DNA from: Alphaproteobacteria bacterium
GTDB taxonomy: Bacteria > Pseudomonadota > Alphaproteobacteria > MPNO01
NCBI GenBank assembly: GCA_965248835.1
Contig: CBDFLJ010000001.1
Span: 1,760,001 to 1,824,000, forward strand
Length of the DNA: 64,000 bases
Direction: 5' to 3'
A model generated the notes under the pieces. That model worked only from the letters and a program-made list of their open reading frames with translations. It made no database searches and was not told the DNA's origin. The translations under genes were made by a program, and so were the position numbers. Shown here one piece after another: positions 1 to 64,000 of the stretch; position 1 is the first letter of the stretch; each line of letters begins with the position of its first letter.

Positions 1-121
1 CGATGAACAAATAGGTGCCCAATATGTTGGTCGCGAAGAACGCAAACGCGACCGGCATGCCGAGGAACATCGCAACGCACACGGTGCCCAGCAGCAGGAC
101 CAGCGCGAAATACCACTCCAT
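1..121 (-). CDS. dctM: TRAP transporter large permease (DctM), 5' part; continues off the window
   Basis: ATG at 121 reads MEWYFALVLLLGTVCVAMFLGMPVAFAFFATN; the 'GMPVAF' N-terminus is typical of DctM; follows dctP and dctQ. Confidence 0.8.
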   Translation of the reverse strand, partial: MEWYFALVLLLGTVCVAMFLGMPVAFAFFATNILGTYLFI

Positions 122-123
122 CC

Positions 124-654
124 TCAGAACCCCGCTTTGGCGGTCGCGTCGGCTTCTTCCTTGACGACCGCGTGCGCGCGCCGCGCGCGCAGCACGAACT
201 CGATCGTCAGCATGGCGAAGGCGACCGCAAACGCGGTCATCAGATACCAGTTGGCGATGACCAGGAGCTTGTCTGGGAGATATCCTTCGACGTAATGCAG
301 GATCGTCGCTTCGATGCCGTAATAGCAAAGCGCTGCACACAAGAGCGCTCCGGCGATGTCGAGGACCTGCTCCAGCCGGGCAGCCGCCGGTGTCGGCAGG
401 ATGGTGAGCAGGACGTCGACGCGGACGTGCGCGCCGAGCTGCAGCACCCAGGGCGCGCCGAGAAAGATCCCGAAATAGAGCGCGTATTCGACCCCCTCGT
501 AGAGCCAGGGCATGTTGCCCCATTTGAGGCTGCGGATCAGCAGGTCGAGCGGGATCAGCACCGCCATGAGCCCGATCGAGACCGCGACCAGCCCGGCCAG
601 GAAAGCGTTCACGCGGTGAAATCCGGCTTCGAACCGATCGATGAAGTCCGTCAT
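124..654 (-). CDS. dctQ: TRAP transporter small permease (DctQ)
   Basis: 176 aa, 4 TM segments, 'GAHVRVDVL' motif. Confidence 0.9.
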   Translation of the reverse strand: MTDFIDRFEAGFHRVNAFLAGLVAVSIGLMAVLIPLDLLIRSLKWGNMPWLYEGVEYALYFGIFLGAPWVLQLGAHVRVDVLLTILPTPAAARLEQVLDIAGALLCAALCYYGIEATILHYVEGYLPDKLLVIANWYLMTAFAVAFAMLTIEFVLRARRAHAVVKEEADATAKAGF

Positions 655-758
655 GCAGGCGTCCGATCAAGCCCCGGCGGATGCGTCCCCCAAGGTCGGG
701 CCGGCCGCCGGCGGGACGGCGTGCGCTCCCCGCCGGCGGTCGCGGCCCGGATGCCGCC

Positions 759-1733
759 CTACTGCCGCGTGAACAGCTTGCGCAGTTTCGGGCCGTGCTC
801 CGGGCTCTTTTCGATCACCTCGGCCCAGGCCGCATCAGCGGCGGTCTTGAGCCACTTCTCGCGGGCCGCGCCGTGGAAGGCGATCGGCTCCAGCCCGTTC
901 TTCTTCAGCCACTCCTTGCGCTCGGGCAAGGTCTCGACGCGCTTGACCTCCTCCTTCTCGTGGGCCAGCGCGACCCGCGTGAAGACCTCACGCTGCGCGT
1001 TGGTCAGCGCCTTCCATTTGTCGAGGTTCATCAGACTGAAGATGCCGGCGTTGTAGAAACCGTGATCGACCCAGTACTTGGTCACCTTGGTCCAGGCATT
1101 GGGCCAGCCGAGCGCCGGCCAGCCGTAGCCGACGACGGTGCCGTTTTCCATGTAGGTATAGACTTGGGCGATGTTCGAGCGCTGCACCGTGGCGCCCAGC
1201 GCCTTGAAGAACGGCGTGTAGACCGGGGCCACGCGCAGATGCATGCCCGTCAGGTCCGGCTTGGTGATCTTCTTGTTGAGCCACAGGAAGAACGGCCCGT
1301 TGTCCATCGCCAAGCCGATGAAGCGGACGTTCTTCTCCTCGAACAGCTTGGCGTAGTAGTCCCAGGCGCCGTTCTTGCGGTTCTCGGCCGCGGTGAAGTC
1401 GCTCAGCCGGGTCGCCGGCGCCTCGGGCAGGATGTTGCCGTAATAGGCATCGGGGCAGCCGATATAGTCGTTGATGCCGCGCGCCATGCGCCGGGTCATG
1501 GTGAACGGGCTGCCGATCGCCGGCGCGCCGCCGACGACCTTGATCTGAACGAGGCCTTTGGCTTCCTTGTTCAACTGCTTGACGAATTTCTCGAAGCCGA
1601 CGGACACCACGCTGCCGATGGGAAAGCAGCTCGCACCCTTCAGCGTAACCTCCTTGGCGCCCGCTGCGGAGGCGCCGAGCCCGAGTGCCGCGACCGCGGC
1701 CACCGCGCCCAAAAACGATTTCCGTCCGGTCAT
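759..1733 (-). CDS. dctP: TRAP substrate-binding protein (DctP)
   Basis: Signal peptide MTGRKSFLGAVAAVAALGLGASAAGA; 'DLTGMHLRV', 'ALGA', 'YTYMENGTV' motifs; start trimmed from the longer ORF. Confidence 0.88.
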   Translation of the reverse strand: MTGRKSFLGAVAAVAALGLGASAAGAKEVTLKGASCFPIGSVVSVGFEKFVKQLNKEAKGLVQIKVVGGAPAIGSPFTMTRRMARGINDYIGCPDAYYGNILPEAPATRLSDFTAAENRKNGAWDYYAKLFEEKNVRFIGLAMDNGPFFLWLNKKITKPDLTGMHLRVAPVYTPFFKALGATVQRSNIAQVYTYMENGTVVGYGWPALGWPNAWTKVTKYWVDHGFYNAGIFSLMNLDKWKALTNAQREVFTRVALAHEKEEVKRVETLPERKEWLKKNGLEPIAFHGAAREKWLKTAADAAWAEVIEKSPEHGPKLRKLFTRQ

Positions 1734-1849
1734 CAGTCGCTGTCCTCCCTGGCGTTTCGTTGCCATGGCCTTGAGTCCTGCAAGGTTCCATGTCGCGCCA
1801 TTATAGCGGCTCGGTTCACCTGCTGAATACCGAATTTCCGGCTGTCCCG

Positions 1850-2854
1850 CTAGACCGGCCGGCCGGCGGCCATGCCGCGCTTGCCCAACGAGCCCCGCCT
1901 CAGCTTGTCGAGGTAGTAGGCATCGAAGGTCTCGGCCGGGTATCTCGCGGCCTCTCCGCCGGCGGTGATGCAGCGGATCTCGGCGTCGTAGTTCGGATTG
2001 TGGAAGAACACGATCGAGATGCGGTCCTCCGCCGGGGCGCCGTCGGGCGGGATGCCGACACGGTGCAGGGTCGACACCCAGCGGTCGTTGGCCCAGCGCG
2101 CCATCGCATCGCCGATGTTGCAGATGAACCCGCCTTCGGGCCGGACGATGTCGGTCCACGCGCCGTGGCGCAGCTTGACCTGCAGCCCGCCGGGCAGGTT
2201 GTCGCCGCGCAGGATGGTGAGCGTGCCGTAGTCGGTGTGCTCGCCCGCGCGCCGCTGCCCCGGCGTGGGCGCGACCGCGCCGGGATAGCGGATCAGTCGC
2301 AGGCTGGAGGTGTGGCGGTCGATCTTGTCCTCGAAAAAGTCTTGCGGCAGACCGAGCGCGAGGGCGAAGGCCTGCATCAAGGCTTGCGCCAACGGCTCCA
2401 TCGCCGCGAAATAACCGCTCATCAGCGCCTGCAGGCCGGGCCGCGCGGCGGGCCAGCGGTTGGCCGCAAAGAAGGTCCGCGCACGTGCGCAGGTGAAATA
2501 GGACTCGTCAGGGACCCCCACCGGACCCATCGCGAAGCTCTCCTGCAGGTCGGGCGGGGTCTCGGCGCCCAGCGAATAGGCGAGCGAACGCTCGTTCGGC
2601 CGGTACCAGCCGCGGCTCGCGCGGCTGTCGGGCCGGGCGACCGCCTGCTTGTCGGGCTCGGGCAGGGCGAAGAACCGGACCGCCTCGGCGCGCAGAAGGT
2701 CGATCGCCGGCTCCGGCACGCCGTGGCCGGTGATCGCGAAGAACCCGGTCTCGGTGCAGGCCGCATCGATCGCCCGTGCCACCGCCATACGGTCCCCGGC
2801 GGCGCCCTTCAGGAAGGGCTCGAAATCGATCGTCGGTACGGCGTTCTCGTGCAT
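1850..2854 (-). CDS. Isopenicillin N synthase-family 2OG-Fe(II) oxygenase
   Basis: 'VPTIDF', 'GFFAITGHGV', HxD (HTDYG), 'STLHRV', 'RISIVFF'. Confidence 0.9.
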   Translation of the reverse strand: MHENAVPTIDFEPFLKGAAGDRMAVARAIDAACTETGFFAITGHGVPEPAIDLLRAEAVRFFALPEPDKQAVARPDSRASRGWYRPNERSLAYSLGAETPPDLQESFAMGPVGVPDESYFTCARARTFFAANRWPAARPGLQALMSGYFAAMEPLAQALMQAFALALGLPQDFFEDKIDRHTSSLRLIRYPGAVAPTPGQRRAGEHTDYGTLTILRGDNLPGGLQVKLRHGAWTDIVRPEGGFICNIGDAMARWANDRWVSTLHRVGIPPDGAPAEDRISIVFFHNPNYDAEIRCITAGGEAARYPAETFDAYYLDKLRRGSLGKRGMAAGRPV

Positions 2855-2930
2855 CGTTCCGTCCTCCGCCCGCGGCCGGGACCGCCGCGAGTGTACAGCC
2901 GCGCCCAACTCGGTTACCAAGGTCGGCGCC

Positions 2931-4070
2931 ATGCAACCCTACCAGGATCGCAACCGTCATTTCGAGGCCCTGATCGCCGATCCGGACCTGATCTGGATGG
3001 GCCAGAATACCAACCACCTGCCGAGCCACCCGGCGGTCAAGCGCGCGATGATCGCCGCGATCGAGGCGGAGGACTATCACGCCTACGCGCCGCCGGTGGG
3101 GCTGGAGGCCCTGCGCAGCTTGATCCTCGCCGACTTTGCCGTCGAAGGTGCCGACGTCCTGATCACCGACGGGGCGATCGAAGGGCTCTATCATGTCTGC
3201 CGCCAGCTGCTCGCGCCGGGCACGCGGATGATCACCACCGATCCGGGCTGGCCCTGGCCGGAGGCGTTCTCCAGACAGTCGGGCGCCGACGTGCTCGCTT
3301 TGCCGGTCTACGAGGCCGAGCAGGACTACAAGCTCACCGCCGCCCAGCTCCAGGCCGCGGTCGATGATGGCGGGGCGGCGCTGATCTATCTGATCGATCC
3401 GCTGAACCCGCTGGGCGTGTCCTATTCGTGCGATGAAATCCAGGCCTTCGCGGACATCGCGCGCAAGGCCGGGGCGTGGCTGGTCCACGACTGCACCTAC
3501 CGCCATTTCGCCCGCGCTCACACGCTGGCGTTCCGCCACTATCCCGAGGGGACGATCACCACCTACAGCTTTTCCAAATGGCTGGGGCTCGCGGGCCTGC
3601 GCCTGGGCGGCCTGATGGCCCGGCCCGAGACGATCGAGGCCCTGTCGGCGGCCCAGCCCAACGCGCTGGGCTCGAGCCTGATCGCCCAGCGCGGCGCTAT
3701 CGCCGGGCTCCGGACCAGGGCGGAATGGTTTCCCGAGGTCAACCGCATCCAGCGTGCGAACCAGGACGCGATCCATCGGGCGGTCGCGCCGATCAACGGG
3801 CTCGCCATGCCGGTCTATCCCTCCGACGGCAATTTCGTGGTGATTGACGCCAGCGCCGCCGGCATCGCGCCCGAGACCCTGGTCGCGCGCTACCGTGAGC
3901 GTGGCATCATGATCCGCCAGGCCGCCTATCAGTCCAGGCGCTACGCCGATCGTTTCGTGAAGGTCTCGACCACGGTTCCGGTCGAGCACGCGCGGCGGTT
4001 CTGCGACCTCCTGCCGGAAGTCGCCGCGGCCGCCCTGGAGGATGACGGATCGGACCGCGCGTTCTATTGA
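2931..4070 (+). CDS. PLP-dependent aminotransferase class I/II
   Basis: 'PLNPLG', 'HDCTY', 'SFSKWLGLAGLRLG' PLP-lysine motif. Confidence 0.88.
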   Translation: MQPYQDRNRHFEALIADPDLIWMGQNTNHLPSHPAVKRAMIAAIEAEDYHAYAPPVGLEALRSLILADFAVEGADVLITDGAIEGLYHVCRQLLAPGTRMITTDPGWPWPEAFSRQSGADVLALPVYEAEQDYKLTAAQLQAAVDDGGAALIYLIDPLNPLGVSYSCDEIQAFADIARKAGAWLVHDCTYRHFARAHTLAFRHYPEGTITTYSFSKWLGLAGLRLGGLMARPETIEALSAAQPNALGSSLIAQRGAIAGLRTRAEWFPEVNRIQRANQDAIHRAVAPINGLAMPVYPSDGNFVVIDASAAGIAPETLVARYRERGIMIRQAAYQSRRYADRFVKVSTTVPVEHARRFCDLLPEVAAAALEDDGSDRAFY

Positions 4071-4098
4071 CCCGAGCGGGATCACGGGAGGCAAGTCG

Positions 4099-4993
4099 AT
4101 GGCTTATGCCGATGCGGACGGCGTAAAGCTCTATTACGAAGAGACCGGCGAGGGGTACGCCGGTCGTCTTCGTCCACGAGTTCGCCGGCGACTACCGGAG
4201 CTGGGAGCCGCAGGTCCGCCATTTCTCCAGGCGCTATCGCTGCGTGGCATTCAACGCCCGCGGCTATCCGCCGTCGGACGTGCCCGAGGACCAGGCGCTG
4301 TATTCCCAGGACATCGCAGCCGATGACATCGCTGCGGTCATGAAGGCGGCGGGGATCGGCCGCGCGCACGTCGTCGGCCTCTCGATGGGCGGGTTCGCGG
4401 CGCTCCATTTCGGGCTGCGCTACGCCGCGATGGCCGAATCGATCGTCGTCGCGGCCTGCGGCTACGGGGCCAAGCCCGAGGAAAGCGAGCAATACGCCGC
4501 GGACTCCGAGGCGCTGGCCGGCGCGTATGAGCAGCGCGGCGCGCCCGCTCTCGCCGAGGACTATGCCGCCGGCGCCTACCGGTTGCAGCTCAAGGGCAAG
4601 GACCCGCGCGGCTGGCTCGAATTCAAGGACCAACTCGCCCGGCATTCGGCCGAGGGCGCGGCAAGGACCATGCGCGGGGTGCAGAAGCACCGCCCGTCGC
4701 TGTGGCATCTGGAAGACGGGCTGAAGGCGATGTCGGTGCCGGCCCTGATCGTGACTGGAGACGAGGACGATTGGTGTCTGGAGCCCGGCATCTTCCTCAA
4801 GCGGACCATTCCCACGGCGGCGCTGTGGGTGGTGCCCAAGACCGGGCATACCGTCAACCTCGAGGAGCCGGCGCTGTTCAACCAGGCGCTCGCCGATTTC
4901 TTCGCCACCGTCGAGGCGGGGAAATGGACCGCCCGGCCGTTCGCGCAGGGCGCCTCGGCGCTGCTGTCGGGCCTGACCCGGGACGACGCCTAA
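4099..4993 (+). pseudogene. Alpha/beta hydrolase with apparent +1 frameshift near 4155 (pseudogene or sequencing error)
   Basis: MAYADADGVKLYYEETGEG continues in another frame as TPVVFVHEFAGDYRSW...GLSMGG; break lies in a GGGG run. Confidence 0.75.
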
Positions 4994-4996
4994 AGC

Positions 4997-6231
4997 ATGA
5001 ATGCCGCCTCCGGCGTCGATGAGGCCCGCCTCTGGCAACGGCACATGGATCTCGCCCGGCTGGGTGCAACGGACAAAGGCGGGGTCAACCGCCAGGCGCT
5101 GAGCGCCGAGGAATGCGCGGCCCGTGCGCTGCTCGCCCGATGGGCCGGTGAGCTCGGCTACGCGGTCCATGTCGATGGGATCTCGAACCTGTTCATCCGC
5201 CGCGAGGGCGCCGACCCCGCGCTCGCCCCGGTGCTGACCGGCTCTCATATAGACACCCAGCCGACGGGCGGCAAGTTCGACGGCGCCTTCGGGGTGCTCG
5301 CCGGGCTCGAGGCGCTCCAGGCGCTCGATGCGGTCGGCATCGAAACAAGCCGGCCGATTGAGGTCGTCGCCTGGCTCAACGAGGAGGGCTCGCGCTTCGC
5401 CCCGGGCATGATGGGCTCCGAGGCGTTCTGCGGCCTTCGCCGGCGCGATGAGATGATTGCCGTCACCGACCGTGCCGGGGTCCGGCTCGGCGATGTCCTG
5501 GGATCGGCGATCGAGGCAACGCCCGCCGCCGGGCGTCGCCGATCGGTTTCCCCGTGGCTGCCTTCGTCGAGGCCCATATCGAGCAGGGCCCCGAGCTCGA
5601 ACGGCAGGGAAAGACGATCGGCGTGGTGACCGGGATCCAGTGCGTCCGCCGGATGCGCGTGCGTATCACCGGCGAGGAGGCTCATGCCGGCACCACGCCC
5701 CGCCCGGCCCGCCGCGATGCCCTGTGGGAGGCCGCACGCGCGGTCTCGGCGCTGCACGACCGGCTCCATGTCGATGCCGACGTGCGCTTGACCGTGGGCC
5801 GGATGGAGATCACCCCCAACGTGCCCTCGGTGGTGGCCTCGCAGGTCGTCTTCTCGCTCGACATCCGCCATCCGGTGAGCGAAACCCTGGCCGGGCTCGA
5901 GGCCGAGGTCGCCGGCATCTGCCGGGACGCGCTGGTCGCCTGCCGGGCGGAGGCCTGGACCATTGCGGCGGCGCCGTCGGTCTGGTTCGACGAGACCGTC
6001 AGGCAGACCATCGAGGCGGTGGCCGGCGACCTCGGGCTCGCCCACATGCGGCTGTTCTCCGGCGCCGGGCACGATGCCCGCCAGCTCAGCCTGGTCTGTC
6101 CGACCGGCATGATCTTCGTGCCCTGCGCCGGCGGTATCAGCCACAACGAGGCCGAGAGCGCCACGCCGGCCGATCTCGCCGCCGGCACCCGCGTGCTCGC
6201 CGAGGCCCTGGTCCGGCTCGCCGCGCGCTGA
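4997..6231 (+). pseudogene. M20 Zn-dependent allantoate amidohydrolase / N-carbamoyl-amino-acid hydrolase, frameshifted near 5540
   Basis: ORF 4997-5629 has GSHIDT, GGKFDG, NEEGSRF; ORF 5554-6231 has EAHIEQGP, HAGTTP, SGAGHDA, GISHNEAE; one missing base joins them as RPIGFPVAAF. Confidence 0.8.
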
Positions 6232-7112
6232 TGGGTGCGCTGACCCGGCTCCGGGGCTCGACCGCGGCGCGCGGTGCGGTATGGATGCTGCTGGCCGCGT
6301 TGATGTACACGCTCACCGGCGCGATGGTCCGTCACCTTGCGGCCGGCTATTCGGTGTTCGAGGTCGGCTTCTTCCGCAGCGTCATCGCGCTCGCGATCCT
6401 GCTGCCGTTTGCGCTCGGCGGCAGCCGGCGGACCGTGCATGAGCGGCTGAGGACACGGAAATTCCCGCTGCACGTCCTGCGCACCGTGCTCGCCTATGTC
6501 GGCATCATGTGCTGGTTCTACGCGGTCTCGCACATCCCGCTGGCCGACTACTACGCGCTGCAGTTCCTGACGCCGCTGTTCACCATGGCCGGCGCCGCGC
6601 TGCTGCTGGGCGAGCGCATCGGCTGCCGGCATTGGCTGGCGGCGCTGGTGGGGCTCGCCGGCGCGCTGGTGATCCTGCGGCCGGGATTGATCGAGGTCGG
6701 CCTCGGCGTGGTCGCCGCGGTCGGCGCTGCACTGTTCTTCGCCTCGACCAACTGGACGGTCCGGGTGCTGTCGCGGACCGATTCGGCCCGCGTGATCCTG
6801 ACCTACGGCAATTTGCTGCTGATCCCGATGTCGCTGATCCCCGCACTGCCGGTCTGGGTGACGCCGGGCTGGACGGACCTCATGTGGCTGTGCGGGGTGG
6901 GCGTGGCCGGAACTATCGCCCAGTTCTCGATCACCCGGGCGGTGGGCGCGGCCGATGCGCGCATCGTCCAGCCGTTCGACTTCACCCGCCTGCCGTTCGC
7001 CGCGGCGATCGGCTGGCTCGCCTTTGGCGAGGTTTCCGACATCTGGACCTGGGTCGGCGCCGTGATCATCTTCGCCGCGGCGAGCTACGTCCTGCGGCTG
7101 GAGCGGCGCTGA
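6231..7112 (+). CDS. DMT/EamA family transporter
   Basis: About 10 TM segments, 'LLGERIG', 'VILRPG'; ATG overlaps the upstream TGA. Confidence 0.88.
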   Translation: MGALTRLRGSTAARGAVWMLLAALMYTLTGAMVRHLAAGYSVFEVGFFRSVIALAILLPFALGGSRRTVHERLRTRKFPLHVLRTVLAYVGIMCWFYAVSHIPLADYYALQFLTPLFTMAGAALLLGERIGCRHWLAALVGLAGALVILRPGLIEVGLGVVAAVGAALFFASTNWTVRVLSRTDSARVILTYGNLLLIPMSLIPALPVWVTPGWTDLMWLCGVGVAGTIAQFSITRAVGAADARIVQPFDFTRLPFAAAIGWLAFGEVSDIWTWVGAVIIFAAASYVLRLERR

Positions 7113-7118
7113 ACCTGC

Positions 7119-7622
7119 TCAGGCCGCGACGTAGCGGTCGCGCGCGACGCCGGCCAGATTCATCCCCTCGACCCGGATGAGCTTGGTGTCGTCCTCCCGA
7201 CGCGGCGAGTGGAGGTCGCCCTCGTTGTAGAGATGAGCGGCGCCGGGTTGCAGCGCATAGACCCTGACTTGCTCGACGAGGCCGGGCTCATCGCCCTGCG
7301 GCGGCTTGACCTTGCGCCAGTCGGTCATCTCGGTCTCGCCCACCGCCTGACCGTAGATCGCCCAGGACGAGGCGTGGTCGTGGGGGTTGCTTCCCTTGGC
7401 GCCGCTGTACACGTGGGCCAGGATGCAGAAGCCGAACTCCGGGTCCTGGTAGATGATCTTGCGCTCGTCCCGGTTCTCGGGACCCAAGTGGCTGGCGATG
7501 AAGTCCTGGTCCTTCAGCGCCTTCTCGACGTACCGGCACACCTTCTCGCGGCCCGGCGGCCCGGCATCCTCGGCAATCGCGGCATGACAGTCCGCGGCGA
7601 GGTTCTCCAGCGTGTAGCTCAT
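7119..7622 (-). CDS. Cysteine-dioxygenase-like cupin protein
   Basis: 'PHDHASSWAIYG' and 'GDLHSP' metal-binding His pattern. Confidence 0.65.
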   Translation of the reverse strand: MSYTLENLAADCHAAIAEDAGPPGREKVCRYVEKALKDQDFIASHLGPENRDERKIIYQDPEFGFCILAHVYSGAKGSNPHDHASSWAIYGQAVGETEMTDWRKVKPPQGDEPGLVEQVRVYALQPGAAHLYNEGDLHSPRREDDTKLIRVEGMNLAGVARDRYVAA

Positions 7623-7693
7623 CGACGGCTCTCCTTTTGCAGCGGCCGGGCATTATAATTCGCCCTGCGGGGCGAGCGCAAAAGGAGGTGACG

Positions 7694-8134
7694 ATGTCCA
7701 TGAACGTCCGCCGGGTGGTCACCGGCCACGATGAAGCGGGGAAACCGGTGGTGATCATCGACGACATCGCGCGGAACGGCGCCTCGCGCCGGCGCGGCCA
7801 CGACTCCCGCGTCGTCTGGGTGACCGAGCCCGCGCGCCCGCCCAATTCGGGCAGCGAGGACGCCGGCGCGCTGCCGGTCGGCCGCCCGCCGCCGCCGGGC
7901 GGGACCATCTTCCGGGTGATGGAGCTCCAGCCCGACCAGGAATTGGAGATGCACACGACCCGGACCATCGACTACGTCGTGGTCATCGAGGGCGAGCTCA
8001 ACCTGGTGCTCGAGGACTCCGAGGTGCCGCTACGCCCGGGCGATTGTCTGGTCCAGCGCGGCACCAGCCACGCTTGGCGCAACACCGGCGCCGGCCCATG
8101 CCGCCTCGCCGCCGTCCTGATCGACGCGTCTTAG
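7694..8134 (+). CDS. Cupin domain protein
   Basis: 'RRVVTGHD', 'MHTTRTIDY', 'VQRGTSHAWRN'; RBS AGGAGG upstream. Confidence 0.85.
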   Translation: MSMNVRRVVTGHDEAGKPVVIIDDIARNGASRRRGHDSRVVWVTEPARPPNSGSEDAGALPVGRPPPPGGTIFRVMELQPDQELEMHTTRTIDYVVVIEGELNLVLEDSEVPLRPGDCLVQRGTSHAWRNTGAGPCRLAAVLIDAS

Positions 8135-8162
8135 ACGGGGATGCGCGATTGGCGCCGGGCGG

Positions 8163-9359
8163 TCACAGGCGCGGGTCGAGCGAGGGCAGCCCGAAGCGGA
8201 TGCGCCCGGCGTTGACCGACTGGATGTCCCAGGCCTGAGTGATCTGCATCGAGACCGCGTGCACGTCGCGCCAGGCGCGCATGAAGGGGCTGGTCTGGTC
8301 GAGCCCGCGCGCGCCCAGCAGCGGGTAAAGCCGCTCGACCGCGCGGACGCAGAGCTGGGTGGCATAGGCGTTGTTGCGCCGCCACCTGGCGCGTACCGGC
8401 AGCTCCGGGTGCTCGTCGGCCTCGGCGTAGCGCATCGATTCCTCGCCGCACTGGATCAGCAGCGCACCGGCGGCATCGATCTCCGAGGCGGCTTCCGCAA
8501 CCCGGATCTGCGCCGTCGGAAGCTCGGCCAGCTTGGCGCCGGTCACACCGGTGCGCTCGGCGAACAGGGTCTCGACATATTCGAGCGCGCCGCGGGCAAT
8601 GCCCAGCGCGGGCCCGGAAAAGATCTGCGTTCCCGTCGACCAGATCGAAATCCGGAACAGCGGCGAAGCGTTGCGTTCCGGGCTGAGCGAGCGGCCGCCG
8701 GACAGGTTGGCGGACGGCAGGGTCCGGTAGTCGGGAACGAACACCTCCTTCAGCAGGACCGATTTGCTGCCGGTGGCCAGCAGCCCGGTCGCGTTCCAGT
8801 CATCGACTACCGCGCATTCGCCGCGCGGGACCAGCACGAACCGGTGCTCCGGCGGACCGCTTTCGCGCGGCAGGAAGATCTGAAGGTTGAGCCAGTCGCA
8901 GTAGTCGACGCCGCTGGAGAAGCTCCACAGCCCGTCCAGCACCACGCCGCCGTCGACCTGTCTGGCGCCGCCGCCGGCCACGGCGAAACCCGAGGCCATC
9001 AGCGCCTCGGGGTTGTCGCCCCAGACATCGTCCTGGGCCTGCTCGTAGCCGCAGCCCAGCACCAGCGACTGGGCGGCGAGGTTGGTGAAGACCCAGGTGC
9101 TCGACCCGCAGCCGCGGCCGAGCTCGGCCGACAGATCGACCATGATGCGGTAGTCGCATTCCAGCCCGCCGAAATGGGCGGGCTGGAAGATGCGGTAGAA
9201 GCCCGCCTCGACGAACTCCCGATGGGTGATCTCGGGGATCACCCGGTTCGCTTCGGCCTCGTCGGCGCGCGCGCGCAGATCCGGGACCATGGCGGCCGCG
9301 CGCGCGATCAGCCCTTGATGCATCGCCTGGCGTTCGGCGCCGGCTGCGGCCCCTTCCAT
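8163..9359 (-). CDS. Flavin-dependent aromatic monooxygenase, oxygenase component (HsaA/C2-HpaH type, acyl-CoA dehydrogenase fold)
   Basis: 'GFYRIFQPAHFGG', 'GRGCGSSTW', 'WSFSSGVDYCDW', 'DDWNATGLLATGS', 'RAWRDVHA'. Confidence 0.85.
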   Translation of the reverse strand: MEGAAAGAERQAMHQGLIARAAAMVPDLRARADEAEANRVIPEITHREFVEAGFYRIFQPAHFGGLECDYRIMVDLSAELGRGCGSSTWVFTNLAAQSLVLGCGYEQAQDDVWGDNPEALMASGFAVAGGGARQVDGGVVLDGLWSFSSGVDYCDWLNLQIFLPRESGPPEHRFVLVPRGECAVVDDWNATGLLATGSKSVLLKEVFVPDYRTLPSANLSGGRSLSPERNASPLFRISIWSTGTQIFSGPALGIARGALEYVETLFAERTGVTGAKLAELPTAQIRVAEAASEIDAAGALLIQCGEESMRYAEADEHPELPVRARWRRNNAYATQLCVRAVERLYPLLGARGLDQTSPFMRAWRDVHAVSMQITQAWDIQSVNAGRIRFGLPSLDPRL

Positions 9360-9360
9360 G

Positions 9361-10998
9361 TCAGTCCTCCTCGCGCTCGACGTCGCGCACCGAGGTTTCG
9401 GGCACCAGCCCGGGCTGCTGGCGTTGCAGCGTGCGCCTGCCGTTCTCCAGATAATGCCCGTCGGCGGCGCGCTTCGCCGCCTGGTCCCAGTCCTCGGTCC
9501 AGTCGCCCAACGTATAGCCGTGCCAGGGCGATTCCGGCTTGAGGCCGGGCAGGCCCAGCCGCTCCCACAGGGCGCGCGCGCCTTCCATGTAGGCGCGCGC
9601 CGGCAAGGCCAGCGGCGGCATGCCGGATTTCATGGTCGCATCGATCAGCAGCGTAGAGTCCTCCTCGCCCGCGTGCTCGCGCTTGGGCCCGTGGCCCTGA
9701 CCGCGATGGGGAAGGATCGCGACGTCATCGGTCGGGTTATGGCGGTAGGCCATCGCCCAGAGCAGCGCATCGGCGTTGTCGGGATCGATGTCGTCATTGA
9801 CCGCGATGCAGATCTTGGAGCAGTCGCCCTTGAAGCTCGCCGTCCCGTAGAGCGCCCGCCAGACCTCGGTGCGCGGTGCGCCGCGCTCCAGCGTTACGAT
9901 GCTCACCCGCAACAGCCCGGTCAGCTTCTCGTGGAGCGCGACACCGGTGACCGCCTTCACCCCGAGCTGGTCGCGCAGGTGGGCGAGGAACAGCGGCTCG
10001 TAGGCGACGCGCTTGATCACCGAGGATTCGCTCGGTGCGACCTGGCTGATATAGGACGGGATCACCGGGTGCGCCTTGCGGGTGATCGCGCTCACCCGCA
10101 TCGGCAGGTTGTACTCCTCCAGCGCCACATGGCCGTGGCTCTCGCCGAACGGACCCTCCGGCTCCAGCATGGTGGTATCGATCATCCCCTCGATCACCAT
10201 CTCGGCCTCGGCCGGTACCAGCAGGTCGACGGTCTTGGCGCGCACGACGTTGATCGGCTCGCCGGCCAGCCCGCCGGCGATGTCGAACTCGTCGACATCG
10301 ACCTGCAGCTTCTGCGGACCCATGAACGCCACCAGCGGCGGGCAGCCAAGCACGATCGCGCACGGCAGGCCCTCGCCGCGCGCCTTGCATTTCTGCCAAT
10401 GGACGTAGCCGCCGGCCCCGCCCACCCGGGTCGCCATACGCACCACCAGCCGATCGGGCGCCTTCAGCCCGGCGCGGTAGGTGCCCATGTTCTGCACCCC
10501 CGTCTCCGGGTCCTTGGTGATGACGTTGGTGGCCGCAAGGGTCGGCGCGCTGTCGAAGCCGGGCGTCGAGATCGGGATCGGCAGGGCATCCAACCCGTTG
10601 CCCGGACCCCGCAGGGCCTCGCCCTCGATGACGACCTCCTGGCACGGCCCCTCGTTGACCAGCCGCGGCGGCACCGGGTTCGCCATCGCGTGGTCCCAGC
10701 GCGCCGGGATGTCGGCGACCTCGGCGCGCATGCCCTGGCTGTAGATGGCTTTGTTGGCCGCGAGCGCGCCGATCACCACCGGGATGTCGTAACGCCGGTC
10801 CAGGCTGTCGGTGACGGTGTTGAACAGGAAGGCCTTGCGCTCGCGCTCCTCCAGCCCGCCGCGGAACTGCCAGCGGACCAGCGGGTGCATCTCGGTGTCC
10901 TTGTTGACCGGCTCGTCGATCCGCAGCAGCAGCCCGGCCGCATCCAGCACCTCCAGATGCTCCTGCAGGTCGGCATAGCCGCGCCGCGCATGCACCAT
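9361..10998 (-). CDS. UbiD-family (prFMN-dependent) decarboxylase
   Basis: 'QNMGTYR', 'VPAEAEMVIEG', 'EGPFGESHG', 'VNDDID', 'LLIDAT'. Confidence 0.9.
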   Translation of the reverse strand: MVHARRGYADLQEHLEVLDAAGLLLRIDEPVNKDTEMHPLVRWQFRGGLEERERKAFLFNTVTDSLDRRYDIPVVIGALAANKAIYSQGMRAEVADIPARWDHAMANPVPPRLVNEGPCQEVVIEGEALRGPGNGLDALPIPISTPGFDSAPTLAATNVITKDPETGVQNMGTYRAGLKAPDRLVVRMATRVGGAGGYVHWQKCKARGEGLPCAIVLGCPPLVAFMGPQKLQVDVDEFDIAGGLAGEPINVVRAKTVDLLVPAEAEMVIEGMIDTTMLEPEGPFGESHGHVALEEYNLPMRVSAITRKAHPVIPSYISQVAPSESSVIKRVAYEPLFLAHLRDQLGVKAVTGVALHEKLTGLLRVSIVTLERGAPRTEVWRALYGTASFKGDCSKICIAVNDDIDPDNADALLWAMAYRHNPTDDVAILPHRGQGHGPKREHAGEEDSTLLIDATMKSGMPPLALPARAYMEGARALWERLGLPGLKPESPWHGYTLGDWTEDWDQAAKRAADGHYLENGRRTLQRQQPGLVPETSVRDVEREED

Positions 10999-11167
10999 CC
11001 CCGCCACTCCCCGAAGAACGCTCAACCCGGATTTGCCGCCATGATGCCATAGCCGGCCCGGCGGGAAACAGCCTTCTCTGGCGCGGCCCGGTGTGGCACT
11101 GTCATGCTCGGCATGTTCGGGCCGGTCCAGCGTGCTCGGCACATGCCCGGTCAGGCGGAGGGGTTGG

Positions 11168-12151
11168 ATGGGCAAGCCCGACATTACCGACGCGCAGCGG
11201 CCGGCGCGTACACGGGTCGGCGGCGTCGACGTCAAGCGCACCGCGCAGTTCCGCGCGCGCTTCCCGCCCGCGGCCAAGCGCCACCTGTTCATCCGCGACC
11301 ATGTGCTGTTCGAACAGCGCGACACGCCGGTCAATCCCGACCGGACCGAGGACATCGACGCGGACGCGACTGCGCGCTGGATCAAGGACTGGGTGCTGGA
11401 GGCCGGCGCCGATGCCGTCGGCATCGCAGCCTATGACGAGCGCTTCACCTTCGCCCAGGCCGACCAGCCCGGCCACACCGCGGTGATCGTCTACGCGATG
11501 GCGATGAAATACGACTACATGGCCGATATCGGCCCGCGGTCCCAGGACGAGGTCCACCGGATCTACTACCGACTCGACGATCTCGGTGTCCGGCTCGCCC
11601 ACCAGATCGGCGGGTTCGGCTACCGCGCGCGGATGCAGGCCAACGGCGGCGATATCCCGCTGGTGCCGTTCGCCTGGCTCGCCGGGCTGGGCGAGCTCGG
11701 CAAGCACGGCTCGCTGATCTCGACCGAGCTGGGCTCGTCCTTCCGACTGGGGGCGGTGACCACCGACCTGCCGCTGACCCCCGACGGGCCGCGCGATTCG
11801 GGGATCGACGAGGTCTGCGCCTCGTGCAACATCTGCACCCGGTTCTGCCCGGGCGATGCGATCAAGCCCGACAAGCAGACCGTCGCCGGTGTCGAGCGCT
11901 GGATCGTCGACCGGCCGGCTTGCGAGCCGTGGTTCCACAAGCTCTATGGCTGCAAGATCTGCCTGATGGTCTGTCCGTTCAACGCCAAGAGCATCTTCGC
12001 CGACAGCTTCAAGCCGACCGCGCGCGACATCCGCGACGCCAAGGACGCGAACGGCCTGCTGGCGCTGATCGAATCGCGCACCGAGATGCACTACGACGCG
12101 TTCGATTACGGCGCCTCGGGCGCACCCGCGATCGCGCCCGACGAGGACTGA
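11168..12151 (+). CDS. Reductive dehalogenase / QueG superfamily protein (cobalamin and 2x Fe-S), no TAT signal
   Basis: 'GADAVGIA', 'AGLGELGKHGSLI', 'FRLGAVTTDLPLTPD', CxxCxxCxxxCP (CASCNICTRFCP), C...GCKICLMVCP. Confidence 0.8.
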   Translation: MGKPDITDAQRPARTRVGGVDVKRTAQFRARFPPAAKRHLFIRDHVLFEQRDTPVNPDRTEDIDADATARWIKDWVLEAGADAVGIAAYDERFTFAQADQPGHTAVIVYAMAMKYDYMADIGPRSQDEVHRIYYRLDDLGVRLAHQIGGFGYRARMQANGGDIPLVPFAWLAGLGELGKHGSLISTELGSSFRLGAVTTDLPLTPDGPRDSGIDEVCASCNICTRFCPGDAIKPDKQTVAGVERWIVDRPACEPWFHKLYGCKICLMVCPFNAKSIFADSFKPTARDIRDAKDANGLLALIESRTEMHYDAFDYGASGAPAIAPDED

Positions 12152-12165
12152 GACGGCGCGCCGGG

Positions 12166-12187
12166 CGGACCGGACGTCGCCGGTCCG
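12166..12187. terminator. GC-rich hairpin between the dehalogenase-like and deiodinase-like genes
   Basis: CGGACCGG-acgtcg-CCGGTCCG perfect 8-bp stem; no immediate U-tract. Confidence 0.35.
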
Positions 12188-12263
12188 GGCAGGCGGTTTG
12201 ACAGGCTCCGGCCGAAATGGTCGGTTCCGGTCATCGCATGGATATCAACGAGGATCGAGGCTG

Positions 12264-12953
12264 ATGGCCGAACCGGGACTCTCCGTCGAGCAGAGAGCCA
12301 TGAAGGGCGCGCAGATGACGCCCGAGGAACGCAAGCGGATGTGGTTGTCGATTTCCGACATCACCGAGGCCGAGTTCGACGCCTACCATGACTGGCGCCG
12401 GGAACGTCAGTCGCGGGTGCCGCAGCCCGGCAGTCCGGCGCCGGATTTCGAGCTCGAAGGGCTCGGCGCCGACGGCGCGCGCACCGGCCGGCGGGTGCGG
12501 CTGTCGGCGCTCAAGGGCACGCCGGTGGCGCTGGTCTTCGGGTCCTATACCTGACCCCCCTATCGTAGTTGGGCCGTGCGCCTGAACGAGATCTATGACC
12601 GCCACAAGGACCGGGACATCCGGTTCTACGCCGTCTATATCCGCGAGGCCCATCCCAGCAATGGCTGGCAGGTGCCGGAAAACCTGGAGGAGAACATCCT
12701 CTACGAGGCGCCCACCACCGATGCGGCGCGCACCGAGATCGCCGCCGCCTGCCGGGTGGCGATGGACATCCAGATGCCGATGCTGATCGACTGGATCGGC
12801 AACGACGTGGAGGAGAAATACGTCTCCACCCCGATCCGGCTGTTCGTCGTCGATCCCGACGGGCGCATCGCCTATACCGGCGATGCCGGACCGTTCGGCT
12901 TCGATCCGGACTCCTGGGAGGAGGCGATCAAGGCCCAGATCGCCGCCGCCTGA
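12264..12953 (+). CDS. Iodothyronine deiodinase-like thioredoxin-fold selenoprotein (Sec at TGA 12552-12554)
   Basis: ORFs 12198-12554 and 12576-12953 share a frame; read-through gives PVALVFGSYT-U-PPY...VYIREAHPSNGW...GPFGF, matching deiodinase FGS(C/A)TUP(P/S)F and YIxEAHxSDGW motifs. Confidence 0.88.
12563..12589 (+). promoter_or_regulatory. Candidate bacterial SECIS element
   Basis: TCGT-(AG)-TTGGGC-[CGTGC]-GCCTGA-ACGA can pair as a stem-loop; the loop starts 20 nt after the TGA and has G at loop position 2. Confidence 0.6.
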
Positions 12954-13165
12954 GACGCGGCCGCGGCCCGCTCGGCACCGCCGTGCCGGCCGGGGGGGTG
13001 GGGAGTCCGGGTGGTTTTATCGTTCCGATGCGGCGCGGGCTGTGTCTGCGTGCTGACGGCACGCACCGGTCCCGGAATGCGCCTTGCGGCGGCGCGCTTG
13101 ACCGCGTTGCCCGCTTCGGCAATAGACTTGCACGCGAGCGACCTGGAGAGCGAGCCATCGAGACG

Positions 13166-14353
13166 GTGAAGCGGGCGCTTCGGCTCATTGCCGCGGCGGC
13201 GATATTCCTGCCGGTGATGACGGGCGGGTATTCGGCGGCGGCGCAAACCTTCGACGAAGTCCTCGCGGCATACGACCGCGGCGACTACGCTACGGCCTAC
13301 CGCGGATTCCGAAGCCTTGCGGAGCAGGGCATTGCCACCGGTCAGTTCGGTCTCGGGTTCCTGTACGCCAACGGCAAGGGCGTCCCCCGGGATGATGCTT
13401 TGGCCCTGAGGTGGTACCGCCGCGCCGCCGCGCAGGGCCATGCCGCCGCTCAGTTCAATCTCGGGCTCATGTACTATAACGGCGAGGGCGTCCCCCGGGA
13501 TTATGCCGAGGCGGCGAGGTGGTACCGCCGCGCCGCCGCGCAGGGCCGTGCCGCCGCGCAGTTCAATCTCGGGTTCATGTACGGCAACGGCAAGGGCGTC
13601 CCCCGGGACTATGCCGAGGCGGCGAGGTGGTACCGTCGCGCCGCCGAGCAGGGCCATGCCCACGCTCAGTTCAATCTCGGGCTCATGTACTATAACGGCG
13701 AGGGTGTCCCTCGGGACGAAGCCGAGGCGGCGACGTGGTACCGCCGCGCCGCCGCGCAGGGCCGTGCCGCCGCGCAGTTAAATCTCGGGTTCCTGTACTA
13801 CAAGGGCGAGGGCGTCGCCCAGGACTACGCCTTGGCGGTGACATGGTACCGCCGCGCCGCAGAGCAAGGCGATGCCCGCGCTCAGTTCGGTCTTGCACTC
13901 ATGTACGAACTCGGCCGAGGTGTTCCCCGGGACTTCGTTGAGGCGCACAGGTGGTTCAACCTTGCCGCCGCCCGATCCTCGGCCTCGCAGAAGGCCTTGC
14001 GTAAACGGGCCGTGCAACGCCGCGACCACGTTGCGGCGCGTCTGACGGCGGCGGCGCTCGAGCGGGCCCGGCGGCTGGCGAGAACCTGGCGGCCCGGGAC
14101 GGAGACGGCTCTGCCGACACCGCCGGCGGCAGGCAAGGACGGCGGTATGCGTAGCCGGGTGGCCATGCTGCAACGCGCTCTCGCGCGGCTCGGCTACGAC
14201 GCCGGGTCCGCCGACGGGGTCCTCGACTCCAAGACCCGTGCTGCGATCCGGGCATTCCAGGCATCGGCCGGGCTGCCGGCGGACGGCCGCCTGTCCGAAC
14301 GGCTGGAGAGCGCGGTCATATCCGCCCTTCTCGCCGCCGGCGCCGCGCCATAA
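13166..14353 (+). CDS. Secreted Sel1-repeat protein with C-terminal peptidoglycan-binding domain
   Basis: Signal peptide, six 36-aa Sel1 repeats, PGBD 'LQRALARLGYDAGSADGVLDSKTRAAIRAFQ...GLPADG'. Confidence 0.88.
   Translation: MKRALRLIAAAAIFLPVMTGGYSAAAQTFDEVLAAYDRGDYATAYRGFRSLAEQGIATGQFGLGFLYANGKGVPRDDALALRWYRRAAAQGHAAAQFNLGLMYYNGEGVPRDYAEAARWYRRAAAQGRAAAQFNLGFMYGNGKGVPRDYAEAARWYRRAAEQGHAHAQFNLGLMYYNGEGVPRDEAEAATWYRRAAAQGRAAAQLNLGFLYYKGEGVAQDYALAVTWYRRAAEQGDARAQFGLALMYELGRGVPRDFVEAHRWFNLAAARSSASQKALRKRAVQRRDHVAARLTAAALERARRLARTWRPGTETALPTPPAAGKDGGMRSRVAMLQRALARLGYDAGSADGVLDSKTRAAIRAFQASAGLPADGRLSERLESAVISALLAAGAAP
13319..13966 (+). repeat. Six tandem 108-bp Sel1-coding repeats
   Basis: Recurring 'tggtaccgccgcgccgcc..cagggc...cagttcaatctcggg' with 108-nt period. 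Confidence 0.85.
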
Positions 14354-14604
14354 TCCGGCCCCGCCCGCATTTCGCTCGATAGAGTATCGACCGGATCCGG
14401 GTTTCGTGTCAGCACTGCTGGCCACATACTGACCAACGCGCATGTCGTGCGCGGGTGCACCGAACTGCGCGTCGTGCCGGGTTCGGGGCCTGTCGCCGTC
14501 ACCGCGCGACGATGCCACCGACCTCGCCCTGCTCGAAGGGCCGGCGGCCGCCGCGCGCGGCGACCGCGAAAGCCTTTACCGTTCTCGTCGAGTGCTGGAA
14601 ATGA
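14354..14604 (+). pseudogene. Decayed trypsin-like serine protease domain, formerly fused to the Sel1 protein
   Basis: In frame after the TAA: STGSGFRVSTAGHILTNAHVVRGC; then shifted DDATDLALLE; then shifted AKAFTVLVECWK*; no GNSGGP. Confidence 0.75.
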
Positions 14605-14696
14605 CGCAGCCACAAGGCAGAAACGGCACCAACTAACGATCGCCGGCGCGTTGCGACAGGTGCGGTACTGGTGATGCCAGGACGCGGTGAGCGGTG

Positions 14697-15659
14697 TCAG
14701 GGCAGCAGGAGGTGGTTGTTGCCGCCGAGGATGAAGGCGCCGTCGTCCGGGATCTCGGCGATGGCATCGACGAAGGCCTTGACGGCCTCGTTCTTCCGGA
14801 TCTCCTGCGGGTAGTCGCTGGCGAAGACGATGCGCTCGGCCGGCAGCTCGACCAGGGACGTCTTGACCGAGCGGGCATCGCCGCAGAACCCGGCGGTGTC
14901 GAACACCATGCGCTCGGCAAGGTAGGAGTCGAAATCCCGCCCCGGATTGCGGCCGTGGCGGTCGTTGCCGGCGGTGCCCCAGAAGTCGCGGTCCTGGTAG
15001 GAACGGATACGGCCCAGCACCGAGGCGATGCCGCCGCCGAGATGCGCCATCTGCACCGTGAGGTCGGGATGGCGGTCGAAGACGCCGCCGTTGATCAACC
15101 GCACCGTCGCCTGGACCAGCGAGAACTCGCGGCCGACCGCGCGGGCGAGGTCATAGGCGTCGAACTGGCGGGGATGGCTGAGCCTGAGCGCGGGATGGAC
15201 GAAGACGTAGAGCCCGAGGCGCGCGGCCTCGGCCCAGAACGGGTCGAGCTCCGGCGCATCCAGCCCGATGCCGTCGAACTCCGAGGTGATCACCACGCCG
15301 GGGAAGCCGAGTTCGTCGGCGCAGCGCCGCAGCTCCGCCATCGCCTCTTCCCCGCCCAGCGGGTGGGCGTGCGCGGTGCCGATGAACCGGCCCGGATAAG
15401 CGCGCTCGGCGGCCTTGGCGGCATCGTTGCAGATGACCGATTTCTCGAGCGGCGCGCACATCCCCTCGGCACACGACAGCACCGCCGCCCCGATGCCGGC
15501 AACGTCCATCATCGCGATATGGGCATCGAGGTCGACCAGCAGCGAATGGAAGCTGTAGGACGGCACCCCGTGCTCGTCATAGCGGGTGAACGGCCGCTCG
15601 GCCGCGCCCTCGGGCAGCAGTGCCGGCGGCACGAAATGGTGCTGGAAATCGACGATCAT
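14697..15659 (-). CDS. Amidohydrolase_2 family protein (ACMSD-like decarboxylase/hydrolase)
   Basis: 'DFQHH', 'VFVHP', 'AHLGG', 'FASDYP'. Confidence 0.88.
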   Translation of the reverse strand: MIVDFQHHFVPPALLPEGAAERPFTRYDEHGVPSYSFHSLLVDLDAHIAMMDVAGIGAAVLSCAEGMCAPLEKSVICNDAAKAAERAYPGRFIGTAHAHPLGGEEAMAELRRCADELGFPGVVITSEFDGIGLDAPELDPFWAEAARLGLYVFVHPALRLSHPRQFDAYDLARAVGREFSLVQATVRLINGGVFDRHPDLTVQMAHLGGGIASVLGRIRSYQDRDFWGTAGNDRHGRNPGRDFDSYLAERMVFDTAGFCGDARSVKTSLVELPAERIVFASDYPQEIRKNEAVKAFVDAIAEIPDDGAFILGGNNHLLLP

Positions 15660-15855
15660 CGACCGGCCCCGCCCAGTGATTCAAGCCTGACGATACACCC
15701 GAATTCGGCCATGACCGTCCTCCCCGCCGCCAGAATATACCAACCGCCGCGCCCGCACACCCGCGCCCGGCGAGGCTGGCAGAGCGCAGGCAAGACCGCT
15801 ATCGTCGGTTGCGGCGGGCGATGGAGCAGGCAATCCCCTATCGGCATCCAGGACG

Positions 15856-16452
15856 ATGAGCGCGAGTCTGGCGGAAATATTGGGCGCGGACCGCTACGCG
15901 ATCGCACCCGATGTCCTGCTGGCCCCCGAGGGCGCCAGGCAGGATGCGGTCATGCTGGTCGAGGACGGGGCGATCAAGACGCTTGCCGACAGGGCGGACT
16001 TCGCGTGCCGGTTCCCCGGCACGCCGATGACCCCGCTTCCCGGGCGGGCCGTCGTGCCGGGATTCATCGATTCGCACATCCATCTCGGTCAGGGGTTCGG
16101 CAAGTCGATCATCGGCGGCGGGTTTCTGCTGGTGCCGATCTTCTCGGCGCTCTACCGGCTGCCGATGTATGTCCTGGTCGCGGCGACGATCCCCTACGTG
16201 ATCGTGCTTTCGGCTACCGGCCTTCTGACCTACGCGCTCACCGTCCCGCAGTTTTCGGGCACCGTCGTCACTCCCGAATGGGCATGGGGCTTCTTCGCCG
16301 CTTCCGGCGGGATCGCCGGCGCGTGGTGTGCGGCGAAGACCCAGCGCTTCGTGCCCGAGCACATGCTGAAGCTGATGCTGGGAAGCATCACAGGGCTTGC
16401 CGGCGCGCTCTATGTGAGCGCCTATTTCGTCGACCTGCCCTTCAGGCTGTGA
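15856..16452 (+). pseudogene. Chimeric ORF: amidohydrolase N-terminus fused to TauE/SafE permease C-terminus
   Basis: 'VVPGFIDSHIHLGQ' switches at IIGGG to hydrophobic 'GGGFLLVP...GGIAGAWCAAKTQRFVPE'. Confidence 0.65.
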
Positions 16453-16988
16453 GTCTTGCCCGTAAGTTTGCGTCGGGCTGCATCGGGATGCGCCCGAGGA
16501 CGCTTTCACGGACCCGATGCGCTTTGCGGCGCAGCAGCACCGCGCGCTTGGCCTTGGCCCGATCGGGTCGTCGACGTGCAACGCGCGGATCGTGGTCACC
16601 AGCGCAGGTGAGACCTGCGGCCGGCGCGCGGCGGCGGCACGCATCTTGCGGCGATACAGGGCGGCGCACGAGGCCCCGACCGCCGCGGCGGCTGCCGCGA
16701 CGGTCTGGTGATTCGGTGACCGGGCGATGCAGCCGCCGCACCGGCCGACGACCAAGACCGGCCAGGTCCTCACCCTCTCAATCCGCGCCGAGCGCGGGCG
16801 CAAGCGCTCGGCGAACATCCGGCGGGCCGGCACGCGGGCCGTGGGTCTCGATGAAGCTCTCGACCCGGCAGCGGCGGCCCCGGCGGTTGCGTATCCGCCC
16901 GATCGGCGTGACCCGGTACCCGCGACAGCCGTCGATATGGCGGGCAAACCGCGCGGCGCCGCCCCCCTCGGACCCGTGGTTTATGTGC

Positions 16989-17960
16989 TCAAGATCCGGC
17001 CGGCGCGTTCTTGCCCAGCCAGTCGATTTCGAGGCTTTGCAGCACGCCTTCCAGATCCGACAAGTCGGTCGGCAGGATGACCCGGGTTTGTGCGCCGGCC
17101 AGGACCCGCAGCCGAACCAGGTATTTTGCCGCGAGCTGCATGCGCACCGAGTCCTCGCCGCCGTCTTGATTTATCGCGGCGGCAATTTTTTCGATTGACT
17201 CCGCGGTGGCCGCAGCGATCGCCCGAACCTCCTGGGCGCGGCCCTCGGCCTCGTTGATCGTGCGCTGCATCTGGCCTTCGGAGTGGTTGATCATCTCCAG
17301 CTTCTGACCTTCGGACATGTTGATGCGGCTTTGTTTTTCGCCTTCGGAGCGCGCCACCACGGCGCGCAGCTCGCGCTCCGCGGTGACCTGTTTTTCCATC
17401 GCCCGATGGACCGATTGCGGCGGCGTCAGGTTCTTGATCTCGTATCGATGAACCCGGATGCCCCACACCTCGCCGGCCCGCTCCAGCACCTCGACCACGC
17501 GTGAGCTGATCAGCTCGCGTTCTTCGAAGGTGCGGTCGAGATCGAGCGTGCCGATGACCGAGCGGGTCGTGGTCTGGGCAAGCTCCATCGCCGCGACCGA
17601 ATAGTCGGTGACGCCATAGCTGGCGCGCACCGGATCGACGACCGAAATGTACATGACGCCGTCGACCTCGACCCGGACCTCGTCCTTGGTGAAGCATTCC
17701 TGTGGCGGCACATCGACGGTTTCCTCCTTCAGGTCGTGAATGAAGGCGACGCGGTCGAGAACCGGAATCAAGGCGTGGAAGCCGGGACCGAGTGTCTTGC
17801 TATAGCGCCCCAAGCGCTCGACGATGAAGGCGGCCTGTGTCGGTACGACCCGGATCGCGGCGAAGAACTTGACCACCAGAATGAGAAAAAAGACGCCCCA
17901 GACCACGAAGTTGAAAAGCTGCCACGGGTCGATGCCCTGCAAGTTGAAGCTTGTGTCCAT
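16989..17960 (-). CDS. SPFH/band 7 (QmcA/paraslipin-like) protein
   Basis: 'IVERLGRY', 'LAQTTTRSVIG', 'AMEKQVTAERE'. Confidence 0.9.
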   Translation of the reverse strand: MDTSFNLQGIDPWQLFNFVVWGVFFLILVVKFFAAIRVVPTQAAFIVERLGRYSKTLGPGFHALIPVLDRVAFIHDLKEETVDVPPQECFTKDEVRVEVDGVMYISVVDPVRASYGVTDYSVAAMELAQTTTRSVIGTLDLDRTFEERELISSRVVEVLERAGEVWGIRVHRYEIKNLTPPQSVHRAMEKQVTAERELRAVVARSEGEKQSRINMSEGQKLEMINHSEGQMQRTINEAEGRAQEVRAIAAATAESIEKIAAAINQDGGEDSVRMQLAAKYLVRLRVLAGAQTRVILPTDLSDLEGVLQSLEIDWLGKNAPAGS

Positions 17961-17972
17961 CGTTTCTTCTCC

Positions 17973-18953
17973 TTATTCGCTTGCCGGCCCCCACGGGGCG
18001 GGAGCACGCGGCGGCGCGCCGCTCGGCTTGGCATTGCTGCTGCCGTCGGGGAAGGCATCGGCAATGCTGGACATGCCCTGGAAGAAGCCCCGCATGTTGG
18101 CGAGGTCGACCGGCACCACCGAGACGTCCGCCTTTTCGATAATTTCGCCCAGGGTCTCGATGAACTGCTCCACGAGCTGGGCCTTGACGGCCGCCGAGCC
18201 GCCCGGCTTGCAGTTGGCGCGCGCGATCATCTCCGTCCCCTCGGCAGTCGCCGCAGCGATCAGGGCGATCGACTGGGCGCGCCCGTTCGCTTCGTTGATC
18301 CGGCGCTGCTTTTCGCCTTCCGAGACGTTGATTTCGGCCTGACGCTCGCCTTGCGAGACGTTGATCATGGCCGCTTTGTCGGCCGAGGCGTTGGTTACCT
18401 CGGCGCGTTTTTCGCGCTCCGCTTCCATCTGTTTTTCGAGCGTCTGCACGACGTGCCGGGACGGGGTGATGTTCTTGAGCTCGTAGCGCAGGATCTTCAC
18501 GCCCCAGGGGTCGGAAGCCTTGTCGATTTCCTTGATGATGGTCTCGTTGAGCGTTTCGCGCTCCGAGAAGGTCTGCCCGAGCGACAACTTGCCGATCTCG
18601 GCCCGCATCGTGGTTTGCGCCAGATTGACCGTGGCGCGCCGGTAGTCCTCGATTCCGTAGCTGGCGCGCTCGGCATCCATCACCTTGAGGTAGACCAGCC
18701 CGTCGACGTCGACCTGGATGTTGTCGCGCGTGATACAGCTTTGACTGGGAATGTCGATGACCTGCTCGCGGATCTCGTGCCGGTAGGCGACGCGATCGAA
18801 GAACGGTATCAGGAAATGCATGCCGGGCTGCAGGACGGAGCGGAATTTTCCCAGCCGCTCGACCACGTTGGCCTCGCGCATCGGGACGATCACCACGGTT
18901 CGCCAGATGACAAGCCCGGCGATCAGCAACCCAACCGTAAAAGCGGTCAACAT
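17973..18953 (-). CDS. SPFH/band 7 (QmcA/paraslipin-like) protein
   Basis: 'VVERLGKF', 'CITRDN', 'LAQTTMRAEIG', 'KQMEAEREKRA'. Confidence 0.92.
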   Translation of the reverse strand: MLTAFTVGLLIAGLVIWRTVVIVPMREANVVERLGKFRSVLQPGMHFLIPFFDRVAYRHEIREQVIDIPSQSCITRDNIQVDVDGLVYLKVMDAERASYGIEDYRRATVNLAQTTMRAEIGKLSLGQTFSERETLNETIIKEIDKASDPWGVKILRYELKNITPSRHVVQTLEKQMEAEREKRAEVTNASADKAAMINVSQGERQAEINVSEGEKQRRINEANGRAQSIALIAAATAEGTEMIARANCKPGGSAAVKAQLVEQFIETLGEIIEKADVSVVPVDLANMRGFFQGMSSIADAFPDGSSNAKPSGAPPRAPAPWGPASE

Positions 18954-18989
18954 GTCCCCTCCCCGATCCCTTGATTCGGTCTTCAGCCC

Positions 18990-19463
18990 CTAGTCCGGCG
19001 CGCCCGGGCCATCGTCGAGCGCTTCGACGATCCACACGAGGTTGTCGCAATATACCAGCTTCGCCTGGCTGCCGGCTGCCAGCGTATGCTCGTAACAGAT
19101 CGCCGGCCAGGTCGTGCCGCGATACCGTATGCGGCCGTATTCACCCTTGTCGCCGGGTTCGCCCTTGGTGATGGTCTCGGCGACCTCGACCACCTGGCCA
19201 AAGGAGTCGACATCCTCGTCGGCCGAGCTCCACGCCTCCTCGCCCGGCATCATGCGCTGAAACAGGCCCCGCAGCACGATCAACGACACCAGCGAAACCA
19301 CGAACCACGCGGTCAGGGCGGGGATCCATCCATCGATCACGCCGAGCCAGATCAGCCCGGCGACGATCAGCGCGGCGACCCCAAGAAACACCAGAACCAT
19401 CCCGGGGACAACGATCTCGAGCAGAGCCAGGACGATGCCGCCAACGACCCAATACGTCAGCAT
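18990..19463 (-). CDS. NfeD-like (YbbJ) membrane protein
   Basis: 'LEIVVPG' TM start, OB-fold 'GRIRYRGTTW'; upstream of SPFH genes. Confidence 0.88.
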   Translation of the reverse strand: MLTYWVVGGIVLALLEIVVPGMVLVFLGVAALIVAGLIWLGVIDGWIPALTAWFVVSLVSLIVLRGLFQRMMPGEEAWSSADEDVDSFGQVVEVAETITKGEPGDKGEYGRIRYRGTTWPAICYEHTLAAGSQAKLVYCDNLVWIVEALDDGPGAPD

Positions 19464-19756
19464 CCTGGTTTTCCCATCGGCTGCTTGTTCGACATCTCCG
19501 CGTCAAGCTCCGATATCGCGCGAATCAAATCGCCATACCAAACAGGATCGGAACCGGTCGGAACCGCCGTTATCCCGCGAAGATTTCGCCAAGTCGGCGG
19601 TGATATCGGCAAGATCCCGGCGACCGGCCCCCACCGCGTGTTCCAGTTTGAATGTTAGCTCATGGCCGGGCTTTGTTCCAGTGGGCGCGCGGTCGGAGGC
19701 GTCGGTCGGGGTTGCGCGGCCGTCCGGCAGGCAAACGGCGTGCCGCATCGCCGGTG

Positions 19757-20011
19757 TCAGCGGGACGGCGCACCCACTACCCCCAAAGCCGACTTGGGCG
19801 CTGTAGCAGCGTGCACGGTGGATTTGGAGGCCTTCTGACGGCCTTCTATCCGCGCCCTCAGATTGAGCACCCCTTGGGTCTCCATCGCGCGGCCGAATGC
19901 CCTGGCGGCCGCGTTCCATTGGTTCTTGCACGCGGTCGAGCAGAAGCGCTTCGGGGAGCCGCCGCGCGTCGGAGCCTCGAACGGCTCGCCGCACCAGGGG
20001 CATTCGGTCAT
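19757..20011 (-). CDS. Small Zn-finger protein of mobile-element type
   Basis: CPWCGEPF...KRFCSTAC (CxxC / FCSxxC); lies next to an att-like site. Confidence 0.55.
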   Translation of the reverse strand: MTECPWCGEPFEAPTRGGSPKRFCSTACKNQWNAAARAFGRAMETQGVLNLRARIEGRQKASKSTVHAATAPKSALGVVGAPSR

Positions 20012-20144
20012 GCCGCGCCGATCTCCGGCGCCCGATCGTCGATGCTGGTAGTTAGACAAATCGCCCGTAAGGCATTGATTCGCCGTCGGGCGATTCAGGG
20101 GTGAAGGTGTTTAACCGTATGGGAATCATCGAGAAAATCTAAGC

Positions 20145-20189
20145 TTCCTAATCCGTAGGTCGCAGGTTCGCATCCTGCCGGCCTCGCCA
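20145..20189 (+). mobile_element. 3' half of tRNA-Arg(CCT); att-like site of an integrated element
   Basis: TTCCTAA-TCCGT-AGGTC-GCAGG TTCGCAT CCTGC-CGGCCTC-G-CCA: anticodon loop, T-arm and CCA present; 5' acceptor and D-arm absent. Confidence 0.75.
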
Positions 20190-20301
20190 CCGCCGACAAG
20201 GAACGCGCGGACACCTTCCGTCCGATCGGTTTTCTTGCCGGATGGAACCGCGAACCTGTCGCGCCCCCGATGCTGGATGAGGACACAAGCGACGCTTCCG
20301 C

Positions 20302-21183
20302 TCAGGGGCGGCCCGCGCGGTGCTCCTGCCAGACGCTATGGAAGTTGCCGATGAAGATCAGGAGCGCGCCGATCAGCACGAACGGGTTCAGCCCTTCCTT
20401 GTAGAGCAGGTAGGCAACACCGGCGGTGATCGGCAGGCGCAGGAAGTCGATGGGCCCGACGACGGTCGCATCGGCCAGCGCCAGCGCGCGGGTCATCGAA
20501 TAGTGGGCCAGCACACCCGTCACGCCGATCATCACCAGCCACGGCGCGTGCTCCCAGACCGGCGTGGTCCAGTTGAACATCGCCGCGATGCCGGAAATCG
20601 GCAACTGGACGATCTGCATGTACAAGACGATGGTGAACGCGCCCTCGGTCCGGGTGAGCGCCTTGACGATCACGTTCGAGGTGGCGAAGAAGACCGCCGA
20701 TCCGATGATCACCAGGGCTGCCGGGTCGACCGCCTCCACGCCGGGCCGCAGGATCACCATGACGCCGAGAAAGCCGAGCCCGATCGCGACCAGCCGGTTG
20801 CGCGTCAGCGCCTCGCCCAGGAAGATCGCCGCCAGCACCGCCACCCAGATCGGTGTGGTGAACTCCAGGGCGGTGACCACCGCCAGCGGCAGCAGGGTGA
20901 TGGCGTAGATCCAGGACGCCTGGCCGACGAAGTTGGCGGCGTTGCGCAAGACGTGCATGCCCAAACGGCTGGTGACCAGGACCGAGGGCCCGCGGGCCAG
21001 CGCGGTCGGCGTCAGGATGAGCAGCGAGATGGTGTTGCGGATGAACAGGATCTCGAAGACGTCGAGATCATCGGCCAGCGCGCGCACGGCGATCATCTGG
21101 GCGAGGAACGCCGCGATCGTCACGCCCATCCAGGCCGCCGCGCCGAGCGCGTCGTCGGGCCGGCCGGGGCCGACCGGGGCCAT
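20302..21183 (-). CDS. DMT/EamA family transporter
   Basis: About 10 TM segments, 'FLGEAL', 'VILRPG', 'DFLRLP'. Confidence 0.88.
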   Translation of the reverse strand: MAPVGPGRPDDALGAAAWMGVTIAAFLAQMIAVRALADDLDVFEILFIRNTISLLILTPTALARGPSVLVTSRLGMHVLRNAANFVGQASWIYAITLLPLAVVTALEFTTPIWVAVLAAIFLGEALTRNRLVAIGLGFLGVMVILRPGVEAVDPAALVIIGSAVFFATSNVIVKALTRTEGAFTIVLYMQIVQLPISGIAAMFNWTTPVWEHAPWLVMIGVTGVLAHYSMTRALALADATVVGPIDFLRLPITAGVAYLLYKEGLNPFVLIGALLIFIGNFHSVWQEHRAGRP

Positions 21184-22100
21184 TATTGCGACGCCGGCGC
21201 GAGGCGCCGCCGATCCAGCTTCGCCTCGCTCCGGGCGGTATAGGTCGTCGAACCGAAGATCACCGCGGCACCGATCCAGGTCCACTTGTCGGGCACCTCG
21301 GCGAAGATCAGCCATGCCGCAAGCGCGGTGAACGGCAACCGCAGGAAGTCCATCGGGGCGACCAGGCTCGCCTCCAGCATGTGCAGCGACCGGGTCAGGC
21401 AGTAGGGCGCGGCGGTGCCGATCACCGCCAACGCGAACAACAGCGGGATCTCCTGCCATGTCGGCCCCTGCCACAGGATGATCGTCGGAACGGCGCCGAC
21501 CACGACTATCAGCAGGTTCGAATAGAAGCCGATGGCGAGGGCGGAGTCGGTCCTGGTGAGCATCTTGATGAAGATGACCGCGCCGGCGTAGAAGACCGCC
21601 GAGCCGAGCACCAGGAAGGCCGGCAGATCGACGGCGACGATGCCCGGGCGCAGGACGACCAGGACGCCCAGGAAACCGATCCCGGTCGCGCTCCACCGCC
21701 GCCACCCGATGCCTTCGGACAGGAACAGGGCGGCCAGGATCACCGTGAACAGCGGCAGGGTGAAGTGTAGCGCCGTCGCCTCGGCCAGCGGCATCGCCAG
21801 GATCGCCTGAAACCACATGGTCATCGCGATGAAATTTGCCGCCGCGCGGGCGAAATGAAGCCTCAGCACCGCGGTTCGCAGGCTCCGGATATCGTGCCAC
21901 AGGAAATACATCCCCAGCGCGATGGCGCCGATCATCGAGCGGTGGAAGATGATCTCGATGGGCGTCATGTCGGTGGCGAGCTCGCGCACCAGGACGGGCG
22001 TCAGCGTGAACAGCATCATCGAGACGACCGCCCAGGCGATGCCGTTCAGGACGCGCCCGGGGCCATGCTGTCCCGCGCCGTCATGCTGGGTTGTCGCCAT
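21183..22100 (-). CDS. DMT/EamA family transporter
   Basis: About 10 TM segments, 'VVLRPG', 'DFLRLP'; coupled to the downstream paralog. Confidence 0.88.
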   Translation of the reverse strand: MATTQHDGAGQHGPGRVLNGIAWAVVSMMLFTLTPVLVRELATDMTPIEIIFHRSMIGAIALGMYFLWHDIRSLRTAVLRLHFARAAANFIAMTMWFQAILAMPLAEATALHFTLPLFTVILAALFLSEGIGWRRWSATGIGFLGVLVVLRPGIVAVDLPAFLVLGSAVFYAGAVIFIKMLTRTDSALAIGFYSNLLIVVVGAVPTIILWQGPTWQEIPLLFALAVIGTAAPYCLTRSLHMLEASLVAPMDFLRLPFTALAAWLIFAEVPDKWTWIGAAVIFGSTTYTARSEAKLDRRRLAPASQ

Positions 22101-22165
22101 GTGCGAACACTAGCCCATGGCCCTGCGCGTGTCGTGCGGCAACGGGCGGCGGGCCGGACCGAGCC

Positions 22166-23710
22166 TCACCGGCCGGCGCGGCGGTCCCAGTCGCGGCGCA
22201 GCACGTTGCGGTCGATCTTGCCGCGCTCGTTCTTGGGGATTTCGGCGCAGATCACGATGTCGCGCGGCCGCTTGAAGTCCGGCAGCACGGCCGCGCAATG
22301 CGCGCGCACCGAGTCCTCCCGGAGGGCGGCGCCGGGCCGGGGCGCGACATAGCTCACCACCGCCTCGCCGTAGACCGGATCGGCGGTGCCGATGCTTGCG
22401 GCCTCGACGATGTCCGGATGCAGCACCAGCGCGTTGTCGATCTCCAGCGGTGCGATGTTGACCCCGCCGCGGATGATCACGTCCTTCGCCCGCCCGGTGA
22501 CGTGCAGGTAGCCGTCCTCGTCGAGATAGCCGAGGTCCCCGGTCTTCAGCCGGCGGCCGCGGATCCGCTCCAGCCGGCCGCCGGGGTGCAGGTAGCCGTA
22601 GCCGTTCTGCGCCCCGCCGATCTCGATCTCGCCGACCGCGCCGGCGGGCAGCCCGGTGCCGTCGGGCGCAACGATTGCGAGGTTCTGATAGAGCCCGGGC
22701 GGGCCGACGCTGCCGATCCGCCGGGCGCCGGCATGATTGCCCGCGACCACGCCGCCCTCGCTCATGCCGTAGAGCTGGACCAGCTCGATGCCGTAGGTCT
22801 CCTCGAACCGGCGGTGCTGGTCGACCAGCAGCGGCGCCGTCGAGCAGCTCATGAATCGCACGCCGTCGAAGCCCCCGCCGGGCGGCGGGCCGTCGCGATC
22901 GAGCAGCATGTTCACCACCGTCGGCACGCCGATCACCACGCTGGGCCGGTGGGTGTCGATCCATTCGAAAAAACCGGACTTCGAGAACCGGCGCGTGAAC
23001 AGGACCGTCGCGCCGACAACCAGGCAGGGCATCAGCGTCAGCATGTGCGAGGACGCCCAGCTGAACGACCGGTATTCGAGCACCCGGTCCGCGGGGCCCA
23101 GCTTCCACATGTCGATGGTCTGCCGGGCGATCCAGAAATAGTTGCCGAACTCGTGGAGCACGCCCTTGGGCGCGGCCGACGTGCCGGAGGTGAAGCTGAT
23201 CACCGCGACGGTGTCGGGATCGACCGGCCCGGTGGCCACCCCGGCCGCCGCGTCCGCTGCGGGCAGCCCGCGCACGGCCTCGAACAGCGCGGTCATCGAC
23301 AGGCGCCGGAAGTCGCCGTCGGGCAGGCTCCGGGCCTCGATCGGGGTATCGAAGACCACCAGGCGCGGGCCGACGCGCGCGATCATTTCCTCGATATGGG
23401 CGGCGTTTACCTCGACATTGATCGTGCAATAGCTTGCGCCGTAGGCCAGCGTCGCGAAGTAGAGCGCGACCTGGTCGAGCGTGTTCTCGCTCAGCACCAG
23501 CACCCGGTCGCCGCGGCCGATCCCGTGATCGGCGAAGTACCGCGCGAACTGTCCGGCGAGCGTGTGCATCCCGGCGAAGCTCAGCGCGCGCCCTTCCTCG
23601 ATCGCATGCAGGAAAGTCTTGCCGGGCGCCGCTGCCGCATGCGCACGGATCAGGCAGGCGACATCGCGATAGTGCGCCCGGTCGGGCGTCTGCAACGGGG
23701 CCTGTGGCAT
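22166..23710 (-). CDS. AMP-dependent acyl-CoA synthetase/ligase
   Basis: 'FTSGTSAAPKG', 'YGMSE', 'TGDLG', 'GRAKDVIIRGG', 'PKNERGKI'. Confidence 0.92.
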   Translation of the reverse strand: MPQAPLQTPDRAHYRDVACLIRAHAAAAPGKTFLHAIEEGRALSFAGMHTLAGQFARYFADHGIGRGDRVLVLSENTLDQVALYFATLAYGASYCTINVEVNAAHIEEMIARVGPRLVVFDTPIEARSLPDGDFRRLSMTALFEAVRGLPAADAAAGVATGPVDPDTVAVISFTSGTSAAPKGVLHEFGNYFWIARQTIDMWKLGPADRVLEYRSFSWASSHMLTLMPCLVVGATVLFTRRFSKSGFFEWIDTHRPSVVIGVPTVVNMLLDRDGPPPGGGFDGVRFMSCSTAPLLVDQHRRFEETYGIELVQLYGMSEGGVVAGNHAGARRIGSVGPPGLYQNLAIVAPDGTGLPAGAVGEIEIGGAQNGYGYLHPGGRLERIRGRRLKTGDLGYLDEDGYLHVTGRAKDVIIRGGVNIAPLEIDNALVLHPDIVEAASIGTADPVYGEAVVSYVAPRPGAALREDSVRAHCAAVLPDFKRPRDIVICAEIPKNERGKIDRNVLRRDWDRRAGR

Positions 23711-23839
23711 CGATTTCGCGCCCGATGACGGTCGGCGGCCATCCTAGCACGGATGGGCAAAGCCGGCCGTATTGCCGGCCGCGCGGATTCGGGGCACGAT
23801 CGGCCGCCACACTCAGCCGCCATACTGTGGGAGGGACCG

Positions 23840-24859
23840 ATGTCGACAGCGCCAAGCGTGCGCGGGGGGGCCAACGATTTCCACGACGCGATCGAGGATG
23901 CGCATGTCGTCGCGCTGTGGGAGATGTTCCGCGGCGAGGGTGGTCCGGGGATCAAGCCCGAGCCGGCGTTTCATTGGCCGTGGCCGGTCATCGGGCCGTT
24001 GCTCGACCGGGCGGTGGCGGAAACCGACATGGACAATGCCGAACGCCGGGTGCTGTCGCTCGCCAACCCGGCCTATGGCCGCGAGGACGACTATCGCGCG
24101 ACGACCAATCTGAATGCCGGGCTGCAGATCCTGATGCCCGGCGAGAACGCGCGGCCCCACCGGCATTCCATGGATGCGCTGCGGTTCGTGATCGAAGGCG
24201 AGGGTGCGGCGACCACGGTCGACGGCAAGCGCTGCGAGATGGTGCGCGGCGACCTGATCCTGACGCCGGCCTGGACCTGGCACGAGCACGAACACAGGGG
24301 CGAGTCCCGTGTCGTCTGGCTCGACTCGCTCGACGTGCCGCTTGTCATGGGCATGGACGTGACGTTCTTCGAGCCCGGCCCGGCCGGCGATTTCCCGGAA
24401 CTGCCGGCGGACCCGGCGTTCGCCGCGGCGGGCCTGGTTCCCGCCGGGACGGTGACCACCGCCTACTCGCCGCTGTTCCGTTATCCCTGGGCGGAGGCGC
24501 GCGCGGCGCTGGCCGCCGCGCCGGCCGAAGACGACGGCTCGCGGCTGATGCGCTATGTCAACCCGGCGACCGGCGGTCCGGTCTTGTCGCGGCTGGACTG
24601 CTATCTGCTGGGGCTCGAGCGCGGCAAGCCGACCCGCCGCTACCGGACGACCAGCAACGCGGTCTGTTTCGTGGTCGAGGGCGAGGGCGAGAGCACGATC
24701 GGCGACGTCACGATCGGCTGGGGCGTCAACGACATCTTCACCCTGCCGCATTGGAGCTGGGCCTCGCATACGGCATCGAGCGAGACCGCGGCGATCTTCC
24801 AGTCGACCGACCGCGAGGTCATGAACCGGCTCGGGCTGCTGCGCGAAGAGCGGGACTAG
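23840..24859 (+). CDS. Gentisate 1,2-dioxygenase-like bicupin
   Basis: 'AERRVLSLANP', 'PHRHS', 'LTPAWTWHEH', 'LDSLDVP'. Confidence 0.88.
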   Translation: MSTAPSVRGGANDFHDAIEDAHVVALWEMFRGEGGPGIKPEPAFHWPWPVIGPLLDRAVAETDMDNAERRVLSLANPAYGREDDYRATTNLNAGLQILMPGENARPHRHSMDALRFVIEGEGAATTVDGKRCEMVRGDLILTPAWTWHEHEHRGESRVVWLDSLDVPLVMGMDVTFFEPGPAGDFPELPADPAFAAAGLVPAGTVTTAYSPLFRYPWAEARAALAAAPAEDDGSRLMRYVNPATGGPVLSRLDCYLLGLERGKPTRRYRTTSNAVCFVVEGEGESTIGDVTIGWGVNDIFTLPHWSWASHTASSETAAIFQSTDREVMNRLGLLREERD

Positions 24860-24924
24860 CGCTTTTCCGGATCACGCCATGTCGCCGCGCCGGGCGCCGG
24901 TATCCATCGGCCTGTCCGCCCGGT

Positions 24925-25230
24925 TCAGTCCCCGCTGCCCGGGACCATGTCGCGGGCGTAGGCCCGGGCGGCCTCGCTGTCGTTGTGGTTGTAGACCCCG
25001 CCGTGAAAGAACCGGCTGACCTGCGGCAGGAAATAGGGGTGGACGCCGAGCCGGGCGAGGGTGCGGATGTCGATCGCCCGGAACGCCTCCTTCTCGGGCT
25101 CGGACAGGCCGTACGCCTCCATGACGCTTTCCATGTCCTGGCGAAAGCGCTGAAACAGCGCCATGTCGCGGCGGATCTCGAAGATCATCTTGTTCGCCGG
25201 CAGCGTCCGGTCGACATCGGCAATCGGCAT
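24925..25230 (-). CDS. LigA-like small subunit of type II extradiol dioxygenase
   Basis: 101 aa, 'YGLSEPEKEAFRAIDIRTLARLGVHPYFL' LigA-like pattern. Confidence 0.65.
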   Translation of the reverse strand: MPIADVDRTLPANKMIFEIRRDMALFQRFRQDMESVMEAYGLSEPEKEAFRAIDIRTLARLGVHPYFLPQVSRFFHGGVYNHNDSEAARAYARDMVPGSGD

Positions 25231-25281
25231 ATCGGCCTCCCGTCTGGCTCCCGCCCGCAGCGGGGCTGCTGAGGACTCCTC

Positions 25282-26247
25282 TCAAACCGACAATGCGTCA
25301 GGCGTTGCGTAGTTCAGGAAACTCTCGGGCAGCGCCGCGCCCCAGTATACGCCGGTGCCGCGGGCCGCCTCGTCCCAGACCACGGTCTCGAAATCGGGTG
25401 CGAAGATGAAGAAGCCGCTGGCATAGACCTCGACCCGGTTGCCGCCCGGCTCGTAGCTGTAGATGTAGAACGCCTGGGAGTTGTTGTGCTTGGACGGGCC
25501 GGCCTCGATGAACACGCCGTTCTCCATGAACAGGTCGGCCGCGCGCAGGACGTCGGCCCGGTCATCGACCCATAGCGAGAAGTGGTGCAGCCGGCCGTGC
25601 TGGCCGGTCGTATCCACGATATAGGCGATCTCGTGATGGGTCGCCGAGGACGACATCCACGAGCCGATCTCGCGCGTGCCGTTCTCGTAGACCACCTGCT
25701 CGCGCAGCTTCAGCCCGAGCACGTCGCGGGCGAACCGGCGGTTGGCGCCGACATCCTTGCACAGGACCGCCAGGTGGTCGGTCCTGCGCACCCCGACGCC
25801 GTGGCGCGGATAGCGCATCGGCAGGTTGTTCAGCGTCGAGCGCAGGCCCTCCGGCGCGATATAGCGCTGCTCGTCGTAATAGATCTCCATCGCGTGGCCG
25901 TCCGGGTCGCGGAAGCAATAGGCGGCGCCGTGGCCGAAATCGCCGTTCGACCAGCCGGTGCCGAGGCCGGCGCGCTCGATCGCCGCAACCCGGCGGTCCA
26001 GCGCCGCCCGGCTGACCGTCCGCCAGGCGATGTGCCCGACACCGGGCTTTGCGGCCTCGGTCAGCTTGAGCGTCGTTGCGGCATAGTCGCCATAGCCGCG
26101 CAGGTAGACCGATTGGCCCTCGCTGTGAACCGCCTCCATCCCCAGGATGTCCGCGAAATACCACAGGCTCTCCTGCGGCTTGGGGGTCAGCAGCTCGACA
26201 TGGCCGAGATGGGCGATGTCCTGGATCGGCTCTTGAGCTTCAGGCAT
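25282..26247 (-). CDS. Catechol 2,3-dioxygenase (VOC extradiol dioxygenase)
   Basis: 'IAHLGHVELLTP', 'RLHHFSLW', 'GPSKH', 'YEPGGNRVE'. Confidence 0.9.
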   Translation of the reverse strand: MPEAQEPIQDIAHLGHVELLTPKPQESLWYFADILGMEAVHSEGQSVYLRGYGDYAATTLKLTEAAKPGVGHIAWRTVSRAALDRRVAAIERAGLGTGWSNGDFGHGAAYCFRDPDGHAMEIYYDEQRYIAPEGLRSTLNNLPMRYPRHGVGVRRTDHLAVLCKDVGANRRFARDVLGLKLREQVVYENGTREIGSWMSSSATHHEIAYIVDTTGQHGRLHHFSLWVDDRADVLRAADLFMENGVFIEAGPSKHNNSQAFYIYSYEPGGNRVEVYASGFFIFAPDFETVVWDEAARGTGVYWGAALPESFLNYATPDALSV

Positions 26248-26404
26248 GGTGGACGTTCCCCTCGAATCCCGTTGCCGCCGGACATCATGCCACGCAAGCC
26301 CGCGTTGATCGATGCCAATCCGCTGCACCGTGGCTCACCTGCCGCCGAGCGGCCGGCCGGCTTCGTTGGATCGGCCGCGTGGCTGCATGAATTGCGGGAT
26401 CGCC

Positions 26405-27364
26405 TCAGCGGCTGCAGGCACCGCCGCCGAGGACACAGAACCGCGCGCAGTGGGGGTGGTTGAGCTTCACCGGGCGCGAGGCCTCGCCGAGCGTCCGGCC
26501 GAGGTCGAACTGCCGGTCGTAGGGCAGCAGCGTGCAGGCGACCACGCTCGGCGCCTCGCCCTTGCGCTTGACCACCATGCGCGAGGTCGCGCACATCATC
26601 GCCCCCGGCGCGACGTCGAGCACCGACCAGCACGCCTCGGTGATCTCCGGCACGTCGGCGGTCTCGTCCATTTCGGGCAGCAGCATCAGCTTGACCGGGT
26701 CGGTGACCTCCAGCCCGATGCCCTCGCGCGCGAACAGCCGGCCGAACCCGGCGCGCAAGGCGGCCTCGTCTTCTTCCCAGCAGGTCCGCCCGGCGACATG
26801 GGCGTTGAACCGGTTTTCGATCAGCCAGTGCAGGCCTTCGAGCGCCGGGCGCCAACTCCGCGGGCCGCGCTCGGCCTCGTGCAGGTCCGGGCCGTAATGG
26901 TCGATCGACACGCGGATGGTCAGCCGGTCGCCGAACCGGTCTCTCAGCGACAGCAGCGGCGCGGCGCATTTCATCATCGGCCGCATCGCATTGGTCAGGA
27001 CCAGCACGGAGAACCCGCGCGCGAGGCAGGTCTCGATGATCGGGACGATGTCCGGGTTCATGAACGGCTCGCCGCCGGTCAGCCCGATCTCGCGGGTCGT
27101 GCCGGGCGGATCGGCTGCCGCGATCTCATCGAGATAGCCGATCACCTCCTCGCGCGTGATATAGGCCAGCCGGTCGTTCTTCGGGCTGGATTCGACATAG
27201 CAGTTGCGGCAGGTCAGGTTGCACAGCGTGCCGGTGTTGAACCACAGCGTCTCCAGCGCATCGAGTGCGACCGAGGCGCGCGGCTCGCCGCCGGCGGTCT
27301 TGTCGGGGTCGCGGAACTTCGCCGGATCCAGCATGGCCGGTCCGGCGTCGGCGAGACTCTTCAT
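26405..27364 (-). CDS. Radical SAM protein
   Basis: CNLTCRNC, 'TGGEPF', Cys-rich C-terminus (HCARFC). Confidence 0.88.
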   Translation of the reverse strand: MKSLADAGPAMLDPAKFRDPDKTAGGEPRASVALDALETLWFNTGTLCNLTCRNCYVESSPKNDRLAYITREEVIGYLDEIAAADPPGTTREIGLTGGEPFMNPDIVPIIETCLARGFSVLVLTNAMRPMMKCAAPLLSLRDRFGDRLTIRVSIDHYGPDLHEAERGPRSWRPALEGLHWLIENRFNAHVAGRTCWEEDEAALRAGFGRLFAREGIGLEVTDPVKLMLLPEMDETADVPEITEACWSVLDVAPGAMMCATSRMVVKRKGEAPSVVACTLLPYDRQFDLGRTLGEASRPVKLNHPHCARFCVLGGGACSR

Positions 27365-27577
27365 CGAAATCCAATCCTCGGCCCCGGGCCCGGAACCTGT
27401 TCCGTGCCGGTATAGCCGAGCGCTCGCGCCCACGGTAGCCAAACATTTCGTGAGCGAAAACGACACCGCAACATCCCTGCTGCACTGGCGCGCCAAACCG
27501 CCGGGTGTACAATCCGGAAACGGGAACGCGTGTAGCTTAAGCATGATCGGACCCACTCGCAGAGGAGGACATGCGCG

Positions 27578-28237
27578 ATGACGCTCAGAATCAATTCGGA
27601 GGCCCCGAACTTCAACGCCGAGACCACCGATGGACCCATCGAGTTCCATCAATGGATCGGTGATAGCTGGGCCATCCTGTTCTCTCACCCGAAGGACTTC
27701 ACGCCGGTGTGCACGACCGAGCTCGGCTACATGGCCGGACTCGCGCCGGAATTCGCGAAGCGCAACACCAAGATCCTCGGCCTCAGCGTCGATCCCATCG
27801 GCAGCCACAAGGAGTGGTTCAAGGACATCGAGGAGACCCAGGGCAACAAGGTGACCTATCCGCTGGTCGGCGATCCGCAGCTCGATGTCGCCAAGCTCTA
27901 CGACATGCTGCCCGAGGGCGCGGGGGAAAGTTCCGACGGCAGGACCGCGGCCGATAACGCCACCGTCCGCTCGGTCTTCGTGATCGGCCCGGACAAGAAG
28001 ATCAAGGCGATGCTGACCTATCCCATGAGCACCGGCCGGAACTTCGACGAGGTCATGCGGCTGCTCGATTCGGTTCAGCTCACCGCCAGGCACGCGATCG
28101 CGACGCCGGTCAACTGGCAGAACGGCGAGGACTGCATCATCCTGACCTCGGTCTCCGACGAGGAGGCGGCGAAGAAGTATCCCAACGGCTGGAAGGCGCC
28201 CAGACCGTATCTGCGGATCGTCCCGCAGCCGAGCTAG
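27578..28237 (+). CDS. 1-Cys peroxiredoxin (Prx6 family)
   Basis: 'FSHPKDFTPVCTTE', 'YPMSTGRNFDE', 'ATPVNW'. Confidence 0.95.
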   Translation: MTLRINSEAPNFNAETTDGPIEFHQWIGDSWAILFSHPKDFTPVCTTELGYMAGLAPEFAKRNTKILGLSVDPIGSHKEWFKDIEETQGNKVTYPLVGDPQLDVAKLYDMLPEGAGESSDGRTAADNATVRSVFVIGPDKKIKAMLTYPMSTGRNFDEVMRLLDSVQLTARHAIATPVNWQNGEDCIILTSVSDEEAAKKYPNGWKAPRPYLRIVPQPS

Positions 28238-28425
28238 AGCCGGGTCACCCTGTCGGGAGGCGCACCGAGCGCGCGCAGGCAGTGCGCGTGCGCCTCCTGC
28301 TCGGCCGCTTCGGCGGATGGGTGCGGGCCGCCCATCTGTATGCGCTGTCCGTTCTGCCAGGCCGACCACAGATAATCCGTCGTCCCGTCGCGGTTGGCCC
28401 ACTGCTCGATCATCACCTCCAGCAT
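28234..28425 (-). CDS. Small hypothetical protein (63 aa)
   Basis: MLEVMIEQWANRDGTTDYLWSAWQNGQRIQMGGPH...; protein-like composition; fills the gap after the 28440 gene. Confidence 0.6.
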   Translation of the reverse strand: MLEVMIEQWANRDGTTDYLWSAWQNGQRIQMGGPHPSAEAAEQEAHAHCLRALGAPPDRVTRL

Positions 28426-28439
28426 CGCCGGTGCCCGCC

Positions 28440-29324
28440 CTATCGCCTCTGGTAGCGCGTGATCAGCGCCGCGCAATCCTCGCGCGCATGTCCGGCGTCC
28501 ATCGCCGCGCCGTAAATGCGAGCGGCGAGGTCGGTGATCGGCAACTCTGCGCCGACCGATGCCGCAAGCGTGCGGGCGTTCTGCGCGTCCTTGTGCATGG
28601 TCGCCAGATGGCCCAGCGGGTTGTCGAAGGTGCGCGCGATCATGCGCGGCGCGAAGAGCTGGAACGGGATCGAATCGGCGAAACCGCCCTGCAGCGCCTC
28701 GGGCAGCTTCGCCGCGTCGACACCGGCGCGCTCGGCGAGCGCCAGGGCCTCGGCGACGACCGCCAGATTGCACGACACGATCACCTGGTTGCACAGTTTT
28801 GCAACCTGGCCGGCGCCGATATCGCCCATATGGGTGACACGCCGGCTGAACGAGGCGAGGATCGGCCGCACGGAATCGACATCCTCGGCCCGCCCGCCGG
28901 CCATGATCGCCAGGCTCGCCTGCTCGGCGCCAGGGACGCCGCCGGAGACCGGCGCGTCGATCCAGCGCATGCCGGTCTCGTTTGCCAGTCGGGCGGCCAT
29001 CGCCCGCGTCTCGGCGACGCCGATCGACGACAGATCGACCAGCAGCTTGCCGGGGGCCGCACCGGCGGCGATCCCATCGGCGCCGAAGACCACCTGCTCG
29101 ACCGCCGCGCTGTCGCTCACACACGTCATCACGACCGCAGCGCCGCGGGTCAGCGCGGCCGGGCTGTCGGCGGTCGCGGCCCCGGCCGCGGCGAGGGGCG
29201 CGTATTTCTCGGCCGAGCGATTCCACACCGTCAAGGCGTGGCCCGCGGCCAGCAGGTTGTGCGTCATCGGCCGGCCCATCAGGCCGAGGCCGATGAAGCC
29301 CAGCTTCGTGTCCGCATCGGGCAT
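28440..29324 (-). CDS. NAD(P)-dependent beta-hydroxyacid dehydrogenase (3-hydroxyisobutyrate/tartronate semialdehyde reductase family)
   Basis: 'GFIGLGLMG', 'DAPVSGG', 'GQVAKLCNQ'. Confidence 0.92.
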   Translation of the reverse strand: MPDADTKLGFIGLGLMGRPMTHNLLAAGHALTVWNRSAEKYAPLAAAGAATADSPAALTRGAAVVMTCVSDSAAVEQVVFGADGIAAGAAPGKLLVDLSSIGVAETRAMAARLANETGMRWIDAPVSGGVPGAEQASLAIMAGGRAEDVDSVRPILASFSRRVTHMGDIGAGQVAKLCNQVIVSCNLAVVAEALALAERAGVDAAKLPEALQGGFADSIPFQLFAPRMIARTFDNPLGHLATMHKDAQNARTLAASVGAELPITDLAARIYGAAMDAGHAREDCAALITRYQRR

Positions 29325-29449
29325 TATCCCGCCTCCCCCAAGCACCGGATCATGACCCCAGTATAGCTCTCGTTCCGCGCCGCGGTCAGCCGTGGCGCTT
29401 GCCAGCGCACCGGCGTGTGGGCTATCGGGACCACGCAGGGAGACCGGCC

Positions 29450-29920
29450 ATGACCACCGAAGACCACATGCGGCGGGCGATCGGCCTGTCCGAGGAGATG
29501 ATGCGGGCGAACCGCGGCGGGCCGTTCGGAGCGGTCGTCGTCAAGGACGGCGAGGTCATCGCGGAGGGGTTCAACAAGGTCACCTCCGACAACGACCCGA
29601 CCGCGCACGCGGAGATTGTCGCAATCCGCGCAGCGTGCATCCGGCTTGCGTCGTTCTCGCTGGAGGGTTGCGAGATCTACACCTCCTGCGAGCCCTGCCC
29701 GATGTGTCTGGCGGCGATCTACTGGGCGCGGATCGGACGCATCTATTACGCCAACACCCGCCGGGATGCTGCCGAGATCGGGTTCGACGACGATCATATC
29801 TATCGCGAGATCGCGCTGCCGATCGCCGCGCGCGCCGTGCAGATGGACCGCCTGCTGGCCGAGGACGCCGCCCCGGCCTTTCGCGAATGGGAAGCCCGGA
29901 CGAACAAAATCCGCTATTGA
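29450..29920 (+). CDS. guaD: Guanine deaminase (cytidine-deaminase fold)
   Basis: 'GGPFGAVV', 'DPTAHAE', 'SCEPCPMC', 'GFDD'. Confidence 0.85.
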   Translation: MTTEDHMRRAIGLSEEMMRANRGGPFGAVVVKDGEVIAEGFNKVTSDNDPTAHAEIVAIRAACIRLASFSLEGCEIYTSCEPCPMCLAAIYWARIGRIYYANTRRDAAEIGFDDDHIYREIALPIAARAVQMDRLLAEDAAPAFREWEARTNKIRY

Positions 29921-29946
29921 TGTCGCCGGGTTAACCGGAGCTTGGC

Positions 29947-31659
29947 ATGAGCCTCACCAGAGCCTCGCTGGCCAAACGCATCGACCAGGCCCTCGGCCGA
30001 AGCCGGGCGGATGTCGTCATCAAGGGCGCGCGCATCCTCAACCTGGCGACCGGTGTGCCGGAGGACGGCGACATCGCGATCGCCGATGAGGTGATCGTCG
30101 GCACCCATGACGACTATGCCGGCGATTTGACCATCGATGGCCGCGGCGCGGTCGTGGTTCCGGGCTTCATCGACACCCATGTCCATGTCGAGAGCACCTG
30201 CGTCACGCCGGCGGAGTTCGACCGCTGCGCGCTGCCGAAGGGGACGACGACGGCGATCTGCGATCCCCATGAGATCGTCAACGTGTTGGGAACCCAGGGG
30301 CTGGAATATTTCTTCGACAGCGCCGGCGATCTGGTGATGGACCTGCGGGTCCAGCTTTCGAGCTGCGTGCCCTCGACCGCGCTGGAGACCGCGGGTGCGC
30401 GGCTGAGCGCCGAGGATCTGGTGCGCTACCGCGACCGCGCGCCGGTCGTCGGACTCGCCGAGTTCATGAGCTTCGGCGACATCTTCGCCCATGACGGGCC
30501 GACGCTCGACAAGCTGATCGCCTTCGAGGGCGCCCATATCGACGGCCACGCGCCGCTGCTGTCGGGCTATGAGCTCAACGCCTATGCGTCCTGCGGCATC
30601 CACAACTGCCACGAGAGCACCAGCCTCGCCGAGGCGGAGGAAAAGCTGCGCAAGGGCTTCCAGGTGCTGGTGCGCGACGGCAGCGCGTGCAAGGACGCCG
30701 CTACGCTGGCGCCGCTGTTGAGCATGGAAACCTCGCCCTTCATCGCCTTCTGCACCGATGACCGCAACCCGTTGGACATCGCCGAGGAGGGCCATCTCGA
30801 TCACGTCATCCGCACGGTCATCGCATCGGGCGCGCCGGCCGCGGCGGCCTATCGCGCGGCGACCTGGTCGGCGGCCCAGGGGTTCGGCCTGCGCGACCGC
30901 GGACTGGTTGCCCCGGGATATCGGGCCGATCTGGTGCTGCTCGACGACCTGGAGACCTGTCGGGTGCGGGATGTGATCCGTAGCGGCGCCCTGGTCCGGG
31001 AGGACCGCTTCCCCGACCGTTCGCACGCGCGGCCGCCGGTGGGCTACGGATCGGTCCGGCTCGACCCGGTCGATGTCTCGGCCTTCGCCGTTCCATCCGC
31101 CGGGCCGACGGGCCCGGTCATCGGCGTCATCCCGGGCGCCGTGCTGACCGAGCATCTGCGGATGAGCCTGCCCTATGGCGGCGGCCTGCGCGAGCGCGAC
31201 CTCGACCAGGATGTGCTCAAGGTCTGCGTCTTCTCGCGCCACGGCAAGAACCGCAATGTCGGGCGCGGCTTCGTCAAGGGATTCGGGCTCAAACGCGGCG
31301 CGCTCGCCTCGAGCGTCGGCCATGACAGCCACAATGTGATCACGCTGGGCTGCACGGACTCCGACATGGCGGCGGCGGTCAACCGGTTGATCGAGATCCA
31401 GGGCGGGTTCGTCGCCGTCGCCGAGGGCAGCGTCGTCGCCGAGCTGGCGCTGCCGGTCGCCGGCCTGATCAGCGACAAGCCGTTCGAGGACGTGCGCGAG
31501 GGGCTGCGCGCCCTACGCCGCGCGGTGGCCGACCTCGGCTGCCCGCTGGCCGAGCCGCTGCTGCAGCTCGCATTCCTGCCCCTGCCGGTGATCCCGCACC
31601 TCAAGATCACCGATCACGGTCTGGTCGATGTCGACCGGTTCGAGCTGATCGCGGCGTAG
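29947..31659 (+). CDS. ade: Adenine deaminase
   Basis: 'DTHVHVES', 'DPHEIVNV', 'CTDDRNP', 'SSVGHDSHN', 'LPVIPHLKIT'. Confidence 0.95.
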   Translation: MSLTRASLAKRIDQALGRSRADVVIKGARILNLATGVPEDGDIAIADEVIVGTHDDYAGDLTIDGRGAVVVPGFIDTHVHVESTCVTPAEFDRCALPKGTTTAICDPHEIVNVLGTQGLEYFFDSAGDLVMDLRVQLSSCVPSTALETAGARLSAEDLVRYRDRAPVVGLAEFMSFGDIFAHDGPTLDKLIAFEGAHIDGHAPLLSGYELNAYASCGIHNCHESTSLAEAEEKLRKGFQVLVRDGSACKDAATLAPLLSMETSPFIAFCTDDRNPLDIAEEGHLDHVIRTVIASGAPAAAAYRAATWSAAQGFGLRDRGLVAPGYRADLVLLDDLETCRVRDVIRSGALVREDRFPDRSHARPPVGYGSVRLDPVDVSAFAVPSAGPTGPVIGVIPGAVLTEHLRMSLPYGGGLRERDLDQDVLKVCVFSRHGKNRNVGRGFVKGFGLKRGALASSVGHDSHNVITLGCTDSDMAAAVNRLIEIQGGFVAVAEGSVVAELALPVAGLISDKPFEDVREGLRALRRAVADLGCPLAEPLLQLAFLPLPVIPHLKITDHGLVDVDRFELIAA

Positions 31660-32267
31660 GTCTCGGCAGCCCTGCCGGCCAGCCGCATGGTTTCGGCCTC
31701 CAGCGCGGCCGCGGGGGCGACATGGTTGACCAGGCCGATCTCCCGCGCGCGGCCGGCATCGTAGGTCCGCCCTTCGAGCACGATCTCCAAGGCCCGCGCG
31801 CGGCCGACCAGGCGCACCAATCCGTCGACGAACGTCCTGTCGAGGAACAGGCCGATGATCTTTGGCGAGACCCGGAAGACCGCCTCGGCGGCGGCGATCC
31901 GCAGATCGCAATGGCAGGCGATGTCGACCCCGCTGCCCATGCAATAGCCTTCGATCATCGCGATCGTGGGCATGGGCAGCGCAGCCAGCCGGCCGGTCGC
32001 CCGACCGGTCGCCTCGCTATAGGCCCTGGCCTGTGCCGGATCGGCGCGCTCGACGCCGAACCGGGCCATGTCGAGCCCGGTCGAGAACGCCCGGCCGCCG
32101 GTGCCGCGCACGATCACGCAGCCGACGCCGTCCGCGGCCTCGATCGCGCCGAGGACCGCTTCCAGCGCTTCCCAGTCCGCGCGTGCCAGCGCGTTGAACG
32201 TCGCCGCCCTGGCCAGCGTGACCCAGGCGAGCGCGCCGTCCCGGGTGAGCAAGATCCCTTCACTCAT
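31614..32267 (-). CDS. Enoyl-CoA hydratase/isomerase family protein, apparently C-terminally truncated
   Basis: 'AFSTGLD', 'PTIAMIEGYCMGSG', 'CDLRIA'; only 217 aa and runs into the ade 3' end. Confidence 0.75.
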   Translation of the reverse strand: MSEGILLTRDGALAWVTLARAATFNALARADWEALEAVLGAIEAADGVGCVIVRGTGGRAFSTGLDMARFGVERADPAQARAYSEATGRATGRLAALPMPTIAMIEGYCMGSGVDIACHCDLRIAAAEAVFRVSPKIIGLFLDRTFVDGLVRLVGRARALEIVLEGRTYDAGRAREIGLVNHVAPAAALEAETMRLAGRAAETYAAISSNRSTSTRP

Positions 32268-32404
32268 GCGGCAAGGCTAACGCATTTGCCGTTCGAGGAA
32301 AGTCGTCCCGGCGATGAAAATCCGCGCCGGTTCGCTTTGTCATCCTCCGGCGATTCGCTCTATCATCGCCGCGCCCGAGTGTGCCCCGAAGGCGAAGCCG
32401 ATCC

Positions 32405-33136
32405 ATGGATACGTTCCGTTTTCTGATCGATATCACCGTATGCCTGCGGCGGCTGGGAGGCATCCCGCTGCCCGCCGATGGGCGGGAAACCGAACGAACG
32501 CTCGCCCAGGCGGGCTGGGCTCTGCCGGTCCTGGGAGCCTTCTTTGGCGGAATTGTCGCGGCGGTTTATCTTGTGGTCTCCGCGCTCGGCCTCGGGCCGG
32601 GGCTCGCCGCGGTGGTCGCCGTTGCCGTGTCGGTCGGTCTGACCGGCGCCGGCCCGGAGCGGGCACTGGCCGGTGCGGCCACGCATCTGGCATGGCGCGA
32701 AGGGGACAGCCGGCCGTCATTCGGCGAATGGGGGACGATCTCGCTGGTGCTCGCGCTCGCCATCCGCATCGGGGTGATCGCGGCGATCGAAGATCCCCAC
32801 GCGGTCGCCGGCGCGCTGGTCGGGGCCGGGGCGATCGGCTATGCGGCGCTGATGGCCGCCTTGGCCGCAACCGCCGCCGAGACCGAAGCGCCGGCCGGCG
32901 AACCCGGCACGCCCGGGATCGGCGCCGTCGGGGCCGCGGTGCTGATCGGGCTCGCGGTCTCTCTGATCGTGGTCCCGCATGGCTGGCTCGCCGCGGTGAT
33001 CCTGGCCGGGCTGGCGACCGCCGGCCTCGCCTGGACGGCCTCGCGGCGGGTGCCGGGCGTCAGCGGTGCGCTCGGCCGGGCAGCGATGCCGGTCGCCGAG
33101 GCCTTGGCGTTGCTGGCAATCGCCGCCGCCCGCTGA
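32405..33136 (+). CDS. CobS-like (adenosylcobinamide-GDP ribazoletransferase family) membrane protein, divergent
   Basis: 'WALPVLGA', 'LTGAGPERALA' at the position of CobS 'TGxLHxDGLAD', 'GVSGALGRA'. Confidence 0.6.
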   Translation: MDTFRFLIDITVCLRRLGGIPLPADGRETERTLAQAGWALPVLGAFFGGIVAAVYLVVSALGLGPGLAAVVAVAVSVGLTGAGPERALAGAATHLAWREGDSRPSFGEWGTISLVLALAIRIGVIAAIEDPHAVAGALVGAGAIGYAALMAALAATAAETEAPAGEPGTPGIGAVGAAVLIGLAVSLIVVPHGWLAAVILAGLATAGLAWTASRRVPGVSGALGRAAMPVAEALALLAIAAAR

Positions 33137-33173
33137 GCCGGGCCGGGCCGGGCAGAGCTGATCGGAACATGGG

Positions 33174-35258
33174 CTACGCCTCCTCGGGGCCAAGCACCAT
33201 CAGCAGGAACGCGTAGACCATCGCGACTTCCTCCAGCCGGCGAAACCGGCCCGAGGCGCCGCCGTGGCCGGCCGCCATGTTGGTGTGCAGCAGGAGCGGC
33301 CGGTCATCGGTCTTGAGCCGGCGGAGCCGCGCCACCCACTTGGCGGGCTCCCAATAGGTCACCCGCGGGTCGGTCAGTCCCGCAGTGGCGAAGATCGCCG
33401 GATAGTCCTGCGCCGCGACGTTGTCGTAGGGCGAATAGGACCGGATGGTTCGGAAGGCGGCCTCGTCCTCGATCGGGTTGCCCCATTCGGGCCATTCCGG
33501 GGGGGTCAGCGGCAGGTCCGCGTCGCACATGGTGTTGAGCACGTCGACGAACGGCACCTCGGCCAGGACCGCGCCGTAGAGGTCCGGCCGCTGGTTCGCC
33601 ACCGCGCCCATCAGCATGCCGCCGGCGCTGCCGCCATGGGCGGCGATCCGGCCCTTGGCGGTCAGCCCCAGCGCGAGGAGGTGATCGCCGGCGGCGTTGA
33701 AGTCGGCAAACGTGTTGGGCTTCTTCTCGCGCTTGCCGTCGAGATACCAGCCATAGCCGCAATCGGCGCCGCCGCGGATATGGGCGATCGCGTAGATGAA
33801 CCCGCGGTCGACCAGGCTCAACCGGTTGGTCGAGAACGCCGCCGGGATCGCATGTCCGTAGGCGCCGTAGCCGTAGAGCAGCACCGGCGCGGTCCCGTCG
33901 AGCGGCGTGTCCGCGCGGTGGAGCAGCGAGATCGGCACCTGCGCGCCGTCATGGCCGGTCGCGGTGAGCCTGCGGGTGACATAGGCGGCCGGGTCGTGGC
34001 CGGAGGGGATTTCCTGGGTCTTGCGCAGGGTCCGGGCGCGGCTGGCCATGTCGTAGTCGAAGGTCTGCTGCGGCGTGGTCATCGAGCTGTAGGTGAAGCG
34101 CAGGCTCGCTGTGGCGAACTCGTAGCCCGGCAGGATGCCGAGGTCGTAGGCTTCCTCGTCGAAGGCGATTTCGTGCTCCTCACCTTCGGCCAGGCTGGTG
34201 ATCACGATGCGCGGCAGCCCGTCCGCACGCTCGAGCCGGACCAGATGGCCCTCGAAGGCGGTCAACCTGCGGACATGGCGGCCCGTCCGGTGCGCCAACC
34301 AGTCCCGCCACGACCGGCGGCCGGGCGCGGCGAGCGGGGCCGCGACGATCTTGAAGTCGATCGCATCATCGGCGTTGGTCAGGATGTAGAGTTGGTCGCC
34401 GTGATGGGCGGGGTGATATTCGATCCCGGCCTCGCGCGCGGCGATCAGGCGCGGCGCGCTTTCGGGGTCATCGGCCTCGATCAGGCGGACTTCCGAGGTC
34501 GTGTGGTCATGCGCCGAGATCACCACGAACCGGCCGCTTTCGGACTTCCCCAGGCCGACAAAGAACCCCGGGTCCGGCTCGTCATAGACCACCGCATCAT
34601 CGGCGGCATCGGCGCCCACGACGTGGCGGCGGATCTGATGCGGGCGGTGGTTGTCGTCGATCGCCGTGTAGAAGATGGTCCTGGCATCGTTGGCCCAGAC
34701 CAGGTGGCCGCCTGCGTCTTCGATCGGGCCGTCGATCACCGCATCGGCGGCGATGTCGCGCACGAAGATCCGGTAGCGCTCCGAGCCGTTGAGGTCGAGG
34801 CTGTAGGCGATCAGGCGGTGATCGGGGCTGTGCCGGCAATGGCCGACCTTGAAATAGGCGGCCCCTTCGGCCTCGCGGTTGCCGTCGAGCAGGATGTGCT
34901 CGGCTTGCTCCCGGCCCATGGCCGCGCGGCAAAACAGCGGATGCTCGCCGCCCTCGACATGGCGGACGGAATAGGACCAGGCGCCGTCCCGCGCCGGGAC
35001 CGTGGAGTCGTCCTCCTTGATGCGCGCCCGCATTTCGTCATAGAGCGTCTTGCGCAACGCCCGGTGGGGCGCGAGCACGGCCTCGGTGTAGGCGTTCTCG
35101 GCCTCCAGATAGGCGCGGATCGCCGCATCGAGCGTGGTCGGATCGCGCATCACGGCCTGCCAGCCCTTGTCCTTGAGCCAGGCGTAGGGATCGCTGCGGG
35201 CGATACCGTGCAGGGTGGCGGTCCGCGGTTGCTCGGGCGCGCGGGGCGGTGCGCTCAT
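33174..35258 (-). CDS. ptrB: Oligopeptidase B (S9A)
   Basis: 'DPYAWL', 'YGYGAYG', 'GGSAGG', 'DPRVTYWEPAKW', 'AGHGG'. Confidence 0.93.
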   Translation of the reverse strand: MSAPPRAPEQPRTATLHGIARSDPYAWLKDKGWQAVMRDPTTLDAAIRAYLEAENAYTEAVLAPHRALRKTLYDEMRARIKEDDSTVPARDGAWSYSVRHVEGGEHPLFCRAAMGREQAEHILLDGNREAEGAAYFKVGHCRHSPDHRLIAYSLDLNGSERYRIFVRDIAADAVIDGPIEDAGGHLVWANDARTIFYTAIDDNHRPHQIRRHVVGADAADDAVVYDEPDPGFFVGLGKSESGRFVVISAHDHTTSEVRLIEADDPESAPRLIAAREAGIEYHPAHHGDQLYILTNADDAIDFKIVAAPLAAPGRRSWRDWLAHRTGRHVRRLTAFEGHLVRLERADGLPRIVITSLAEGEEHEIAFDEEAYDLGILPGYEFATASLRFTYSSMTTPQQTFDYDMASRARTLRKTQEIPSGHDPAAYVTRRLTATGHDGAQVPISLLHRADTPLDGTAPVLLYGYGAYGHAIPAAFSTNRLSLVDRGFIYAIAHIRGGADCGYGWYLDGKREKKPNTFADFNAAGDHLLALGLTAKGRIAAHGGSAGGMLMGAVANQRPDLYGAVLAEVPFVDVLNTMCDADLPLTPPEWPEWGNPIEDEAAFRTIRSYSPYDNVAAQDYPAIFATAGLTDPRVTYWEPAKWVARLRRLKTDDRPLLLHTNMAAGHGGASGRFRRLEEVAMVYAFLLMVLGPEEA

Positions 35259-35412
35259 GCAAGAAGCCTTTCGTTTGAGCGGCCGGAAGACCTAGCCGAA
35301 ATCCGCCAAGGCGCACAGAGAAATAAAACACCGATCCGGTGCTTGACCATCCGAGCCGGCAAGGGCCAATTAGGACGCGAGATCATTCACGACACCGGCA
35401 AGGTCGTGTCCA

Positions 35413-36645
35413 ATGTCCCAGAGAGTCGGGCTGTCCGCGCGGCGCAAGTCGGTACCGGTTCCCATCGGTGGGGTGGTCGTCGGGGGCGATGCACCGGTCG
35501 TGGTCCAGTCGATGACCAACACCGATACCGCCGATGTCGAAGCGACCGCCGCCCAGGTCGCCGCGCTCGCCCGCGCCGGCTCGGAGATCGTGCGTATCAC
35601 CGTCGACCGGGCCGAAGCCGCCGATGCGGTGCCGCGCATCCGCGACCGGCTGACGGCGCTCGGCGTCGAGGTCCCGCTGGTCGGCGATTTCCACTATATC
35701 GGACACAAACTGCTCACCGACCATCCGGCGTGCGCCGAGGCGTTGGCTAAATACCGCATCAACCCCGGAAATGTCGGCTTTCGCGCCAAGCGCGACGTGC
35801 AGTTCTCGACCATGATCGAAGTGGCGCTGAAATACGACCGGCCGGTGCGCATCGGAGTCAATTGGGGCAGCCTCGACCAGGAACTCCTGGCCCGGATGAT
35901 GGACGAGAACGCCAGGCGCGCCGAGCCTGCGGACGCTGCCCAGATCACCCGCGAGGCCATGGTCGCCTCGGCCCTGGGCAGCGCCGAGCGCGCCGGCGCG
36001 CTCGGCATGGGGCCGGACAAGATCGTGCTGTCGTGCAAGGTCTCCGCCGTCCAGGACCTGATTGCGGTCTATTCCGCGCTTGCCGCGCAGTGCGCGTACG
36101 CGCTCCACCTCGGGCTCACCGAGGCCGGCATGGGCAGCAAGGGGATCGTCGCCTCGACGGCGGCGCTTGCGGTGCTGCTCCAGCAGGGGATCGGCGATAC
36201 CATCCGCATCTCGCTTACGCCCGAGCCCGGCGGGGACCGCACCCGCGAAGTGATCGTCGCCCAGGAGATCCTGCAGACCATGGGCCTGCGCTCGTTCGTG
36301 CCCCTGGTCGCGGCCTGTCCGGGCTGCGGGCGGACGACCAGCACCGTCTTCCAGGAGCTTGCCGATCGCATCCAGGGCTATTTGCGCGACAAGATGCCCG
36401 ACTGGTCCCGGACCCATATCGGAGTCGAGACCATGAACGTCGCCGTGATGGGCTGCATCGTCAACGGCCCGGGCGAAAGCAAGCACGCCAATATCGGCAT
36501 CAGCCTGCCCGGCACCGGCGAGGAGCCGGCCGCCCCGGTCTTCGTCGACGGCAAGAAGACCGTCACCTTGCGCGGCCCCGCCATCGCCGACGCGTTTCAG
36601 CGCCTGGTCGACGACTATGTCGAGAACCACTATGCGCGCCGCTGA
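35413..36645 (+). CDS. ispG: (E)-4-hydroxy-3-methylbut-2-enyl-diphosphate synthase
   Basis: 'VQSMTNT', 'RINPGN', 'HLGLTEAG', 'ACPGCGRT', '[10 protein letters not shown]'. Confidence 0.97.
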
Positions 36646-36723
36646 GACGGCCGCCGGTGGGCAGCCGCCCCGGCGAGCGATCCAATGAGCCGGCCGAACG
36701 GCGCGCCGGCATGGGGACAAGCG

Positions 36724-37998
36724 ATGAGCACACCGGTCAAGAAGTTCGATTTGATCCTGCGCGGCGGCCATGTCATCGACCCCGCGGCCCGGCGCAACGG
36801 GCCGGCCGATGTCGCTGTAAGCGGCGGCCGGATCGCCGCCGTCGGCAAGGGGCTGAAGGGCGCCAAGCGGGTCATCGACGTGACCGGCAGCATCGTCCTG
36901 CCGGGCATGATCGACACCCACGCCCATGTCTACAAGCACGTGACGGGGAAGTTCGGGCTCGACGCCGACATGTGCGGCATCCGCTCGGGCGTGACCACGC
37001 TGGTCGACCAGGGCGGACCGAGCCTGATGACCGTCCCCGGGTTCCGCCGCTTCGTCGTCGATCAGGCCACCACCCGGGTCCTGTGCTTCCTGTCGGCCTA
37101 CATGGTGGGCGGGCTGGAGGGGCACTACTACCCCTCGCTGTACGGCCCGGATCAGGTCGATGTCGAGGGCACTGCCCAGGCGGCGATCGAGAACGCCGAC
37201 ATCGTCAAGGGCATCAAGGCCCACGGAGAGATCGGCGGCGCCTCGCGCTGGGGCTGTGAGGTGGTCAAGCGCGCCAAGGAGATCGCGCGCATCGCCAAGA
37301 TGCCGATCTACATCCATCTGGGCCAGGTGTGGCCGACCAAGGACAACCGCAACGTCGATCCCGACGAGATTGTGCGCCAGTTCGTGCCCTTGATGGAGGA
37401 GGGCGACATCCTCGCCCATCCGTTCACCCGCCACCCGGGCGGGTTCATCTCCGCCGAGACCGGCAAGATCCACCCCGTGGTGATGGAGGCGATCGCGCGC
37501 GGGGTGCGGATCGATGTCGGGCACGGCTCGCATTTCAGCCTCAGGATGGCGCGCATGGTGCTGGACCAGGGGATCGTCCCCTACACGCTGGGCGCGGACC
37601 TGCACGGCTACAACGTCACCGCGCCCGAGGAGGCCATCGGCTCGAAGTCCAAGTGGTACGACCCCTTCGTCGAGAACGCCCCGTTCAGCCTGTGCCACGC
37701 GATGACGGAGCTGTTGACGCTCGGCCTGGCGCTGCCGGACATCGTCAAGATGGTCACCTCGCACGCCGCGATCGTGCTGGGCATGCAAAAGCACATCGGC
37801 ACGCTCAGGAAGGGCCGCGCGGCCGATGTGAGCGTGATCGACCTGGTTTCCGGTCGCTGGGAGCTGCGCGACAACTCCGGCGATATGATGATCGCCGAGC
37901 GCGCGGTGGTGCCGCGCTTCGTGCTCAAGGACGGCGTGCGGTTCGATGCCGACTCGCCGATCCTGCCGCTTCCTGCCCCGGCGGCCGAAGCGGCCTAG
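36724..37998 (+). CDS. Amidohydrolase/deacetylase family metallohydrolase (dihydroorotase-like)
   Basis: 'PGMIDTHAH', 'GVTTLVDQG', 'GIKAH', 'DVGHG'. Confidence 0.88.
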   Translation: MSTPVKKFDLILRGGHVIDPAARRNGPADVAVSGGRIAAVGKGLKGAKRVIDVTGSIVLPGMIDTHAHVYKHVTGKFGLDADMCGIRSGVTTLVDQGGPSLMTVPGFRRFVVDQATTRVLCFLSAYMVGGLEGHYYPSLYGPDQVDVEGTAQAAIENADIVKGIKAHGEIGGASRWGCEVVKRAKEIARIAKMPIYIHLGQVWPTKDNRNVDPDEIVRQFVPLMEEGDILAHPFTRHPGGFISAETGKIHPVVMEAIARGVRIDVGHGSHFSLRMARMVLDQGIVPYTLGADLHGYNVTAPEEAIGSKSKWYDPFVENAPFSLCHAMTELLTLGLALPDIVKMVTSHAAIVLGMQKHIGTLRKGRAADVSVIDLVSGRWELRDNSGDMMIAERAVVPRFVLKDGVRFDADSPILPLPAPAAEAA

Positions 37999-38014
37999 CC
38001 GGCGGGCAGGGTCG

Positions 38015-38860
38015 GTGACGGCAGGCATCCCCCGCAAGGGCGACAGGGTCGCCGGCAAGGTCGCGCTGGTCACCGGCGCCGGCTCGATCGGGCCGGGCTG
38101 GGGCAACGGCAAGGCCGCCTCCGTGCTCTATGCCTGCGAAGGCGCCAAGGTCTTCGCGGTCGACAACCGTCTCGAGGCGGTCGAGGAGACCCGGGCGATC
38201 ATCGAGGACGCGCACGGCGTGTGCACGGCCGAACGGGCCGACGTCACCGACGAGCGCGAGGTGGCTGCGATGGTGGCCGCGTGCGTCGAGACGTTCGGCC
38301 GGATCGACATCCTGCACAACAATGTCGGCGGCTCGGGACCGGGGGCGGCGATCCTGGAGACCGCCCTCGATGACTGGAACGCGGTGCTCGCGCGCAACGT
38401 CAGCGCCGCCTTCATGACCATCAAGGCGGTCCTGCCGCACATGGAGCGTCAGGGCGGCGGGGCGATCGTCAACATCTCCTCGATCGCCGGCATCAGCCAT
38501 ATCGGCGTGCCCTCGACGTCGTACTCGGCGGCCAAGGGGGCGCTCAACCAGCTCACCCAGAACATCGCCGTGGAATACGCGGCCAAGAACATCCGGGCGA
38601 ACTGCGTCGCACCCGGCCTGATGAATACGCCCTTCATCCTGCGCGAGAAAGACGGCGTGCCGAACCATATCCGCAAAGGCTACAAGACCGTCGAGGAATA
38701 CCACGCCGCGCGGTCCGCGAAGATCCCGATGCGCCGGATGGGCGATGCCTGGGACGTCGCCCGCGCCGCCCTGTTCCTCGCCTCCGATGATGCCGCCTAC
38801 ATCACCGGCCAGTGCCTGGTGGTCGACGGCGGGGTGACTGCGACGAGCCCCGGCGCGTGA
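38015..38860 (+). CDS. SDR family oxidoreductase
   Basis: 'VTGAGSIGPGWGNG', 'NNVG', YxxxK (YSAAK). Confidence 0.92.
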   Translation: MTAGIPRKGDRVAGKVALVTGAGSIGPGWGNGKAASVLYACEGAKVFAVDNRLEAVEETRAIIEDAHGVCTAERADVTDEREVAAMVAACVETFGRIDILHNNVGGSGPGAAILETALDDWNAVLARNVSAAFMTIKAVLPHMERQGGGAIVNISSIAGISHIGVPSTSYSAAKGALNQLTQNIAVEYAAKNIRANCVAPGLMNTPFILREKDGVPNHIRKGYKTVEEYHAARSAKIPMRRMGDAWDVARAALFLASDDAAYITGQCLVVDGGVTATSPGA

Positions 38861-38875
38861 ACCCGGCCGGCGGGT

Positions 38876-39799
38876 CTATTCCGCCGCCCCGGCCGCGGCG
38901 GTCAGGCTCAGGGCTTCGGTCCGCGTCTCCGGCAGGGTGCGGGTCGAGCCCCACATGCAGCCGTTGAACCGGTCCATCCCGAACTGGCGGGGCCGATAGG
39001 TCGCCTCCTGTTCCGGCAGGATGTGCTTCACTCCGCAGGAATACTCGAAGATCATCCCGTCCGGTCCTTCGAAATAGACCATGATGGCGGTCGAGATCGG
39101 ATGCCGGCCGGGGCCCCAGGTGATGCGAATGCCCTGCTCTGTGAGCCAGTAATAGGCCTTCATCACATCGTCGATGCCCTCGACCTGATGGTTGATGTGC
39201 TCGATGCCGCCGTGGTTGGTGGGAAACAGCACCACCGAATGGTGGACCGTGTCGATCCGCAGGAACGGTGACTCGCCGAGCCAGTCCGAGACCCTGGCAT
39301 TGCACACCTGCGTCCAGAAGGCCTGGTCGCGCTGCGCGTCGCTGCTGTAGAGCCCGATGTGGCTGAAATGGGTGATGCCGGCATCGCGGCTTGGGAAGTA
39401 GCGGACGCCGCTATGATAGGGCCGGGCGACGATCTCGATCTTGTTGCCCGACGGATCGGTGGTCGCGATCATATCCCGGGTGCACCTGATCTCGCACTCC
39501 TCGTGCGTGCCGTGGCGCACGGGACGGCCGGCCTTCTCGAGCTCCGCTGCGACGGTATCGAGGTCATCGGGGTTCAGCAGGTCGAACCCGATGGTGTGAT
39601 CGGCCGGATCGCCTTCGAAATAGACCAGCGTGTGGTCGCGCGTGTCGCCGCGCACCTCGGCGACGTCGCTGCGGAAATAGGCGGCCTTGCCCTGCCTTGC
39701 CACGAGCTGCAGGCCGATGACATCGGTTGCGAACTTGACCGCCGAGTCCAGGTCGTGCGTTCCCATCCGCACGTATCGGATGTCCTTCAGATTGATCAT
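38876..39799 (-). CDS. VOC-family extradiol ring-cleavage dioxygenase
   Basis: 'FSHIGL', 'HINHQV', 'WGPGRHP', 'YFEGPDGMIFEY'. Confidence 0.85.
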   Translation of the reverse strand: MINLKDIRYVRMGTHDLDSAVKFATDVIGLQLVARQGKAAYFRSDVAEVRGDTRDHTLVYFEGDPADHTIGFDLLNPDDLDTVAAELEKAGRPVRHGTHEECEIRCTRDMIATTDPSGNKIEIVARPYHSGVRYFPSRDAGITHFSHIGLYSSDAQRDQAFWTQVCNARVSDWLGESPFLRIDTVHHSVVLFPTNHGGIEHINHQVEGIDDVMKAYYWLTEQGIRITWGPGRHPISTAIMVYFEGPDGMIFEYSCGVKHILPEQEATYRPRQFGMDRFNGCMWGSTRTLPETRTEALSLTAAAGAAE

Positions 39800-39927
39800 C
39801 GGCGTTCCTTCATCAAAGCGCCCATGCCCCGTGGTCCCGCCCTCGAACTCTTTGCGGCCGCCCTGGACGGTTGGCATTATGCCCCTCGATCGAGCTGGGT
39901 TCGAACGAATTCGAAAGGCAGGGCAGG

Positions 39928-40806
39928 ATGGGCGAGGCGGTTTACCGGAACTACGATTCCGAGGCGCTCTATGCGCAGTACAACAATCGCGCGATGGTGG
40001 CAGCGGACATCCGCGAGGTGCACAAGGACGAGCAGACCAGGCGTGCCGAGGTGTTCACCGCCGCCGCCGGGCGCGCCGCGTTCGACCTCGCCTACGGCCC
40101 CAGCCCGCGCGAACGCCTGGACCTGTTCCTGCCCCAAGGCGAGGACGCGCCGCTCCTTGCCTTCATCCACGGCGGCTATTGGCAGTGGAACGACAAGGAG
40201 CCCTTTGCCTTCCTCGCCGAGCAGATCGTGCCGGCCGGCGCCGCCTTCGCCAATATCGAATACACGCTCTGCCCCGATGTCAGCCTGACCGGGCTGACCG
40301 ATCAGGTGCGCCGGGCCATGGCGTTCCTGTGGCGCGAGGCGCTCCGGTTCGGGATCGACCGCGACCGTATCGTGGTCTCGGGCCACTCGGCCGGCGGGCA
40401 TTTGACGGCGATGATGATGGCAACCGACTGGCCGGCCTTCGCCGAAGACCTGCCGGCGAACCTCGTCGCGGCCGGGCTGCCGATCAGCGGCGTCTACGAC
40501 CTGGAGCCGGTCCGGCTGACCCCGCTCAACGATCTGGTCGGGCTCGACGAGGCGGAGGCGCGCGCGCTGAGCCCGGAATTCGCCGTCCCGCCGTCCCGGG
40601 CGCCCATGGTGGTCGTCGCCGGCGGCGCCGAATCCGATGAGTTCGTCCGCCAGGCCCGCGCCTTCGCCGATGCCTGGAGCGCCCATGGGGTGAGCGCCGA
40701 GGTCGTGGTGCCGGCCGGGCTCGATCACTTCACCGTCCTCGACACCCTGGCCGAGCCGGGCCACGAAGTCTGCACGGCGGCGCTTCGCCTGCTCGGCCTG
40801 CGATAG
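39928..40806 (+). CDS. Alpha/beta hydrolase (arylformamidase-like)
   Basis: 'FIHGGYW', 'GHSAGGHL', 'SGVYDL', 'DHF'. Confidence 0.88.
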   Translation: MGEAVYRNYDSEALYAQYNNRAMVAADIREVHKDEQTRRAEVFTAAAGRAAFDLAYGPSPRERLDLFLPQGEDAPLLAFIHGGYWQWNDKEPFAFLAEQIVPAGAAFANIEYTLCPDVSLTGLTDQVRRAMAFLWREALRFGIDRDRIVVSGHSAGGHLTAMMMATDWPAFAEDLPANLVAAGLPISGVYDLEPVRLTPLNDLVGLDEAEARALSPEFAVPPSRAPMVVVAGGAESDEFVRQARAFADAWSAHGVSAEVVVPAGLDHFTVLDTLAEPGHEVCTAALRLLGLR

Positions 40807-40887
40807 ATCCGTCGCCGCCGTCGCCTTTCGGATCTCGATCGGCGGGCCGGCTATACTGCCGCCCGGACGGCGCGTGAGTGGGCGGAC

Positions 40888-41655
40888 ATGGACGGAGCGG
40901 ACATCGCGTTTCTGGGGATGGCGGGGATCGGGCCGTGGGTCTTCGCCGGACTGTGCGTTGCCGCCCTGCTGACCAACTTCATCGCCGCGGTTTCCGGCAC
41001 CGCGGGCGGGTTGATTCTGCTGGCGATCATGGCGTTCGTCTTTCCTCCGGCGCTTCTGATCCCGGTACACACCATCGTTCAGCTCGGCGGCAGTTTGAGC
41101 ATCGTCGCCTCACGCTGGCGCTACCTGATGCGCGGCGTCGTCGGACCGTTCACCCTGGGCTGTGTCGTCGGGGCGGCGCTCGGCGGGCGGATCTTCATCA
41201 GCCTGCCGCAGAGCACGCTCCAGATCATCCTGGGCGTCAGCATCCTGATCCTCGCCTGGGTGCCGCGGCTTGCACGGTTCGGGCCGGAGCGCGGCCGCTT
41301 CGTCTTCGTCGGGTTCATCGTCACCTTCCTCGGCGTGTTCATCAGCGCAACCGGGACCCTGCTTGCGACTTTCACCGCTGCGGTCGCCCCGGACAGGCGC
41401 AACCACATCGCGACCGTCAGCGGTCTGATGTGCATCGTCCACGTCGCCAAGCTCGTGGCCTTCGGCGTGCTCGGCTTCGGCTTCGGCAGCTACGCACCCT
41501 TGATGGCGGCGATGATCGCAGCCTCGGTCATCGGCACCTGGCTCGCCCGGATGGTGCTCGACCGGATCCCCGAACGGCTGTTCCGCATCGCCTTCCAGAC
41601 CATTCTGACCGCGCTCGCGCTGCGTCTGGTCTGGGTCGCGGCCGGCGGACCTTAG
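40888..41655 (+). CDS. TauE/SafE family permease
   Basis: Hydrophobic, 'GTAGGLILL', 'IPVH'. Confidence 0.8.
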   Translation: MDGADIAFLGMAGIGPWVFAGLCVAALLTNFIAAVSGTAGGLILLAIMAFVFPPALLIPVHTIVQLGGSLSIVASRWRYLMRGVVGPFTLGCVVGAALGGRIFISLPQSTLQIILGVSILILAWVPRLARFGPERGRFVFVGFIVTFLGVFISATGTLLATFTAAVAPDRRNHIATVSGLMCIVHVAKLVAFGVLGFGFGSYAPLMAAMIAASVIGTWLARMVLDRIPERLFRIAFQTILTALALRLVWVAAGGP

Positions 41656-41749
41656 CTCCGCGCGGCGCGGAGGGGTTATCATCCATCGTACGAGAGCCCC
41701 GTGAGCGCCGAGGCCCGCCCTCAATGACCCACCAAGCCGCGAAGTCTGG

Positions 41750-42928
41750 ATGAGCGCCCGCGGCACGCCGCTGTTCCTTGCCCTGGTCGCGATCACGCTG
41801 GTCGGGCCGCTTTCCATACATCTGTTCCTGCCCGCGCTGCCCTATGTGCGGCTGGCGTTCGCGGTCGATGAGGGCACCGCGCAGCTTTGCTTCAGCGCTT
41901 CGATTCTTGCGATGGCACTGGCCACCCTGTGCTACGGCAGCCTGTCGGACCGGTTCGGTCGGCTGCCGGTTCTGGTCTTCGGCATGGCGGCGTTTGCCGG
42001 CGGGGCGGCGGTCGGCGCGGTGGCGCCCTCGATCGAGGTTCTGATCTTCGGGCGCGTCCTGCAGGGCCTGGGCGCTGCCTGCGGCATGGTGATGGCACGC
42101 ACGATCGTGCGCGACGTCTACGGCACGGTACGGCTGGGCCAGATGCTGGCCTATCTGACCACGGCCTATGTCGTCGGCCCGATGTTCGCCCCGCCGCTGG
42201 GCGGCATCCTGACCGATGCCTTCGGCTGGCAGTCGATCCTGATCGTGCCGGCCGTCTTCGGCGGGCTGGGGCTGCTGATCTCCCTGGCGGTGATCGGAGA
42301 GACCCGGCCCGCCGGCGATGCGCCGGCCGTGCCGCTGATGCACGGCTACGGCCGGCTGTTGGGCATGCCGCGCTTCGTCTGCTTCGCCGTCAACCCGGGC
42401 TTCGGCTCGGCCGCCTTCTTCTCGCTCAATGTCGGGGCGAGCTATCTGTTCGTCGAGCAGATGGGCCGCGATGCGACCGATTACGGGCTCTATTTCATGC
42501 TGGGACCCGCCGGCTTCATGATGGGCAACTTCCTTGCGGGCCGGCTGGCGAGCCGCGTGCCGGCCAGCACGCTGATCGTCGTCGGCTCGATCACGACGTT
42601 TGCCGGCGCGCTGTGCCTGCCGGTGCTGATCGGGCTCTGGGGCCTGTTGCCGCTGAGCCTCTTCCTGCCGGTCCTGCTGCTGGCCGTCGGCCAGGGCCTC
42701 GGCATGCCGCATGTCCAGGCCGCGGCGATGAACACCGACCCCCGGCTTGCCGGCACCGCGACCGGCATCATCGTCTTCGGCCAGCACGCGCTGGTCGCGG
42801 CGGCCACCCAGGCGGTCGCGCTGACGGCTGACGGCACGACGCTGCCGATGACGGTTTGCGGGCTTGCCGCCGCCGCGCTCGCGGCGGCCGGCGGCCTCGC
42901 CGGCGTGGTTCTGTCGCGCAAGGGCTGA
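41750..42928 (+). CDS. Bcr/CflA-family MFS efflux transporter
   Basis: 'LFLPALP', 'GSLSDRFGRLPVL', 'GRVLQGLG', 'RTIVRD'. Confidence 0.9.
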   Translation: MSARGTPLFLALVAITLVGPLSIHLFLPALPYVRLAFAVDEGTAQLCFSASILAMALATLCYGSLSDRFGRLPVLVFGMAAFAGGAAVGAVAPSIEVLIFGRVLQGLGAACGMVMARTIVRDVYGTVRLGQMLAYLTTAYVVGPMFAPPLGGILTDAFGWQSILIVPAVFGGLGLLISLAVIGETRPAGDAPAVPLMHGYGRLLGMPRFVCFAVNPGFGSAAFFSLNVGASYLFVEQMGRDATDYGLYFMLGPAGFMMGNFLAGRLASRVPASTLIVVGSITTFAGALCLPVLIGLWGLLPLSLFLPVLLLAVGQGLGMPHVQAAAMNTDPRLAGTATGIIVFGQHALVAAATQAVALTADGTTLPMTVCGLAAAALAAAGGLAGVVLSRKG

Positions 42929-42990
42929 GCCCACTCGATCCGGTTGGGACATGCTCTAAAATGGGCACAGACCTTGAGCGGGGGACGGAT

Positions 42991-44148
42991 GTGGCCAAGC
43001 CCGATTATCCGATCATCGATGCGGACAGCCATCTGAGCGAGGATCTGGGCCGGCTGGCCGAGCTTATCGATACGCGATACCGCCACTATGCGCCCAGGAT
43101 GCTCGACCAGGGGACGTCCGAGCTGTTCTTCATCGGCGGCAGCTACATGCCGCAGCCGCCCGGCATGTCCTGGGGCGAGACGATCACGCCCGGCGCGTTC
43201 CGCGCGGCCGACCGCGTGCCGAAAAAATTCGCCAACGGCGATCCAGTGGGGTTCGATCCCAAGGCGCGGCTCGCGCTGATGGACGAGCAGGGTGTCTACG
43301 GCTCGGTGATCTTCCCCTCGCAAGGGCTGTTTTCGGGCGCGCTGCAGCCCGGCGAGGTCGCTGCCGGGATATGCCGCGGGGTCAACCGCTATGTCGCCGA
43401 GTTCTGCGCAGCCGACACCGGCCGGCTGTGGAACACTGCGACCATCCCGCTGGCCGATCCGATCCTGGCCGCCGCGGAGGCCAGGTACGCGGTCGAGGAG
43501 CTCGGCGCGGTCGCGGTCTTCGCACCCTCCGGCGTGCACGGCCCGCAGCCGCTCTACCATCCCTTCTACGACCCGTTCTTCGAGACCATGGCCGGGCTCG
43601 GCGTGCCGTTCTGCACCCATACCGGGGCTGCCGTGATCGCCGAGCGCGGCCTTGCGGCCGAGCGCTTCCGCGGCCGGTTCGCGCCCTATCACATGACCAC
43701 CCATGTCTGCGAGGCGATGATCTCGGCCGCCGGTATCCTGTCCTACGGCATCCTCGACCGCCACCCGGACCTCAAGGTCGGCTTCTTCGAGGCCGGCGCC
43801 GGCTGGGCCCCGTTCTGGATCTCGAAGCTGCGCGAGAAATGGCAGGACATGGGCTGGATGATGCCCGAGATGGCGGCCGATCCGCTGGTCACCTTCCGCG
43901 AGCGCTGCCTGGTGACCGTCGAGGCCGAGGAGGCGATCCTGCCGACGACCATCGACTTTTTCGACGGCCGCGCGGTCGGCTGGTCGTCCGATCTGCCCCA
44001 TTTCGACTGCGAGGATTACGGCCGGCCCGACGCCTTGCTCGACAGCGCCGCGCTTACCGAGGCGCAGAAATTCCGCCTGCTCAACGCCAACGCAGTTGCG
44101 TTCTTCGACCTCGAGGTGCCGGGCTCGCCGGGCGCGGCAGCCGAATGA
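42991..44148 (+). CDS. Amidohydrolase_2 family protein
   Basis: 'IDADSH', 'FFEAGAGW', 'SSDLPHFD'. Confidence 0.87.
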   Translation: MAKPDYPIIDADSHLSEDLGRLAELIDTRYRHYAPRMLDQGTSELFFIGGSYMPQPPGMSWGETITPGAFRAADRVPKKFANGDPVGFDPKARLALMDEQGVYGSVIFPSQGLFSGALQPGEVAAGICRGVNRYVAEFCAADTGRLWNTATIPLADPILAAAEARYAVEELGAVAVFAPSGVHGPQPLYHPFYDPFFETMAGLGVPFCTHTGAAVIAERGLAAERFRGRFAPYHMTTHVCEAMISAAGILSYGILDRHPDLKVGFFEAGAGWAPFWISKLREKWQDMGWMMPEMAADPLVTFRERCLVTVEAEEAILPTTIDFFDGRAVGWSSDLPHFDCEDYGRPDALLDSAALTEAQKFRLLNANAVAFFDLEVPGSPGAAAE

Positions 44149-44150
44149 GA

Positions 44151-44176
44151 CCGGGCGGGAGTCCCCTCCCGCCCGG
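44151..44176. terminator. Hairpin between convergent genes
   Basis: CCGGGCGGGAG-tccc-CTCCCGCCCGG perfect 11-bp stem just after the stop at 44148. Confidence 0.6.
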
Positions 44177-44198
44177 CCATTGACGCGACTGGTTTGGG

Positions 44199-45236
44199 CT
44201 ATTTGCCGAAGATCAGCTCTCTGGCGCGGGCGACGACCGCGGGCGAAGCTTCCTCCAGCGCCTGGTGGACGACCCCCTGGATCTTGGCGCCGCTGGATGC
44301 CATCAGGCGCAGGCGGCGTTTGTTGAGGGCGGCGGTGAAGCCTGGGTCCGCGTTCATCTTGTCGTAGGCCGCGCGCAGCGTGGCGACCGCCGATTTCGGG
44401 GCGCCCGGCGGCAGGGCCAGACCACGCCCGAGAAGCCCGGCGACGGCGATGAACTTCACTACCGCCTTGTCCATCGGGTCGCTGACCAGGTCGCCCAGCA
44501 TCGGCACGTCGGCCGGCAGATCGGGGTCGCGGAAGATACCGACCTGGAGGACCGCCTTCGCGAATCGCTTGTCGCCGGTGAACCATTGCGGGACCTTGGA
44601 GCTCCAGGCCAGCCAGTTGAACGAGGCGGCGTTGGACTCGCCCTGCTCCATCGCCAGGATCGACCGCGAGGAGCCCTTGTAGCCGGTGACGATCTTCACC
44701 TTGAGCCCGAGCAGTTCCGCAGCCAGCTTGGGCACGATGTAACCGGTCGAGTTCTTGCCGCTGGTCGATGCGATGATCTGGATGGTCTTCATGTCCTTCC
44801 AGGTCTTCACGCCGGTGTCGGTGCGCACGACCATGACCATGTTGGTCTGGTTGGACGAGCCGACCCAGCTGTAGTTGCGCGCGTCGTAGCGCATCTTCTT
44901 GGGCCGCATGAGCTGGTTGACGACCGAATTGTCGAGCGGGACGATCATGCTGAAGCCGTCTTTGGGCATGGCGTTATACGCCCAGTTCATCGCCTTCGCC
45001 CCGCCCGCCCCGGGCATGTGCTGGAGGATGATGTTGGGGTTGCCGGGGATGAATTTGCCGAGATTGTCGGCAAACGTCGCGCCGTACTTGTCATAGGTAC
45101 CGCCCGGCCCGTAGGGGATGACGATCTTGATGGTCCGGCCGGCATAGTCCTGCGCCTGCGCGCTGCCTGCCGCCGCTGCGAGCGCGGCGGCCGCGACGAG
45201 CGCGGTCCGGGCGAGGCCGAGTCCGATCTGCTTCAT
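44199..45236 (-). CDS. Tripartite tricarboxylate transporter substrate-binding protein (TctC/Bug), orphan
   Basis: Signal peptide, 'PYGPGGTYD', 'MPGAGG', 'GYKGS'. Confidence 0.9.
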   Translation of the reverse strand: MKQIGLGLARTALVAAAALAAAAGSAQAQDYAGRTIKIVIPYGPGGTYDKYGATFADNLGKFIPGNPNIILQHMPGAGGAKAMNWAYNAMPKDGFSMIVPLDNSVVNQLMRPKKMRYDARNYSWVGSSNQTNMVMVVRTDTGVKTWKDMKTIQIIASTSGKNSTGYIVPKLAAELLGLKVKIVTGYKGSSRSILAMEQGESNAASFNWLAWSSKVPQWFTGDKRFAKAVLQVGIFRDPDLPADVPMLGDLVSDPMDKAVVKFIAVAGLLGRGLALPPGAPKSAVATLRAAYDKMNADPGFTAALNKRRLRLMASSGAKIQGVVHQALEEASPAVVARARELIFGK

Positions 45237-45465
45237 GTGAATCCACTCCCTGAGAAATTTGTCCGGCCCCGTCCCGCGGGCAAGGGCACCGGCGGCAAGG
45301 CTCGCACCGTCTTGGCTCCGGTGCAAGCCGATATTGCGCCATCGCCGAAGCGTTCGCACCCCTGTTTCGGGCGAAGATGCCCGGACGCGACATCGCGCGC
45401 GGTGACGCGCGATGATGAAGACCGAGATCGGCACCCGCGCGGTCGCTTGAACGATGCCGCGCCGG

Positions 45466-46191
45466 TCAAGCGGTCTCCAGCCCGGCAAGAAGCTGCCCGA
45501 AGCCGTCGATCTTCAACCGCAGCCCGAGGCCGGAGAACGCGGCCCAGAAATCGGCCGGATCGCTCGCCACCACGGGCAACCCGCAATCCCGCTCGATGGC
45601 ATCGACCGCGTCCGCGGCGGGCCATTGCGGGCAAGGGATGTAGAGCGCATCGGCGCTCGGGGAGGCGGCAAGGACCTCGCAGGCGAACTTGTAGATCTCC
45701 TCGGTATGGACGTCCTGCAGGCGCTTGAAGACGACGTCGCGGGTCTGGCGGCCGACGACCTCGAACCCGTCGGCTTCCAGGAACGCGGCGACGTTGCGGT
45801 TGACCTCCTCGGGATAGGGCGAGGCGACGGCGACCTTGCGGGCGCCCAAATGGCGCAAGCCGTTCGCCGCCGAGCGGATCGAGGTGGTCGCCGGCACGCC
45901 GGCCTTTTCCTGGATGGTCGCGATCAAGGAGGCATCGAAGCCGTGGCCGCGCGAGGCCACCAGCGGCGCGCCGAAGTGGATCACGTAATCGACCGCGCGC
46001 GAGCCCAGATAGGCGGCGCTGTCCTCCAGCGTCCCCAGCGCCTGGTCGAAGTTCTCGTTGTCCCAGAACTCGATGTTGCAGGTGATGCCGACCAGCCCGA
46101 TGCCGTCCGGCACCATGCGATAGAAGTCGTAGGGCACGACCTCCATCACCGTCGGGCTGATGCCACCGATCCGTTTTCGCCATCCGAACAT
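45466..46191 (-). CDS. Maleate isomerase / arylmalonate decarboxylase (Asp/Glu racemase superfamily)
   Basis: 'LGARKVAVASPY', 'ADALYIPC', 'GLPVVAS'. Confidence 0.82.
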   Translation of the reverse strand: MFGWRKRIGGISPTVMEVVPYDFYRMVPDGIGLVGITCNIEFWDNENFDQALGTLEDSAAYLGSRAVDYVIHFGAPLVASRGHGFDASLIATIQEKAGVPATTSIRSAANGLRHLGARKVAVASPYPEEVNRNVAAFLEADGFEVVGRQTRDVVFKRLQDVHTEEIYKFACEVLAASPSADALYIPCPQWPAADAVDAIERDCGLPVVASDPADFWAAFSGLGLRLKIDGFGQLLAGLETA

Positions 46192-46317
46192 GAACCACCT
46201 CCTGTGCCGCGCGATCATCGACGGAACCGGGCCGTCTGGCAACGGGCTGCATTTTTTTGTTCACGCTATGTGCCGAATTGTTATGATCCTTTTCCGATCA
46301 ACCGCGCCGAATTCGCC

Positions 46318-46746
46318 ATGCCGAGCCCCACCACCGAGGAATTGCTGCGCCGCGGCGTCAGCCGCCTTCTGACCGACATGGGCTATGGCACGTTGAGCGA
46401 GTTCAAGCTGACCACCGGGCGGCGGGTCGATGTGATCGGGCTCAACGACCACTGCGAGTTCGTCATCGCCGAGATCAAGTCCTCGATCGCCGACTACCGC
46501 AGCGACAACAAATGGCGCGAGTACCTGCCGTTTTGCGACCGGTTCTATTTCGCCGTTCCGGCGGCGTTCCCGCAATCGATCCTGCCCGGCGACTGCGGGG
46601 TGATCGTCGCCGACGGCTACGGCGGAGCGATCCGCCGGCCGGCGACCCCGATCGCGGTCAACGGCACCCGCAAGCGGCGCCAGATCGTCCGTTTCGCGAT
46701 GGCCGCCTCGTCCCGCCTGCACCGCGTCTTCGACCCGCACGCCTGA
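46318..46746 (+). CDS. mmcB: MmcB family DNA repair protein
   Basis: 'GRRVDV', 'EIKSSIADYRSDNKWREYLPFCDRFYFAV', 'GVIVADGYG'. Confidence 0.9.
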   Translation: MPSPTTEELLRRGVSRLLTDMGYGTLSEFKLTTGRRVDVIGLNDHCEFVIAEIKSSIADYRSDNKWREYLPFCDRFYFAVPAAFPQSILPGDCGVIVADGYGGAIRRPATPIAVNGTRKRRQIVRFAMAASSRLHRVFDPHA

Positions 46747-46789
46747 GGGCTGCGGGACCGCGCTGCGCCCGGTCCGCGCCGCCGGCGGC

Positions 46790-47548
46790 TCAGGTCTGCA
46801 GCCAGCGGCGGTCGGTCCCTTCCAGCACCACGCAGGTCAGCGAGCCGGTGAAAAAGGCCCCGGTATCGATACCGATCCGATTGGCGCGGATCTCCGGCCG
46901 GCGGACGATCGTGTGGCCGTGCACGACACAGAAGCCGTGATCGGCGCGCGAGTCCAGGAATTCGCCGCGGATCCACAGGAGGTCGTGGGTCTCCTGATCG
47001 GTGAGCGCGCGGCCCGGCCGGATGCCGGCATGGGCGAAAACGTAGCCGCCTTCGACATGGTAGACCGGCAAGCCTTCGAGAAAAGCCCGGTGGCGCGGCG
47101 GGATGGCCGCGCGCATCGCATCGCATATCCGGGTGAGTGCGCGCGCGCTATCGACGATCGCCGGCAGGGCGACGCCATAGCTGCACAGGGTGGTCTCGCC
47201 GCCGTTGGGCAGCCAATCGTGCCCCACCTCCGGCTCATCGAGGAACCGCAGCAGGAACGCCTCGTGGTTACCGCGCAGATGGACCGATTCGGCGCCGGCG
47301 ATCGGGGCGTCGATCAGCCGGTCGATCACCTCGCGCGAGGACGGGCCGCGGTCGATGTAGTCGCCGAGACAGACCACCACGGCGCGTTCCGGGCGCCGCC
47401 CGGCCAGATCTGCGGTGATCAGCGCCTGCATTTCCGCCAGCAGGTCGCAGCGGCCATGGATGTCGCCGATCGCATAGACCCGCGTGCCGGCGGGCGGCGC
47501 GTAGCCGTTCTCTGGGGTGGCGAACCGCTGCAGCAGGCGATCGAGCAT
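46790..47548 (-). CDS. Ser/Thr phosphatase-family metallophosphoesterase
   Basis: GDIHG, GDYIDRG, RGNHE, HGHT, IDTGA. Confidence 0.92.
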   Translation of the reverse strand: MLDRLLQRFATPENGYAPPAGTRVYAIGDIHGRCDLLAEMQALITADLAGRRPERAVVVCLGDYIDRGPSSREVIDRLIDAPIAGAESVHLRGNHEAFLLRFLDEPEVGHDWLPNGGETTLCSYGVALPAIVDSARALTRICDAMRAAIPPRHRAFLEGLPVYHVEGGYVFAHAGIRPGRALTDQETHDLLWIRGEFLDSRADHGFCVVHGHTIVRRPEIRANRIGIDTGAFFTGSLTCVVLEGTDRRWLQT

Positions 47549-47698
47549 GGCGCCAGGGCGTGATCGGCGGCCGGAGGCCGGGTTTCGCTGGGCCGCGCGG
47601 CGGCCGAATGTCCGGCGTGACCGCCCGATCATAGGCCTTGCCGGCCTCGGCCATCAATGTTCCAGCCGCCGCATCGAGGCCTGTCGGCCCCAAGCCGG

Positions 47699-48286
47699 TC
47701 AGTCGCCGGCCGGGGTCTCCCGCGGGGCCCGCTTGGACAGGATCCGCTGCAGCGTGCGGCGGTGCATGTTGAGACGCCGGGCGGTCTCCGAGACGTTGCG
47801 GTCGCACTGCTCGAAGACCCGCTGGATATGCTCCCAGCGCACCCGGTCCGCCGACATCGGCTGATCGGGCGGCGGCGGCAGCGCACCCTCCCGCGCCAGC
47901 AACGCCGCCTCGATCGCGTCCGCGTCCGCCGGCTTGGCGAGATAATCCACCGCGCCGGCCTTCACCGCCGCGACCGCGGTTGCGATGTTGCCGTAGCCCG
48001 TCAGGACCACGATCCGCGCATCGGCACGGGCGGCCCGCAATGCCGTCACGACCTCCAGGCCGCTGCCGTCGCCCAGCCGCAGGTCGAGCACGGCGAAAGC
48101 CGGTGGGCGCGATCCGGCCGCGGCGATGCCCTCGGCGGCCGACTCGGCGGTCTCCACCCGGAAGCCGCGGCTTTCCATCGCCCGGGCGAGGCGGTTGCGG
48201 AACGGCGCGTCATCCTCGACGATCAGCAGCGTCCGCTCGGCTGGCTGGCTGGCGCGCACGCCCGAGCCGGCATCCGGTCCTGTCAT
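47699..48286 (-). CDS. regA: RegA/PrrA/ActR response regulator
   Basis: 'PMSADRVRWEHIQRV...NVSETARRLNMHRRTLQRIL' signature. Confidence 0.96.
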   Translation of the reverse strand: MTGPDAGSGVRASQPAERTLLIVEDDAPFRNRLARAMESRGFRVETAESAAEGIAAAGSRPPAFAVLDLRLGDGSGLEVVTALRAARADARIVVLTGYGNIATAVAAVKAGAVDYLAKPADADAIEAALLAREGALPPPPDQPMSADRVRWEHIQRVFEQCDRNVSETARRLNMHRRTLQRILSKRAPRETPAGD

Positions 48287-49617
48287 GGGCCGTTCCCGCC
48301 TGCCGGCTCGCTCCGCGCGGCATTGGCCAGGACGGCGCGGTCCCAGATCACCTGAACCCGCGCCCCGCCGCCGGCGCCGTTCTCGAAGGCGATCGCGGCT
48401 CCGGTGCGCTGCAACAGAGTCCGAGCGATGAATATGCCCAGGCCCATGTGGCCTCCCCTGCCGGTTCGCGACGAAAGATAGGGCTCGCCCAACCGTTCCA
48501 GGAAGCGCGGCGGAAACCCCGGCCCGTCGTCTTCGACCGTCACGCGGATGCGATCACGGCTCCATCTTGTGGACACGGTGACTTCCGATCGCGCGAATTG
48601 CATCGCATTCTGCACCAGATTGCCGATTCCGTGAACGATTTCCGGCCGGTTGGGCACGATCGGAGGCTCCTTGGTGCCCGCGCCCTCCGGGCCCGAACGC
48701 ACCGCCAGCCGGATCGCGGCGTCCTCGTGGCGCGAGGCGGCGGCCTTGATCACCGCATCGAACGGCAGATCGGGATAGGGGACCGAGGCCGAGGCGTGGG
48801 AGGTGCTGCGCTCGAGGCTCGCCAGGATGTCGCGGCAGCGCTCGCTCTGGCTGATCAGGAGTTCGACGTCGGCTGCCATCGGGCTGTCCGGCCCGACTTC
48901 GCGGGCGAGCTCGCGGGTGACCAGCGCGATGGTGCCGAGCGGCGTTCCGAGCTCGTGCGCAGCCGCGGCCGCGATCCCGTCGAGCGTCGAGAGCTGCTGC
49001 TCCCGCGCCAGCGCAAGCTGGGTGGCGGCAAGCGCGTTGTGCATGTGCCGCGCTTCATCGGCGACGCGCCTCGTATAGGAGGCGAAGAACCCGATCCCCA
49101 GCGCCAGCGCGACCCACGAGCCCATCACGTAGGTCGGCGGCAGGGCGAAGCCGGCCGCGCCCCATGGCAGGGCGAGGTGATCCGTGGCGAGCAACGTGAT
49201 CGAGGCAAGGCCCAGGCCGCACAGCACGAGCGTGCTGCGCGGCCCGAGGATCGTCGCCGAGACCGTCAGCGGCGCCAGCAGCAGAAACGAGAACGGGTTC
49301 TCCAGCCCGCCGGTCAAATAGAGCAGGACCGTGAGCTGGACGATATCGAAGCCGAGCAGCGAGGCCGAGGCGACCTCGTTCAGCCGCTCGTGCGAGGGCG
49401 CGGCGATCGAGAGGGCCAGGTTGAGCAGCACCGATGCGCCAACCGCGGCGAACGTCGCGCCCAGCATGACCGGGAACCCGAGTCCGTAATGGACCACTAG
49501 GAGGGCCGCCGCCTGCCCGGCGATCGCCCCCCAGCGGATCAGCACCAGCGTGCCGAGCCGAACCCCATGAGTGGTGGTCAGGGCGTTCGGGTCGGGATGA
49601 GCGGTGTCTTCGAACAT
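48283..49617 (-). CDS. regB: RegB/PrrB/ActS redox sensor histidine kinase
   Basis: 'GGLENPF' quinone-binding motif, 'AAAAAHELGTPL', 'RCRDIL'. Confidence 0.95.
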   Translation of the reverse strand: MFEDTAHPDPNALTTTHGVRLGTLVLIRWGAIAGQAAALLVVHYGLGFPVMLGATFAAVGASVLLNLALSIAAPSHERLNEVASASLLGFDIVQLTVLLYLTGGLENPFSFLLLAPLTVSATILGPRSTLVLCGLGLASITLLATDHLALPWGAAGFALPPTYVMGSWVALALGIGFFASYTRRVADEARHMHNALAATQLALAREQQLSTLDGIAAAAAHELGTPLGTIALVTRELAREVGPDSPMAADVELLISQSERCRDILASLERSTSHASASVPYPDLPFDAVIKAAASRHEDAAIRLAVRSGPEGAGTKEPPIVPNRPEIVHGIGNLVQNAMQFARSEVTVSTRWSRDRIRVTVEDDGPGFPPRFLERLGEPYLSSRTGRGGHMGLGIFIARTLLQRTGAAIAFENGAGGGARVQVIWDRAVLANAARSEPAGGNGP

Positions 49618-49868
49618 GTCCTGACTCCATCCTCCTCGGCGGTACCCGGTCGCCTTGAGCGCAACCGCGGGCGTTTTCTCCCGCCCGGGCCAACGATATA
49701 GTGATCTCCGGGAGCGCTGCAGGCCAAGACCGGCGATATTCGTCGGCCCGGCCGGCCGACAGCGAAACTCCCGGCGGTCGATCGAAAGATGCGTGTCGTG
49801 CCAGAACATGTTCCGAACAGGCCGGGCCGGATCCGGGCCGCGTCGACCGCCGGCCGCGCCGGGGCGTG

Positions 49869-50657
49869 ATGCCGAACACAGGCCGTCGACAGCCCGCAGC
49901 AGTCGCCGATGCGATCAAGGTCGAAGGGCTGAGCAAGGATTTCGACGGGATCATCGCCGTTCAGGACCTCGACTTCTCGGTGGCAAGCGGCAGCACGGTG
50001 GCGCTTCTGGGCGGCAACGGGGCGGGCAAGACGACGACGATTTCGATGCTGCTGGGTCTGGTTACGCCGACCGCCGGGCGGATCGAGGTCCTCGGCGCGG
50101 ACATGATCGCCGACCGCCACGCGGTGCTGCCGCTGATCAACTTCTCCTCGCCCTATGTCGAATTGCCCAAACGGCTGAGCGTGCGCGAGAACCTGCGGGT
50201 CTATGGCACGCTCTACGGCGTCGTGCGGCTGCGCGAGGCGATCGACAGGATCACCGAGGATCTTGAACTCGCGGCATTCCTGGACCGGCCCTATGGCCAG
50301 CTTTCCTCCGGTCAGAAGACCCGGGTCGGTCTCGCCAAGTCGCTGCTCAACCGCCCGGCCCTGCTGCTGCTCGACGAGCCGACGGCATCGCTCGATCCCG
50401 AGACCGCCGATTGGGTGCGCGCCTATCTCGAGCGCTACCGCGAGAGCACGGGTGCGACGATGCTGATCGCCTCGCACAACATGGTCGAGGTCGAGCGTAT
50501 GTGCGACGACGTGGTGATGATGAAGGCCGGACGGCTGGTCGACCGCGGCGCGCCCAAATCGCTGATCGCCGCCTACGGCCGGGACAATCTCGAGCAGGTC
50601 TTTCTCGACATCGCCCGCACGCCGGCCGCGCCCGACGCCCCGGAAGCCCGCCGATGA
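49869..50657 (+). CDS. ABC transporter ATP-binding protein
   Basis: GGNGAGKT, LSSGQ, LLLDEP. Confidence 0.93.
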   Translation: MPNTGRRQPAAVADAIKVEGLSKDFDGIIAVQDLDFSVASGSTVALLGGNGAGKTTTISMLLGLVTPTAGRIEVLGADMIADRHAVLPLINFSSPYVELPKRLSVRENLRVYGTLYGVVRLREAIDRITEDLELAAFLDRPYGQLSSGQKTRVGLAKSLLNRPALLLLDEPTASLDPETADWVRAYLERYRESTGATMLIASHNMVEVERMCDDVVMMKAGRLVDRGAPKSLIAAYGRDNLEQVFLDIARTPAAPDAPEARR

Positions 50658-51493
50658 TCGGTCTTTCCGTCCAGCACCTCGGCCCCAACACGGGACTGCG
50701 CGGCTCGGTGCGCCGGATCGCGGCGATGGTGCTGCGCTACTTCTACCTGCTCAAGAGCTCCTGGGCGCGGGTGGTCGAGCTCGCCTATTGGCCGACCATG
50801 CAGATGCTGATCTGGGGGCTGATGACCGAGTTCCTGATGTCGCACAGCGCGTATTTCGTGCGGGCCGGCGGGGTGCTGATCGCCGCCGTCCTCCTGTGGG
50901 ATGTCCTGTTCCGGGGCAATCTCGGGGTATCGATCTCGTTCCTCGAAGAGATGTGGTCGCGCAATCTGGGCCAGCTTTTTGCAAGCCCGCTGCGGCCCTA
51001 CGAATGGGCGCTGTCGCTGCTGCTGATCAGCTTCCTGCGCACGCTGATCGGCATCCTCCCGGCGGCGGTGCTGGCGATTCCGGTCTATCATTTCTCGATT
51101 TTCGCGCTCGGCCTGCCGCTGGTGGTCTTCTTCTCCCAGCTTCTGGTCTTCGGGGCGGCGATCGGGCTCGCGGTTTCGGCACTGGTGCTGCGCTACGGGC
51201 TGGGCGCGGAGAGCCTGGCCTGGGTCGCGGTCTTCATCATTGCGCCGATCAGCGGCATCTACTATCCGATCGCGACGTTGCCCGATTGGGTCCAGCCGGT
51301 CGCGTTCGCCCTGCCCTCGGCCCATGTCTTCGAGGGCATGCGCGCGATCCTGGTCGACGGTGTCGTGGGGCTCGACCGGATGGTCTGGGCGGCTTGCCTG
51401 AATGTCCTCTACCTGGCGGCGGGGCTGGCGACGTTTCTGCATGTCTTCGGAATTGCGCGAAAACGCGGCATGCTGCTCCAGATGGGGGAGTGA
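50654..51493 (+). CDS. ABC-2 type permease
   Basis: Hydrophobic, 'FLEEMWSRN', 'YYPIATLP'. Confidence 0.9.
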   Translation: MIGLSVQHLGPNTGLRGSVRRIAAMVLRYFYLLKSSWARVVELAYWPTMQMLIWGLMTEFLMSHSAYFVRAGGVLIAAVLLWDVLFRGNLGVSISFLEEMWSRNLGQLFASPLRPYEWALSLLLISFLRTLIGILPAAVLAIPVYHFSIFALGLPLVVFFSQLLVFGAAIGLAVSALVLRYGLGAESLAWVAVFIIAPISGIYYPIATLPDWVQPVAFALPSAHVFEGMRAILVDGVVGLDRMVWAACLNVLYLAAGLATFLHVFGIARKRGMLLQMGE

Positions 51494-51545
51494 AGCGCGG
51501 GCTTGAACGAGTCGGGCGAACGGCCCAAATCGGTACAAACAGGAG

Positions 51546-52235
51546 ATGTCGATGACCGCTGTCCACAGATTCCCCCTCTTCGCGCTGGTGACCGCGCTGG
51601 CTCTCGTCCTTCACGCACCCGGCGCCCGGGCGGCCTCGGAGGCCCAGGCACTGGTGGACAAGGCGCGCCTGACCGTCCAGAAGATGTTCAAGCACCCCGA
51701 CACCAGGGCGATGCGCGACTGGGTGGACAAGGCCAGGGGCGTCCTGATCATTCCCAGCCTCCTGAAGGCCGGCTTCGTCATCGGCGGCGCAGGCGGCCGG
51801 GGTGTTCTGCTGTCCCGGAATTCCGCCAACGTCTGGAGCCAGCCGGCGTTCTATGCCATCGGCTCGGGCAGTTTCGGGCTTCAAATCGGCTTCCAGGACT
51901 CCGAGGTCATGCTGGTCCTCATGACCGACAACGCCCTGCAGGCGATCATCGATTCCCAGGTCAAGCTGGGCGCCGACGTCTCGGTCGCGGTCGGCCCGGT
52001 GGGCCTCGGCATTGAAGGGGCAACGACGACCAATCTCGGCGCCGACATCCTGGCCTACGCCTTGAACCGCGGGGCCTTTCTCGGCGCTTCGGTGGAGGGC
52101 TCCATCATCGTCGAACAACACGACCTCAACGCCAGCTATTACGGCCGCGGCGCGACGGTCCGCGGCATCGTCATCGAACGCAGATTCTCCAACCCCGCGG
52201 CGCTCGGCCTGGTCCGCGCGGTAGCGGGTAACTGA
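51546..52235 (+). CDS. Lipid-binding SYLF (Ysc84-like) domain protein
   Basis: Signal peptide, 'KAGFVIGGAGGRG', 'SFGLQIG', 'GASVEG'. Confidence 0.9.
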   Translation: MSMTAVHRFPLFALVTALALVLHAPGARAASEAQALVDKARLTVQKMFKHPDTRAMRDWVDKARGVLIIPSLLKAGFVIGGAGGRGVLLSRNSANVWSQPAFYAIGSGSFGLQIGFQDSEVMLVLMTDNALQAIIDSQVKLGADVSVAVGPVGLGIEGATTTNLGADILAYALNRGAFLGASVEGSIIVEQHDLNASYYGRGATVRGIVIERRFSNPAALGLVRAVAGN

Positions 52236-52245
52236 GCCGGCCAGC

Positions 52246-52800
52246 CTACTCCCGCACGCCGGCTGCGCGCAGGACGCGAACGATGGAACGCTGGTTGTTG
52301 CGCGCGGCCCAATCCAGGGCGGTGCGGCCGGTATAGTCGTGCCGCGTGGCATCGGCTTTGCGGTCCAGCAGGAGCTGGACGACCTCGAGGCGTCCTTCCG
52401 CGGCGGCCAGCATCAGCGGTGTGATGCCCTGGCGGTTCTCGGCGTCGATCTCCGCGCCGGAATCGAGCAGGATCTCGACCACGCCGGCATGGCCGCGCTG
52501 GGCGGCATAGGTCAGCGCCGTACCGCCGAGCCTGTCCTTGCGGTCGAGCTTTGCCTTGTGCTTGATCAACAGCTCGACCATATCCTCGTGGCCGGCCACG
52601 GATGCTACGATCAGCCCGGTCCTGCCGTAGGAATCGACGCGCTCCGGACTGACGCCCTCCTGCAGGTAGCGCTCGGCCGATTTGTAGTCGTCGTGTTCGA
52701 TTGCCTGGATCAGCTTGTCGGGGCCGAATATCTGGACCTCCGCGCCGGCGGTCCCCAGGCCCGTGAACAGTGCTAGAAAAACCGCCAGGGCGCCTCGCAT
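52246..52800 (-). CDS. Secreted ankyrin-repeat protein
   Basis: 'GRTGLIVA', 'GGTALTYAA', 'GITPLMLAA', 'GRTALDWAA'. Confidence 0.9.
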   Translation of the reverse strand: MRGALAVFLALFTGLGTAGAEVQIFGPDKLIQAIEHDDYKSAERYLQEGVSPERVDSYGRTGLIVASVAGHEDMVELLIKHKAKLDRKDRLGGTALTYAAQRGHAGVVEILLDSGAEIDAENRQGITPLMLAAAEGRLEVVQLLLDRKADATRHDYTGRTALDWAARNNQRSIVRVLRAAGVRE

Positions 52801-52950
52801 GCTCACAACTCCAACCTTCGATGAATTCCGTCCGCATCGAACCGGCACGACCGCAGCAGTTTGCCGCAGATGGTCCTTTTCCGCGACCGAACCTGGATAT
52901 ACAAGACGCATTGACCGCCCGGATCAAGGCGTTCGAGTGACGGGGAGACC

Positions 52951-53544
52951 ATGACTGATCGCAGGCTGACGCTGATCGTTTGCATTTTCTTCGCGGTAAC
53001 CGCCCTTGCCGCGATTGTGGCGGTCTATGCGTGGCGCAGCGACGGCGCGAGCGGAATCGCCAGGATCGGCGGCCCGTTCTCGCTGGTCGACCAGGACGGC
53101 CGCGCGCGGACCGACGCGGATTTTCGCGGCGGCTACATGATGATCTATTTCGGCTACACCTTCTGCCCCGATGTCTGCCCGACGGCGCTGTCCGACATGA
53201 TCGCGGCGGTCGACGAGCTGGGGCCGCTGGCCGAGCGCATTCAGCCGGTCTTCATCACCGTCGATCCGGCGCGCGACACGCCGGAAAGGCTCAAGTCCTA
53301 CGTGCCCAGCTTTCATCCGCGCCTGGTCGGCCTGTCCGGATCGGAAGCCCAGATCACCGCCGCCGCCAAGGTATACCGGGTCTACTACGCCAAGGCCGAG
53401 GATCCCGGGGCGGGGCCGGACTATTTGATGGATCACAGCTCGATCATCTACCTGATGGACCCCGACGGCCGCTACGTGACCCATTTCAGCCACGGGACCG
53501 GACCGCAGCAGATCGCCGAGCGGCTGCGCTCTCTGGTGTCCTGA
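52951..53544 (+). CDS. SCO1/SenC copper chaperone
   Basis: '[11 protein letters not shown]', 'MDHSS'. Confidence 0.93.
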
Positions 53545-53560
53545 GCCTAAGGGAACCGCC

Positions 53561-53998
53561 ATGCTTGAAGAGGGATTCTGGCGCACCAAGACGCTCGAAG
53601 AGATGTCCCGGGACGAATGGGAAGCGCTGTGCGACGGCTGTGCGCGCTGCTGCCTGATCAAGCTCGAGGACGACGAGGCGGGCGAGATTCTCTACACCGA
53701 CATCGCCTGCCGCCTGCTCGACCACGGCACCTGCCGGTGCACGCGCTACGCCCAGCGGACCGCGCTGGTGCCCGATTGTGTGGATCTGACGCCGGAGCGC
53801 GTGCGTGCGCTGAAATGGCTGCCCTCGACCTGCGCCTACCGGCTGGTCGCCGAGGGAAAGGACCTCAATTGGTGGCATCCGCTGGTCTCGGGCAACCCGG
53901 ACACGGTGCGGATGGCCGGCGTCTCGGCCCACGGGCGGATCGTCCCGGAGAGCCGCGGCTGCGACCCGGAAGACCGCATCGTCGACTGGCCGGCCTGA
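53561..53998 (+). CDS. ycgN: YcgN family cysteine cluster protein (UPF0260)
   Basis: '[12 protein letters not shown]', 'WLPSTCAYR', 'WHPLVSG'. Confidence 0.9.
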
Positions 53999-54041
53999 TC
54001 CACCGCGGCGCGGCGCCGCAGCCGAGCACCAGGCCCGCCAT

Positions 54042-55946
54042 TCAGCGCTGCGTGTCGGGATATTCGTCCTCGTGGCCGAAAACGGCCCGAGTTTCCGGAA
54101 CCGCCGCGCGCGGCCGGCTCCGCGGTACCGCCGCCTTCATCACCGATTGCCAGATCCTGGCCGGCAGGCCGCCTCCGGTCACTTCGCGCATCGGCCGCCC
54201 GTCGTCGTTGCCGACCCACACCCCGGCCACCAGGTCGCCGGAAAAGCCGATGAACCAGGCATCGCGGAACCCCTGGCTGGTACCGGTCTTGCCGGCTTCG
54301 GACCCGTCCAGCCGGGCGGCGCGGCCGGTGCCCTTGCGCACCACCGTGCGCAGCATCGATTGCAGGACGGCCGCGCGCTCGGCCGAGATGACCCGCCGCG
54401 CGCCGGTGCCCGTGCGGCGATGGATCACCGTGCCGTTGGCGGTCTGCACCGTGCTCACCCCGAACGGCCAGACCGCGAGCCCGCCGTTCGCCACCGCCGC
54501 GTAGGCGGCCGTGAGCTCGATCAAGGTCACCTCGTTCGCGCCCAGCGCGAGCGCGGGATGGGCATTGAGCGGCGTGGTGATGCCGAGCCTGCGGGCGGCG
54601 CCGAGGACCGCGCCGCGGCCGGCCCGCTCGCTGACCTGGACGGCCACCGTGTTGACCGATTCGGCGAAGGCGCGCTCGATGCTGACCGGCCCGCGGAACC
54701 TGCCGTCATAGTTGCGCGGCGTCCAGCCGGCCACGCTGACGGGCTTGTCGACGAAGACATCGGCCGGCCTGAGCCCGGCCTCGAGCGCGGCGAGGTAGAC
54801 GAACAGTTTGAACGCCGAGCCCGGCTGGCGCAGCGCCTGGGTGGCGCGGTTGAACTGGCTGGCCGAATAGGCCCGTCCACCGACCATGGCGCGCACCGCG
54901 CCGTCGGTCGACATGATGATCATCGCGACCTGGCTGGCACCGGATTTGCCGCCCTCCGCGTCAAGCAGCGCGCGGGTCTTGTGCTCGGCCAAGCGCTGCA
55001 GGCGGGAATCCAGGGTGGTCGTGACCACCAGGTCCCGCGCGGTGGGCCCGACATAGCCGGTCGAGCGCGCGAGCGCCCAGTCGGCGAAATACCTTGCGCC
55101 GGGGCCGGTGCCCTCCATGTGCCGCAGCCGGCCGCGCCTGGCCTTGGCCGCCCGGGCGCGGGTCAGCACCCCGGCATCGACCATCGCGGCCAGCACCCGA
55201 TGGGCGCGCGCGGTCGCTGCCTCGGCATCGCGCACCGGCGAATAGCGCGACGGCGCCTTCAGCAGGCCGGCCAGTAACGCGGCCTCCAGCAGGTCGATCT
55301 TCTCGACCGGCTTGTCGAAATAGCGCCGCGCCGCGGCGCGGACGCCATAGGCGCCGGAGCCGAAATAGGCCCGGTTGGCATAGATCGCGAAGATCTGACG
55401 CTTGGTGAACCGCGCCTCCAGCCACAGGGCGACAATCGCCTCCTGAATCTTGCGTCGGATCGTCCGCTCGGGGCTCAGGAACAGGTTCTTGGCCAGTTGC
55501 TGGGTGATCGTGCTGCCGCCCTCGCGGATGCCGCCGGCGCGGATGTTGGCGACCGCCGCGCGCAAGATGCCCAGCACGTCGATGCCGGGATGCTCGAAGA
55601 AGCGGCGATCCTCCGTCGCGCTGACCGCTTGGATGAAGTAGGTTGGCAGGTCTTCGAAACGGGCCGGCCCGCCGTAGAGCTGGCCGTAGCGGGCCAGAAT
55701 GGCTCCGTCAGCCGTCCGCAGCAGCACCGCGGGATGGCGAGCCGGGGTCTCGAGCGAGGAGAGTTCGGGAAGATCCCAAGCATACCATGCTATGACGCCG
55801 CCGAGCCCGACCGCGAACCAGATCCCCAACACCAGGCTCCACCGCGCCAGACGCACGACCAACCGTCGAGGCGGCCGCCGGGGCCGGCCCGGCAGACCCG
55901 CGCGCGCGGGTCCGCTGCCCTGGCCCTTGGGGGATCGCCGTGCCAT
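54042..55946 (-). CDS. Class A penicillin-binding protein (PBP1A family)
   Basis: 'EDRRFF', 'GGSTITQQLAKN', SxxK (GSAFK), SxN, KTG. Confidence 0.93.
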   Translation of the reverse strand: MARRSPKGQGSGPARAGLPGRPRRPPRRLVVRLARWSLVLGIWFAVGLGGVIAWYAWDLPELSSLETPARHPAVLLRTADGAILARYGQLYGGPARFEDLPTYFIQAVSATEDRRFFEHPGIDVLGILRAAVANIRAGGIREGGSTITQQLAKNLFLSPERTIRRKIQEAIVALWLEARFTKRQIFAIYANRAYFGSGAYGVRAAARRYFDKPVEKIDLLEAALLAGLLKAPSRYSPVRDAEAATARAHRVLAAMVDAGVLTRARAAKARRGRLRHMEGTGPGARYFADWALARSTGYVGPTARDLVVTTTLDSRLQRLAEHKTRALLDAEGGKSGASQVAMIIMSTDGAVRAMVGGRAYSASQFNRATQALRQPGSAFKLFVYLAALEAGLRPADVFVDKPVSVAGWTPRNYDGRFRGPVSIERAFAESVNTVAVQVSERAGRGAVLGAARRLGITTPLNAHPALALGANEVTLIELTAAYAAVANGGLAVWPFGVSTVQTANGTVIHRRTGTGARRVISAERAAVLQSMLRTVVRKGTGRAARLDGSEAGKTGTSQGFRDAWFIGFSGDLVAGVWVGNDDGRPMREVTGGGLPARIWQSVMKAAVPRSRPRAAVPETRAVFGHEDEYPDTQR

Positions 55947-55985
55947 GACACAAAATGTAGTGTGTTTACCCCGGTGATACAAAGC

Positions 55986-59016
<3,031 letters not shown>

Positions 59017-60234
59017 TCATGAAGACACCGCGAGCGGTGCCAGCGCGCCGTCGCGAATGCTGAAATGCTGGGCCCGGACACCCAGGCCGTCGAACGGGCC
59101 GGGCTCGGTGCCGGTCATCCAGGCCTGGCTGCCGAGCGCCAAGATCTCCTCGAACAGCGCGCCGCGCCGGTCGGCATCGAGATGGGCCCCGACCTCGTCC
59201 AGCAGCAACAACGGCGCCGCGCCGCGTTCGGCCGCGCTGAGCCGCGCATGGCCCAGGATGATGCGGATCAGCAGCGCCTTCTGCTCGCCGGTTGAGCACC
59301 CGGCCGCAGGGCAGTCCTTGGCGAGATGGACGCAGAGGAGATCGCTGCGGTGCGGGCCGAAACGCGCGCGTCCGGCCTCGATATCGGCCGGGCGCAGGCT
59401 CGCCAACCGCGCGCGCACCGCATCCTCGACCGCCAACGCAGGCGCCTCGTCGAGCAGCGCCTCGACGGCGCCTTCGACCGCCACCGAGGCCGCGGGGAAC
59501 GGTCCGGTCGCCGCGCCGCAGACCTCGTCCAGCCGCCTCGCCAGGCTGCGCCTCGCCGCAGCAACCGCGACGCCGGCCTCCGCCATGGTGCCTTCCAGAG
59601 CCTCGAGCCAGGCGCCGTCGGCACGCGTGCCGTCGTCGCGCAACAACCGCGAGCGCTCGCGCATGGCATGTTCGTAGCGGTTGAGCCGCGTCGAATGCTC
59701 GCGGTCGGAGCCATAGACCAGCCGGTCCAGGAACCGCCGCCGGTCCGCCGCCGGTCCGTCGAACAAGCGGTCCATCTCCGGCGTGATCCAGCTCAGCGAG
59801 ACCCACCGGGTGAGCTCGCTCTGCGAGGCCGCATCGGCGCCGTCGATGCGCACGATCCGCCGCGCGCCCGCGCCCGCGCGCGCAGCCGGCGCGATCCCGG
59901 TGCCGATCTCGACCGCACCGTCGGCTGTCTCCAGCCGGGCGGCGACGGCCCAGCCTCCGCCTGCTGCCGTTCCATCGGCGGTCCTGCGGCTCACCTCGCC
60001 CAGCACGGCACCGCGCAAGCCACGGCCGGGGGCCAGAAATGACAGCGCTTCCAAGAGGTTGGTCTTTCCTGCTCCGTTGGGCCCGGTCAGCACGACCGGG
60101 CGTTGGTCGACGCTCAGCCGCGCTCTGGCATAGTTCCGGAAATCGGTCGCGGTCAGCCTGCTGACGGCCAGTCCGGGCCCGGGTGCTGCCGCCCGGCCAT
60201 GCGGCATGTCGGCGTGATGGGCTGCCGGGCTCAA
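59017..60234 (-). CDS. recF: DNA replication/repair protein RecF (start may be ATG at 60207)
   Basis: 'FRNY', GPNGAGKTN, 'STGEQK', 'LLLDEV'; synteny. Confidence 0.95.
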   Translation of the reverse strand: MSPAAHHADMPHGRAAAPGPGLAVSRLTATDFRNYARARLSVDQRPVVLTGPNGAGKTNLLEALSFLAPGRGLRGAVLGEVSRRTADGTAAGGGWAVAARLETADGAVEIGTGIAPAARAGAGARRIVRIDGADAASQSELTRWVSLSWITPEMDRLFDGPAADRRRFLDRLVYGSDREHSTRLNRYEHAMRERSRLLRDDGTRADGAWLEALEGTMAEAGVAVAAARRSLARRLDEVCGAATGPFPAASVAVEGAVEALLDEAPALAVEDAVRARLASLRPADIEAGRARFGPHRSDLLCVHLAKDCPAAGCSTGEQKALLIRIILGHARLSAAERGAAPLLLLDEVGAHLDADRRGALFEEILALGSQAWMTGTEPGPFDGLGVRAQHFSIRDGALAPLAVSS

Positions 60235-61349
60235 ACGCGCATCGGCATCAGGACGTAGAGCGCACCGGGATCGGACACGTCCCGGACCAGCGCCGAGGAC
60301 GCGCTGTCGGAGAACATGAACTGCGCCCCGTCGCTTTCGATCAGGCCGGCGATGTCCAGCAGGTAGCGCGAGTTGAAGCCGATCTCGAGCGGGCCGTCGG
60401 CGTAATCCACCTCGAGCCGCTCTTCGGCGTTTCCCGAATCCGGGCTCGAGGCGGACAGCACCAGCACGCCCTGATCCAGCCGCAACTTGACCGCGCGCGA
60501 CTTCTCGGTGGCGATGGTCGAGACCAGATCGACCGCCTTGGCGAAGTTCTTGGGATCGACCCGCAGCGCCTTGTCGTTGGCAAACGGGATGACCTTGTCG
60601 TAGTCGGGAAAGGTGCCGTCGATCAGCTTCGAGACGAGCACCGTGTTGCCGACGGCAATCCGCACCTTGGTGTCCGACAGCGCCATGGTCACGTCCTGTG
60701 CGCCGTCATCGAGCAGCTTGCGCACCTCGCCGACCGTCTTGCGCGGCACGATCACGCCGGGCATGCCCACCGCGCCGTCGGGCAGCGGCATCTCGACCCG
60801 GGCAAGGCGATGGCCGTCGGTGGCGACGATCCGCAGCACCTGGCCGGTATCGGTGTCGGCGGCGTGGACATAGATCCCGTTGAGATAGTAGCGGGTTTCC
60901 TCGACCGACATCGCGAACCGGGTGCGGTCGATGATGCCGCCGAGCGCCTCGGCGCTCAGCCTGAAGCTGTAGGGCAGTTCGCCCTCGGTCATGATCGGGA
61001 AGTCTTCGCTCGGCAGCGTCGTCAGCGCCAGGCGCGAGTGCCCGCAGCGCACCACGAGTTGGCTCTGCTGGCCGCCGCTGGCGATCTCGATCTCGGACCC
61101 CTCGGGCAGCTTGCGGACGATGTCGTAGAGCGTATGGGCGGGCACGGTAGTCGCGCCGGGCTGGACGAGGTTGCAGTCCACGCGCTCGACGATGGCCAGA
61201 TCCATATCGGTGGCCGTCATCGACAACGCGCCATCCGCGGCGTTGAGCAGGACGTTGCACAGAATCGGTATGGTGGTCCGCCGCTCGACCACGCCTTGGA
61301 CGTGCTGCAGCGACCTCAGCAACGCCCCGCGTTCGATCGTGAGCTTCAT
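60231..61349 (-). CDS. dnaN: DNA polymerase III beta clamp
   Basis: 'ETRYYLNG', 'ATDGHRL', 'GTFPDY', 'LMPMRV'. Confidence 0.98.
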   Translation of the reverse strand: MKLTIERGALLRSLQHVQGVVERRTTIPILCNVLLNAADGALSMTATDMDLAIVERVDCNLVQPGATTVPAHTLYDIVRKLPEGSEIEIASGGQQSQLVVRCGHSRLALTTLPSEDFPIMTEGELPYSFRLSAEALGGIIDRTRFAMSVEETRYYLNGIYVHAADTDTGQVLRIVATDGHRLARVEMPLPDGAVGMPGVIVPRKTVGEVRKLLDDGAQDVTMALSDTKVRIAVGNTVLVSKLIDGTFPDYDKVIPFANDKALRVDPKNFAKAVDLVSTIATEKSRAVKLRLDQGVLVLSASSPDSGNAEERLEVDYADGPLEIGFNSRYLLDIAGLIESDGAQFMFSDSASSALVRDVSDPGALYVLMPMRV

Positions 61350-61479
61350 GGTGCTGTGGCTTCCCGTTTGGACAAGAGCATCGCCGAATCGGAGTGTGCA
61401 GTATAGCACAAGCGATTGCCGCAACGGTAGGAATCGTCGTTCTCGGCCGCTGCAGGTGCGGCCGGGACGGGCGTCGGGC

Positions 61480-62937
61480 TCAGCTCATCAGCATCCGCCG
61501 CAGGAGCTCGACATCCTCGTCGAAGCCGGGGTCTCCGCTGCGCAATTCCTCGATCTTGCGCACGGCATGCATTACCGTCGTGTGGTCGCGCCCGCCGAAT
61601 TTGCGTCCGATCTCGGGCAGGGATCGCGAGGTGAGTTGCTTGGCCAGATACATCGCCACCTGGCGGGGCCTTGCGACCGCGCGCGCGCGCCGCGCCGAGT
61701 GCATGTCGGCCATGCGGATGTTGAAGTGCTCGGCGACCTGCTTCTGGATCTCCTCGATCGTCACCCGCCGGTCATGGGCGCGCAGCAGGTCGTGAAGCAC
61801 ATCCTGGCAGGTCTCCAGCGAGATCTCCCGCCCGATCAGGGTCGCGTGGGCGGCGACACGGTTGAGCGCGCCCTCGAGCTCGCGCACCGAGGCGGTGATC
61901 TTGTGGGCCAGGAACTCCATCACCTTGACCGGGATCTCGACGCCGAGGTGGTTGGCCTTGGACTGCAGGACGCCGACCCTGAGGTCATAGGTCGTGGCAT
62001 GGAGGTCGACCACCAAGCCCCAGCCGAGCCGCGAACGCAGGCGCTCCTCCATCCCCTGGAGGTCCGACGGCGATTTGTCGGCGGACACCACGACCTGGCG
62101 TTTGTTGTCGACCAACTCGTTGAAGGTATGGAAGAATTCTTCCTGGATGGAGTCCTTGCCGTTGATGAACTGCACGTCGTCGATCATCAGGATATCGACC
62201 GACCGGAAGCGCTCCTTGAAGGCCATCGTGTCCTTGGCCCGGATGGCTCGGACGAAGTGGTTCATGAACTTCTCAGCCGACAGATAGACCACCAGGCGGT
62301 TGGGATGGCGGTGCCGGATATGCCAGCCGATCGCGTGCATCAGGTGGGTCTTGCCGAGCCCGACCCCGCCATAGAGGAAAAGAGGGTTGTAGGCCGAGGT
62401 CGGCGATTCGGCGACGCGCTGGGCGGCGGCGTAGGCGAGCTCGTTCGGCTTGCCGACGATGAAGTTGTCGAACACGAAACGCGGGTCCAGCGGCGCGCTG
62501 AACTCGACCGCCGGCGACGGAGCCGCTGCGGTCGCGGCGGCGGTTGCGCCCGACCCGTCGGCGCGGGCCGGACCCGGTCGCCGGGCGGCGGCGCGCTCGC
62601 CGGCCTTCTCACCCGGGTCCTTGCGGTCCTTCGTGTCCGCCGGCAGCCGACGCCGTTCGCGCCGGCTGGGCTCGGCCTGGATCTGGACGTCCAACGTCTT
62701 CAACTCCGGGCTTTCCGCGCACCACAGCGCCAGGATCCGATCGGCGTAGTGGCTGTTCACCCAGTCGCGCATGAACCGCGTCGGCGTGGCGATTCGGACC
62801 GCGCCGCCCTCGACGGCGACCAGCGTCAGGGGCTTCAGCCAGCTCCGGTAGGCGGACTCGCCGACCTCGGCGCGAAGCACTCCCCGGACCCTGGCCCACT
62901 GCGCGGAGACGCGCGGCTCGATCGTCGGCCCCGCCAT
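61480..62937 (-). CDS. dnaA: Chromosomal replication initiator DnaA
   Basis: 'YNPLFLYGGVGLGKTHL', 'IDDVQF', 'GGRDHTTV'. Confidence 0.98.
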   Translation of the reverse strand: MAGPTIEPRVSAQWARVRGVLRAEVGESAYRSWLKPLTLVAVEGGAVRIATPTRFMRDWVNSHYADRILALWCAESPELKTLDVQIQAEPSRRERRRLPADTKDRKDPGEKAGERAAARRPGPARADGSGATAAATAAAPSPAVEFSAPLDPRFVFDNFIVGKPNELAYAAAQRVAESPTSAYNPLFLYGGVGLGKTHLMHAIGWHIRHRHPNRLVVYLSAEKFMNHFVRAIRAKDTMAFKERFRSVDILMIDDVQFINGKDSIQEEFFHTFNELVDNKRQVVVSADKSPSDLQGMEERLRSRLGWGLVVDLHATTYDLRVGVLQSKANHLGVEIPVKVMEFLAHKITASVRELEGALNRVAAHATLIGREISLETCQDVLHDLLRAHDRRVTIEEIQKQVAEHFNIRMADMHSARRARAVARPRQVAMYLAKQLTSRSLPEIGRKFGGRDHTTVMHAVRKIEELRSGDPGFDEDVELLRRMLMS

Positions 62938-63466
62938 CGGCTAGCACCGGGTTGCCGCGGGCGGCCCGGATAGGTCTGTCGGTTCGAAGGCTCGATTGGC
63001 TGCAGGGCTTGTTCGCCGGCATTCGGTACGAGACGATTTGCGCGGTTCTAAGACCGGCCCGCCCCTGATGGGACCAATCATGCACTCATCCCGCATCGAC
63101 GCCCCCTTCTGCCCAAATCTCGACTTGGACTCAAAACGGCGAAGCCCCGAATTCTTGCATTTCCTTGACAAAATCGCCAGGCTGGCAATTTTTTAAATCT
63201 TATGAGGTGTGCGATGCAAGCATAGGGCAAATATTAGACCGTTTTTTTCCTTAGAGGAAGCGCCCTGGACGCCATCCTGTACCAATCACTGTAACGGCGA
63301 GCGATCAGGCTGGCAATGGCCTGATCACCGCGCCACCCAACTTTTTGGGGGTTTTTGCATGCTCGGCGGTGGACAAACGCGCAATGAACGCCGACGGCGA
63401 ACGCTAAACTTCGGCAAATAAACGGAGAATTGTTGCGCCGCCGCGTCGGCGGCTGCCGGAAAAAAT

Positions 63467-63730
63467 TCAGTCGATCGATTTGACCCGGGCGGCCAGGCGG
63501 GAGATTTTTCGCGCCGCGTTGTTGCGGTGAAGCAACCCCTTGGAGACGCCGCGCATCAGCTCGGGCTCGGCCGCTTTCAGAGCCGCACGCGCGGCTTCCT
63601 TGTCGCTGCCGGCGATCGCGGTTTCGACTTTTTTGACGTAGGTGCGGATGCGGCTGCGCCGGGCGTTATTGATCGCGGTGCGCGCAAGCGCGCGGCGCGC
63701 CCGTTTCTTGGCCGATTTAATGTTCGCCAT
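63467..63730 (-). CDS. rpsT: 30S ribosomal protein S20
   Basis: '[12 protein letters not shown]', '[12 protein letters not shown]'. Confidence 0.97.
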
Positions 63731-63820
63731 CGGTCCCGTCCGTCGCCTTTTCCGGTCGAAGCCGGGTGTTTAATCCCCCTGTGCGCCGGCGTCAAGCCGC
63801 CGGTCGAGACGGCTTGCCGC

Positions 63821-64000
63821 CTAACGGTTGGCGAAGTCGGGATCGCGCTTTTCGATGAAGGCCTTCATGCCTTCCTTCTGGTCGTGGGTGCCGAACGTCG
63901 CCTGGAACAGGCGGCGCTCCAGCCGGACGCCCTGGCTGAGCGGGACCTCATAGGCCGCGTTGACCGACTCCTTGACCATCATGGCGATCGGCCGCGACAT
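63821..64000 (-). CDS. Enoyl-CoA hydratase, 3' part; starts off the window
   Basis: 'KESVNAAYE...ERRLFQATFGTHDQKEGMKAFIEKRDPDFANR*'. Confidence 0.85.
   Translation of the reverse strand: MSRPIAMMVKESVNAAYEVPLSQGVRLERRLFQATFGTHDQKEGMKAFIEKRDPDFANR

Follow-up and report, generated by a model that had tools for sequence, protein, structure and literature searches.

Two neighbouring genes of an alphaproteobacterial genome, gene A for a small RdhA-like protein and gene B for a deiodinase-like selenoprotein, are probably independent of each other; they adjoin in one narrow alphaproteobacterial lineage and do not form a conserved functional pair. The original prediction had read them as a two-chemistry dehalogenation module or, alternatively, as an enzyme and its redox partner, and asked for a survey of neighbourhoods for recurrent linkage. 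This survey found the pair only in a handful of close relatives and, judged from the sequences compared, the adjacency is one lineage-specific event. Both families have already been described and both are widespread: species-representative genomes yielded more than 576 confirmed stretches of the RdhA-like family, and metagenomes more than 579 of the deiodinase-like family.

Organization of the locus

The window analysed is a stretch of 64,000 nucleotides (GCA_965248835.1 CBDFLJ010000001.1:1760001-1824000), and the features discussed here are collected in Table 1. Genes A and B have the same orientation, and the distance between them, predicted as about 110 bp, was measured as 112 bp. Both the hairpin and the TTGACA element announced for this spacer are present; folding confirmed the hairpin as an 8-bp, GC-rich stem. 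TTGACA and the Shine-Dalgarno motif GAGGA are kept in two related loci, L010 and L011, in a spacer that is otherwise 61% identical, and because of this conservation gene B probably has a promoter of its own. A scan of positions 10900-13100 found neither a consensus sigma-70 promoter nor an intrinsic terminator. As no canonical terminator separates the genes, read-through co-transcription could occur as well. The caveat that both genes may be transcribed separately is thus backed by the conserved TTGACA, and not by the promoter and terminator scan.

Table 1. Features of the locus, with positions counted from the first nucleotide of the window.
Feature	Position	Strand	Description
HsaA / p-hydroxyphenylacetate-hydroxylase-like flavin monooxygenase, oxygenase subunit	8163..9359	-	downstream of the UbiD-family gene
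UbiD-family decarboxylase	9361..10965	-	divergent neighbour of gene A; nearest named model VdcC (hydroxyarylic acid decarboxylase)
Gene A	11168..12151	+	327 aa; cytoplasmic 'mini' member of the RdhA superfamily, class-III cobalamin / 2x[4Fe-4S] type; stop included
Tyr133 codon	11564..11566	+	aligns with NpRdhA Tyr426 (catalytic Tyr); invariant in 22/22
Arg193 codon	11744..11746	+	aligns with NpRdhA Lys488 (changed in the K488Q entry 6zy0); invariant in the family
First Fe-S motif	11816..11848	+	CxxCxxCxxxC(P), C217-C227; Fer4 Pfam match; alignment of 22
Second Fe-S motif	11921..11974	+	C252...C262xxC265xxxC269(P); Fer4 Pfam match; alignment of 22
Spacer	12152..12263	+	112 bp; hairpin 12166-12187, TTGACA 12198-12203, Shine-Dalgarno GAGGA 12250-12254
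Gene B	12264..12953	+	229-aa deiodinase-like (Prx/Trx-fold) selenoprotein; stop included
Putative selenocysteine codon U97 (UGA)	12552..12554	+	FGSYT-U-PPY; conserved TGA; selB and tRNA-Sec in the genome
Bacterial SECIS-like hairpin	12563..12589	+	upper stem 12570-12574 / 12580-12584; lower stem 12563-12565 / 12587-12589
Cys163 codon	12750..12752	+	invariant in 9/9 aligned homologs; candidate resolving cysteine

On its other side, gene A is flanked by a divergent UbiD-family gene. This is the sole link of gene A common to all three close relatives (L009, L010 and L011). The HsaA-like hydroxylase behind it was matched in L009 and L010 only; the sequence of L011 ends after covering the first 113 residues of UbiD.

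A small cytoplasmic RdhA-like protein

The start of gene A at 11168 is fixed by the first methionine, which is common to all 22 homologs of the family alignment. The protein scores higher against the NCBIfam RDH model TIGR02486 (E 4.6e-31, 108.8 bits) than against the QueG model TIGR00276 (E 9.3e-22, 77.5 bits), and stays below the curated cut-offs of both (160.35 and 200 bits). For RDH this cut-off is not decisive, since the NpRdhA ortholog of the same genome, at 147 bits, falls below it too. Among solved structures, NpRdhA (4ras, 1.1e-20) and PceA (8q4h, 3e-20; 4uqu, 5e-18) were matched by sequence with lower E-values than QueG (5d6s, 8e-10; a second match, 2e-7). The same ranking was obtained with an AlphaFold2 model built on 22 homologs (pLDDT 86, pTM 0.87), which yields a TMq of 0.73-0.74 for NpRdhA (E 4e-17) and 0.57-0.64 for PceA, both with E of about 1e-17 to 1e-16, compared with 0.41-0.45 for QueG (E 2e-8). 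The true QueG of the genome is encoded elsewhere (C1:747318-748316) and reaches 438.7 bits. From the higher RDH score, the fold nearer to NpRdhA and PceA and the presence of this second gene it follows that gene A is RdhA-like and not QueG, although it shares with QueG (5d08, 5d6s) the superfamily, a similar size, the cytoplasmic location and the architecture of cobalamin plus two [4Fe-4S] clusters.

This placement relies on the profile and fold comparisons, because a maximum-likelihood tree of 11 of the 22 family members and six superfamily members from the genome itself (QueG and the C-terminal half of its NpRdhA ortholog among them) is dominated by long branches (QueG 6.46, NpRdhA-like 4.74) and does not place gene A. 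The tree has no respiratory RdhA as reference: none of five searched genomes (Dehalococcoidia or other) had a match above the RDH cut-off. A literature search on the phylogeny of cytoplasmic reductive dehalogenases and epoxyqueuosine reductases found nothing.

The cobalamin/Fe-S motifs of the RdhA/QueG superfamily, on which the original prediction was built, are well preserved. All eight Fe-S cysteines (C217/220/223/227 and C252/262/265/269) are invariant in 22/22 family members, and gene A is predicted by the structure model to adopt the cobalamin-binding core fold. According to a residue count on the HMMER alignment, the catalytic tyrosine of RdhAs and its Lys/Arg partner are retained as Y133 and R193; their counterparts in PceA are presumably Y246 and R305. 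The N-terminus (MGKPDITDAQRPARTRV...) lacks an RR motif with a hydrophobic stretch behind it and thus a twin-arginine leader, and on neither side of the gene is there a small membrane ORF resembling rdhB. Both absences had been anticipated, and both set gene A apart from respiratory RdhA. Equally in line with expectation, no fused reductase domain was found in gene A; a ferredoxin or flavodoxin gene beside it was not found either.

The best match in sequence and fold is NpRdhA of Nitratireductor pacificus (4ras, 6zxu, 6zy1), which likewise has two [4Fe-4S] motifs, is cytoplasmic and lacks both a TAT leader and RdhB. In contrast to NpRdhA with its approximately 700 residues, gene A comprises 327, has no vestigial N-terminal cobalamin-binding domain and aligns only to NpRdhA residues 348-574, plus a weak second match, at an identity of about 24%. 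Moreover, a close ortholog of NpRdhA (550 bits to 6zxu) is encoded separately in the genome, as are further RdhA-like paralogs, and gene A is neither the housekeeping QueG nor of the NpRdhA type. Its short, cytosolic form without a vestigial or reductase domain resembles the 'simplified cytosolic type' of RdhA-like proteins predicted from metagenomes (Microbiome 2025, PMC12219181). The likeness is one of description, taken from part of that article, where Desulfobacterota and Chloroflexota are given as the main sources of the type and 395 aa as its mean length, in contrast to the 327 aa and alphaproteobacterial origin of gene A.

The family of gene A forms 869 clusters at E<=0.001 within the length window searched, and its members are mostly annotated as hypothetical or under wrong names. 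They are 50-70% identical across phyla. Such unusually high conservation (mean column identity 70% over 22 sequences; 48-60% identity of gene A to loci of Chloroflexota, Acidobacteria and Gemmatimonadota) would fit a class-III cobalamin reductase that is no dehalogenase at all and acts on some other conserved substrate, as QueG does on an epoxide, with the RdhA likeness reflecting ancestry only. The invariant, Arg-rich N-terminal segment (R14, R31, R38, R43), the invariant Phe256 at the position of NpRdhA Arg552 and the score below the RDH cut-off point in the same direction. So do neighbouring oxygenases that belong to the catabolism of sulfonates or of aromatics without halogen. The immediate neighbours vary from locus to locus: among the 78 loci with a called gene (of the best 80 of more than 576), genes within 400 bp code for TauD (8), luciferase-like monooxygenase (8), UbiD (7), LigXa-like Rieske (5) and Amidohydro_2 proteins (5). 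Against this reading stand the retained Tyr and Arg, the fold, which is closest to solved dehalogenases, and the genome's NpRdhA ortholog, which misses the RDH cut-off as well. We consider a substrate other than an organohalide possible, yet not the favoured option.

Whatever the substrate, gene A would be a soluble enzyme that stands alone and belongs to the 'simplified cytosolic' RdhA-like branch of class-III cobalamin enzymes. A low-potential donor would reduce the two [4Fe-4S] clusters held by the eight cysteines, these would pass electrons to cobalamin, and the cobalamin would reduce the substrate near Tyr133 and Arg193. Because of the UbiD and phenol-hydroxylase genes at the locus and the oxygenase-rich neighbourhoods of the family, this substrate may be a phenol or an aromatic acid, with or without halogen.

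A deiodinase-like selenoprotein with a covarying SECIS element

Gene B is an open reading frame only if the TGA at 12552-12554 is read through. The protein matches the Pfam model T4_deiodinase PF00837 with 67.1 bits (E 1.9e-18; gathering cut-off 27) and mouse Dio3 (4tr3) with E 2.4e-14. Like those of gene A, these matches greatly exceed what chance would give. The motifs FGSYT-U-PPY and YIREAHPSNGW are kept, including the residues U97, E128 and H130, and the iodothyronine deiodinase active-site motifs and the selenocysteine claimed for this gene are therefore confirmed at the level of motif and codon. A weaker match to the peroxiredoxin / AhpC-TSA model PF00578 (41.7 bits, cut-off 26) was also obtained. 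Against NCBIfam NF038285 (deiodinase_rel, 347 positions) gene B scores 160.8 bits and does not reach the cut-off of 250; it covers positions 176-340 only, the N-terminal part of the model being absent.

Several observations strongly support the reading of this UGA as selenocysteine. The TGA is kept in L010, in L011, in four further alphaproteobacterial genomic loci and in 79 of 80 metagenomic loci, the remaining homolog giving no match in the motif search. The genome encodes selB (443.9 bits, above the cut-off) and tRNA-Sec. A SECIS-like hairpin with the loop CGUGC (12575-12579) lies 18-32 nt past the UGA, and its helix covaries: across 86 sequences 92.5% of 400 cells are paired, compared with 79.3% in shuffled alignments and 17.5-46% in slid controls. 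Double changes occur in 41 cells versus 10.9 in shuffles; none of 500 shuffles attains the observed value. Covariation was also seen in a version with seven sequences, and a Cys-containing homolog (L103) is devoid of the hairpin sequence. Folded as a single sequence, the stretch behind the UGA is unremarkable (z +1.26); the element becomes clear only through comparison. The selenocysteine annotation is thus well supported; standard gene callers would split gene B at the UGA.

From the sequence match, gene B may be expected to share with mammalian Dio3 not only the motifs FGSxT-U-PP and YIxEAHPSxGW but also a Prx-like thioredoxin fold. Animal deiodinases carry an N-terminal membrane anchor. As judged from its sequence, gene B differs from Dio3 in having no such anchor and has instead a conserved soluble N-terminal extension of about 50 aa, and its SECIS element is of the bacterial kind, within the coding region. 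Thyroid hormones are not expected as substrate. Knowledge of bacterial deiodinase-like selenoproteins dates back to 2005; in the parts of the two sources consulted, no bacterial function is assigned to them and their role is presumed to be redox (Sargasso Sea selenoproteome 2005, PMC1088965; 2026 review, PMC13188914). With PF00837, the active-site Sec and a bacterial SECIS immediately behind the UGA, gene B is a member of this family as described there and shows no essential difference from it. A table of the review gives UxxC as the family motif (PMC13188914); gene B has U-P-P-Y and the distant invariant Cys163.

We picture gene B as a cytoplasmic, Sec-containing and Prx-like oxidoreductase of the deiodinase family, whose UGA would be decoded by SelB via the downstream hairpin. 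Sec97 might attack a halogen on an activated phenol, a peroxide or a disulfide; Cys163 could resolve the resulting selenenyl species, which cellular thiol systems would subsequently reduce.

Distribution and possible meaning of the pair

From the RdhA-like side, a deiodinase-like gene was found downstream in two of 80 loci (the best 80 of more than 576). These two, L010 and L011, belong to close relatives: amino-acid identities among the three genomes are 82-84% for gene A and 75-78% for gene B. L061 and L064 have no more than a Prx-like gene of 25-26% identity, encoded on the opposite strand at a distance of 2-3 kb. The closest relative among the loci examined (L009, 91%) retains the UbiD, hydroxylase and RdhA-like genes and has no deiodinase-like gene, with synteny ending at window position 12167. 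A deiodinase-like gene is present in seven of 400 other sampled genomes of the same class.

Starting from the deiodinase-like side, no RdhA-like gene lies within 8 kb of six genomic loci, which come from four of these seven genomes. Of 80 metagenomic loci (the best 80 of more than 579) one has an RdhA-like gene within 6 kb, namely L143, whose RdhA-superfamily gene (28% identical) is at a distance of 4 kb, on the opposite strand and not adjacent; 40 of the 80 loci reach at least 5 kb, and some neighbours are therefore beyond the observable sequence. Of the 400 sampled genomes, 20 contain RdhA-like relatives at E<=1e-40; the four genomes that have a good deiodinase-like gene are not among them. 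Such relatives are present, on other contigs, in two genomes whose deiodinase-like matches are only weak (34% identical). In the portion of the literature covered by our search, no description of an RdhA-like protein paired with a selenocysteine deiodinase was found. As had been surmised, the pairing seems undescribed, and the survey suggests that this is because it is no recurrent system.

These counts argue against the proposed redox partnership. The idea draws on the thioredoxin-type fold of gene B and on the missing reductase domain and missing ferredoxin or flavodoxin gene on the side of gene A. Since 78 of the 80 RdhA-like loci have no such neighbour, the selenoprotein cannot be the general electron donor of the family, and the lack of co-occurrence in the four genomes agrees with this. 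In addition, selenol/thiol couples are two-electron donors with a potential much above what the one-electron chain from [4Fe-4S] to cob(I)alamin needs. We regard this partnership as highly improbable.

The proposed dehalogenation module finds as little backing in the survey. It may be narrowed to a lineage-specific catabolic island, in which UbiD, the phenol hydroxylase, the mini-RdhA and the selenocysteine deiodinase-like protein would work jointly on halogenated hydroxybenzoates or halophenols; the halogens removed, or their positions, would differ between the two reductive enzymes. L010 shows the order UbiD / HsaA-like / RdhA-like / deiodinase-like in synteny and L011 shows part of it, UbiD recurs beside both families elsewhere, and each protein keeps its catalytic or motif residues, Tyr and Arg in gene A and U97, E128 and H130 in gene B. 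Nevertheless, the pair amounts to one evolutionary event, and L009 has the remainder of the island and lacks the deiodinase-like gene. With its 50-70% identity across phyla, the RdhA-like family does not resemble substrate-diversified dehalogenases. Furthermore, the deiodinase homolog of Dictyostelium turned out not to be the DIF dechlorinase, as stated in the part of PMC3205185 consulted. Altogether, such an island appears unlikely.

We therefore favour the reading as two independent genes. It has to accommodate that both families resemble aryl-halide-reducing enzymes, and that the pair is not a very recent accident, since three genomes of the above divergence keep it co-oriented and about 110 bp apart. 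UbiD lies near members of the gene B family in three of the 80 metagenomic loci, in L151 as a 54%-identical gene directly upstream. Since UbiD decarboxylases neighbour each family independently of the other, the two families may have a pathway theme in common, and locally the two genes are perhaps linked through UbiD-type hydroxyarylic acid metabolism.

The survey speaks against a conserved module and redirects attention to the more recurrent links of each family separately. For RdhA-like genes these are UbiD decarboxylases and oxygenases. For deiodinase-like genes they are selA (adjoining in five loci), selB (three loci) and a second, Prx-like selenoprotein (UxxC, W-U-P-Y/F-C; beside the gene in six loci), the other neighbours being heterogeneous catabolic genes. 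If the local pairing is functional, it would provide the first substrate hypothesis for each family. There is a slim chance that UbiD, the phenol hydroxylase, the B12-dependent mini RdhA-like protein and the deiodinase-like selenoprotein make up a working island for natural bromo- and iodo-hydroxybenzoates and phenols in this one lineage. If true, cobalamin and selenol, two evolutionarily unrelated chemistries of reductive dehalogenation, would operate in one pathway, and the bacterial deiodinase homologs would gain their first function.

Gene order around the RdhA-like and deiodinase-like genes

In the window, the deiodinase-like gene is separated from the Amidohydro_2 gene by a gene whose product combines Sel1 repeats with a peptidoglycan-binding domain. 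This intervening gene looks like an insertion in the lineage of the window, since the deiodinase-like gene is followed directly by the Amidohydro_2 gene in the related locus L011. Downstream of the RdhA-like gene of the closest relative, L009, no convincing ORF was found at the place expected for the deiodinase-like gene; this stretch is GC-rich and contains spurious-looking ORFs only. Elsewhere in the window, a peptidase M20 domain is divided over a pair of overlapping ORFs, with one half matched by 4994-5629 and the other by 5452-6231; these may represent a frameshifted or split M20 gene, or an assembly error.

Locations of the features described
Sequence	Position	Feature
Window	4994-6231	Peptidase M20 ORFs
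Window	12983-14353	Sel1-repeat gene
Window	20000-26400	Aromatic-catabolism genes
L009	7000-10000	Downstream of RdhA-like gene
L151	244-2640	UbiD and deiodinase-like genes
L152	1535-1876 and upstream, minus strand	Second selenoprotein gene (example)
L191	6214-6258	Additional in-frame TAG
G000, contig C2	about 1063000-1065500 (L112)	NpRdhA ortholog
G000, contig C1	760777	Mini RdhA-like paralog
G000, contig C2	2474006	Mini RdhA-like paralog

Deiodinase-like genes at other loci

A second selenoprotein gene adjoins the deiodinase-like gene in six loci (L099, L140, L143, L148, L149 and L152). Its product is AhpC/TSA-like, and the in-frame TGA falls within the motif FYRGHW-U-P(Y/F)CRRQL. In the surroundings of deiodinase-like genes, selA is adjoining in five loci and selB in three, and together these genes look like a small selenoprotein island. 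One metagenomic homolog (L191) carries an additional stop five codons past the Sec codon and may be a pseudogene or reflect a sequencing error. On L151, an independent metagenome contig of 3.9 kb where no RdhA-like gene was found, a UbiD gene (54% identity to that of the window) is located directly upstream of the Sec deiodinase-like gene and in the same orientation.

Related dehalogenases and catabolic surroundings

NpRdhA, a catabolic dehalogenase that has been characterised, also has a close ortholog in the genome of the window (G000), which scores 550 bits across 400 aa against PDB entry 6zxu. Two more mini RdhA-like paralogs are encoded there as well. Further along the window, additional aromatic-catabolism genes were observed, namely LigA-like, glyoxalase/extradiol dioxygenase, cupin, AMP-dependent ligase and EamA transporter genes. 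The entire region is a catabolic neighbourhood.

Follow-up and report, generated by a model that had tools for sequence, protein, structure and literature searches.

The gene at positions 12264-12953 on the forward strand very probably encodes a cytoplasmic 229-residue enzyme with a thioredoxin fold, a predicted member of the deiodinase family in which the catalytic residue, number 97, is selenocysteine (Sec). Positions are those of the window, the whole stretch of 64,000 nucleotides that was analysed. When TGA is read as U, a single open frame of 229 residues extends from the ATG at 12264 to the TGA at 12951-12953, and its sole interruption is the TGA at 12552-12554. The segment TTC GGG TCC TAT ACC TGA CCC CCC TAT CGT (12537-12566) encodes the motif FGSYT-U-PPYR, and the same frame encodes YIREAHPSNGW; the preliminary description had read FGSYT*PPYR, YIREAHPSNGW and a frame open to 12953 from the sequence, and all of these are present. 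Its placement of the in-frame UGA at the deiodinase catalytic position is likewise confirmed by alignment with the Sec site of Dio3 and Dio2. The gene and its signals are as follows.

12264-12953, forward strand: deiodinase-like selenoprotein gene, 229 codons plus the terminal TGA stop (12951-12953)
12552-12554, forward strand: in-frame UGA, putative selenocysteine codon, residue 97 in FGSYT-U-PPYR, aligned with the Sec-to-Cys site of the Dio3 and Dio2 crystal constructs
12250-12260, forward strand: Shine-Dalgarno-like GAGGA (12250-12254) and GAGG (12257-12260), read from the sequence and preceding the ATG at 12264

The start Met of the 12264 frame is aligned among the closest homologues. A scan of 10900-13300, intergenic gap included, gave no promoter-like or terminator-like site. 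Under translation table 11, the locus is cut into 2 ORFs, 12198-12554 (118 aa) and 12576-12953 (125 aa). Since public protein collections contain the gene mostly as its 126-aa C-terminal half, the anticipated division at the TGA by gene callers does occur, and the locus is a clean, well-supported example of standard gene calling halving a selenoprotein gene. The preliminary description had called the selenoprotein hidden, which holds for annotation but not for biology: bacterial deiodinase-like selenoproteins are not new as a kind, the family having been in print since 2005, when Zhang, Fomenko and Gladyshev described 4 sequences from the Sargasso Sea (available text of PMC1088965).

Assignment to the deiodinase family is based on profile, sequence and structure comparisons. 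Residues 82-216 match PF00837 (T4_deiodinase) with 67.1 bits (cut-off 27), and the top sequence matches in the PDB are mouse Dio3 (4tr3, E 2.4e-14) and mouse Dio2 (9h48, E 7.3e-11). The same 2 structures, Dio2 followed by Dio3, were the best Foldseek matches of the AF2 model of the 229-residue protein (pLDDT 92.3), with ResA, CcmG and peroxiredoxins next. The NCBIfam model NF038285 ("deiodinase family protein", deiodinase_rel) scored 160.8 bits, under its cut-off of 250, and the match (E 5.7e-47) is confined to the C-terminal half of the model (positions 176-340 of 347). The catalytic C-terminal half is common to both, and the N-terminal half of the model is missing here; Cys homologues from the phylum sample, with open frames of 311-362 aa, fit the model length.

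The protein and vertebrate Dio1-3 have the motifs FGSxT-U-PP[FY] and YIxEAHPSxGW in common, and the bacterial protein retains the strand-helix insertion together with the relay Ser, Thr, Tyr, Glu, His and Trp. Among the 6 residues of the Dio2 proton relay, Ser127, Thr129, Tyr157, Glu160, His162 and His182 (available text of PMC11592359), 5 are retained, the position of His182 being occupied by Thr, and the relay residues appear to match invariant or near-invariant columns of the alignment. By contrast, the aligned fold is just 24-25% identical to that of the vertebrate enzymes, and the hydrophobic N-terminal anchor of the latter has no counterpart: the N-terminus is polar, contains no hydrophobic stretch and forms a helical extension of approximately 50 residues. 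The Sec insertion element (SECIS) lies within the coding region rather than in the 3′ UTR, and Met169 stands where Dio2 and Dio3 have their distal Cys; the bacterial protein does have an invariant cysteine elsewhere, Cys163. Residues that have been proposed to bind thyronine in Dio3 are not conserved, and thyronine is not expected to be the substrate.

Peroxiredoxins of the AhpC-TSA type and ResA-type oxidoreductases resemble the protein in the thioredoxin fold, in a nucleophile located at the N-terminus of the first helix and in a conserved Arg before the central strand, but the deiodinase insertion and motifs set it apart, as does the lack of a CxxC or UxxC pair. The Arg in question, Arg192 in the strand R-L-F-V-V-D, is invariant in the alignment and presumably corresponds to the catalytic Arg of peroxiredoxins. 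The gene agrees with the bacterial deiodinase-like family in carrying an in-frame UGA in its PF00837 domain where deiodinases have Sec, in having a SECIS just downstream with a G in the small apical loop, and in the existence of Cys homologues. It differs in having U-P-P-Y, as in animal deiodinases, whereas the available texts of both reviews (PMC9312934, PMC13188914) give UxxC as the family motif. This looks like a difference between subfamilies, the motif listed in the reviews being derived from 1 representative sequence. All 57 aligned sequences have Tyr or Phe at the third position after Sec, and 3 relatives (L080, L089 and L090) carry the UxxC form, FGSFT-U-PFC or FGSFT-U-PYC.

The catalytic TGA is strongly conserved. 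It is found in all 59 strongest matching places across 61 related genomes. Of the 60 loci read in relatives, 59 have it at the identical column, as do 79 of the best 80 loci drawn from many phyla, where the single exception has Cys. The latter set represents the best 80 of 594 stretches that encode a relative in a collection of species-representative genomes, the subfamily occurring in loci from many phyla. Protein identity drops to approximately 40% among relatives on either side of the TGA, with the sequence still conserved. Homologues from the wider phylum, 26-31% identical, have Cys at the site (FGCYTCPVFR or FGSYSCPHHR), and TGG was found in none of the 140 loci read at the DNA level. Hence the pairing of Cys with UGA suggested as a check on homologues was borne out, the site being TGA or Cys.

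Immediately downstream of the TGA lies a hairpin that we consider the bacterial SECIS.

12570-12584, forward strand: core SECIS hairpin, 5-bp stem 12570-12574/12580-12584 with apical loop CGUGC (12575-12579); RNAalifold predicts exactly this stem
12563-12589, forward strand: full hairpin, consisting of the core, a sixth pair (12569-12585), a 2-nt bulge and a lower stem (12563-12566/12586-12589); present in the minimum free energy (MFE) fold

The hairpin at 12563-12589, including a loop that begins 20 nt after the UGA and has an early G, had been noted beforehand; it is part of the MFE fold of 12540-12620, with the upper stem at 12569-12574/12580-12585, and is conserved with compensatory changes. 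The core stem starts 15 nt past the UGA, the loop 20 nt past its A, and the CGUGC loop has G-U at loop positions 2-3. Judged as a single sequence, the fold has no exceptional stability (z = +0.80, with 159 of 200 shuffles folding equally well or better). Each of the 58 distinct alignment rows forms all 5 core pairs, with pair 12570-12584 occurring as AU, CG, GC, UG or GU and pair 12573-12581 as GC, UA, AU, GU or UG. The covariation score, computed on the structure including pair 12569-12585, was 0.514, compared to 0.172 in shuffles (0 of 500 reached the observed value) and at most 0.144 when the structure was slid. In the unselected set of 137 sequences, 87.2% of cells pair, versus 73.4% in shuffles (0 of 500 as high) and at most 50.2% upon sliding. 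On the 3′ side of the stem, the partners that vary are third-position bases in Arg CGN and Leu CTN codons, where changes are synonymous. The lower stem (12563-12566/12586-12589) was left out of the conserved element because it is only partly kept among relatives, each of its 4 pairs forming in 27 to 54 of the 58 rows; for pair 12569-12585, the count is 35 of 58. Loci from other phyla have a displaced or altered hairpin, 39 of 78 keeping all 5 pairs in the present register. Like the SECIS of Escherichia coli fdhF, the element is an in-frame hairpin shortly after the UGA, with G-U in a small apical loop, and is presumably read by SelB, but it has another sequence and stem, begins 15 nt after the UGA and matches no SECIS family in Rfam, a permissive scan of 12000-13200 giving matches at chance level only.

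The genome, scored as 100% complete, contains all 4 Sec genes for which the preliminary description proposed a search, each above its cut-off: selA (559 bits), selB (444 bits) and selD (309 bits) exceed curated cut-offs, and tRNA-Sec (selC) was found by aragorn and by Rfam (74.7 bits). Together with the conservation of the TGA, the covarying SECIS and the PF00837 domain, this machinery supports the proposal of a single 229-aa Sec protein. Pieced together from these parts, decoding would involve binding of the hairpin by SelB carrying Sec-tRNA(Sec), for whose synthesis SelA would use selenophosphate provided by SelD; Sec would be inserted at the UGA and the ribosome would continue to the true stop at 12951-12953.

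Two other explanations of the TGA deserve consideration. That it is a nonsense mutation or an assembly error, the locus being a pseudogene or 2 small unrelated genes, would be compatible with the 2 table 11 ORFs, with the entry of the 126-aa half as a protein in public collections and with the contamination score of the genome, 9.51%. However, the same codon recurs in 59 of 60 and in 79 of 80 independent loci (the latter being the best 80 of 594) with conserved protein on both sides, the GTG start of the second ORF (12576) falls within the hairpin loop, and the covarying hairpin accompanies a complete Sec system, which makes such an explanation hardly credible. Because the TGA is retained in both sets of loci and the stem covaries, the arrangement is more than chance, and comparison of the sequences indicates that the TGA is a conserved codon, not a lesion. 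Reading of the UGA as Trp, or by general read-through, instead of as Sec is very improbable as well. It could be suggested by the presence of W at the site in 3 of 12 aligned full-length database homologues, a protein-level observation that may reflect either TGG or TGA under another table, but TGG is absent at the DNA level, and distant homologues have Cys, the usual counterpart of Sec. Moreover, aragorn identified a single tRNA-Trp, with the anticodon CCA, and tRNA-Sec is the only tRNA with the anticodon UCA (TCA in the gene); the TGA is otherwise a stop in the host genome, and the gene itself ends with one.

The chemistry can be sketched by analogy with deiodinases and peroxiredoxins. The selenolate would occupy the N-terminal end of the first helix in the fold, backed by a deiodinase-type hydrogen-bond relay of Ser94, Thr96, Tyr125, Glu128, His130 and Trp135, with the peroxiredoxin-type Arg192 as a further support. 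It would attack an electrophilic atom of a small substrate, yielding an Se-X or Se-OH intermediate, which a thiol, possibly that of Cys163, would resolve, followed by reduction through a cellular thiol system. The substrate may be a peroxide or other oxidised sulphur or oxygen species, as in peroxiredoxins; a halogenated phenolic compound, dehalogenated in a deiodinase-like manner, is possible but less probable, and a substrate of some other kind is conceivable as well.

The gene neighbourhood bears on this question.

11093-12151, forward strand: small protein of the RdhA/QueG superfamily (B12 plus two 4Fe-4S type), with the stop 112 nt before the selenoprotein start

The product of this gene scored 108.5 bits against the reductive dehalogenase model TIGR02486 (cut-off 160) and 77 bits against QueG (cut-off 200), both below the cut-offs, and its PDB matches include NpRdhA (4ras, E 1.5e-20) and PceA (4uqu, E 7e-18). 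An RdhA/QueG-like gene is adjacent to the selenoprotein gene in relatives L092 and L111, too. In 5 loci of another family, an NpRdhA orthologue (4ras, E 2e-202) lies 1.5-5.1 kb away; in addition, a small RdhA-like gene is found 5.2 kb from a selenoprotein paralogue (L130), and an NpRdhA-like gene approximately 4.3 kb away in an Actinomycetota record (L196). NpRdhA debrominates 3,5-dibromo-4-hydroxybenzoate (available text of PMC7565698), and no link between NpRdhA and a selenoprotein was found in a limited literature collection. UbiD-type and amidohydrolase_2-type decarboxylase genes are also located nearby in the window.

Overall, 10 of about 124 loci have an RdhA-type gene within approximately 7 kb, in 4 arrangements (both sets of loci combined, with some 14 apparent duplicates counted once). 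This proximity is only suggestive of a shared role, in which the selenoprotein would be a B12-independent reductive dehalogenase for ortho-halogenated phenolics, working in the same catabolic context as its RdhA neighbours, its selenolate taking X+ while the relay protonates the ring. We regard this function as rather unlikely, although several observations favour it. The deiodinase-specific T-U-P-P-[FY] and YIxEAHPxxGW motifs and the insertion between them are kept beyond what the thioredoxin fold entails, the neighbourhood includes the same-strand RdhA/QueG-like gene and decarboxylase genes, and proximity within 7 kb was seen in 9 loci against approximately 1 of 58 expected by chance (arithmetic from copy numbers, typically 4-5 per genome of about 4 Mb). 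On the other hand, the 10 loci amount to only 4 arrangements, kin not being independent, about 114 of the 124 loci have no RdhA-like gene in the flanks examined, and the putative thyronine-binding residues of Dio3 are not kept. RdhA-like genes are abundant in the order, with up to 10 copies and at least one in 53 of 61 related genomes, and co-occurrence at the genome level was for this reason set aside as uninformative. Furthermore, each gene occurs without the other: same-genus genomes such as G029 and G052 have the NpRdhA orthologue but not the selenoprotein, and G049, G051 and G059 have the selenoprotein and no RdhA match. A broader proposition, that bacterial deiodinase-like Sec enzymes with the T-U-P-P-F motif act as reductive dehalogenases of naturally occurring ortho-halophenolics without cobalamin, recruited beside catabolic RdhA enzymes in several lineages and ancestral to animal deiodinases, is doubtful; if true, thyroid-hormone deiodinases of animals would derive from older bacterial dehalogenation chemistry.

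Alternatively, the protein may plausibly act, in the manner of peroxiredoxins, as a selenol peroxidase or thiol-selenol oxidoreductase unconnected to halogens, the dehalogenase-like genes lying beside it by chance. AhpC-TSA (PF00578, 41.7 bits, cut-off 26) and Redoxin (27.3 bits) both pass their cut-offs, the former score being taken to show superfamily membership only. The non-deiodinase fold matches, the invariant Arg192 and the redox role proposed by the authors of the family (available text of PMC1088965) point in the same direction, and a housekeeping role is suggested by the 10 of 58 loci in which the gene precedes selA-selB. Yet a generic peroxiredoxin needs neither the deiodinase-specific insertion nor the relay, the UxxC redox motif is replaced by U-P-P-Y, and the PxxxTxxC spacing of peroxiredoxins is unmatched.

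Whichever substrate the selenoenzyme acts on, the sparse but recurrent adjacency to RdhA and the placement before selA-selB in 1 related family offer 2 testable leads, on function and on operon coupling. In the 10 of 58 loci, selA-selB directly follow the selenoprotein gene on the same strand. Where the gene heads such a dio-selA-selB operon, the decoding of the UGA within it could tie expression of the Sec machinery to the selenium supply. The same order, with selA-selB directly downstream, was observed in 5 more loci (L163, L164 and L167-L169), of which L163 and L167 are apparent duplicates of members of the 58-locus set.

It is well supported that the gene at 12264-12953 is an ordinary member of a known family of selenoproteins and that its call as such is correct. 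Under translation table 11, the locus is split into one ORF of 118 aa (12198-12554) and another of 125 aa (12576-12953). When the TGA at 12552-12554, read within TTC GGG TCC TAT ACC TGA CCC CCC TAT CGT (12537-12566), is taken as selenocysteine (Sec), a single frame of 229 residues extends from the ATG at 12264 to the terminal TGA at 12951-12953 and includes FGSYT-U-PPYR and YIREAHPSNGW, bearing out the preliminary description of an in-frame UGA in a frame open to 12953. The same description held that gene callers would split such a gene, as is indeed the case here and in the public protein collection, where most relatives are 126-aa C-terminal fragments labelled hypothetical or unnamed.

Features of the deiodinase-like selenoprotein gene (dio)
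12250-12254, + strand: GAGGA 5' of the ATG at 12264 (sequence read)
12257-12260, + strand: GAGG 5' of the same ATG (sequence read)
12264-12953, + strand: deiodinase-like selenoprotein gene, frame with TGA as Sec
12563-12566/12586-12589, + strand: lower stem of the hairpin (minimum-energy fold of 12540-12620)
12569-12574/12580-12585, + strand: upper stem (same fold)
12575-12579, + strand: hairpin loop CGUGC (same fold)

A perfect 6-bp hairpin (CGGCAC-CGCC-GTGCCG, 12973-12988, + strand) starts 19 nt past the terminal TGA and contains the GTG at which the next ORF is listed to begin (12983); the hairpin was not called as a T-run terminator.

The genome (4.89 Mb in 2 contigs; completeness score 100%, contamination score 9.51%) was searched for selA, selB, selC, and selD, and the genes for SelA, SelB, SelD and tRNA-Sec were all recovered above curated cut-offs. 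A single tRNA-Trp, with anticodon CCA, was listed by aragorn.

Sec machinery of the genome (C1, contig 1)
C1:1178871-1180211: selA, 559 bits
C1:1180244-1182127: selB, 444 bits
C1:494681-495598: selD, 309 bits
C1:1184331-1184426: tRNA-Sec, found by aragorn; Rfam 74.7 bits (cut-off 47)

Among 61 related genomes, including that of the window, which has a single match, 44 contained a match to the selenoprotein (19/19, 0/2, 15/17, 9/17, and 0/5 per family), with an in-frame TGA in 67 of the 71 matching places listed and in all 59 of the strongest. At the DNA level, FGS[YF]T-TGA-PP[FY]R occupies the same column in 59 of 60 loci from these genomes, the 60th having another form. In an alignment of 57 homologues, 40-84% identical to the window protein, invariant residues occur before as well as after the TGA and include F92, G93, S94, T96, U97 (the predicted Sec), P98, P99, R101, Y125, E128, A129, H130, C163, and R192. 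Two homologues excluded from this alignment appear damaged beyond the Sec codon, L055 by an extra in-frame TAA soon after the hairpin and L079 by a frame change that splits it; either could be a pseudogene or reflect misassembly in a draft genome.

A scan with one genome per prokaryote species yielded 594 stretches encoding a relative. The best 80 of these (the second set, approximately 14 of which seem to duplicate loci of the first, related-genome set) comprise 78 with FGS[YFW]T-TGA-PP[FY], 1 with FGSFT-TGA-GPF and 1 with Cys, under record titles from Alpha- and Betaproteobacteria, Acidobacteriota, Actinomycetota, Planctomycetota, Chloroflexota, Myxococcota, and others. Of 400 other genomes sampled evenly across the phylum, 5 gave a match at E ≤ 1e-15, and no stop was present in any of them; the DNA of these homologues encodes FGCYTCPVFR or FGSYSCPHHR. 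With Cys at the site in distant homologues, the family shows the Sec/Cys pairing that a selenoprotein should have, and the check for such pairing proposed earlier returned TGA or Cys and never TGG among the loci read at the DNA level. Trp occupies the site in 3 of 12 aligned full-length database proteins, for which protein sequences alone were considered; our guess is that these reflect TGA translated under another table.

The hairpin previously noted at 12563-12589 is contained in the minimum-energy fold of 12540-12620. As a single sequence, this fold is unremarkable (z = +0.80; 159 of 200 shuffles at least as stable), and no Rfam family matched the region. When 59 loci were aligned without gaps (57 columns, numbered from 12546 as column 1), RNAalifold predicted a 5-bp stem, columns 25-29/35-39 (12570-12574/12580-12584), with the loop at 12575-12579. 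Each of the 58 distinct rows forms all 5 core pairs; pair 25-39 occurs as AU, CG, GC, UG, or GU and pair 28-36 as GC, UA, AU, GU, or UG. With pair 24-40 counted too, the covariation score was 0.514 versus 0.172 for shuffled alignments (reached by 0 of 500) and at most 0.144 with slid partners. The 3' partners of the 2 variable pairs are third bases of Arg (CGN) and Leu (CTN) codons, and synonymous codon choice follows the 5'-arm residue: Trp/Gln/Lys/Glu/Arg/Gly are accompanied by CTG/CTG/CTT/CTC/CTG/CTC, and Ala/Thr/Ser by CGC/CGT/CGA. Because synonymous third bases track amino-acid changes in the 5' arm, the pairing is not explained by coding constraint. In an unselected set of 137 sequences, 87.2% of cells pair, compared with 73.4% in shuffled alignments (0 of 500 reaching the observed value) and no more than 50.2% with slid partners, and a pair invariant in the first set changes from G-C to U-A. 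Conservation in relatives is partial for the lower stem and for the sixth pair (12569-12585). Beyond the proteobacterial group the register differs, all 5 pairs being kept in 39 of 78 second-set loci. Acidobacterial and actinobacterial hairpins 3' of the same TGA (among L185-L226, loci of other phyla) seem different and shifted, e.g., GGCGGG-AGGTT-CCCGCC, which suggests that SECIS forms are lineage specific on one protein family.

Gene order was surveyed in 58 first-set loci, with flanks of 7-10 kb where contigs allowed. In 10 of these, all from one related family (L100, L102, L103, L105, L122-L124, and L126-L128), selA-selB lie directly 3' of dio on the same strand; as dio directly precedes them, the first gene of the apparent operon needs the products of the next 2. 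In one further locus, selA-selB are located 3.3-5.2 kb upstream. SelA and SelB were confirmed by Pfam in 3 of the linked loci. The second set contains the same-strand, 3' arrangement in L163, L164, and L167-L169 (L163 and L167 seem to be duplicates of first-set loci), and selA-selB upstream on the opposite strand in L152.

The read-through protein matches Pfam T4_deiodinase over residues 82-216 (67.1 bits, cut-off 27) and exceeds the cut-offs for AhpC-TSA and Redoxin; its match to the NCBIfam "deiodinase family protein" model, limited to the model's C-terminal half, scores 160.8 bits, below the cut-off of 250. Among PDB sequences, the protein is closest to mouse Dio3 (4tr3, E 2.4e-14), then to mouse Dio2 (9h48, E 7.3e-11), and in both crystal constructs the residue changed from Sec to Cys aligns with the TGA. 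With 57 homologues as input, AlphaFold2 gave a model (mean pLDDT 92.3, pTM 0.87) whose best Foldseek matches in the PDB were 9h48 and 4tr3 again, followed by ResA, CcmG, and peroxiredoxins. The deiodinase fold of the protein, conservation of the UGA, covariation in the hairpin, and the completeness of the Sec machinery are all shown; SelB would bind the hairpin and bring Sec-tRNA to the UGA, and the selenolate, by analogy, would be the nucleophile. The proton relay described for Dio2 involves Ser127, Thr129, Tyr157, Glu160, His162, and His182, with Trp167 as stacking partner (PMC11592359). Ser94, Thr96, Tyr125, Glu128, His130, and Trp135 of the window protein align to all of these but His182, the position of which is Thr. 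The distal Cys of Dio2/Dio3 aligns with Met169, whereas the invariant Cys163 is the window subfamily's own. A peroxiredoxin-like role comes close to an even chance, and dehalogenation of halophenolic compounds is less likely.

Bearing on the latter, the dio gene follows a gene of the reductive dehalogenase/QueG superfamily (RdhA/QueG; B12 and two 4Fe-4S type).

Neighbors of dio in the window
8163-9359, - strand: acyl-CoA-dehydrogenase-type-2 protein, its start abutting the UbiD stop
9361-11424, - strand: UbiD-family decarboxylase
11093-12151, + strand: RdhA/QueG superfamily gene, 112-nt gap to dio, same strand
12983-14353: Sel1-repeat/peptidoglycan-binding protein
14697-15659, - strand: amidohydrolase_2 protein

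The product of 11093-12151 scores 108.5 bits against TIGR02486 (cut-off 160) and matches NpRdhA (PDB 4ras, E 1.5e-20), an enzyme reported to debrominate 3,5-dibromo-4-hydroxybenzoate (PMC7565698). RdhA-type genes occur in the flanks of 9 of 58 first-set loci versus a rough chance expectation of approximately 1 of 58: an RdhA-like gene adjoins dio, as in the window, in 2 relatives; 5 loci of another family have a full-size NpRdhA orthologue (E 2e-202 to 4ras) 1.5-5.1 kb off on the opposite strand; and a paralogue has a small RdhA-like gene at a distance of 5.2 kb. Of the 80 second-set loci, one, in an Actinomycetota record, carries an NpRdhA-like gene at approximately 4.3 kb. However, only 4 arrangements are involved and most loci have no RdhA-type gene in their flanks; RdhA-like genes are frequent in the order (53 of 61 genomes, typically 4-5 copies), and genomes with an RdhA-like gene without the selenoprotein, and the reverse, both occur. 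We regard this sparse, recurrent neighborhood as a lead rather than a finding. The 11093-12151 protein is small (approximately 330-350 aa), below both reductive-dehalogenase and QueG cut-offs, and the genome has 3 further TIGR02486 matches, one being an NpRdhA-sized frame on contig 2. The UbiD ORF probably starts later than listed, because its long N-terminal extension overlaps the RdhA-like gene.

A 2005 study of Sargasso Sea data described deiodinase-like selenoproteins of bacteria, along with their Cys homologues and bacterial SECIS elements (PMC1088965), and we do not claim the UPPF form as undescribed relative to that report. Reviews of 2022 and 2026 list such proteins with the motif UxxC (PMC9312934, PMC13188914), whereas the window protein has U-P-P-Y. 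Relatives also include the Sec-containing UxxC form, FGSFT-TGA-PFC or FGSFT-TGA-PYC (L080, L089, and L090, one of the same genus). What is added to the known family is a clear covarying SECIS, the dio-selA-selB order in one related family, and the sparse, recurrent neighborhood with reductive dehalogenase genes. One relative (L138) carries 2 paralogous TUPPF-type selenoprotein genes approximately 1.6 kb apart on opposite strands.
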